Part shown: piece after piece, positions 1 through 12,179 of the stretch
Position numbering within the stretch: position 1 is the first letter of the stretch
How the letters are laid out: each line of letters begins with the position of its first letter
Assembly: GCA_043778225.1 (NCBI GenBank)
Contig: JAYWGM010000104.1
Span: 1 to 12,179 of the forward strand
Length of the DNA stretch: 12,179 nucleotides
Direction of reading: 5' to 3'
DNA from: Deinococcales bacterium
GTDB lineage: Bacteria; Deinococcota; Deinococci; Deinococcales; JAAFIG01
The notes under the pieces: model-generated
Seen by the model: the letters and a program-made list of their open reading frames with translations, nothing else
Told to the model about the DNA's origin: nothing
Databases searched by the model: none
Position numbers and translations under genes: made by a program

Positions 1-1
1 T

Positions 2-109
2 CGTTGCAGGCGTTTGACGAGAGACTTTGAGGGTTTACCGAGTACAACCGAATCTTGGGCTTATTTGGCGAATATTCAGTTGATTTTGAGACGTTTTGAC
101 ACTTTATAA
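2..109 (+). mobile_element. C-terminal fragment of an IS5-family transposase (partial, runs off the window start)
   Basis: Hand translation gives RCRRLTRDFEGLPSTTESWAYLANIQLILRRFDTL*. This resembles the typical IS5-family C-terminus (RxRRLxxDYE...SEAxxYLAxIxLxLRRL). Confidence 0.8.
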
Positions 110-120
110 ACACGCTCTAA
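101..120. repeat. Probable right terminal inverted repeat of the IS5-family element (ends ~117) plus a TAA target site (118-120)
   Basis: ACTTTATAAACACGCTC overlaps the transposase stop; its reverse complement begins GAGCGTGTTTATAAAGT. A GAG-starting end with a TNA target is typical of the IS1031 group. The partner repeat is outside the window. Confidence 0.5.
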
Positions 121-153
121 AAGTACGCTCGTGTGACGCTGTATGAATAACCT
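121..153 (+). promoter_or_regulatory. Type B box (AAGTACGCTCGTGTGACG) + 9 nt + TAACCT -10-like hexamer
   Basis: 121-141 is identical to 2208-2228. ACGCT repeats with an 11-bp period (125, 136), TAACCT is at 148-153, and a GAGG ribosome-binding site at 161-164 precedes the ATG at 170. Confidence 0.65.
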
Positions 154-169
154 AAACCCAGAGGTGATT

Positions 170-301
170 ATGACCAAGGAAATTTTGACCGAAACTCGAG
201 CCAAATACGAGCCGCCGATTCTCGAGAAATTTGTTTTTATGGAAATTACAGGCATTAGTTTACCAGTCGGCACAAACATTCTCGAGGAGGAAAGCAAATG
301 A
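170..301 (+). CDS. 43-aa peptide 1 with lasso-leader-like YxxPxL motif: MTKEILTETRAKYEPPILEKFVFMEITGISLPVGTNILEEESK
   Basis: Hand translation. It has a GAGG ribosome-binding site, its stop overlaps the next start (ATGA 298-301), and its paralog at 2257-2388 shows synonymous differences. Confidence 0.8.
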   Translation: MTKEILTETRAKYEPPILEKFVFMEITGISLPVGTNILEEESK

Positions 302-2097
302 AGCATCTTCTCGTTTTACTTGGCATGACAGCTTTACTTGCCTGTCAGCAAAATCAGTTTTTGCCTGTGCCAACTCGAGTGCTGGGGGTTACTGCCTTGC
401 CATTTGGAGATTCTATTCGTTCCCAAGCAGCTATTGCCGATGCTCAGATTGCTTTTGTGCCGCTTGGACTGGCGAGTGTACTCGATGATGCTGCCTTTAA
501 CTCGCGGTTTATTCGCCGTAGTTTTAGGATTACCAACAATTCAGGTGGTATTCTCACCAACCTGATTTTCCATGCCTACAATGCCCCAGCCAACAGCCAA
601 GGCACAGCCTTAAAGGGCATCACGAATTTTGCTGGGCAACCTGTGCTTAATGCCCAAGAAGCCATTCCTAAGCACGGCATGACGGGCAATGCTTCGTTGA
701 TTGTTGACTCGAGTGCTGCCGATTTACAATTGTTTAGCGAAGCTACGGTTAATGCTGCTCAGACCGAGGCGACCAGTATTTTAGGCGCAAACGATTACTT
801 ATTGGCTTATGGTTTTTTGGTGCAGCAACGCAATGGCGATACCGATTTGGACAGTAACCCACGCACCATAGCGGCTGGTGAGACTGGCACAATTACGATT
901 TCGTATCAGTTGCCCAAAGACTCGAGCAATGCCTATTCGTTCGTGGCGACTTTTAGCCTTCGTACCACCAGCGATGTGGATTTGGTGCAAACCCAAGAAG
1001 AGCAATTGGCTGGTACAACCGCCGGACAACTCGGACTGATTAACTTTAATAAAGTGACTGTACCCGGTGGTCAGGCTTGCGGTATCGTCGGGTCTGGGAT
1101 AACGTTGCGGTTCTTAAATCAATTGCGAATTGCGGGTAAAGTTGGAGGGACTGGCTCAGATACAGCCACCTATGCTTTTAATACGCCAAGTGTTGATGCC
1201 ATTGTGCCAATTAGTTTTTCAACCGAGGCAGTCTTCCGCGAGACCGTTTTGAACGCACCAGACGGAACAGGCATTTGTTTTACACAAAGTTTTGATCTAA
1301 GATTCGCGCCAGTAATAACCTTGGCGAAGAACATCACCATTTATGGCGGCAATAAAACGCTTATTTCTGGCGGTCTTGTGAATCGAATTTTTGAGATTGC
1401 CAGTGGTTTTAAGGTTGCCTTGTACGGCTTTACCATCGCCAACGGTACAAGCAGTACCTCAGCCACAAATTTTGGCGGTGGAGCAATCAGCAACGCTGGT
1501 CACTTAACGCTGGGTGGAATGAAATTCAGTAACAACCGCTTTGCAGGACTTGACTTTGCCACAAGCCCCTTCACACCAGCCAAAGGCGGCGCAATTTATA
1601 ACACTGGGGTACTTAACATTGAGTACAGCGAATTAAAATCGAATACTGCCCAAGCAGGCAGAGGTGCGTTTGGCACGAATGCAATTCTAGGTAGTGGAGT
1701 ATCAGGAACCAATGGAGAACTTGGCGGGGCTGCCTCTGGTGGAGCGATTTTTAATGCAGGTACACTGCAAATAAACTCGAGCCAAGTCTCGGGTAATTCG
1801 GCTATCGGAGGTCGCGGTGGAATTGGTGGTCTCGGGACAACTGTTATTGATCCTAGTGACGGACCACCATTCTTTGGATTTTTGTGCAATGAGCCTTCAG
1901 GCGTTGGTGGGCTTGGTGGTAACGCCATTGGCGGTGGAATCTTCTCGAGTGCCGCCTTTACCAACAATGCCAATGTAACAACCAACACGGTAACAGCCGG
2001 AATTGGTGGTTTTGCTGGTGGACCAAATCCTTGTGCATCACCTGACACCAGTAAGGCGGCTTCTGGGACTGCCAGCAATCCCAATGTTGCACCTTAA
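298..2097 (+). CDS. Lipoprotein 1 (599 aa): shared N-terminal domain plus Gly-rich GGAI/Pmp-like beta-helix repeat domain
   Basis: Signal peptide with lipobox LLAC (Cys16) and a GAGGAGG ribosome-binding site. C-terminal repeats are GGGAISNAG, GGAIYNTG, GGAIFNAG and GGGIFSS, with an FSNN motif. Confidence 0.85.
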   Translation: MKHLLVLLGMTALLACQQNQFLPVPTRVLGVTALPFGDSIRSQAAIADAQIAFVPLGLASVLDDAAFNSRFIRRSFRITNNSGGILTNLIFHAYNAPANSQGTALKGITNFAGQPVLNAQEAIPKHGMTGNASLIVDSSAADLQLFSEATVNAAQTEATSILGANDYLLAYGFLVQQRNGDTDLDSNPRTIAAGETGTITISYQLPKDSSNAYSFVATFSLRTTSDVDLVQTQEEQLAGTTAGQLGLINFNKVTVPGGQACGIVGSGITLRFLNQLRIAGKVGGTGSDTATYAFNTPSVDAIVPISFSTEAVFRETVLNAPDGTGICFTQSFDLRFAPVITLAKNITIYGGNKTLISGGLVNRIFEIASGFKVALYGFTIANGTSSTSATNFGGGAISNAGHLTLGGMKFSNNRFAGLDFATSPFTPAKGGAIYNTGVLNIEYSELKSNTAQAGRGAFGTNAILGSGVSGTNGELGGAASGGAIFNAGTLQINSSQVSGNSAIGGRGGIGGLGTTVIDPSDGPPFFGFLCNEPSGVGGLGGNAIGGGIFSSAAFTNNANVTTNTVTAGIGGFAGGPNPCASPDTSKAASGTASNPNVAP

Positions 2098-2142
2098 TTT
2101 TTATGAGGCTACCCGCTCGAGCTTACGGCACTTGGCGCAGCG

Positions 2143-2174
2143 CGTAACGGCTCGTAACGGCGGCTGCGTAAACT
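2143..2174 (+). promoter_or_regulatory. Type A box (CGTAACG-GCT-CGTAACG) + 9 nt + TAAACT -10-like hexamer
   Basis: These 32 bp are identical to 5520-5551. The heptamer repeats with a 10-bp period and TAAACT is at 2169-2174. Confidence 0.65.
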
Positions 2175-2176
2175 TT

Positions 2177-2205
2177 AGGCACTCGAGAATCAGTCTCGAG
2201 TGCCT
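2177..2205. terminator. Perfect 12-bp stem-loop (AGGCACTCGAGA-atcag-TCTCGAGTGCCT); possible terminator or 5' hairpin
   Basis: Arms at 2177-2188 and 2194-2205 with a 5-nt loop. There is no good U-tract, so terminator function is uncertain. Confidence 0.45.
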
Positions 2206-2207
2206 TG

Positions 2208-2240
2208 AAGTACGCTCGTGTGACGCTGCACTAATAACCT
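2208..2240 (+). promoter_or_regulatory. Type B box + 9 nt + TAACCT -10-like hexamer
   Basis: The box is identical to 121-141, TAACCT is at 2235-2240, and AAACCCAGAGGT follows as in the first copy. Confidence 0.65.
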
Positions 2241-2256
2241 AAACCCAGAGGTAAGT

Positions 2257-2388
2257 ATGACAAAAGAAAAATCTGAAACTCGAGCCAAATACGAGCCGCC
2301 AATTCTCGAGCAGCAAGCAGCTTATGTGGTTTTGACGGGCATCAGTTTACCAATTGGTACAAACATTCTCGAGGAGGAAAGCGAATGA
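2257..2388 (+). CDS. 43-aa peptide 2 with lasso-leader-like YxxPxL motif: MTKEKSETRAKYEPPILEQQAAYVVLTGISLPIGTNILEEESE
   Basis: Hand translation. It has a GAGG ribosome-binding site, an ATGA overlap at 2385-2388 with lipoprotein 2, and is a paralog of 170-301. Confidence 0.8.
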   Translation: MTKEKSETRAKYEPPILEQQAAYVVLTGISLPIGTNILEEESE

Positions 2389-5300
2389 AAAAGTTTTTAC
2401 CAATTCCATTACTATTGTTTGCCTTGCTTGCCTGTCAGCAAACACAAGTCCAACCCATGACGCAAAACCTTGGCACACTCGAGTTGCGGCTTGATAATTC
2501 TGGAAGCACTAAAGGACAAGTGGCTCGAGTGAAAGTTTCGGGGCTACAAACCCAAGGGACGCTGCGTGAAGCCGATGTGACCTTTACAGCTTTGACGACC
2601 GTTGCCACACAAAACGATGGGGCGTTTGATTATGTACAAGCGCAGTTTAGCGTCTTAAACTCGAGCAGTACACCATTTGCTAATTTAACCTTGTACGCCG
2701 TTGCAAAGTCTGGCAACATTGCTGGTACAGCCATTAAAAGCATTACTAATTTTGGCGGACTTACCGATGTCAACGAGCAAACCCGAATTGCCAAGTTGGT
2801 CACGGCTACGCATGGCTTAAACATCTCGAGTACGGGTGCGAGTTTAATTTCTGGGCGTGAGGATATGCAGCTTTTTACGCCAAACGATGTGAATGCTTTA
2901 CAAGCTGACCCTGCTTTGACTTCAAACGGTTTCTCGAGCAACGATAAAGTGCTTGGCTATGGTTTTGTGGCGCGGCGTTGTGTTCCAAATTGCAGCAGTC
3001 CAACTTCGTTTGTTCGGAGTATTCCGGCTGGACAAAGTGGGTTAATCACGATAGCCCTCAGAATTCCACGCAGCAGTGGAACGGCGTACAACTTCATCAT
3101 GACTTTTGCGGTGGTGGATGAACCCATCAATCGAGTCACGCGCAGTGTGTACCCACCTGAAACCCTCAGCGATGCCGAAAGTCGTTTGGTTGGTTTTGGG
3201 GCAAGTTCGAGCAATGAAATCATGCAGTTGGGTTTGGCTCGAGCCACTACGCCAAGCAACAGTTATGTCAATCAAGGTACAGATTTTGTGGCGGTCTCGA
3301 GCAACTCAGAAGATTACACCGCACTTGGTTTGGGACGTTTAAGCAGTGGATTTGATCATTCTTGTGCTTTGACAGCCGTGGGTGCAGCCTATTGTTGGGG
3401 TGGAAATGGATTTGGACAATTGGGCAATAACAGCAAGGACGCAAGCAGCATTCCAGTGCCAGTTGCTGGAAATTTATTGTTCTCGAGTATCAGTGCTGGT
3501 GGCAATACAACCTGTGGTCTGATGCTGGCTGGTGCAGCCTATTGTTGGGGTAGCAATACCGACGGTGGTCTTGGTAATAACAGTCAAACCCAAAGTTTAA
3601 TCCCAGTACCTGTGAGCGGCGGTTTGGTGTTCTCGAGTATTGGGGTCGCTGATACGAATACTGTTTGTGGTTTGACGACTTTTGGTATAGTCGCTTGCTG
3701 GGGTAGTAATGATCGCCAGCAGCTGGGTTTTAACTCAACTGTTCCCAGAAGCCTTACCCCTGTGCTTGTGGCTGGAGGAAGCCAGTTATTCTCGAGCCTG
3801 AGCGTTGGTGGGGCGCATTCGTGCGGCTTGACCGCTTTGGGGGCGGCTTACTGCTGGGGGTTTAATGGCAGTGGGCAATTGGGGGTTGGTACATCTGGTA
3901 CAAACCTTGGGCAACCCACGTTGGTTGGCAATAGTTTAACTTTCTCGAGTATTTACACTGGAACGTACCAGACTTGTGCTTTAACTTCGGATGGTACTGC
4001 CTATTGCTGGGGTCGAAATGATTTTGGTCAACTTGGAACTGCTAACAACACCCAAAGTACCTCGCCGGTGCTGGTCAGTGGCAATCTGCGCTTCTCGAGG
4101 CTAGATGGTGGCGAACAACACACCTGTGGTTTAACCCCGACCAGCACCTTGTACTGTTGGGGTCGTAACAACAATGGCGAATTGGGTACGGGGAACACAA
4201 CCACTACCAATACACCCACTTTGGTTGGTGGTGGGCTGGTATTTGCTGGGTTTTCGACTGGCTGGTTTCACACTTGTGCCATCACCCCAACGGGTCTAAA
4301 GTATTGCTGGGGCAGCAATACAGCCGGGCAAATTGGTAATAACGCAATTTTTGATACCAAAGCACCACGACCAGTCTCTGGTAATCTGACCTTCTCGGGT
4401 GTTTATGCCAACGATAACCATAGCTGTGCTTTAACTTTACTCGACAAAGCCTATTGTTGGGGTACGAATGGCAGTGCGGGGTTACTTGGTAATAACAGCA
4501 CCGTCAATAGCCCAGTGCCTGTCGAAGTCTCGACCACCATAGAATTCTCGAGTTTAACCAGCAATGGCTTTAATCAAACTTGTGGCTTGCAAAAAACCAC
4601 GGGTTTGGCGTATTGCTGGGGGAGTAACACCTATGGTCAATTGGGTACAGGCAATACCACCCGAAGCCTGATACCTATAGCGGTGGTTGCACCAGTTGGA
4701 AGCAGCACCCCTTTGGCTTTCTCGAGTTTGGCGGCTGGCGATGACCACATTTGTGGTATCACCCCGACTCAGGATTTGTACTGCTGGGGTCGGGATAATT
4801 CTGGGCAACTTGGAGACGGGGGAACAAATACCGACAGCAGTCGCCCTGTTAAAATTGGCACGGCTTTTACGGCTGTGACTGGTGGTATAGCCCACACTTG
4901 TGCCATCAGCCCAAGCCCAAATCCGGGCAGTCTGTACTGCTGGGGTCAGAACCGTAGCGGACAACTTGGCGATGGTACAACCGTTGCCAAAAACATACCG
5001 ACGCTGATTGGTTCTGGTTTCTCGAGTGTCAGTGCTGGGAATGGACACACCTGCGCCATACAAACAATCAGTTCGGTAGCAACGACTGTCTGTTGGGGTC
5101 TGAACAGCTTTGGTCAATTGGGTACAGGCAATAACACCATAAGCCTGACCGCCACACCTGTTTCTGGTAATTTTGCTTTTAGCACGGTTGTTGTTGGCGA
5201 AAACCACACCTGTGGTTTACTGACCAATGGTACAGCTTACTGCTGGGGTGATAACGGAAACGGACAAATAGGGAACAACAACACAGTCAATGTCAACACG

Positions 5301-5486
5301 CCAGCTTTGGTCAGTGGCAACTTGAGTTTCTCGGGTTTAAGTGCTTCATGGAAAAATACTTGCGGCATAACCACCACAAATACAGCCTATTGCTGGGGCG
5401 ATAATATCAACGGAAAAATCGGCTTTGTGCTTCAAACCTTGTTCAGTACCCCAACTCGAGATATGGCTTTGAGTTTCAAGCTCTAA
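2385..5486 (+). CDS. Lipoprotein 2 (1033 aa): shared N-terminal domain plus 14 RCC1-type repeats (probably two 7-bladed propellers)
   Basis: Lipobox LLAC (Cys17). From about residue 316 to the end there are 14 repeats of the form HxC...YCWGxNxxGQLG...PxxV, counted by CWG. Confidence 0.92.
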   Translation: MKKFLPIPLLLFALLACQQTQVQPMTQNLGTLELRLDNSGSTKGQVARVKVSGLQTQGTLREADVTFTALTTVATQNDGAFDYVQAQFSVLNSSSTPFANLTLYAVAKSGNIAGTAIKSITNFGGLTDVNEQTRIAKLVTATHGLNISSTGASLISGREDMQLFTPNDVNALQADPALTSNGFSSNDKVLGYGFVARRCVPNCSSPTSFVRSIPAGQSGLITIALRIPRSSGTAYNFIMTFAVVDEPINRVTRSVYPPETLSDAESRLVGFGASSSNEIMQLGLARATTPSNSYVNQGTDFVAVSSNSEDYTALGLGRLSSGFDHSCALTAVGAAYCWGGNGFGQLGNNSKDASSIPVPVAGNLLFSSISAGGNTTCGLMLAGAAYCWGSNTDGGLGNNSQTQSLIPVPVSGGLVFSSIGVADTNTVCGLTTFGIVACWGSNDRQQLGFNSTVPRSLTPVLVAGGSQLFSSLSVGGAHSCGLTALGAAYCWGFNGSGQLGVGTSGTNLGQPTLVGNSLTFSSIYTGTYQTCALTSDGTAYCWGRNDFGQLGTANNTQSTSPVLVSGNLRFSRLDGGEQHTCGLTPTSTLYCWGRNNNGELGTGNTTTTNTPTLVGGGLVFAGFSTGWFHTCAITPTGLKYCWGSNTAGQIGNNAIFDTKAPRPVSGNLTFSGVYANDNHSCALTLLDKAYCWGTNGSAGLLGNNSTVNSPVPVEVSTTIEFSSLTSNGFNQTCGLQKTTGLAYCWGSNTYGQLGTGNTTRSLIPIAVVAPVGSSTPLAFSSLAAGDDHICGITPTQDLYCWGRDNSGQLGDGGTNTDSSRPVKIGTAFTAVTGGIAHTCAISPSPNPGSLYCWGQNRSGQLGDGTTVAKNIPTLIGSGFSSVSAGNGHTCAIQTISSVATTVCWGLNSFGQLGTGNNTISLTATPVSGNFAFSTVVVGENHTCGLLTNGTAYCWGDNGNGQIGNNNTVNVNTPALVSGNLSFSGLSASWKNTCGITTTNTAYCWGDNINGKIGFVLQTLFSTPTRDMALSFKL

Positions 5487-5519
5487 AGTGGTGCGAATCC
5501 TGCTCGAGGCTAAAACCCT

Positions 5520-5551
5520 CGTAACGGCTCGTAACGGCGGCTGCGTAAACT
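5520..5551 (+). promoter_or_regulatory. Type A box + 9 nt + TAAACT -10-like hexamer
   Basis: 32-bp exact copy of 2143-2174, with TAAACT at 5546-5551, upstream of lipoprotein 3. Confidence 0.65.
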
Positions 5552-5586
5552 CGAGCGATGTTGCTACGATACTCGAGGAGTAATTT

Positions 5587-8500
5587 ATGCTCATGAAACC
5601 TTTTTTACTTGTTCAAAGTGCTGTTTTTGTTGTTCTGGTCGGTTGTACGTCCATACCTACACCAGTCGATTCCAATGATAAAGTCCTCGGGCGGCTCGAG
5701 GTGGTTTTCTCGAGCGAAAGTGCAGCACCTAAAGCAGTGTTCTCGAGTGCCAAACTCGGTACGGCGGCGCTAACCGTGCAGCCAGAAGCATCGTTTACGT
5801 TTGTACCACCAACCAGTGTGCTGACTCGAGATGCGTCTGGTATTCGTACCCTTTCGGCAACTTTTGGAATTACTCAGACCAGTGGTAGCACCCTACAAAA
5901 TATCATGCTGGTGGCGTACAACCAAGCTGATAACAATGTTGGTGGAACTGCCGTGAAAAACATTTTTACCTTTGGCGGTTCTGCCTCGAGTAGCAACGCA
6001 CAGAGCATTAAACCAGCCCACGGAACGAATGGCTCGTTAGCGGTTGACCCTTTTCGGGCTGACATGGGTATTTTGTTACCACTCGAGGCAAATAATTTAA
6101 CAGTAGCGGCGCGTAATGCTGGTGTGATTGGCGCATCCGACACCGCCCTCGAGTACGGTTTTATTGCCCGTAGAAGTGCCACTTCGCACCTAAGAAGCAT
6201 TGCCAGTGGCAGCACAGGGCAAGTCACCTTGGCGGTACAGCTTCCTACAGCGCAAGATAATGCGCCAACCACTGCGCCGTATCGTTTTGCCTTGACTTTT
6301 ATTGTCACCACCGACGACACCGATATTGTTACCCAGTCACTCGAGGAGCAAAATAACGATGCCTTGGTTTCGGCTCGAATCGCTGCGATTGGTAAGAGTA
6401 CCACGGTGCGACTTTTGCGCGGCAGTTCTTTTACAGGACGACCACAACAACGCTTGTGTGGGACGCGCTTGGCAACTGGTAACGCGGCGTTCCTGACCGC
6501 CCCGAGTTTGGGTTTTCTGGGTGCGAGACTTAATCCAGACAGTACGTTAACGGCTGATTTCGATGCGCCGTTGGACTCGAGCAGTTTAGGAAATGGTTTG
6601 GTGATCCAGGGTTTACGAAGCGGTAAGCGCCTTGCGGGTCTGAGCTTGGTTGGTAACAGTGTCCAGTTTACACCAACCAGCCCCACCCAAGAATTCAGTC
6701 ATGGCGAGGAGGTGCTGCTGAGTGTTACCAATCAACTTCGCAGTGTCGAAGGTGGTCAGTTATGCGGACAACCAGCCCAAAGTAAATTGTTTCGCATGGA
6801 CTCGAGCCGCAAAGATCAGGTGCTGAGTTACCGCCGCCCAATCAAAATAGCCATGAATGCAGGTACGCTTGGTGGGCAACGAATCAGTGCTTTAGCTGAC
6901 CTGAACAACGACGGTAAAGCCGATTTGGTCACAATAAGTATGCTCGAGAGTAAAGTTTTTACACGCCTTGGTACGGGTTTGGATAATACTTATTTTGGAG
7001 CGCTGACCACAACCAACTTAATTGAGCGACCCAAAGATTTGGATATTGCCGATATGAACAGCGATAGTCTGTTGGATTTGGTGATTCACAATCTTGGCAG
7101 CCCAAGTTCGTTCAGTATTTTGCTTGGAAATGGGCTTGGGGGTTTCTCGAGCCTGACGACCTTTCCTTTGACTGGAACAGGTAATGAGGACGTTTTAGCG
7201 CTAGGTGATGTGACAGGCGATGGTAAACCCGATCTGGTCACACTTGAAAATACATCAATTCGCTTAGAACTTGTGGTTGTTACGCGGGCAAATAGCACCA
7301 TAGCTGGGGCTTTTATACCCACTTTTGGGGCAATTGGTAGACAAATCATTACGATAAATTCAACTACCAATACGTCCCCACCTTCACCACACCGGCTGGT
7401 CATTGATGACCTCGATTTGAACGGGGTTGCAGATACGATCATTGCAATACAAAAAACTTTTGAGGGAAATAATGATTTTACGCTGTTATACAAGTCAATG
7501 AATGGTGGTGCATTCCAATCGCTTGATGCTTTACAAAGTCAAAGCTGTACAATTGCTACAGCAAATTTAGATAACGACCCGCAAAAAGAAATTGGCTTCG
7601 CTTGCAATGGGCAAAACTCCGCCATTCGCTTTCCAAACAATAGTCTTACTTTGCTGCAAAAATCAAATTTGCTCATACTTGAAAACAGTGTATTTGCTGA
7701 CCTAAACGGCGATGGTAAAAAAGAATGGATTACGGTTGGTATCAACAATACCAGTACCTTGGCACAAAGTTCACTCGAGGTGCGTTACTCAGCCGAAGGG
7801 GGGTTATTTGGATTCAGCACCATGATTCCAGGTTTTCTTACCCCACAAGGAGATAATGGCAACCAAAATTTATTTGGGGTTGCTGCGGCTGACCTGAACG
7901 GCGATGGAAAATTAGAAATCGTGGCTGGTGACGATGACGCGGGCGCTCAGGTCTGGCGGCACGAAAAAATTGGTTCGTTCAGAAAAATTTCGGTCAGTGC
8001 ATTAAACCCTCGAGACATCATGGCGGCTGATTTAACCAACGATGGAAAAACCGATATTGCCGTGGCAAACGTACAAACCTCTGGTATTTACTTGCACCGA
8101 GGTACAGACAATGGTTTTGCAACCCAAGAATCCATTGCTGTTCAATCCAGTCAAGTGACCCTGGCTTCGGGTGATGCCAACAATGATGGTCGGGTAGATG
8201 CTTTTGTGGCTGCCGGTTTTGGCTTGGGAATTCAACTCTCGAGCAGGACAGGTGGTTTTACTGCGGGTACAGGTACAGCCGAATCTTTTACTATTCAAGG
8301 CTTAGCTGTCACAGACTTTAACAATGACGGTAATTTAGATGCAATTGTCAGTGGTTTTGGAACTGCGCCGCTTCGTATCCTGCTCGGTGATGGAACAGGT
8401 GCATTTACCACTGGAACAACCCAAGCCAGCACCGATGTCAGTCAATTGATGGTCGCCGACATCAACGCCGATGGCAATATGGACGTACTGGCATTACAAA

Positions 8501-8964
8501 GTACCCAAATCGCGGTGTTCTTAGGTTCAGGAGATGGTAATTTAACCCCTGCCACACCAATAACAACCACGGCTCGAGCCTTTGCTCTAACCGACATCAA
8601 CGCCGATAACACCCCTGATATTATTTACGCCACTGGTACAAACCTCGAGTACCGCTTAAATAGCGCACGTGTTTTCGGCAGTCCTCAAGTCATCAATAGC
8701 CCATTTCAACCTGTTACATCCAACAGCCTAGCCATTGGTGATTTTAACGGTGATGGTTTCAATGACTTGCTTGCTACCAATGGCAATAATGTCATGCTTT
8801 ATGGTGGGCTTTCGACAGGTGGTTTTGCCGTGTTTGCAACAGCTTCTGAGGCTGGTTTAAGCCCAAGCAAATTACAAGCTGCCGATATTAACCAAGATGG
8901 CTTACTAGATGCGTTTGTCACTAACATAACTGAAAATTCGATTACCTTGCTGCTCCGTTTCTAA
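5587..8964 (+). CDS. Lipoprotein 3 (1125 aa; start may be ATG 5593): shared N-terminal domain, Ig-like domain and 14 FG-GAP/VCBS repeats
   Basis: Lipobox LVGC. An Ig-like segment reads FDAPLDSSSL...VQFTPT...GEEVLLSVTNQLRS. Fourteen DxNxDGxxD-like motifs run from DLNNDGKAD to DINQDGLLD. Confidence 0.9.
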   Translation: MLMKPFLLVQSAVFVVLVGCTSIPTPVDSNDKVLGRLEVVFSSESAAPKAVFSSAKLGTAALTVQPEASFTFVPPTSVLTRDASGIRTLSATFGITQTSGSTLQNIMLVAYNQADNNVGGTAVKNIFTFGGSASSSNAQSIKPAHGTNGSLAVDPFRADMGILLPLEANNLTVAARNAGVIGASDTALEYGFIARRSATSHLRSIASGSTGQVTLAVQLPTAQDNAPTTAPYRFALTFIVTTDDTDIVTQSLEEQNNDALVSARIAAIGKSTTVRLLRGSSFTGRPQQRLCGTRLATGNAAFLTAPSLGFLGARLNPDSTLTADFDAPLDSSSLGNGLVIQGLRSGKRLAGLSLVGNSVQFTPTSPTQEFSHGEEVLLSVTNQLRSVEGGQLCGQPAQSKLFRMDSSRKDQVLSYRRPIKIAMNAGTLGGQRISALADLNNDGKADLVTISMLESKVFTRLGTGLDNTYFGALTTTNLIERPKDLDIADMNSDSLLDLVIHNLGSPSSFSILLGNGLGGFSSLTTFPLTGTGNEDVLALGDVTGDGKPDLVTLENTSIRLELVVVTRANSTIAGAFIPTFGAIGRQIITINSTTNTSPPSPHRLVIDDLDLNGVADTIIAIQKTFEGNNDFTLLYKSMNGGAFQSLDALQSQSCTIATANLDNDPQKEIGFACNGQNSAIRFPNNSLTLLQKSNLLILENSVFADLNGDGKKEWITVGINNTSTLAQSSLEVRYSAEGGLFGFSTMIPGFLTPQGDNGNQNLFGVAAADLNGDGKLEIVAGDDDAGAQVWRHEKIGSFRKISVSALNPRDIMAADLTNDGKTDIAVANVQTSGIYLHRGTDNGFATQESIAVQSSQVTLASGDANNDGRVDAFVAAGFGLGIQLSSRTGGFTAGTGTAESFTIQGLAVTDFNNDGNLDAIVSGFGTAPLRILLGDGTGAFTTGTTQASTDVSQLMVADINADGNMDVLALQSTQIAVFLGSGDGNLTPATPITTTARAFALTDINADNTPDIIYATGTNLEYRLNSARVFGSPQVINSPFQPVTSNSLAIGDFNGDGFNDLLATNGNNVMLYGGLSTGGFAVFATASEAGLSPSKLQAADINQDGLLDAFVTNITENSITLLLRF

Positions 8965-8969
8965 GTGGG

Positions 8970-9003
8970 TTCGTAACGCTTCGTAACGGCAGGAGCTTAT
9001 CTT
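8970..9003 (+). promoter_or_regulatory. Type A-like box (TTCGTAACG-C-TTCGTAACG) + 9 nt + TATCTT hexamer, oriented antisense to the regulator
   Basis: Direct repeat at 8970-8978 and 8980-8988. TANNNT at 8998-9003 has the same 9-nt spacing as the other five copies. Confidence 0.5.
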
Positions 9004-11846
9004 GTTTTTTTGGTCAGCATCGGCTCGAGTTTTGGTAAGCCTTGGGCAAAGGCAATCGCTTGGTCTACGCTCATGGCTTGCCCTTGTTGGTAGGCAGCCT
9101 CGGCTTTGGCTTGCCCTAGGGCAGTTCTGGCTTGGTTCTCGAGTTGCAAAAAATGCTGGTACTGATGCTCGGCAAGTGGTGAATCAAGGCGCTCGAGAGC
9201 GACTGTTGTTGCCCCAAAGAGTGTCAGGGCTTGGGCTTGGTAGCCTTGGCGAACCAGTGGTTGGGTCAAAACAAGCATGGCGTAAATGGCATCACGGTAA
9301 CGTCCATCGCGCAGGAGTGGCAGCGCCTCGAGCAGGTGTTGTTGGGCTAAAGCATCGTTGCCTTCGGCTATTGCAGCTTCGCCTAAGCCGTATAACGAAG
9401 CGCCGATGTTGGTTTGGTTGCCAAGCGCTCGGGTCAAGGACAGGCTTTGTTCGATCAATTGGTATTTTTCGGGGCTGGGTGGCAGGATGTCGGCAATGTT
9501 CTGCAAAGCAATGGCTTGTCCGTTGCGGTGTCCACAAATGTTGGCGCATTCAAGGCTCTGTTCAAAGTATTGCTTGGCAATTATTTTGTCGTTGCGGTCA
9601 CAGGCGATTCGTCCAAGGTCATTCAAGGTGTTGACCATGCCATGAACATCATTTTCTTGGCGTTGGATTTGTAGGGCTTGGCGGATGCGAATTTCGGCGG
9701 CTTGAAGTTGTCCGCGCATGATTGCATTTGCGCCCCACCACCCAAGGGCTTTGGCATGAAGCACAGGCTGGTCGAGTATCGAAAAAATTTTGATCGCATT
9801 CTCGAGGTGCTGACAGGCTCGGGAGTACAGTGCCAAAAAATCACCTTGGATACCCAATGCCAATTCGGCTCGAGCCAATAACAAGGCATCGCTGGGTGGT
9901 TGGTACTGGGCAATCGCGGTTTGAAGGGCGTTCCAGGCTTCAAGGGTGCGTGAACGCAAATGAAAATAGCGTGGTAAAGCTGCCAAGGTTCGCAACACCA
10001 AAGCAGGGTCGGTGTTGTATTCAAAGACCGCCATGATATTTTGGTGCTGACTGGTGACTTTGTTGAGCCAAGTGATTTGTTGCGGTCCGCCGCGCAGGGC
10101 TATTTCGGCTTGCTCGGCAAAATGGGCAAAATACTGGGCGTGTGTGCGTTGCAGCTTCTTCAAAGCTGGTTGCTCGAGTTTTTTAAGCGCATAAGTTTGT
10201 ACCAAAGGGTGCAGTTCGTAACGCCCTCCATGTTGATGCAGCAATGACCGTGCCAGCAAACCGAGCAGTGAACGCGCCGAGACCCCCATACCTTCAAGTG
10301 CGGCTGGTCGGTCAAAACCACCTTGGAAGACACTGATGGCGCTCAGGGTTTGGCGCAAGTCATCCTCGAGTAATTCCCATGAATGCTCAAAAACCGTGCG
10401 TAAAGACCGATGCGCCTCGGGAATTTCTGGCTCGTTGACCTCGAGCCATTCGGCATTGGCTTCTAAACCTTCAATCAAGGCTTCTAAACTCAGTTCGCCC
10501 AGCCAAGCGGCAGCCAGTTCTAACCCAAGTGGTAAACCCTGCACAAGTTGACAGATTCGTAAAATACCCGCCAAGGTGTTGGAGTTTAAGGTAAAACCAC
10601 CACGCCGCCGTGCCGCCCGTGCCACAAAAAGTTGTACTGCACTGGCAGCCCGAGCAGCTTCGAGGTCTGGGTTATCTGGGTAAGCCAATCCCCCTAAGGT
10701 CAATACCCATTCGTTGGGGATGTTCAAAGCCACTCGAGAAGTCAAAAGCAAAGTCAGTTGCGGGGCTGCTTCCAGCCAAGCATTGAGCGGTTCGGCAAGC
10801 CCACCAAGATGCTCGACGTTATCCAGCACCAAAAGGACACGACTTTCTTGGAAGTGTTGACCGATTTGTAACCACGGGCTACTGTCAGCCCGTAAGTTAA
10901 AGCCAAGCACAGCAGCGACTGCCAAAGGCACATCATCTGGGTTGCGAATATCGCGCAGGGTCAACCAAATGGCACGGTCAAATAGGTTTTTTTGCTGCTC
11001 GAGAATTTCTTTGGCAAGGGTGGTTTTGCCGATGCCACCGAGTCCACGCAACATCATTAAACGTGTGCCTGCCATAAATTGAGCGCCTATCTCGGCTTGT
11101 TCGGCTTGACGACCGACAAATCGCAAATTTGTATCTGGCTGTACTTGTCCTTTTAAGGTTGCAACCAGCGCCAGTGTTTCGGGTTGAGGTTCGACCCCTA
11201 AATCGGTGCGTAAACGCGCTTGAAACAATTCAAATTGGCGCAGCGCCACTTGGTTTGAGCCAAGCACTGTGGCGTGTTTGAGTAAGCCATGCAAGGCTTC
11301 TTCGTTGTATGGGTCAAGCTCGAGTAACTGCACCAATAAATTTGGCAAACTGGCATCTGGGCTTGAATCGAGTTCTTGGATTCGTCCAATCAGGGCTGTG
11401 CGCCAATCTTCATGCAGTGCGGCACGTTCGGTCTCGAGCCATGCTCCAAAAGCAGTCGGGGTTAAAAGCCCCTCGAGTAACGCACCGCCGTAGACCGCCA
11501 ATGCTTTTTGCCAATCGGCTTGACGAATCGCGGTTCTAAATTGGCTCACATCGGATGGCACACTTAAACGCAGTGCCTTGGTATTGCCCTCTATCGCCTT
11601 AGCCCACTTGAGGTTTTTAGAGCGGTGCAAAAGTTGCCGTAAATTATTACGAGCATCGGACTCGGGTACATCTGCCCATAAAAGCGTGGCGATTTCGGCA
11701 CGTTCGACCCAAGTTTCGGCTGCCGCCAAATAGGCGAATAACCACAGCATTGGGCTGGGTGGAATCGCTGTTTGATCAACCCAGCGTGCCGAACCCAACA
11801 AGCGCAAAGGCACGGCGGTCACAGGCAAAGCAAAAATCCCTGTCAT
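8997..11846 (-). CDS. AfsR/SARP-family large ATP-binding transcriptional regulator (wHTH + BTAD + NB-ARC-like P-loop + TPR repeats)
   Basis: wHTH motifs RAEIATLLW...NNLRQLLHR; BTAD motifs DVSQF...ALAVYGGALLEG...LELDPYNE...LGVEP; Walker A GLGGIGKT, Walker B LLVLDNVEH and GLPLGLELAA; C-terminal TPR-like helices. I placed the start at ATG 11846 because TATCGT lies 7 nt upstream. The open frame extends to 11912. Confidence 0.9.
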   Translation of the reverse strand: MTGIFALPVTAVPLRLLGSARWVDQTAIPPSPMLWLFAYLAAAETWVERAEIATLLWADVPESDARNNLRQLLHRSKNLKWAKAIEGNTKALRLSVPSDVSQFRTAIRQADWQKALAVYGGALLEGLLTPTAFGAWLETERAALHEDWRTALIGRIQELDSSPDASLPNLLVQLLELDPYNEEALHGLLKHATVLGSNQVALRQFELFQARLRTDLGVEPQPETLALVATLKGQVQPDTNLRFVGRQAEQAEIGAQFMAGTRLMMLRGLGGIGKTTLAKEILEQQKNLFDRAIWLTLRDIRNPDDVPLAVAAVLGFNLRADSSPWLQIGQHFQESRVLLVLDNVEHLGGLAEPLNAWLEAAPQLTLLLTSRVALNIPNEWVLTLGGLAYPDNPDLEAARAASAVQLFVARAARRRGGFTLNSNTLAGILRICQLVQGLPLGLELAAAWLGELSLEALIEGLEANAEWLEVNEPEIPEAHRSLRTVFEHSWELLEDDLRQTLSAISVFQGGFDRPAALEGMGVSARSLLGLLARSLLHQHGGRYELHPLVQTYALKKLEQPALKKLQRTHAQYFAHFAEQAEIALRGGPQQITWLNKVTSQHQNIMAVFEYNTDPALVLRTLAALPRYFHLRSRTLEAWNALQTAIAQYQPPSDALLLARAELALGIQGDFLALYSRACQHLENAIKIFSILDQPVLHAKALGWWGANAIMRGQLQAAEIRIRQALQIQRQENDVHGMVNTLNDLGRIACDRNDKIIAKQYFEQSLECANICGHRNGQAIALQNIADILPPSPEKYQLIEQSLSLTRALGNQTNIGASLYGLGEAAIAEGNDALAQQHLLEALPLLRDGRYRDAIYAMLVLTQPLVRQGYQAQALTLFGATTVALERLDSPLAEHQYQHFLQLENQARTALGQAKAEAAYQQGQAMSVDQAIAFAQGLPKLEPMLTKKTR

Positions 11847-11930
11847 TGAATCCACGATAATCAGTATGCAACTTTTGATCACTTTTGCCAAATACGATTG
11901 GCTTTGTGCCAATCCTCGGCTGGTGTCTAA

Positions 11931-11963
11931 AAGTACGTCCGTGTGACGCTCGAGCAGTAATTT
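11931..11963 (+). promoter_or_regulatory. Type B box variant (AAGTACGTCCGTGTGACG) + 9 nt + TAATTT -10-like hexamer
   Basis: 11931-11950 matches 121-140 at 18 of 20 positions. TAATTT is at 11958-11963 and an ATG at 11970 lies at leaderless distance. Confidence 0.6.
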
Positions 11964-12122
11964 ATGCGTATGAAGCCTTTTTTACGTGTTCAAAGTGCTG
12001 TTTTTGCTGTTCTGGTCGGTTGTACGTCCATGCCTACTACACCCGCGCCAGTTGAGTCTAGTCAAGTCCTCGGGCGGCTCGAGGTAGGGCAAACGCACCA
12101 AGTTGAGCTTGCTGTACCCTAA
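11964..12122 (+). pseudogene. IS-truncated fourth lipoprotein gene, paralog of the lipoprotein 3 N-terminus
   Basis: MRMKPFLRVQSAVFAVLVGCTSMPTTPAPVESSQVLGRLEV closely matches MLMKPFLLVQSAVFVVLVGCTSIPTPVDSNDKVLGRLEV. Similarity stops abruptly at ~12085 and the frame ends at TAA 12120-12122. Confidence 0.8.
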
Positions 12123-12179
12123 AGAATGATTATCAATATCATCGAACATTTCAGTACCCTCGAAGACGCTCGTCGTGAC
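12085..12179 (+). mobile_element. Left end of an ISAs1-family-like element and start of its transposase (ATG 12126; partial)
   Basis: TAGGGCAAACGCA begins at the homology breakpoint and resembles YAGGG-type ISAs1 ends. The ORF MIINIIEHFSTLEDARRD resembles the ISAs1 N-terminal motif EHFxxLEDPR. Only 18 codons are visible. Confidence 0.65.

Follow-up and report, generated by a model that had tools for sequence, protein, structure and literature searches.

The closest described systems are, for the regulator, AfsR of Streptomyces coelicolor and, for the peptides, the LPP pathway (lppA-K-B-S-D-N) and lasso peptides of the paeninodin type. As given in the excerpted text of the respective sources, AfsR binds repeats located 8 nt upstream of the −10 element (PMC11301090), its motif spans 22 bp and most AfsR-like proteins are without known targets (bioRxiv 2026.09.02.748808), while LPP precursors have a leader consensus and are phosphorylated at Ser3 of the core (PMC13381572). 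Neither Deinococcus nor lipoproteins are mentioned in the main text of the latter paper. The window analysed here, i.e., the whole stretch of 12,179 nucleotides (Table 1), stems from an uncultured relative of Deinococcus. An initial annotation had read it as one candidate system of regulator, peptides, lipoproteins and a repeated promoter pattern. The parts are real, and the "system" consists of two layers, a phylum-wide core and a family-specific regulation. From the sequence comparisons we lean towards a conserved peptide-lipoprotein cassette that would have been put under lineage-specific SARP control. No description of the combination was found in a literature search that covered mainly freely available main texts; what is likely new is the family-specific regulation, with a candidate Box A operator tied to the regulator.

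Table 1. Features of the window (coordinates in nucleotides; LP, lipoprotein).
Feature	Coordinates	Strand	Remarks
End of multi-copy element, outside the module	24..120	.	matches 6 other contig ends; depth ~10x; assembly break
Box B promoter	121..153	+	11-bp-period repeat, 7 nt, −10-like TAACCT at 148-153
Peptide 1, 43 aa, YxxPxLE...TGxS leader type	170..301	+	stop overlaps LP1 start (ATGA)
LP1, 599 aa, lipobox Cys16, shared domain 343-1083	298..2097	+	Gly-rich cargo, three GGAIxN motifs
Box A promoter	2143..2174	+	10-bp-period CGTAACGG repeat, 9 nt after ACG, then TAAACT
Box B, second promoter of unit 2	2208..2240	+
Peptide 2, 43 aa	2257..2388	+	stop overlaps LP2 start (ATGA)
LP2, 1033 aa, lipobox Cys17, shared domain 2433-3248	2385..5486	+	RCC1 beta-propeller repeats
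Box A promoter of LP3	5520..5551	+
LP3, 1125 aa, lipobox Cys20, shared domain 5644-6435	5587..8964	+	FG-GAP repeats; without peptide gene
Orphan Box A	8972..9003	+	faces regulator 3' end; no gene behind
AfsR-like regulator, 949 aa, SARP wHTH+BTAD, NB-ARC, TPR sensor	8997..11846	-	alternative TTG start 11912
Box B promoter of unit 4	11931..11963	+	in divergent gap
LP4 5' end, LP3 paralog, IS-interrupted	11964..12084	+	remainder at end of contig C35
Multi-copy IS: terminal inverted repeat + start	12085..12179	.	17 terminal-repeat matches, 16 near contig ends

The proposed constant N-terminal domain with variable cargo is borne out by the three lipobox proteins, whose N-terminal domains are related (pairwise blastp identities of 28-39%, E-values of 1e-21 to 4e-26) and whose cargo differs: family searches identified RCC1 in LP2, FG-GAP in LP3 and no family over the cut-off in LP1, where the GGAIxN motifs are presumably beta-helix-like. 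Each lipoprotein combines a lipid anchor, the constant domain, an Ig-like beta-sandwich, and exchangeable cargo, and its location on the cell surface is suggested by analogy with a nuclease of D. radiodurans (see below). The domain (~260 aa, beta-sandwich) is without a family name, and searches of Pfam, NCBIfam, PDB sequences and the ESM Atlas returned no family. Its model, made from LP2, has a pLDDT of 89 and a pTM of 0.89; Foldseek comparison with known folds (TasA, CBM2/3, DUF4352-like, VP37) gave no E ≤ 1e-3, and the best Z in VIA was 5.8 (rmsd 3.9, 121 aligned). Identities with DUF5067, TasA, CBM or VP37 were rejected as too weak, an absent match not being equated with a new fold, and TcdB_toxin_midN and Toxin_R_bind_N on paralogs were dismissed as cross-matches whose positions are those of FG-GAP and LamG repeats. 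Domain lipoproteins, of which the source genome encodes 22, are present in 88 of 301 genomes, and this core is a phylum-wide layer that is not confined to the window locus. A nameless surface-protein domain with at least 839 clusters is tied to cyclase-less RiPP enzymes that throughout Deinococcus bear the annotation "lasso B2".

The predicted 43-aa peptides are likewise real: two were found, both overlapping the next start codon, and the source genome has 15 peptides of this type. Upstream peptides accompany 12 of its 22 domain genes (10 are without) and 48 of 83 foreign first-in-cluster domain genes (35 without). The ATGA overlaps in both window units would fit peptide ORFs that act as cis translational leaders, coupling or tuning the translation of the lipoprotein. 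This is highly improbable, because the order of the two genes is free: 6 further peptides in foreign genomes are encoded directly downstream of such a lipoprotein gene, one in the own genome is also downstream, and 3 foreign ones are found farther upstream (several hundred bases). Moreover, residue conservation matches an RRE/B2 geometry, and the presence of the peptides tracks that of the enzymes. Ortholog pairs of the peptide differ by 21 synonymous vs. 9 non-synonymous changes over 96 codons; the cores are conserved and the tails variable. Leaders follow the geometry Y0-P3-L5-T15-S17/19, in agreement with the LPP consensus, with T15 in 56/74 peptides and a Ser at positions 17-19 in 59/74. 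They contain the YxxPxL...T leader of lasso peptides, and the model lasso_leader_L3 (NF033521) matched 8/74 peptides, window peptide 2 not among them; the Asp/Glu at core positions 7-9, a further lasso criterion, occurs in 10/74 and in neither window peptide.

The source genome encodes an RRE with a kinase-like gene and an NTP_transf_5-B2 fusion; being located on other contigs, these RiPP enzymes would act in trans here. Among the 112 genomes of family f2, the domain was found in 60, the fusion in 55 and the peptide in 54; 50 genomes have all three and 48 have none, and 53 of the 54 peptide genomes also have the fusion, although these genomes are mutually related and 57-94% complete, and the counts are therefore not independent tests. 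Seven genomes of family f5 with the domain and without the fusion had no peptide match, while in two genomes (G205 and G259), both with fragmented assemblies, peptides are present and a fusion match is absent. All 18 loci chosen for a peptide beside the fusion also have a domain lipoprotein, including the extracellular nuclease of D. radiodurans, and RRE and kinase are present at 17 of them. The kinase assignment is weak, since HprK_rel_B (E = 0.043, own protein) and HprK_rel_A (E = 2e-9, homolog) both fall below the cut-off. Leader geometry and peptide-enzyme co-occurrence strongly support the earlier suggestion that the peptides are RiPP-like substrates. The domain itself persists in genomes without a B2 family match (B2 in 0/5 genomes and in 0/3 g12 genomes). 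Since it also models confidently alone, the peptide would not be required for folding.

Among the recurrent neighbors of 25 machinery loci there was neither a macrolactam cyclase nor an exporter; five genomes contained no full-length PF00733, only short partial matches, and an SpI-like peptidase and an MsbA-like exporter were absent from the clusters recurring in at least 4 of the 25 loci, as judged by clustering rather than by a family scan. The cassette resembles LPP in its YxxPxL leader, the Thr15/Ser18 spacing, a separate RRE, a kinase that is HprK-like, an NTP transferase and the missing cyclase. It differs in that a lasso-type B2, joined to the nucleotidyltransferase in one protein, takes the place of the signal-peptidase-like LppS as protease, that no transporter recurs, and that the precursor genes, of which a genome can have up to 15-16, are scattered, every one next to a lipoprotein gene. 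With lasso peptides it shares the leader motif, B1/RRE, B2, kinase and nucleotidyltransferase, but the cyclase is absent from the 25 loci, and most peptides lack the Asp/Glu at core positions 7-9.

We propose that the peptide is a RiPP-type precursor whose YxxPxL would be bound by the stand-alone RRE, whose conserved core Ser would be phosphorylated by the HprK-like kinase, and whose leader would be cut near the conserved Thr by the nucleotidyltransferase-B2 fusion, which may add a further group. The matured product would very probably be a short linear core of the xS[L/V]PIG type. It might then act on the lipoprotein with which it is paired, through binding to the constant domain at export, or in anchoring or release; that it does so, in an accessory and not an essential role, is a tentative suggestion that we put just short of an even chance. 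Within one genome, peptides and lipoproteins are paired one to one 13 times, with varied cargo and irrespective of which gene comes first; mere co-expression would not need this. Such co-expression is assumed if, after maturation, the peptide remains free as a signal or storage phosphopeptide and never touches the lipoprotein. LPP products are indeed free linear phosphopeptides according to the excerpted text of PMC13381572, the tails are variable, many lipoprotein genes are without a peptide and the own peptide on C75 precedes a lipoprotein that lacks the shared domain. Beside the repeated pairing, the lack of a recurrent exporter at the 25 machinery loci speaks against a free product, and we regard it as rather unlikely. 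Against the preferred reading, with action on the partner, it counts that the peptide has no signal sequence, whereas the lipoprotein is exported. The pairing hints at a connection, hitherto undescribed, of the bacterial cell surface with enzymes that modify peptides.

In D. radiodurans, the shared domain is found (E = 3.6e-8) in an ExeM/NucH nuclease whose gene, DR_RS15795, lies on plasmid MP1. This gene is preceded by a peptide ORF that has no annotation, and its divergent neighbor is the B2 gene DR_RS15790; no regulator is adjacent. We infer that DR_RS15795 is DRB0067, for which attachment to the hexagonal layer and release upon irradiation are reported (PMC3554781); the excerpted text of that paper mentions neither the shared domain nor the peptide nor the B2 gene. 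As the cassette precedes a well-studied nuclease in this model organism, the role of RiPP chemistry in surface display becomes tractable.

Upstream of every unit there are direct repeats with a TAnnnT hexamer behind them. A generic scan for promoters and terminators did not exceed chance (12 vs. 11.1 and 19 vs. 17.0), and an Rfam scan gave 0 matches. The single repeated promoter pattern assumed earlier resolves into two classes. Box A, searched with a pattern into which the TAnnnT hexamer was built, has 3 copies in 4.0 Mb, all in the window (0 in the reversed control). It occurs in 7 of 19 genomes, the same seven that have an ortholog of the regulator (≥44%), and in 0 of the 12 others, and because the two distributions are equal, Box A is likely the binding site of the regulator. 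Box B was found in 8 of the 12 ortholog-less genomes and would very probably, judging from this distribution, be read by a different factor that is genus-wide; the postulated regulator-box link is thus likely for Box A and not supported for Box B. The word TGTGACGCT occurs 38 times, with TAnnnT at exactly 7 nt after 10 of them and after at most 1 at each other spacing from 4 to 11. Among 15 Box B loci a large BTAD regulator was present within the retrieved stretch in 2 and one and the same small conserved ORF downstream in 5.

Box A precedes domain lipoproteins in 4 of the 7 ortholog genomes; in the other 3, none turned up ahead of a domain gene or a peptide gene. The proposed surface or adhesin regulon is upheld insofar as Box A precedes surface or secreted genes, and not insofar as cargo would be solely adhesin-like, since domain lipoproteins also carry nucleases, beta-helices and P-domains. 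The orphan Box A is probably the relic promoter of a lipopeptide-collagen operon that is found at this place in relatives. An integron-like cassette reading, in which Box A follows every lipoprotein stop, was rejected, as all copies have a −10 and in relatives a gene follows. Alternatively, Box A could be a promoter for an ECF sigma or be recognised by some other factor, and would track the regulator solely because the two are carried on one DNA block. Its GTAAC core, which we take to be similar to ECF −35 elements, would agree with this, as would the distance of within ~4 kb that physically links box and regulator ortholog in 5 of 6 foreign cases. But all 11 Box A copies listed keep the tandem repeat, an ECF-type CGT −10 is not conserved, one genome (G309) has copies on another contig, and across the genome, next to further BTAD regulators, different repeat words show the same repeat/−10 arrangement, so that we hold this explanation to be quite unlikely. 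The genome-wide count of the ACG-repeat pattern (70 matches vs. 25-46 at 23 other spacings and 63 at one) is modest evidence only, because the spacing with 63 matches equals the skipping of one repeat.

The regulator is AfsR-like, as had been recognised, in its BTAD-NB-ARC-TPR architecture and its fold. The N-terminal model (pLDDT 91) matched EmbR and AfsR in Foldseek (E-values of 4e-8 to 7e-7), the common SARP wHTH+BTAD fold extending over ~250 columns (AfsR, PDB 8k60 and 8hvr; EmbR, 2ff4). BTAD was recognised with E = 2e-12, and the sequence profile covered only the BTAD half of the SARP domain. NB-ARC (PF00931, 33.2 bits vs. a cut-off of 23.5; Walker A/B motifs invariant in 12 sequences) and C-terminal TPRs (TPR_12 over the cut-off) follow, and together they match AfsR with an E of 4e-44. 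AfsR sites and Box A are also alike in having tandem repeats just before the −10 and no consensus −35, but the 10-bp period of Box A counts against equivalence with the 22-bp motif. Further differences are the Deinococcota host with 35 profile matches in one genome, likely targets that are surface and secreted proteins instead of afsS or antibiotic clusters, small ORFs that would be RiPP-type precursors and are not AfsS-like, a score of 53 vs. 1430 bits for the AfsR equivalog NF053617, and the F/Y-HD autoinhibition motif, in place of which the regulator reads LHP (His is kept and Asp replaced by Pro or Ser in 6/6 aligned Box A orthologs).

Away from the window, only 6 of 112 foreign domain lipoprotein genes have a BTAD regulator of full size at a distance of up to 3 kb, the machinery loci have one in 0 of 25 cases, and a fixed four-part system is not supported. 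The same counts make it unlikely that the peptides are ligands of the neighboring regulator's TPRs in a positive feedback as in RRNPP or AfsR-AfsS, an earlier suggestion that we now consider improbable. It could draw on the resemblance to peptide-binding TPRs and on the own genome, where a BTAD regulator is within 1 kb of 7/22 domain genes vs. 7/68 other lipoproteins; yet the TPR sensors of the Box A orthologs are 25-36% identical to that of the window regulator while peptide cores are conserved, and in the three ortholog genomes mentioned above Box A was not seen at peptide or domain genes. There is evidence of sensor swapping among paralogs. In the preferred model, the regulator would bind the tandem repeats of Box A over the −35 region and recruit RNA polymerase upon sensing of a signal by its TPRs, and it probably activates LP3 as well as LP2 together with the peptide of the latter; because Box B would have a separate activator, LP1 and LP4 would depend on that factor and LP2 on two inputs. 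For an NLR-type activator from outside the Actinobacteria, this provides a candidate operator at sequence level, together with surface proteins as its probable regulon and evidence for swapped sensors. It is possible, if doubtful, that more generally a RiPP assembly line in Deinococcota, instead of yielding a free natural product, matures dedicated peptides that bind or become attached to the constant domain of surface lipoproteins and govern display or release, with NLR-type activators picking the cassettes through swappable sensors and a repeat-word code.

Finally, of the "three intact units and one truncated unit" described initially, the three lipoproteins stand, and the fourth is no truncation: LP4 is a full-length paralog cut at ~12084 by a multi-copy IS, the rest of which gene starts contig C35. 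Depth at this IS is 256 vs. 29 and 131 vs. 12, and the LP4 reading frame runs into it as far as position 12122.

The feature as a whole is real: in the genome that carries it (4.0 Mb, 107 contigs, 89% complete; family f1), of which the window is one entire contig, the initial annotation gave the right positions for the three lipoproteins, the peptides, the boxes and the regulator. A Deinococcales MAG is a close relative, at 65% identity. A profile of the N-terminal domain common to the lipoproteins, built from the three window proteins with one iteration, identified 22 ORFs in this genome, which carry FG-GAP, RCC1, beta-helix, DUF5122, P-domain, exonuclease-endonuclease-phosphatase or no cargo. 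The domain matches 839 representatives at E <= 0.001 and was detected in 88 of 301 genomes of the phylum; absences are soft, as scoring was limited to 8 candidates per genome. Among the families compared, we infer from the matches of its proteins to named Deinococcus records that f2 is Deinococcaceae. Predicted from 110 sequences (19 from the genome itself and 91 of 150 listed matches, the shorter ones being chosen), the domain folds, at pLDDT 89, into a beta-sandwich plus a small alpha/beta tail, and a structure comparison of this model gave no significant match. Behind the first strand lies a disordered loop in which a Leu-x-x-Gln/Arg motif is conserved (69 of the 110 sequences have Gln, 24 have Arg). 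In f2, a domain-only lipoprotein of ~350 residues often precedes a long one combining domain and cargo (17 tandem cases), which suggests an anchor and tip or an oligomer pair; in D. gobiensis, two small 'tail fiber' genes come after the tandem pair.

In the genome itself, 13 peptides lie upstream of 12 of the 22 domain genes, one directly downstream of another domain gene, and one precedes a lipoprotein lacking the domain. Elsewhere we examined 80 regions that surround the top-scoring matches among 150 listed (a further 229 being unlisted), a choice that biases the sample to close homologs. These hold 112 domain genes: 83 first in their cluster, 24 second in tandem and 5 at a contig edge. An upstream peptide was found at 48 of the 83 first genes and at 2 of the 24 second genes in these best-match regions, and of nine further peptides 6 follow the gene directly and 3 lie farther upstream; since the peptide profile was made from these same foreign loci, its scores are not independent. 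The ORFs are coding, as selection on four ortholog pairs demonstrates, with 21 synonymous and 9 non-synonymous changes. Their consensus, YxxPxLExxxxWxxxTGxSxPIG, has the same spacing as the precursors of linear polyphosphorylated peptides (LPP), which, according to PMC13381572, are cleaved after Thr and phosphorylated at core Ser3. Several peptides stop directly after the core, and the acidic tail is therefore dispensable.

The corresponding enzymes are encoded in the same genome: on contig C64 a stand-alone PqqD/RRE gene overlaps a weakly HprK-like gene, C44 carries an NTP_transf_5-B2 fusion gene, and C92 a second RRE/B2 set. Peptide and fusion coincide in 53 f2 genomes, with one genome having the peptide without the fusion and two the fusion without the peptide; domain, peptide and fusion are all present in 50, all absent from 48, and 8 have the domain only. 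In f3 the fusion occurs in 3 of 4 genomes with the domain versus 0 of 58 others. Counter-cases are G205 and G259, genomes with a peptide and no match to the fusion. At 18 f2 loci, picked for a peptide near the fusion, the domain lipoprotein was always present (E <= 2e-7) and RRE plus kinase at 17, while a BTAD regulator was found at 0 of 25 machinery loci. The peptide goes with the lipoprotein and the enzymes. That it might be a RiPP-like substrate, one option of the initial annotation, is strongly supported by the LPP-precursor spacing and the f2 coincidence; the peptides would act like LPP or lasso precursors, and are neither. Our leading guess, which we put a little short of even, is that the matured peptide acts on its partner lipoprotein. 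A search of the accessible literature did not find the combination described; supplementary tables of genome-mining studies could list such clusters.

On D. radiodurans plasmid MP1 a B2 gene is clustered with the nuclease gene, another domain protein and two peptides; the peptide ORFs, both unannotated, precede the nuclease gene and DR_RS15800. PMC3554781 describes the nuclease as a secreted protein that is attached to the hexagonal layer and freed after irradiation.

The regulator was rightly called AfsR-like: the predicted fold of its N-terminal 235 residues resembles that of the SARP domains in EmbR and AfsR, and the remainder aligns with AfsR across NB-ARC and TPR. It would act like AfsR and is no AfsR ortholog; at the HD latch, which bioRxiv 2026.09.02.748808 describes, the window regulator has His-Pro. 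Orthologs occur in 7 of 19 f1 genomes (44-100% identity; next best 39%). The window and G205 proteins are 70-73% identical in SARP and NB-ARC versus 36% in TPR, and the TPRs of three orthologs match those of one paralog at 46-48% identity, against only 27-30% in the SARP domain. TPR sensors are thus exchanged among regulators, which we liken to the sensor shuffling of NLRs.

Searched as a pattern with <= 1 mismatch, Box A (10-bp repeat period) occurs in exactly the seven ortholog-bearing genomes of the 19, in three genera (reversed control 0). It lies upstream of genes for domain lipoproteins in G000, G205 and G255 and at two loci of G309, with a peptide at three of the foreign loci. In G304, G243, G255, G296 and G309 it lies upstream of an operon of a 40-aa lipopeptide and a collagen-like protein, which in some cases also includes DUF3455. 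The lipopeptides (~40 aa) end in a three-Trp tail, their collagen-like partner is secreted, and DUF3455 is often present. In G205 this operon occupies the gap between lipoprotein and regulator, so the orphan Box A at 8972 would be a relic. The single promoter pattern proposed initially did not hold up, as there are two boxes: Box B (11-bp period) occurs in 13 of 19 f1 genomes, including 8 of 12 without a regulator ortholog (as many as 12 sites per genome), and is absent from 2 of the 7 with one. In g1 genomes a conserved ORF of ~113 aa also stands downstream of Box B. About 40 further intergenic sites of the genome show the repeat/-10 geometry but with different words in the repeats, mostly upstream of signal-peptide genes and often near one of 35 BTAD-profile matches; different words beside different BTAD paralogs could possibly form a readable recognition code.

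The expected neighbourhood of regulator and cassette was found at home, where 7 of 22 domain genes lie <=1 kb from a regulator versus 7 of 68 other lipoprotein genes, but is rare elsewhere (6 of 112 foreign domain genes within 3 kb of a full-size regulator; 8 counting short ones). The regulator is a putative lineage-specific controller of surface genes generally.

Features and their distribution (C, contigs of the genome itself; L, fetched regions; f and g, families and genera)
Feature	Location or count
Domain, genomes by family	f1 8/9; f2 60/112; f3 4/62; f4 0/14; f5 15/103
Upstream peptide, first-in-cluster foreign genes	g1 13/17; other f1 14/22; f2 19/35; f3 2/2; f5 0/7
Two tandem peptide genes upstream of one lipoprotein	C49 (L004:2368-2657)
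f2 tandem lipoproteins	L065, L068, L069, L073-L075, L081-L083, L085, L086, L092; L171
MP1 peptide ORFs	L172 (NC_000958.1), about 78.6 kb and 82.5 kb
Alignment with TPR regions swapped, DNA-binding domain constant	window 9000-11846; L147-L155; L016
Box A lipopeptide-collagen operon, relatives	L147:5448-6800, L148, L150, L151, L153:8320-9200, L154
Similar lipopeptide-collagen pair without Box A	C12, about 3400-3900
Box B with conserved small ORF, own genome	C48, about 40694
Sole Box B site upstream of same conserved ~71-aa ORF, five g4 genomes	L156-L160
Repeat-word promoters, own genome	C28, C17, C90, C60, C75, C83, C48, C51, C57, C107
Multi-copy elements that break the assembly	window 12085-12179 and 1-120

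Repeats lie at both ends of the window contig. Bases 24-120 recur at six other contig ends, and the terminal inverted repeat from about 12084 has 17 matches, 16 of them near contig ends; in two runs from a single study its depth is about ten-fold, and a contig there spans the junction. The element at the window end may be of an ISAs1-like family, a guess on our part. At the end of C35 lie the other terminal repeat, a duplicated target site and, from the matching position on, 689 bp with 86% identity to the third lipoprotein gene; the fourth unit, present as annotated, is therefore not simply truncated but an IS-interrupted paralog continuing on C35 with FG-GAP and LamG cargo and then another convergent regulator. 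The right-end element also interrupts domain genes on C17 and C3. CTCGAG occurs 6.2 times per kb across this genome, which almost lacks GGCGCC, GACGTC and a number of further hexamers.

Follow-up and report, generated by a model that had tools for sequence, protein, structure and literature searches.

The window, i.e., the whole 12,179 nt stretch of DNA from a Deinococcales bacterium that was analyzed here, carries close to its start a short open reading frame on the forward strand, at positions 170–301 (start codon ATG at 170–172, stop codon TGA at 299–301), that encodes a peptide of 43 aa, MTKEILTETRAKYEPPILEKFVFMEITGISLPVGTNILEEESK. The frame is served by a ribosome-binding site, GAGGTGA, on the same strand (161–167), and its stop codon forms an ATGA overlap with the start codon (298–300) of the gene for lipoprotein 1 (599 aa; 298–2097, forward strand), whose own ribosome-binding site, GGAGG, is located within the last codons of the small ORF. 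The predicted peptide consists of a leader part, residues 1–28, running from the initial Met to KYEPPILEKFVFMEITG (170–253, forward strand) and containing both a YxxPxL motif, in the form Y-E-P-P-I-L, and the T-G pair, and a core-like part, ISLPVGTNILEEESK, which together with the stop codon occupies positions 254–301 of the forward strand and carries the family motif S-phi-P-phi-G-T. Re-reading of the sequence agrees with the preliminary description, in which the 43-aa ORF with its own ribosome-binding site and ATGA overlap had been singled out, and also with its statement that the window contains no gene for an RRE protein, a peptidase or a cyclase.

Lipoprotein 1 begins with MKHLLVLLGMTALLAC, and has a signal peptide and the lipobox LLAC; approximately residues 20–230 (nt 355–990) comprise a beta-sandwich of about 230 aa (hereinafter, N-domain) that is shared at the N-terminus by all lipoproteins of this family. 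A paralogous 43-aa peptide, MTKEKSETRAKYEPPILEQQAAYVVLTGISLPIGTNILEEESE, is encoded on the same strand at 2257–2388; it has the same start context, with the ribosome-binding site GAGGTAA at an equal distance from the ATG, and again an ATGA overlap, in this case with the gene for lipoprotein 2 (1033 aa; 2385–5486, forward strand; lipobox LLAC), in which the N-domain is followed by RCC1 repeats. This second peptide copy is absent from the preliminary description. Lipoprotein 3 (1125 aa; 5587–8964, forward strand; lipobox LVGC) combines the same N-terminal domain with FG-GAP repeats and is not accompanied by a small ORF; the lipoboxes of all three proteins were assigned by pattern reading. Convergent with the lipoprotein operon, a SARP/STAND-type regulator with BTAD, NB-ARC and TPR regions is encoded on the reverse strand (8997–11912).

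To judge from sequence comparison, ORF 170–301 is protein-coding, far above chance expectation, and the gene can be considered confirmed, given the paralogue in the same window, the dN/dS values, the presence of 15 family members in this genome (paralogue HMM, E ≤ 2e-3, among 93,892 stop-to-stop frames) and of 180 representative clusters elsewhere (E ≤ 1e-3, among 1.84 billion proteins). The dN/dS between the two window ORFs is 0.35 and ranges from 0.12 to 0.33 in four further comparisons, some of them with orthologues from two different genomes (Nei-Gojobori in all cases), so that the family is under purifying selection. Outside the variable codons 20–26, six synonymous third-position changes separate the two ORFs (counted by eye), and the two indels have lengths divisible by three. 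A longer frame of 52 aa, starting at 143, was considered and rejected because the paralogue has no ATG at this position and no ribosome-binding site precedes it.

The nucleotide identity of the two window copies also covers the roughly 50 nt that precede the ATG, as would be expected of a conserved non-coding leader RNA or a promoter that was duplicated along with the lipoprotein gene and contains the frame by accident. This possibility has a nearly negligible probability: the indels come in threes, most of the changes are synonymous or conservative, dN/dS is low throughout (0.12–0.35), conservation at the protein level spans the phylum despite very different nucleotide composition, and there is no Rfam match in window positions 1–2500 at E ≤ 0.1. 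Moreover, homologues are predicted by gene callers of several sources. All named members that we encountered are labeled “hypothetical protein,” no Pfam or NCBIfam family covers either window peptide, and, when orthologous loci of the first ORF were sought at the DNA level, the search retrieved only the window paralogue and an unrelated terminal repeat. Thus, this is a conserved family of small proteins that genome annotation has overlooked or left unnamed.

The family consensus, K-x-x-Y-x-x-P-x-L-E-x8-T-G-[IVA]-S-[LF]-P-[IF]-G-T, contains the leader motif, with Tyr present in 99%, Pro (+3) in 100% and Leu (+5) in 99% of 167 members; Thr is found at Tyr+15 in 109 of the 167. These Tyr, Pro, Leu and Thr residues fall on the lasso leader positions −17, −14, −12 and −2, where, according to PMC10368454, lasso leaders carry YxxPxL and the penultimate Thr. 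The assignment of Y-E-P-P-I-L to the lasso-type leader motif, proposed for the single peptide in the preliminary description, therefore extends to the whole family in the known register; in peptide 170–301 itself, the distance from Tyr to Thr is 14 as opposed to 15 in most members, the linker being one residue shorter.

The part that follows the leader does not resemble a lasso core to the same extent. An Asp or Glu is present at core positions 7–9 in 18 of the 167 members, and a lasso ring, which would additionally require G, A, S or C at position 1, is feasible in only 7; of these two features, peptide 170–301 has neither. As already noted from its sequence, it contains no Asp or Glu at positions 7–9 when counted from Gly, and the same is true when counted from Ile, the first Glu being located at core position 11 or 12 (ISLPVGTNILEEESK, or GISLPVG... 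counted from Gly). Within the family, conservation extends over the first seven residues of the core, which is unusual for RiPP cores and counts against reading the peptides as precursors.

The recognition and cleavage genes that are missing from the window, for which the preliminary description proposed a genome search, are encoded elsewhere in this genome. Contig C64 encodes an 83-aa stand-alone B1-type RRE (PqqD match, E 9e-16; NCBIfam lasso PqqD, 1e-14), with TbiB1 (1.7e-7) and TfuB1 as the best solved relatives in the PDB. The adjoining gene, which overlaps the RRE stop codon, encodes a 297-aa protein with the Walker A motif GESGRGKTT. Its profile matches HPr kinases (1.8e-7) over only about 44 residues, and Pfam detects nothing in this copy and weak Hpr_kinase_C or PEPCK matches in its orthologues, so that the protein may be described as HPr-kinase-like only in the sense of a weak, P-loop-centered similarity. 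On contig C44, a 437-aa protein (hereinafter, NT-B2) consists of a nucleotidyltransferase domain (NTP_transf_5, PF14907; E 5e-28) fused to a B2 peptidase; this C-terminal domain matches Transglut_core3 (PF13471, 1.5e-14) and, above the cut-off, the lasso B2 family NF033537 (2e-12), and its catalytic Cys and His align with those of the B2 protein of contig C92 and thus are retained.

Contig C92 carries a separate, complete lasso B2-B1-C cluster with its own precursor (leader W-V-A-P-Q-L-E, Ala1/Asp9) and the only cyclase of the genome, which matches NF033535 with an E value of 1e-119 but scores below the family cut-off. This cluster belongs to the same organism as the peptides discussed here, has the same leader type (WxxPxLE) and also separate B1 and B2 proteins. 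Accordingly, the peptides could be conceived as true lasso precursors that are cyclized in trans by the C92 enzymes, all the more so as the members on contigs C50 and C89 combine, by eye, a Gly or Ala as the first core residue with an Asp as the ninth. However, the scarcity of ring-competent members (the 7 of 167 mentioned above) makes this highly improbable, as does the distribution of the cyclase itself: unlike the C92 system, with its dedicated cyclase and precursor, the peptide family also occurs in genomes without a cyclase match. Among the five genomes with the peptide-lipoprotein-enzyme system, NF033535 finds no cyclase at E ≤ 1e-5 in four, one of which is closed, and only a sub-threshold match, 620 kb away, in the fifth.

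In this genome, the genes for the RRE, the kinase-like protein and NT-B2 show no linkage to the peptide genes, which is a point against the precursor reading; the enzyme-peptide connection here depends on synteny in other genomes and on co-occurrence. In other Deinococcota, the peptide, the lipoprotein, the RRE, the kinase-like protein and NT-B2 form one cluster. The RRE, kinase and NT-B2 genes are found together in 12 of 16 fetched loci; N-domain lipoproteins are encoded at 8 of the 16, and in 6 of these 8 the lipoprotein genes are preceded by small ORFs with lasso-type leaders. The annotated records of Deinococcus psychrotolerans and of the D. radiodurans megaplasmid MP1 show the same layout, in the latter case next to the gene for the well-studied extracellular nuclease DRB0067. 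In strain R1, two unannotated small ORFs precede DR_RS15795 (DRB0067) and DR_RS15800, and NT-B2 is DR_RS15790; the peptide homologue of D. psychrotolerans is EHF33_RS16645. One tryptic peptide of the D. radiodurans small ORF was searched for in six proteomics supplement files of PMC9650054, a study of sORFs in this species, and was absent, which also counts against the precursor reading. No lasso cyclase was detected in the loci searched with four query models or in the two annotated Deinococcus records, and no transporter belongs to the conserved set of five genes.

Across 301 genomes of the phylum, cross-tabulated by hand and to be read as a sample of related, non-independent genomes, the kinase is present in 16 of the 17 peptide-positive genomes compared to 72 of 301 overall, and NT-B2 in 15 of 17 compared to 100 of 301. 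The N-domain shows the same tendency, being encoded in 59 of 72 kinase-positive vs. 22 of 229 kinase-negative genomes. Both enzymes are far more common than the peptides detected by the HMM (17 of 301), which speaks against the precursor reading; we ascribe this shortfall to the divergence of the Deinococcus peptides, an explanation that has been shown in part.

In its composition, this gene set resembles the paeninodin, pseudomycoidin and bsf clusters of phosphorylated or phosphoglycosylated lasso peptides, for which PMC8498205 and PMC10368454 describe a YxxPxL leader with the penultimate Thr, a discrete B1, a transglutaminase-like B2 peptidase, an HPr-kinase-like protein (a weak match in our case) and a PF14907 nucleotidyltransferase; N is fused to B2 in some lasso clusters (PMC8498205). 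Unlike those clusters, the conserved set lacks a lasso cyclase and an ABC exporter; the cores have no acceptor Asp/Glu (18 of 167 excepted), start mostly with Ile, Val or Leu and are conserved in their first seven residues; and the precursors are coupled to lipoproteins and, in this genome, multiplied approximately 15-fold and unlinked from the enzymes. Multi-precursor RiPP systems, e.g., the prochlorosins, use one enzyme set for dispersed precursors with a common leader and hypervariable, stand-alone cores. The family analyzed here is similar in having a single enzyme set and many dispersed precursors that share a leader but differs in the conserved start of the core and in the joining of the precursor to a lipoprotein gene.

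The peptides of the family are coupled to N-domain lipoproteins. In this genome, 12 of the 15 are encoded directly upstream of such a lipoprotein, and one more stands first in a tandem pair of peptides. Among 27 loci read in other genomes, the peptide is followed by a protein with a lipobox in 24, with a 4-nt overlap in 13 of these (N-termini assigned by eye), so that homologous pairs, whose absence elsewhere the preliminary description had named as evidence against its proposal, do exist. Conversely, a peptide is encoded directly upstream of 12 of the 22 N-domain ORFs in this genome and is absent there in the other 10, which also weighs against the precursor reading. Fusion of the peptide to the lipoprotein by a programmed frameshift was considered as well and rejected, given that the signal peptide would end up inside the protein.

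The overlap of the peptide stop codon with the lipoprotein start codon, which almost all members show, the position of the lipoprotein ribosome-binding site within the final codons of the small ORF and the 10 of 22 N-domain lipoproteins that do without one might also indicate that the ORF is chiefly a regulatory uORF which gates lipoprotein translation through the ATGA junction and releases a peptide with little or no function. Such a device would hardly preserve an amino acid motif between 49% and 71% G+C, under dN/dS of 0.12–0.35, with the conserved positions being those of an RRE-binding leader, and pure coupling would have no need of the clustering with the genes for the RRE, the kinase and B2 that is seen elsewhere; we therefore consider a purely regulatory uORF quite unlikely.

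A structural model of the N-domain (pLDDT 70.9, pTM 0.73) has no Foldseek match in the PDB at E ≤ 1e-3; VIA-align retrieves generic beta-sandwiches (WSSV envelope proteins, SadB, CBMs and YjhA/YcdA-type lipoproteins) with a best Z of 6.7, and the scores in the ESM Atlas are below 0.9, none of these comparisons pointing to a function. Similarity among the peptides correlates with similarity among the N-domains (Spearman 0.33 over 55 pairs, reached by 25 of 2000 label permutations), a correlation that, given its weakness and the confounding effect of co-duplication, is no argument for contact. Within the window, peptides 1 and 2 are 74% identical compared to 38% for the N-domains of their lipoproteins. 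The block at 2208–2389, which includes the second peptide and, at 2208–2256 on the forward strand, its promoter-like region, is 82% identical to positions 121–302. As far as these identities allow one to judge, promoter and peptide are exchanged as a module, without the lipoprotein.

The putative promoter upstream of ORF 170–301 contains, on the forward strand, three direct repeats, ACGCTC, ACGCTC and ACGCTG (112–117, 125–130 and 136–141), with spacing of 13 and 11 bp (read by eye), which are a candidate SARP-type activator box overlapping the −35 region. SARP-activated promoters are characterized by direct repeats of 11-bp period that adjoin the −10 element, with a BTAD regulator in the vicinity. 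The 11-bp pair [ACGnCTnTnTG][ACGCTG] is also present before the paralogue (2208–2228) and before the family members on contigs C49 and C89, and by eye the repeats are also found upstream of those on C17 and C28. A candidate −10 element, TAACCT (148–153, forward strand), is located 6 nt after the last repeat, and a TAnnnT hexamer (TAACCT, TAACCT, TAGGGT and TAGAGT) appears with the identical 6-nt spacing in four family operons (by eye). A scan with the sigma-70 consensus yielded no site upstream of either small ORF, the number of sites being that expected by chance. BTAD-type regulators flank five family loci in this genome (the window and loci on C17, C28, C50 and C92), and there are none at the Deinococcus clusters that were read. 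Given this limited distribution, the proposal of the preliminary description that the leader-like motif may bind the regulator is not supported.

A related alternative is that the peptide is not a substrate but an adaptor or regulatory protein, with the leader-like motif serving to dock it to the RRE, to the regulator or to the lipoprotein as it emerges from the ribosome. The peptide might, for instance, assist the export or assembly of the N-domain as a chaperone, a role also envisaged in the preliminary description for the adjacent lipoprotein, or it might signal back to the SARP/STAND activator. Such a role would fit the strict 1:1 translational coupling to the lipoprotein, the conserved rather than hypervariable segment that follows T-G (S-phi-P-phi-G-T), the lack of a transporter in the five-gene set, and the STAND/BTAD regulators next to five cassettes. 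We nevertheless deem it unlikely: the conserved partners in other genomes (the RRE, the kinase-like enzyme and a peptidase whose catalytic dyad is intact) constitute a substrate-processing set, the Deinococcus clusters that were read lack regulators, and the 74% vs. 38% identity, along with the independent exchange of the promoter-peptide module, argues against a tightly co-adapted chaperone pair.

Taken together, these observations lead us to propose, with a probability of roughly 0.6, that ORF 170–301 encodes a ribosomally made precursor in a lasso-derived pathway from which the ring-forming cyclase has been lost, so that the product is linear, and which is tied to surface lipoproteins. In such a pathway, the RRE would bind the YxxPxL leader and present the peptide, and the kinase-like enzyme would modify the conserved Ser/Thr at core position 2–3, by analogy with BsfK acting on Ser3; in the Bradymonas bsf cluster, a B1-dependent, leader-requiring kinase can act on the core Ser3, according to PMC10368454. 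The nucleotidyltransferase domain would then extend the phosphate added by the kinase-like enzyme, and the B2 domain would cut after T-G, giving rise to a linear, acidic, modified peptide. One enzyme set would serve the approximately 15 scattered precursor-lipoprotein cassettes in this genome, several of them under SARP/STAND activators. Given the 1:1 coupling of peptide and lipoprotein, we infer that the product would act in the envelope, jointly with the N-domain that the lipoproteins share. A further observation counting against the precursor reading is that the lipoprotein is exported, yet the peptide lacks a signal sequence and the conserved cluster a transporter.

A more far-reaching version of the pathway, which we put forward as a tentative and rather doubtful possibility, is that RiPP machinery has been repurposed for the envelope, with the modified linear peptide being a dedicated partner of the N-domain that controls anchoring and release at the outer layers of Deinococcus. 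The phosphorylated or nucleotidylated peptide could be a ligand of the N-domain, a strand-complementing piece or a covalently attached tag. In this connection, DRB0067, which itself belongs to this lipoprotein family, has been reported to bind the hexagonal layer and to be released from the cells upon irradiation (PMC3554781). If this version is correct, it would represent a post-translational system with one “peptide key” per lipoprotein that is unknown in any bacterium.

In the literature covered, which does not extend to subscription journals, neither a B1/K/N-B2 system that lacks the cyclase nor lipoprotein-paired lasso-type peptides are described. The cyclase is the defining feature of lasso biosynthesis; in the present system, what persists across the whole phylum is leader recognition, leader cleavage, the kinase and the nucleotidyltransferase, without a cyclase or an exporter. 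If the proposed pathway is real, it would be a new, linear branch of lasso-derived peptides and a RiPP pathway linked to lipoprotein biology, for which we found no precedent. D. radiodurans R1 is a tractable and harmless model in which the question can be addressed directly.

From its sequence, the ORF at 170–301 of the window is a gene. It is preceded by a ribosome-binding site (RBS; GAGGTGA, 161–167, plus strand), starts with the ATG at position 170 of the same strand and encodes MTKEILTETRAKYEPPILEKFVFMEITGISLPVGTNILEEESK (peptide 1); its stop codon TGA (299–301) overlaps the ATG (298–300) of the gene for lipoprotein 1 (298–2097), in full agreement with the preliminary description of the RBS, start and ATGA overlap. 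A start at 143 was rejected: it is devoid of an RBS and is missing from the paralog at 2257–2388 (plus strand; MTKEKSETRAKYEPPILEQQAAYVVLTGISLPIGTNILEEESE, peptide 2), which has an RBS similar to that of peptide 1 and shares an ATGA overlap with the gene for lipoprotein 2 (2385–5486). In the conserved flanks of the two peptides, the differences are mostly synonymous third-position ones, and the lengths of both indels are divisible by three. The dN/dS of this pair is 0.35, and values of 0.12–0.33 were obtained for four other pairs of the family, including orthologs from two other genomes of the genus. No small ORF of this family precedes the gene for lipoprotein 3 (5587–8964).

The window is all of contig C104 in an assembly of 4.03 Mb (107 contigs, 89% complete). 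A scan of all six frames of this genome with a regular expression and an HMM (E ≤ 2e-3) identified 15 family members, on contigs C3, C17, C28, C33, C49 (two, in tandem), C50, C72, C89, C92, C104 (two), C75, C60 and C48, with the consensus K-x-x-Y-x-x-P-x-L-E-x(8-9)-T-G-[IVA]-S-[LF]-P-[IF]-G-T and an acidic, variable tail after it. The Leu-Glu of the motif is encoded by CTCGAG in nearly every peptide copy of this genome; this hexamer (e.g., at 196, 221 and 283 of the window) occurs 24,877 times in the 4.03 Mb, the runner-up among palindromic hexamers 2,854 times. Twelve of the 15 peptides sit directly before a gene for a lipoprotein with the shared N-terminal domain (N-domain), with an overlap of 4 nt in nine cases, 8 nt in one and 1 nt in one, and a 38-nt gap in one. 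The first C49 peptide sits before the second one, not before a lipoprotein (C49, 10364–10677, minus strand, L025, where an ATGA overlap links the two and one lipoprotein follows), the C75 peptide is followed by a small lipoprotein unrelated to the N-domain set, and the C60 peptide is located downstream of an N-domain ORF. Counted from the other side, 12 of the 22 N-domain ORFs in the genome have a peptide directly upstream, and three further ones (C104c and two on C3) follow, in the same orientation, a gene that has a peptide in front of it.

A word-indexed protein search retrieved 31 proteins, the sole informative name being "MAG: hypothetical protein [Deinococcota bacterium]", and an exhaustive profile search (E ≤ 1e-3) yielded 180 representative clusters, almost all 35–80 aa long; the named members examined, from Deinococcus soli, D. 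xianganensis and one MAG labelled Pleurocapsa, carry the name "hypothetical protein". In one sample of the phylum, the peptide HMM matches 17 of 301 genomes; matches are multi-copy in seven of the nine other genomes of the window's family (up to 15) and mostly single-copy elsewhere. In 24 of the 27 matches from other genomes, the ORF after the peptide starts with a signal peptide and lipobox, as judged by eye from the N-termini, with a 4-nt overlap in 13 of the 24. The coupling of small ORF and lipoprotein noted in the window thus recurs in other genomes, contrary to the outcome that the preliminary description had named as refuting.

The motif YxxPxL, assigned in the preliminary description to lasso-type leaders, is present in 167 of 169 small proteins, and among these 167 members Tyr is conserved in 99%, Pro(+3) in 100%, Leu(+5) in 99% and Glu(+6) in 95%. 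Thr is found at Tyr+15 in 109 of the 167 and one residue earlier in most others, including peptide 1; the family thus has the same Tyr/Pro/Leu/Thr register as lasso leaders, given as Tyr(-17)/Pro(-14)/Leu(-12)/Thr(-2) in PMC10368454. The Deinococcus variants (Y-x-x-P-x-[LV]-x-x-x-G-x-W-x-x-x-T-L-x-x-[ST]-phi-P-phi-G) retain Gly(-8) as well. The predicted cores of most members are not lasso cores. With core position 1 set two residues after Thr, Asp or Glu occurs at positions 7–9 in 18 of the 167 members, and together with a Gly/Ala/Ser/Cys start in seven; in peptide 1, for which the lack of an acidic residue at 7–9 had already been noted, the first Glu is at position 11.

The lipoproteins all have a common domain of ~230 aa after the lipobox, with 27–38% identity between most paralogs; its AlphaFold model (pLDDT 70.9, pTM 0.73) is a beta-sandwich for which no specific structural relative was found. 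The C-terminal modules differ, with RCC1 and FG-GAP repeats in the window and, elsewhere, ExeM/NucH nuclease, DUF3616 and Ig-like domains, among others. The promoter-peptide blocks of cassettes 1 and 2 are 82% identical at the DNA level, with the similarity stopping at the lipoprotein start, and the two peptides are 74% identical, whereas their lipoprotein N-domains are only 38% identical. Conversely, the closest relative of lipoprotein 2 is the C49 lipoprotein (N-domains 64% identical), yet peptide 2 and the C49 peptide share only 30% identity. It follows from these mismatches that the peptide module is exchanged independently of the lipoprotein.

The upstream repeats and neighboring regulators could provide for cassette regulation. 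Four family operons have in common [ACGnCTnTnTG][ACGCTG]-N6-TAnnnT before the RBS; those on C17 and C28 have, instead, three to four 11-bp repeats with a unit containing TAACG[GC]. Five cassettes are flanked by STAND-type regulators (AAA_16 or NB-ARC, with or without BTAD and TPR) and a sixth by a two-component pair. The word GCTCGTAACGGCGGCTGCGTAAAC, found in the intergenic stretches after lipoproteins 1 and 2 (~2140–2170 and ~5505–5545), has CGTAAC repeats reminiscent of the 11-bp ones and could represent another kind of activator box. A perfect inverted repeat, AGGCACTCGAG-N7-CTCGAGTGCCT (~2177–2205), is located between lipoprotein 1 and the cassette 2 promoter; it resembles a terminator hairpin but lacks a T run. 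The stretch at 60–120 recurs with 98–100% identity close to the ends of contigs C103, C81, C38, C94, C101 and C97, and with 82–100% identity, mostly near contig ends, in three related genomes; it looks like the edge of an assembly-breaking multi-copy element. An Rfam search of window positions 1–2500 at E ≤ 0.1 gave no match.

RRE, B and C genes, for which the preliminary description proposed a genome search, are indeed present elsewhere in the genome. A canonical lasso cluster on C92 (L020, 4626–11220) encodes, in this order, B2, B1, cyclase, precursor, a PqqD-TylF methyltransferase, a glycosyltransferase-like protein and an HPrK-like kinase; a family cassette lies 35 kb away on the same contig. 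A second enzyme set is split between C64 and C44. On C64, the gene for an 83-aa PqqD/RRE protein, with TbiB1 (1.7e-7) and TfuB1 (5.3e-6) as best solved relatives and a below-cut-off match to the NCBIfam lasso PqqD model at 1e-14, overlaps the start of that for a 297-aa P-loop protein (a putative kinase, "kinase" below) with the Walker motif GESGRGKTT, the profile of which matches HPr kinase at 1.8e-7 over only ~44 residues and the orthologs of which show weak Hpr_kinase_C or PEPCK matches. The 437-aa C44 protein (NT-B2) combines NTP_transf_5 (5e-28) with a lasso B2 peptidase domain (PF13471, 1.5e-14; NF033537, 2e-12, above cut-off) that retains the catalytic Cys and His.

The link between the peptides and these enzymes comes from gene neighborhoods and co-occurrence in other genomes. 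In four genomes outside the window's family, the single peptide match lies 0.3–7 kb from NT-B2 on the same contig. Among 16 further fetched loci centered on NT-B2, RRE, kinase and NT-B2 occur together in 12 and an N-domain lipoprotein in eight, in six of which a small ORF with a lasso-type leader precedes the lipoprotein gene. In D. psychrotolerans (NZ_CP034185.1), a kinase-like "hypothetical protein" and a PqqD family protein are followed divergently by the 63-aa hypothetical protein that is the peptide, an ExeM/NucH extracellular endonuclease and a "lasso peptide biosynthesis B2 protein". In D. radiodurans R1 MP1 (NC_000958.1), N-domain lipoproteins flank the identically annotated DR_RS15790, and two unannotated small ORFs with lasso-type leaders immediately precede the extracellular nuclease gene DR_RS15795 (L076, 8721–8885, minus strand) and the Ig-like lipoprotein gene DR_RS15800. 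Because the MP1 stretch examined contains no ExeM/NucH nuclease other than DR_RS15795, we infer that the latter is DRB0067, the only extracellular nuclease of D. radiodurans, for which PMC3554781 reports Sec-dependence, binding to the hexagonal layer and release upon irradiation. In the 301-genome sample, cross-tabulated by hand and made up of related, not independent, genomes (some tallies take in one unpublished genome, G251), the kinase is present in 16 of the 17 peptide-positive genomes vs. 72 of 301 overall, NT-B2 in 15 of 17 vs. 100 of 301, and the N-domain in 59 of 72 genomes with the kinase vs. 22 of 229 without it; both exceptions among the peptide-positive genomes come from assemblies that are fragmented or incomplete. 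Neither peptide nor kinase nor NT-B2 was matched in two genomes from the window's family, one of which still has one N-domain match. The system stretches of L075 (G067:C148) and L072 (G163:C3) also hold a common ORF run, which by Pfam encodes in L075 a phage-tail-collar domain protein, a periplasmic-binding-like protein, GNAT and DUF6916; the likeness of L072 is based on ORF N-termini alone.

No lasso cyclase (NF033535, E ≤ 1e-5) was detected in four of the five system-carrying genomes, including one closed genome; in the fifth, a match below the threshold lies at a distance of 620 kb. Neither an Asn-synthetase-like gene nor an ABC exporter is annotated in the D. psychrotolerans and D. radiodurans MP1 records, the two annotated Deinococcus records to which this negative applies, the other fetched loci having been screened with four query models only. 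The peptide has no signal sequence, and no transporter was found. By analogy with known pathways, we propose that the RRE would guide modification of the conserved Ser/Thr of the peptide. Precedents for such a modification are BsfK, which phosphorylates core Ser3 in a B1-dependent manner, and the pseudomycoidin nucleotidyltransferase, which adds a hexose onto the phosphate, both as described in PMC10368454 and PMC8498205. The B2 domain would then remove the leader, yielding a linear peptide.

Follow-up and report, generated by a model that had tools for sequence, protein, structure and literature searches.

Gene content of the window

The window, i.e. the whole stretch of 12,179 nucleotides that was analysed, contains three lipoprotein genes on one strand, two of which directly follow a small peptide ORF, as well as a regulator gene on the opposite strand, intergenic repeats and a gene remnant (Table 1). 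Each lipoprotein carries a lipobox cysteine (LLAC, LLAC and LVGC at nt 343, 2433 and 5644, respectively), followed by a common N-terminal domain and a C-terminal cargo that differs from gene to gene. The GG[AG]I repeats of gene 1, presumably a beta-helix motif, suggest a beta-helix-like cargo, and gene 1 gave no Pfam match. Together with the RCC1 repeats of gene 2 and the FG-GAP repeats of gene 3, this bears out the sequence-only reading of the locus, in which unrelated repeat cargo had been placed behind a shared domain. Lipoprotein 3 has no peptide ORF of its own upstream.

Table 1 Features of the window
Feature	Position	Strand	Details
Upstream repeat	116..140	+	two ACGCT-like units 11 bp apart; copies at 2203-2227 and 11926-11950
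Peptide ORF 1	170..301	+	43 aa; YxxPxL leader, conserved core Ser; stop overlaps gene 1 start
Lipoprotein 1	298..2097	+	599 aa; signal peptide II, shared domain, GG[AG]I-repeat cargo
Shared domain copy A	343..1203	+	long form; LxxQA loop at 415-429
TAACG tandem repeat	2143..2174	+	intergenic; copies at 5520-5551 and 8972-9003
Peptide ORF 2	2257..2388	+	43 aa; lasso-type leader, conserved Ser; stop overlaps gene 2 start
Lipoprotein 2	2385..5486	+	1033 aa; shared domain, then RCC1 repeats
Shared domain copy B	2433..3329	+	long form; LxxQG loop at 2544-2558
Lipoprotein 3	5587..8964	+	1125 aa; shared domain, then FG-GAP repeats
Shared domain copy C	5644..6510	+	long form; modelled copy, pLDDT 85; core end near 6321; loop at 5755-5769
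BTAD-NB-ARC-TPR (SARP/AfsR-like) transcriptional regulator	8997..11912	-	opposite in strand to the lipoprotein genes
Remnant of gene-3-like lipoprotein	11964..12122	+	52 codons; signal peptide, lipobox, first strand, then stop

An unnamed domain family of Deinococcota

When the motifs quoted in the earlier reading were located, all of them (18/18) were present and in order, with one span per ORF (601-954, 2724-3107 and 5944-6300). Local alignment of the N-termini gave scores of 232-259 against shuffle means of 41-43 (Z 27.6-30.9; 300 shuffles per pair, highest shuffle score 75), which rules out chance similarity. BLASTP matches between the three proteins (E-values 1e-20 to 9e-28, 28-39% identity) were limited to the N-termini. 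As judged by these sequence comparisons the three N-termini are homologous, and the shared domain is confirmed. It starts at the lipobox cysteine. The proposed extent of about 230 aa agrees with the universal core (~225-235 aa), but the window copies belong to a long form of ~290-310 aa that adds a 60-70-aa extension. Short-form and long-form profiles align to residue 226 (hhalign 99.86%, E-value 2e-31).

There are 22 copies of the domain in this genome, and 60/201 genomes of the phylum were positive. The family comprises 839 protein clusters at 50% identity. A lipobox-type cysteine opens 20 of the 22 genome copies (of the other two, one is cut by a contig end and one is C-terminal), and 112/146 representatives match the lipobox pattern. 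Nothing above the cut-off was found for the domain in Pfam, NCBIfam or PHROG, and no PDB sequence matched it, in agreement with the earlier statement that no family could be assigned. No paper describing the domain or its pairing with peptide genes was found in the open-access literature. The domain is a real, unnamed, Deinococcota-centred family, and naming it gives an identity to a large unannotated family that heads many surface proteins of the phylum, including the extracellular nuclease of D. radiodurans on MP1.

The cargo classes include FG-GAP, RCC1, DUF5122, LamG, P-domain, nuclease, protease and lipase, and the family tree requires repeated cargo swaps. The idea of a common module with interchangeable binding domains is thus upheld as to interchangeability, but the cargo also includes enzymes. 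Identical cargo types are found directly after a lipobox without the domain. Basic export or anchoring, the role first suggested for it, is therefore unlikely to be its job. The domain is very probably a surface display module.

Predicted structure

The long and short forms were both modelled as an Ig-like beta-sandwich with a well-ordered N-terminal hairpin. A flexible, conserved LxxQ[AGST] loop connects this hairpin with the core. In both models confidence is low in the loop and high in the strands on either side of it; the packing of the hairpin was read from model confidence and secondary structure. The best fold match listed was 7dda (Z 7.0, rmsd 4.0, 117 aligned; Z 6.4, rmsd 4.0, 119 aligned). 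Foldseek gave no match at E ≤0.001 for either model, and matches to Atlas structures were all below 0.9 and unnamed. A domain with a catalytic or ester-bond role for the PxH/DxQ residues was disfavoured, as the short form lacks the polar residues that are conserved in the long form (His126, Asp140, Gln142, Arg184 and Arg245).

Among the fold neighbours are CBM2/CBM3 modules and the small lipoprotein Ig domains SadB (4c47), YjhA (3cfu), 3qfg and YcdA (4r4g), with Z 3.3-5.8 (Z 3.3-4.8 for 3cfu, 3qfg and 4r4g alone); the Ig domains aligned over 104-118 residues at rmsd 3.6-4.1. The latter four, which we take to be members of the DUF4352/DUF5067 group, likewise place a beta-sandwich directly after the lipobox. 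Unlike them, our domain has large insertions and variable cargo, and only about half of it aligns. DUF5067 itself remained below the Pfam cut-off (21.3 bits against 27, in 1/22 members; 1/42 at an E-value of 0.044 in a second set). Such neighbours, the weak Atlas leads CHB_HEX and CBM_3 (0.76-0.78) and the position of this genome's B2 fusion among polysaccharide genes (see below) would fit a passive stalk or glycan-binding tether (CBM2/CBM3- or DUF4352-like) that keeps the cargo at a distance from the membrane, with the peptide gene as no more than a co-regulated or cis-acting leader. We consider this quite unlikely, as Z values of this order are typical of a common arrangement and a stalk leaves the position-dependent loop, the stand-alone copies and the co-occurrence of peptide and enzymes unexplained.

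The LxxQ loop

The loop motif was present in 13/17 family lipoproteins (shuffle mean 4.5, maximum 9) and in 75/131 representatives (33 in shuffles). In a short-form-centred alignment its Gln was kept in 40/42 rows; in window copy C Ala replaces the Gln, and Ala or Leu does so in several others. All three internal second copies (3/3) and the C-terminal copy on contig C63 are without the motif, so the motif goes with the lipid-proximal position. Of the members without a peptide match upstream, those that were checked (7/7) retain it. Based on model and motif, we lean slightly towards the loop being cleaved.

The loose form of the motif is mildly enriched in non-family lipoproteins (29/108; mean 18, maximum 29). 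Of the eight S8-like proteases of this genome a single one has it at its prodomain junction (shuffle P 0.38), so that a general S8 junction motif was not supported. That the B2 transglutaminase-like domain uses the loop Gln as its substrate was disfavoured because the loop persists in members whose genomes gave no B2-fusion match.

Type V pilins of Bacteroidota (FimA/Mfa1 type) are lipoprotein precursors with an N-terminal hairpin and a protease loop. Our family resembles them in its lipoprotein precursor, in the hairpin with an exposed candidate protease loop and in having cargo-bearing and cargo-free copies in one operon. A pilin-like subunit might accordingly be imagined, with stand-alone copies polymerising by strand exchange after loop cleavage and cargo copies tipping the fibre. 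In many loci of genus g7 a domain-only lipoprotein of ~350 aa lies directly upstream of a domain-plus-cargo gene, and for 16/56 domain genes the next gene upstream belongs to the family. However, only 1/22 genome copies is stand-alone and 13/146 representatives have <40 aa after the domain, some of which may be fragments. The stand-alone copies end about where the cargo of others begins, and there is no obvious extra or C-terminal donor strand. The domain also differs in its predicted single Ig-like core (type V pilins have a two-domain fold), in Gln instead of Arg at the candidate site and in its enzyme cargo. In scans of 22 and 42 members up to E 1 no pilin Pfam profile (FimA or Mfa families) was matched, no type V pilin was among the fold matches listed, and none of the listed matches stood out in the comparison with the two-domain fold. 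We consider a pilin-like subunit very unlikely. The pilin-tip analogy drawn earlier holds for the layout, but neither a pilin profile nor a clear match to a pilin fold came up.

Peptide genes and a candidate lasso-type pathway

In most family operons the first gene is a small one for a lasso-type precursor. Of the matching small ORFs in this genome 12/15 lie immediately before a family gene, and in most cases the stop of the ORF overlaps the start of that gene; 26/30 top peptide loci in other genomes are likewise placed before a family gene. The sequence-only reading did not include these ORFs, and we regard them as the strongest functional clue. Tyr and Pro of the YxxP leader are invariant in 39/39 aligned peptides (a set partly selected on the motif), the core acceptor column has 32 Ser, 6 Thr and 1 Arg, and NF033521 matched 3/39 (best E-value 3.5e-4).

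The same genomes encode a discrete RRE, a probable kinase and a nucleotidyltransferase-B2 fusion. In this genome the RRE (PqqD) is on contig C64, and the adjoining gene, with sub-threshold matches to ScmC (E-value 2e-4) and HprK_rel_B (E-value 0.04), is a candidate HprK-like kinase. The fusion (NTP_transf_5 with Transglut_core3/B2) is on C44, and a separate, complete lasso cluster was found on C92. In the MP1 and QL22 stretches no asparagine-synthetase-like cyclase, SpI-type leader peptidase or MsbA-like transporter is annotated; the B2 fusion is there in place of the latter two.

Peptide, domain and nucleotidyltransferase-B2 peptidase fusion co-occur across genomes. In genus g7 all three were found in 35/83 genomes and none in 39/83, and the pairing recurs in L165 and L166, whose relatives are annotated as Gemmatimonadota. 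Domain-less loci with the same cargo had no peptide gene. One explanation is that a modified peptide has the domain as its receptor or partner and thereby controls how the cargo is folded, anchored or released. Once matured, the core (xS[LV]P[IV]G), phosphorylated on its Ser and possibly nucleotidylated or glycosylated, would bind the domain, perhaps as an added or exchanged beta-strand; by eye, the core resembles the first strand of the domain in some members. We find such a partnership rather unlikely. The peptide has no signal sequence and the MP1 stretch no annotated exporter, whereas the domain is extracytoplasmic, 15/60 domain-positive genomes have no peptide match and 15/60 no B2-fusion match, some cores have only 3-8 residues, and some peptides lie distant from family genes. 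The conserved polar residues of the long form are not conserved in short-form members, as noted above, and related genomes are non-independent samples. No better chance is given to the specific version in which a cyclase-free lasso-type pathway (RRE, kinase and fusion) makes a short modified peptide as dedicated partner, switching tethered and released states via the lipid-anchored strand. If true, it would make a RiPP a display or release factor for surface enzymes and adhesins.

The closest known peptides are the linear polyphosphorylated peptides (LPP) of Bacillota, in which Ser3 is phosphorylated and whose function is not known (PMC13381572). They share the YxxP leader, a discrete RRE, an uncharacterised NTP transferase, lack of a cyclase, Ser near the core start and link to polysaccharide loci; their HprK-like kinase has a candidate counterpart here. 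They differ in using SpI, in whose place our genomes have a lasso B2 domain as part of the nucleotidyltransferase fusion, and an MsbA-like exporter, none of which is annotated in the MP1 stretch. Our precursors occur at scattered sites and are paired with genes for lipoproteins. The words 'Deinococ' and 'lipoprotein' have no occurrence in the main text of that paper. The pairing ties orphan RRE/kinase/nucleotidyltransferase/B2 cassettes, whose products have no role assigned to them, to defined partner genes in a genetically tractable organism.

Proposed display and release of the cargo

We tentatively read the domain as a lipid-tethered display-and-release module for envelope lipoproteins, which we rate somewhat below an even chance. 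Once the protein has been exported by Sec and lipidated, its LxxQ loop would be nicked by a secreted protease, most likely a subtilase-type one, and the cargo would be held non-covalently by the lipid-anchored hairpin. A trigger would then set the cargo free or pass it on to a different layer of the envelope. This nicked-but-tethered release is held with the same reserve. The RRE, kinase and fusion would make a linear Ser-phosphorylated peptide accompanying or controlling the domain proteins; display and release alone leaves the peptide pairing unexplained. It counts against this reading that the same cargo functions as a lipoprotein without the domain; DR_A0282 was placed in the cell wall (PMC6300522).

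On the MP1 plasmid of D. radiodurans all parts lie within about 15 kb. DR_RS15795 (the nuclease), DR_RS15800 and DR_RS15785 carry the domain (E-values 4e-17, 1e-22 and 4e-15, respectively), and an S8 protease follows DR_RS15800. A divergent short-form copy opens both the ExeM/NucH extracellular nuclease and a neighbouring Ig-domain protein, each behind a peptide ORF. For two MP1 peptides, four short motifs were absent from six supplementary files of small-ORF proteomics (PMC9650054), in which short peptides are easily missed.

From product and replicon we infer that DR_RS15795 is DRB0067, a protein described as exported in a Sec-dependent manner, attached to the hexagonal layer and set free after irradiation (PMC3554781). 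The passages on DR_B0067/DR_B0068 in PMC3554781 and PMC6300522 describe nuclease, signal peptide and C-terminal domains, and those passages do not mention a shared domain, peptides or neighbouring RiPP enzymes. Display and release would offer a testable route for the old observation of an envelope-bound nuclease that is released after irradiation, and the pairing gives a hint of an unstudied mechanism for the display and release of surface proteins.

Other features of the window

Promoter and terminator scans of the window were at background level, and no RNA holder was listed for it. In Deinococcus plasmids, family operons are followed by tail-collar genes; this genome, which is 89% complete, yielded none. 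BTAD regulators lie within 5 kb of family genes in 3/21 cases (random mean 1.0), and a general linkage was unsupported (P about 0.07). The upstream repeat and its copies are a candidate regulator site; ten ACGCT-type sites were found in the genome, three of them directly upstream of family genes. Of the genome-wide matches to the TAACG tandem, 7/11 are within 230 nt of a family gene. The remnant shares 92% identity with gene 3 over 89 nt.

Homology, spread and cargo of the domain

When the N-termini of the three lipoproteins were compared, alignment scores of 232-259 were obtained against a shuffle maximum of 75 (BLASTP E-values of 1e-20 to 9e-28), and all 18 motifs quoted in the sequence-only reading were found, collinear in the three proteins. 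The common domain claimed there is thus homologous far beyond chance, and the cargo behind it is indeed unlike (RCC1, FG-GAP and GG[AG]I repeats, the last of which we take to be a beta-helix). The observation holds and reaches beyond what was first noted, as a new domain family is embedded in an undescribed genetic partnership.

An iterated profile detected 22 copies in the source genome (G000), of which 20 begin at a lipobox-type Cys, one is truncated by a contig end and one is C-terminal. The domain profile matched 839 clusters (50 % identity), 526 of these at E ≤1e-30, and 59 of 201 phylum genomes contain the domain (60 with a second profile added). Members with a name come from Deinococcus and Meiothermus and are for the most part labelled 'hypothetical'; two members are annotated Longimicrobiales and Gemmatimonadaceae. 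Among 146 representatives examined, 112 carry the lipobox pattern, 13 have fewer than 40 aa beyond the domain and three have two domain copies. Some stand-alone members (P0120, P0132 and P0162) show a Trp-spaced C-terminal tail with terminal WR or WQ, possibly a sorting or binding motif.

Sixty of these representatives were scanned with Pfam, and their cargo fell into 23 families, among them propellers, LamG, nuclease, M8 peptidase, GDSL lipase and metallophosphatase; the source genome's other 19 paralogs add P-domain, LTD and ExeM-type nuclease. On the 22-paralog tree, FG-GAP cargo needs at least four changes when well-supported branches are counted, so cargo was swapped repeatedly during evolution. 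The interchangeability proposed earlier holds in this sense; the swaps are evolutionary, with no sign pointing to an active cassette switch. Cargo is still clustered on the tree (11 changes vs 13.8 shuffled; 2/200), four of the five 'helix' labels being our own reading.

Features of the window, the source genome and related loci
Feature	Sequence	Position	Strand	Remark
Peptide ORF	window	170-301		43 aa; stop overlaps lipoprotein gene start
Lipoprotein gene 1	window	298-2097	+	unannotated GG[AG]I-repeat cargo
TAACG tandem repeats	window	2143-2174		
Peptide ORF	window	2257-2388		43 aa; stop overlaps lipoprotein gene start
Lipoprotein gene 2	window	2385-5486	+	RCC1-repeat cargo
TAACG tandem repeats	window	5520-5551		
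Lipoprotein gene 3	window	5587-8964	+	FG-GAP-repeat cargo
TAACG tandem repeats	window	8972-9003		
BTAD-NB-ARC-TPR regulator	window		-	
Upstream repeat and 52-codon remnant of gene-3-like lipoprotein	window	11926-12122		divergent from BTAD regulator
Nucleotidyltransferase-B2 fusion	G000:C44			among polysaccharide genes
PqqD	G000:C64			adjoins probable HprK-like kinase
Peptide ORF upstream of non-family lipoprotein	G000:C75 (L095)	41624-42480		lipoprotein has loop motif and weak glycoside hydrolase 99 match; divergent from a BTAD regulator
Separate complete lasso-type cluster	G000:C92	39625-46219		B2, PqqD, cyclase, PqqD-fused methyltransferase-like, glycosyltransferase-like, kinase-like
Peptide, domain-only gene, domain-plus-cargo gene	L057	8507-15967		Deinococcus plasmid
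Peptide, domain-only gene, domain-plus-cargo gene	L058	8418-18272		Deinococcus plasmid
Chaperone-usher-like gene set	L086	1059-5006		adjoins MP1 cluster
Different unannotated N-terminal lipoprotein domain	L130	802-3903		first strand and LxxQG, before DR_A0282-like cargo

The remnant near the window's end suggests a decayed duplicate. The TAACG units are 10-11 bp apart and recur on contigs C17, C28 and C90, and 7 of 11 genome-wide matches lie ≤230 nt from a family gene. Their spacing resembles that of winged-helix regulator sites.

Boundaries and fold

The Deinococcus short form is about 225-245 aa long, and its alignment with the long form has a probability of 99.86 %, so the extent of ~230 aa first read stands as the core; the window copies extend 60-70 aa beyond it. 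AlphaFold2 was used to model window copy C (73 rows, pLDDT 85) and one short-form protein, from L078 (42 rows, pLDDT 90). The two models match in layout: the N-terminal hairpin is ordered, a loop of low confidence follows it, and a beta-sandwich comes last. Their top structural neighbours are the same and score modestly, namely 7dda (Z 7.0 and 6.4), SadB (Z 4.9 and 5.8) and CBM2-type modules. The predicted fold class is Ig-like, the scores lying within the range of a common arrangement and therefore giving a class and no family. No profile library or PDB sequence searched gave a name, in agreement with the initial failure to assign a family, and the domain is a new family of known fold class. 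That it is a pilin-like polymer subunit is improbable.

The loop as a candidate processing site

Of the 17 family lipoproteins scored, 13 have the motif [LIVM]xxQ[ASGT] in the flexible loop (shuffle mean 4.5, maximum 9), as do 75 of 131 representatives (shuffle mean 33); the excess among non-family lipoproteins is weaker (29/108 vs 18). The short-form-centred alignment retains the Gln in 40 of its 42 rows; among the 73 long-form rows, 50 have a looser Gln motif. Neither the three internal second copies nor the C63 copy, which is C-terminal, have the motif, and window copy C has Ala for Gln. A conserved exposed motif confined to the lipid-anchor-proximal position would be expected of a processing site, making the loop a candidate. 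At S8 protease prodomain junctions it occurs once in L130 and in one of eight in the source genome, which is not significant. The N-terminal domain of L130 is possibly a second family with the same loop.

The best supported reading, a tentative one, is a display module that would tether cargo to the lipid anchor; a nick would fall at the loop, the anchored hairpin would still hold the cargo, and the cargo could then be released. A passive stalk or glycan tether is rather unlikely.

Peptide genes and enzymes

The sequence-only gene survey overlooked the two window peptide ORFs. A pattern drawn from ORFs of this kind, so that its specificity alone is informative, matches 15 of 18,744 small ORFs of the source genome (shuffled 0.05). 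Twelve lie directly upstream of a family gene; of the others, one precedes another family-preceding peptide, one follows a family gene and one precedes the non-family lipoprotein on C75. The peptides show the lasso leader spacing YxxPxL...T, with a core Ser or Thr in 38 of 39 rows. In other genomes, a domain gene is directly 3' of the peptide at 26 of the best 30 peptide loci, and the pairing was seen again in L165 and L166. Conversely, 56 domain genes have enough upstream DNA, and a peptide ORF directly precedes 19 of them and another family gene 16. Some peptides have no domain gene downstream; no domain match was found at any of 12 peptide loci picked for lacking one.

Among the 201 genomes, the domain occurs in 60, the peptide in 50, the nucleotidyltransferase-B2 fusion in 52 and all three in 43, counts inflated by kinship. 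In genus g7, all three are present in 35 of 83 genomes and none in 39, and peptide and fusion agree in 82. The best fusion match lies ≤10 kb from a peptide in 30 of 46 genomes checked (coordinates transcribed by hand). As 15 of the 60 domain-positive genomes have no peptide match, the domain can exist alone. A direct partnership of domain and modified peptide is unlikely, topology being the main difficulty: the peptide lacks a signal sequence, and the domain is extracytoplasmic.

D. radiodurans plasmid MP1 (NC_000958) holds, within about 15 kb, three domain-bearing lipoproteins, two peptide ORFs, the fusion, pqqD with an adjoining hypothetical gene, and an S8 protease; a Deinococcus sp. QL22 plasmid holds a similar set. 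In L057 and L058 the family genes are followed by two to three tail-collar ('tail fiber') genes and a binding-protein-like gene, with GNAT also in L057. Cargo related to that of the MP1 lipoprotein DR_RS15800 stands directly behind a lipobox in L132, without domain or peptide, and behind a different N-terminal domain in L130; in this one case the peptide goes with the domain, not the cargo. PMC6300522 places the DR_A0281/0282 lipoprotein (625 aa), a DR_B0068 homologue, in the cell wall, and PMC9189128 and PMC8779699 list DR_A0281-A0283 among S-layer complex subunits.

No description of the domain or of its pairing with the peptide was found in the text of the open-access literature searched. 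The closest peptide system is the linear polyphosphorylated peptides described in PMC13381572. CTCGAG occurs 24,877 times in G000, where base composition predicts about 931, and each window peptide ORF has three copies.

Follow-up and report, generated by a model that had tools for sequence, protein, structure and literature searches.

Short lipoprotein-coupled peptide genes with a lasso-type leader in a Deinococcales bacterium: candidate precursors of linear phosphorylated RiPPs

The window analysed here is an entire contig of 12,179 nt from a 4.0-Mb genome, and contains two paralogous ORFs of 43 aa each, at 170-301 and 2257-2388. The second is the gene under study, and the features around it are as follows.

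2257-2388, + strand: copy 2 of the peptide gene (43 aa), in which aa 1-28 form the leader and aa 29-43 the predicted core
2290-2307, + strand: YxxPxL recognition motif, Y12/P15/L17 at -17/-14/-12, putative docking site for a PqqD-type RRE; columns invariant in 89 sequences
2311-2334, + strand: the "variable middle" QQAAYVVL, the end of the leader, with the conserved aromatic Y23 (-6)
2335-2340, + strand: Thr(-2)-Gly(-1), with Gly28 as the predicted last residue before the B2 cut; the TfuA alignment ends at TG, and lasso leaders have Thr or Ile at -2 (PMC10368454, in part)
2341-2385, + strand: predicted core ISLPIGTNILEEESE, with Ser30 (2344-2346) as predicted phosphorylation site and without a ring-forming residue
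2371-2388, + strand: GAGGAGG (2371-2377) as ribosome-binding site, then an ATGA stop/start overlap; both link the peptide to lipoprotein 2 at the sequence level
2212-2225, + strand: ACG-N8-ACG direct repeat 45 nt upstream of copy 2, possibly a SARP-type regulator box
2143-2174, + strand: 32-nt element with tandem TAACGGC; identical copy at 5520-5551
2385-5486, + strand: lipoprotein 2, 1033 aa, with lipobox, an unnamed beta-sandwich domain of ~290 aa and an RCC1-repeat passenger
170-301, + strand: peptide gene copy 1, 43 aa, with a leader one residue shorter (Y at -16) and the same core
125-138, + strand: ACG-N8-ACG direct repeat upstream of copy 1
298-2097, + strand: lipoprotein 1, 599 aa, same N-terminal domain family, ATGA overlap with copy 1
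5587-8964, + strand: lipoprotein 3, 1125 aa, same N-terminal domain followed by FG-GAP repeats
8997-11912, - strand: BTAD + NB-ARC + TPR (SARP/AfsR-like) regulator, a likely controller of such operons

No peptide gene lies within 700 nt before the domain of lipoprotein 3. At 5520-5586 this gene shares the 32-nt TAACGGC element with the second cassette, and ahead of it there is only a remnant-like stretch (...ATILEE-stop) that contains the ribosome-binding site. At 11926-12122, divergent from the regulator, a third ACG-N8-ACG box is followed by a 52-aa truncated copy of the lipoprotein 3 start (92% identity over 89 nt); this may be a relic or mark an assembly break, and contig C35 ends in a start-less paralog.

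The two peptides are 70-72% identical with two offsetting one-codon gaps, as aligned by tblastn and at the DNA level. The original prediction of a paralog pair with constant flanks is borne out by a flank dN/dS of 0.05 (five synonymous and one non-synonymous difference in 28 codons; dS 0.314, dN 0.016), and the alignment contains both the synonymous changes that had been listed (CCG/CCA, ACA/ACG, ATT/ATC, GGC/GGT) and the offsetting indels that keep each product at 43 aa. The description of the middles as completely different goes too far, since residue 23, Phe in copy 1 and Tyr in copy 2, is an aromatic that lies four residues ahead of the Thr in each, with a hydrophobic residue between. Over all 42 aligned codons of the pair dS is 0.569 and dN 0.172, giving a dN/dS of 0.30, and the value pooled over 20 disjoint pairs of homologs, chosen by lipoprotein identity above 70% and in some cases near saturation, is 0.34, both in agreement with the proposal that selection acts on the protein. 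Nevertheless, part of the flank identity is not due to protein selection, because CTCGAG words, a ribosome-binding site within the EEES codons and recent duplication contribute to it. Each window copy contains three CTCGAG hexamers, and the EEES tail codons contain the GAGGAGG of the next gene, as read from the sequence. Genome-wide, CTCGAG is found at 24,877 sites (6.2 per kb); this very strong signature of the genome has an influence on the choice of codons. The upstream non-coding DNA of the two copies is identical at 46 of 54 bases, which argues for a recent duplication of promoter and peptide together. A second possible start of copy 1, the ATG at 143 further upstream, is absent in copy 2; the start at 170 is the one that corresponds to that of copy 2.

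Neither window peptide has a Pfam or NCBIfam match. The gene is real, and this genome holds 15 copies, of which 13 lie directly ahead of a lipoprotein gene, one ahead of another such copy and one behind a lipoprotein gene. A model of the 15 sequences matched 15 of 18 other genomes of the same family and none of 12 from other families, and in the order as a whole a broader peptide model matched 32 of 151 genomes, among them 23 of the 43 from the genus Deinococcus (g7). The profile search gave 277 representatives at E 0.001, the best 150 of which are listed. Of 246 unique sequences 242 were anchored, 182 with the Y..TG spacing of copy 2, 53 one residue shorter as in copy 1 and seven with neither, so that the one-codon indel of the window pair is a family-wide variant. 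Since a pattern defined both the anchor and the TG class, these columns are partly fixed by construction; among columns not fixed in this way are an aromatic four before the Thr (97%), a Glu after the Leu (98%), a Ser two after the Gly (74%) and a His (55%). At the Y23 offset the 182 same-spacing sequences have Tyr (36%), Phe (31%) or Trp (30%), and Y12, P15 and L17 do not vary in the 89-sequence alignment. The lipoprotein coupling is also recurrent: among 100 copies read from fetched loci, with flags counted by hand, the next gene has a lipobox in 82 and is joined by an ATGA overlap in 68, with a Shine-Dalgarno-like word in the last codons of 67 of these 68. Given that the peptides were collected from stop-to-stop ORFs, broken copies are under-counted; those seen are one clear frameshift (G007:C280) and two degenerate copies (G040).

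Several loci depart from the common arrangement. Short copies with a core of two to six residues occur at G000:C60:13188-13373, L078, L094, L103 and L149, several without a lipoprotein gene after them. At G000:C49:10364-10677 (L008), tandem peptide genes, each overlapping the next gene by ATGA, precede one lipoprotein. The operons at L141, L143, L146, L150 and L171 do not end with the lipoprotein gene: they also contain three short genes that resemble one another and genes for a periplasmic binding protein and a GNAT acetyltransferase, and a phage tail Collar domain was confirmed in one of the three short genes of L141.

The leader is of the lasso type. Comparison of the 89-sequence profile with 177,635 PDB sequences gave a sole, weak match (E 0.027), to the TfuA-Leader of 6jx3_A, and this 22-residue fusilassin leader aligns without gaps across all 22 residues and ends at TG; the NF033521 lasso leader was matched by one of the 15 copies (3.5e-4). 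According to passages of PMC10368454, YxxPxL occupies positions -17 to -12 of lasso leaders, position -2 is Thr or Ile, and a kinase phosphorylates core Ser3 with the help of an RRE (BsfA/BsfK). Copy 2 fits this leader geometry exactly, and copy 1 and 53 of the 242 sequences are one residue shorter. A Ser or Thr is found at core position 2-3 in 193 of 227 cores, and in 20 of 24 Deinococcus peptides the first Ser/Thr after the T(-2) cut is at core position 3, as in BsfA. Furthermore, the family spacing Y..T(+15)..S(+18), with His at +8 (55%), is that of the LPP consensus YxxPxVLxHQxIxFETxxS, the Ser of which is phosphorylated (PMC13381572, in part). The residue at T+3 is Ser in 74% of the 182 sequences, both window copies included, and the Ser lies at T+4 in most Deinococcus copies.

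Formation of a lasso ring calls for a core that starts with Gly, Ala, Ser or Cys and has Asp or Glu at positions 7-9. The ring Gly1-Asp8 is one example (PMC10368454, in part). Only 8 of 227 cores, none of 24 from Deinococcus and neither window core combine these residues, and the window cores begin with Ile and have their first acid at position 11. It is conceivable that the lasso cluster on contig C92 (B2, B1, cyclase) acts in trans and cyclises these peptides as normal lasso precursors, given that the leader geometry is that of lasso peptides and that the genome carries a full lasso gene set. However, this is very improbable for three reasons: first, the C92 cluster has a WxxP precursor of its own; second, the cores do not have the ring residues; third, full-length Asn_synthase (PF00733) was found in 8 of the 31 genomes tested and beside a peptide in none, and no homolog of this genome's cyclase occurs in the 31 peptide neighbourhoods. 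The C92 cluster was rejected as the processing machinery. The product should be linear because ring-forming residues are absent and the cassette has no macrolactam cyclase, and judged by this absence of ring residues and cyclase the window peptide is not a lasso peptide. The C92 cluster itself (G000:C92:39625-46219; L017, L019) is complete in the order B2-B1-C-A, and is followed by genes read from sequence as RRE-fused methyltransferase-like, glycosyltransferase-like and kinase-like. Next to it, at G000:C92:36938-39628, lies an 896-aa IMP dehydrogenase-like ORF with an apparent intein and homing endonuclease (C...HN-S motifs, by eye).

The variable segment had been proposed to set specificity for a cognate partner, in which case the peptide would pair with the downstream lipoprotein through its middle. 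The lipobox gene next to 82 of 100 copies and the ATGA overlap of 68 are in keeping with such a partnership, and the similarity of the middle does rise weakly with that of the lipoprotein (Mantel rho 0.15; 75 peptide-lipoprotein pairs, one further pair dropped for a missing motif; null sd 0.03). However, core (0.24) and tail (0.19) track the lipoprotein better than the middle does, the core even among distant lipoproteins, and below 45% lipoprotein identity the value of the middle drops to 0.08. Pooled dN/dS is 0.43 in the middle and 0.42 in the YxxPxL region, compared with 0.20 in the core and 0.33 in the tail, and as the middle resembles the YxxPxL region it is not diversifying. Individual cases point the same way: lipoproteins that are 86-92% identical follow peptides with the middles QNYVTL, PTFTVV and ESYVLL and the same core, whereas the two window peptides, 72% identical, precede lipoproteins that are only 24% identical, and lipoprotein 2 and its 60%-identical paralog have peptides that are 28% identical. 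Over 12 cassettes of this genome peptide and lipoprotein similarity are only loosely tied (rho 0.30), and no exception is clearer than the window pair. Given also that the middle aligns with the removable leader of TfuA, a pairing code in this segment is very unlikely; on these alignments the variable middle is the C-terminal part of a putative removable leader and not a partner-matching code.

Enzymes that could act on such a leader are found with the peptides. In Deinococcus a five-gene cassette of fusion, kinase, RRE, peptide and lipoprotein recurs, without a cyclase. Among the first 11 out-of-family loci, which were found before any enzyme search, an RRE (PqqD protein) and an HPrK-like kinase lie beside the peptide in seven and an NTP_transf_5-Transglut_core3 fusion also does so in five; a further 14 Deinococcus loci, selected for fusion-peptide closeness, all have the RRE and the kinase. 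No enzyme gene adjoins the window peptides in the present genome: an RRE-kinase pair is on contig C64 (G000) and the single nucleotidyltransferase-B2 fusion on C44. The domains PF05402 (RRE) and PF13471 (B2) score above cut-off and are encoded in trans here and clustered in Deinococcus; PF14907, also above cut-off, is present in a single copy fused to B2. Of the five genomes of the window's family that have both peptide and fusion, none has them within 10 kb of each other, and in one relative (L195) an RRE-kinase pair lies 3.3 kb from a peptide copy. The enzymes of this genome retain the B2 Cys/His, DxD and Walker A motifs. The C64 kinase, which has the Walker A motif, has no Pfam match at E 0.01 and weak HPrK matches in the PDB at E 0.9, and is 27% identical to a relative that matches Hpr_kinase_C at 1.6e-5, below the curated cut-off. 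The C64 RRE matches TbiB1/TfuB1 and has Asn32/Asp68; in an alignment with TfuB1 and four cassette RREs the Asp is present in 4/4 and the Asn in 3/4. The RRE of the C92 cluster, whose precursor is WxxP, has Glu at this site, and Asn/Asp versus Glu has been described for the discrimination of Y and W leaders (PMC13381572, in part).

The C44 fusion adjoins genes read from sequence as dTDP-sugar enzymes. A different type of cluster, L202 (G148:C8), has RRE, B2 and kinase genes together with a YxxPxL peptide, the core of which is very short, and a nucleotidyltransferase-like gene that stands alone. The degenerate PqqD-like protein at G000:C99:59876-60217 is below the Pfam cut-off and in an unrelated context.

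Across the 151 genomes, counted with no correction for kinship, the peptide occurs in 32, the fusion in 36 and both in 29, with three genomes having the peptide only and seven a fusion-like match only, of which six are partial (E above 1e-33). In Deinococcus, where kin are not independent, 22 genomes have both, one the peptide only, none the fusion only and 20 neither. The two lie within 8 kb of each other in 16 of the 29 genomes with both (coordinates compared by hand). One genome, G141, has enzymes and lipoproteins and no detected peptide, and its contigs end beside these genes. Conversely, peptides thin out where the enzymes are not found. In G007, of the same genus as the window genome, no RRE, B2 or fusion match was obtained; it has 15 lipoprotein-domain matches and only two peptide matches, one frameshifted and one intact (L024), and no peptide was detected before 10 lipoprotein genes examined, the controls scoring 19-61 bits. 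Because this genome is 94% complete, enzyme loss is likely. In G040 the RRE and B2 were not matched and the two peptide matches look degenerate.

Taken together, a lasso-type leader, a conserved core Ser and lipoprotein coupling are observed, and we infer from sequence that the peptide is the precursor of a linear phosphorylated RiPP, made by a cyclase-free, lasso-derived pathway with enzymes acting in trans (probability about 0.8). RRE binding, phosphorylation, the cleavage site and nucleotidyl transfer are its predicted steps. The stand-alone PqqD-type RRE (G000:C64) would bind YxxPxL, the adjacent HPrK-like kinase would phosphorylate Ser30, the B2 domain of the fusion (G000:C44) would cut after Thr-Gly, and the nucleotidyltransferase domain would probably add a sugar or nucleotide to the phosphate. 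The product would be a phosphopeptide of 15 residues, linear and acidic, whose synthesis accompanies that of the lipoprotein. Flanks would be constant and the leader spacer free to drift because one enzyme set serves all copies. One enzyme set for 15 dispersed precursors, beside an orthogonal WxxP lasso pathway, would offer a natural setting, outside Bacillota, in which to test how leaders are told apart.

The unnamed ~290-aa N-terminal domain is common to the three lipoproteins of the window, and behind it RCC1, FG-GAP, nuclease, lamin-tail and beta-helix passengers are found. The domain belongs to no Pfam family and matches no PDB sequence, and its fold has no clear counterpart: Foldseek gave nothing at E 0.001, and where a fold shared with type V pilins or TasA-like donor-strand polymers was considered, the best Z was 6.3 (VIA) and the TasA fibre reached 3.0. 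This does not show it to be a new fold. The model of the domain is a beta-sandwich (pLDDT 87) that appears to fold complete on its own. This genome encodes 22 proteins with the domain, 12 of them directly behind a peptide. The domain occurs in 42 of the 151 genomes, several without peptide or enzymes, and 20 genes with the domain had no peptide upstream; the peptide is therefore not required as an obligatory subunit. This bears on whether the peptide might act unmodified, either as a uORF that boosts or regulates lipoprotein translation or as a chaperone or donor strand for the beta-sandwich, its leader likeness being a relic. The tail does provide the ribosome-binding site of the next gene, there is a loose likeness between the core pattern (I/V)SLP(I/V)G and strand one of the lipoprotein domain, and an intact copy remains in the enzyme-less G007. 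However, this explanation leaves unaccounted for the near-perfect co-occurrence and clustering with RRE, kinase and fusion, the invariant YxxPxL and the decay of copies where enzymes are missing, and the domain is complete alone in the model and occurs without the peptide; a donor strand is further disfavoured by the Pro/Gly-rich cores of Deinococcus. An unmodified peptide is therefore considered quite unlikely.

If the peptide is a phosphorylated RiPP precursor, its role is the least certain part of the reading and could take several forms. In the favoured one, the modified core may act on the biogenesis or surface retention of the co-translated lipoproteins as a non-essential modulator, which is plausible at somewhat below even odds and is counted against by the lack of a conserved exporter to bring the product to an exported lipoprotein (an MsbA-type gene is within 10 kb of the cassette in only 1 of 16 genomes). 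A free, envelope-related product is possible but a less favoured role, and a signal for BTAD regulators is unlikely. Similarly unlikely is a protein-directed tag in place of a free natural product, whereby every surface lipoprotein of the family would be co-translated with a precursor of its own and the phosphorylated and nucleotidylated or glycosylated core would bind or be transferred to the shared N-terminal domain and govern display, retention or release, with the irradiation-triggered release reported for a D. radiodurans nuclease as an example. The coupling kept in four families, the copy number that tracks the lipoprotein family and the core as the segment best tracking lipoprotein similarity speak for such a tag; the lack of an export route and the lipoproteins that exist without a peptide speak against it. 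If true, this would make RiPP chemistry a routing system for a surface-protein repertoire.

With regard to regulation, direct repeats spaced by 11 nt are typical of SARP-type boxes. An ACG-N7/8-ACG repeat is present in the 140 nt upstream of 7 of the 14 peptide loci of this genome, compared with 2.5% of 5000 random windows, and 8 of the 14 loci are within 10 kb of one of the 23 BTAD regulators in the genome, from which SARP-type control of the peptide operons is suggested. A BTAD regulator was rejected as a core part of the system, being rare near Deinococcus cassettes (1 of 11 out-of-family loci scanned).

A whole homologous set is present in D. radiodurans R1 on plasmid MP1 (NC_000958.1, DR_RS15785-15815), with the B2 fusion, a PqqD protein, a kinase-like hypothetical protein and lipoproteins of the same domain family; there the enzymes lie beside the peptides, whereas in the window genome they are on other contigs. 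The MP1 genes are annotated only gene by gene. Two unannotated peptide genes, at 78605-78769 and 82448-82633, precede the ExeM/NucH extracellular nuclease and an Ig-like protein. The nuclease, DR_B0067 of the literature, equated here with DR_RS15795 by product name and replicon, is a secreted protein that attaches to the hexagonal surface layer and is set free upon irradiation, according to passages of PMC3554781 and PMC6300522, and the nuclease passages of PMC3554781 make no mention of a peptide. Locus L181 matches in its peptides and in the order of its genes. There the raw-read coverage of run X24 on one strand climbs from 6-fold to about 300-fold, 64 molecules have their end at 6590, which is 16 nt ahead of the peptide ATG, and the transcript continues through the nuclease gene; this run is from one study and the strand call assumes the usual library type. 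In the same run the second peptide region was near background, with no clear transcription, and Logan contigs of RNA runs X5 and X10 had flat coverage over the whole stretch. Four motifs of the peptides were absent from six supplement files of the D. radiodurans small-protein study PMC9650054, and no description of the Deinococcus system was found in the literature covered, which lies outside subscription journals. Given that D. radiodurans is genetically tractable and has the full set around the gene of an extracellular nuclease, the proposed pathway is testable there, and the nucleotidyltransferase family, inactive in a published heterologous test, could be studied in a native host.

The closest known systems are the linear polyphosphorylated peptides (LPP) of Bacillota, encoded by lppA-K-B-S-D-N (Popov et al. 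2026, PMC13381572, in part), the main text of which contains neither "Deinococc" nor "lipoprotein". With these the window system shares the YxxP leader, discrete RRE, NTP transferase and absence of a cyclase, and it has a putative HprK-like kinase; also shared are the identical Y..T..S spacing to the phosphorylated Ser, a WxxP lasso pathway resident in the same genome and an NTP-transferase gene near polysaccharide genes (here the C44 fusion). The Asn33/Asp70 pair of the LPP RRE is equivalent by spacing to Asn32/Asp68 of the C64 RRE, which was aligned to TfuB1 and the cassette RREs. In contrast, the leader peptidase of LPP is SpI-like and here would be a B2 cysteine protease fused to a nucleotidyltransferase (of 46 matches to the S26 peptidase PF10502, spread over 17 genomes, not one is closer than 10 kb to a cassette, and no peptidase of this type is among the 14 features of locus L199); an MsbA-like exporter belongs to the LPP cluster and none is conserved in the cassette; and the window system, in the phylum Deinococcota, has precursors scattered over the genome, as many as 16 in one, most of them coupled to a lipoprotein gene. 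The system would work like LPP, but it is not filed as LPP because the SpI peptidase and the exporter are not part of the cassette.

A further close comparison is with the phosphorylated lasso peptides, namely Bsf of Bradymonas (PMC10368454, in part) and paeninodin and pseudomycoidin (PMC8498205, in part). These share YxxPxL at -17 to -12, Thr/Ile/Val at -2, split B1/B2, a kinase (BsfK acts on core Ser3) and a nucleotidyltransferase, and nucleotidyltransferase-B2 fusions occur in some lasso clusters (PMC8498205, in part). Unlike them, the cassette described here has no macrolactam cyclase, ring residues or D exporter, and has a coupled lipoprotein. The predicted pathway would extend the linear phosphorylated RiPPs, described in Bacillota in 2026, to Deinococcota, where another kind of peptidase would be used. 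Its constant association with surface lipoproteins provides a handle on function.
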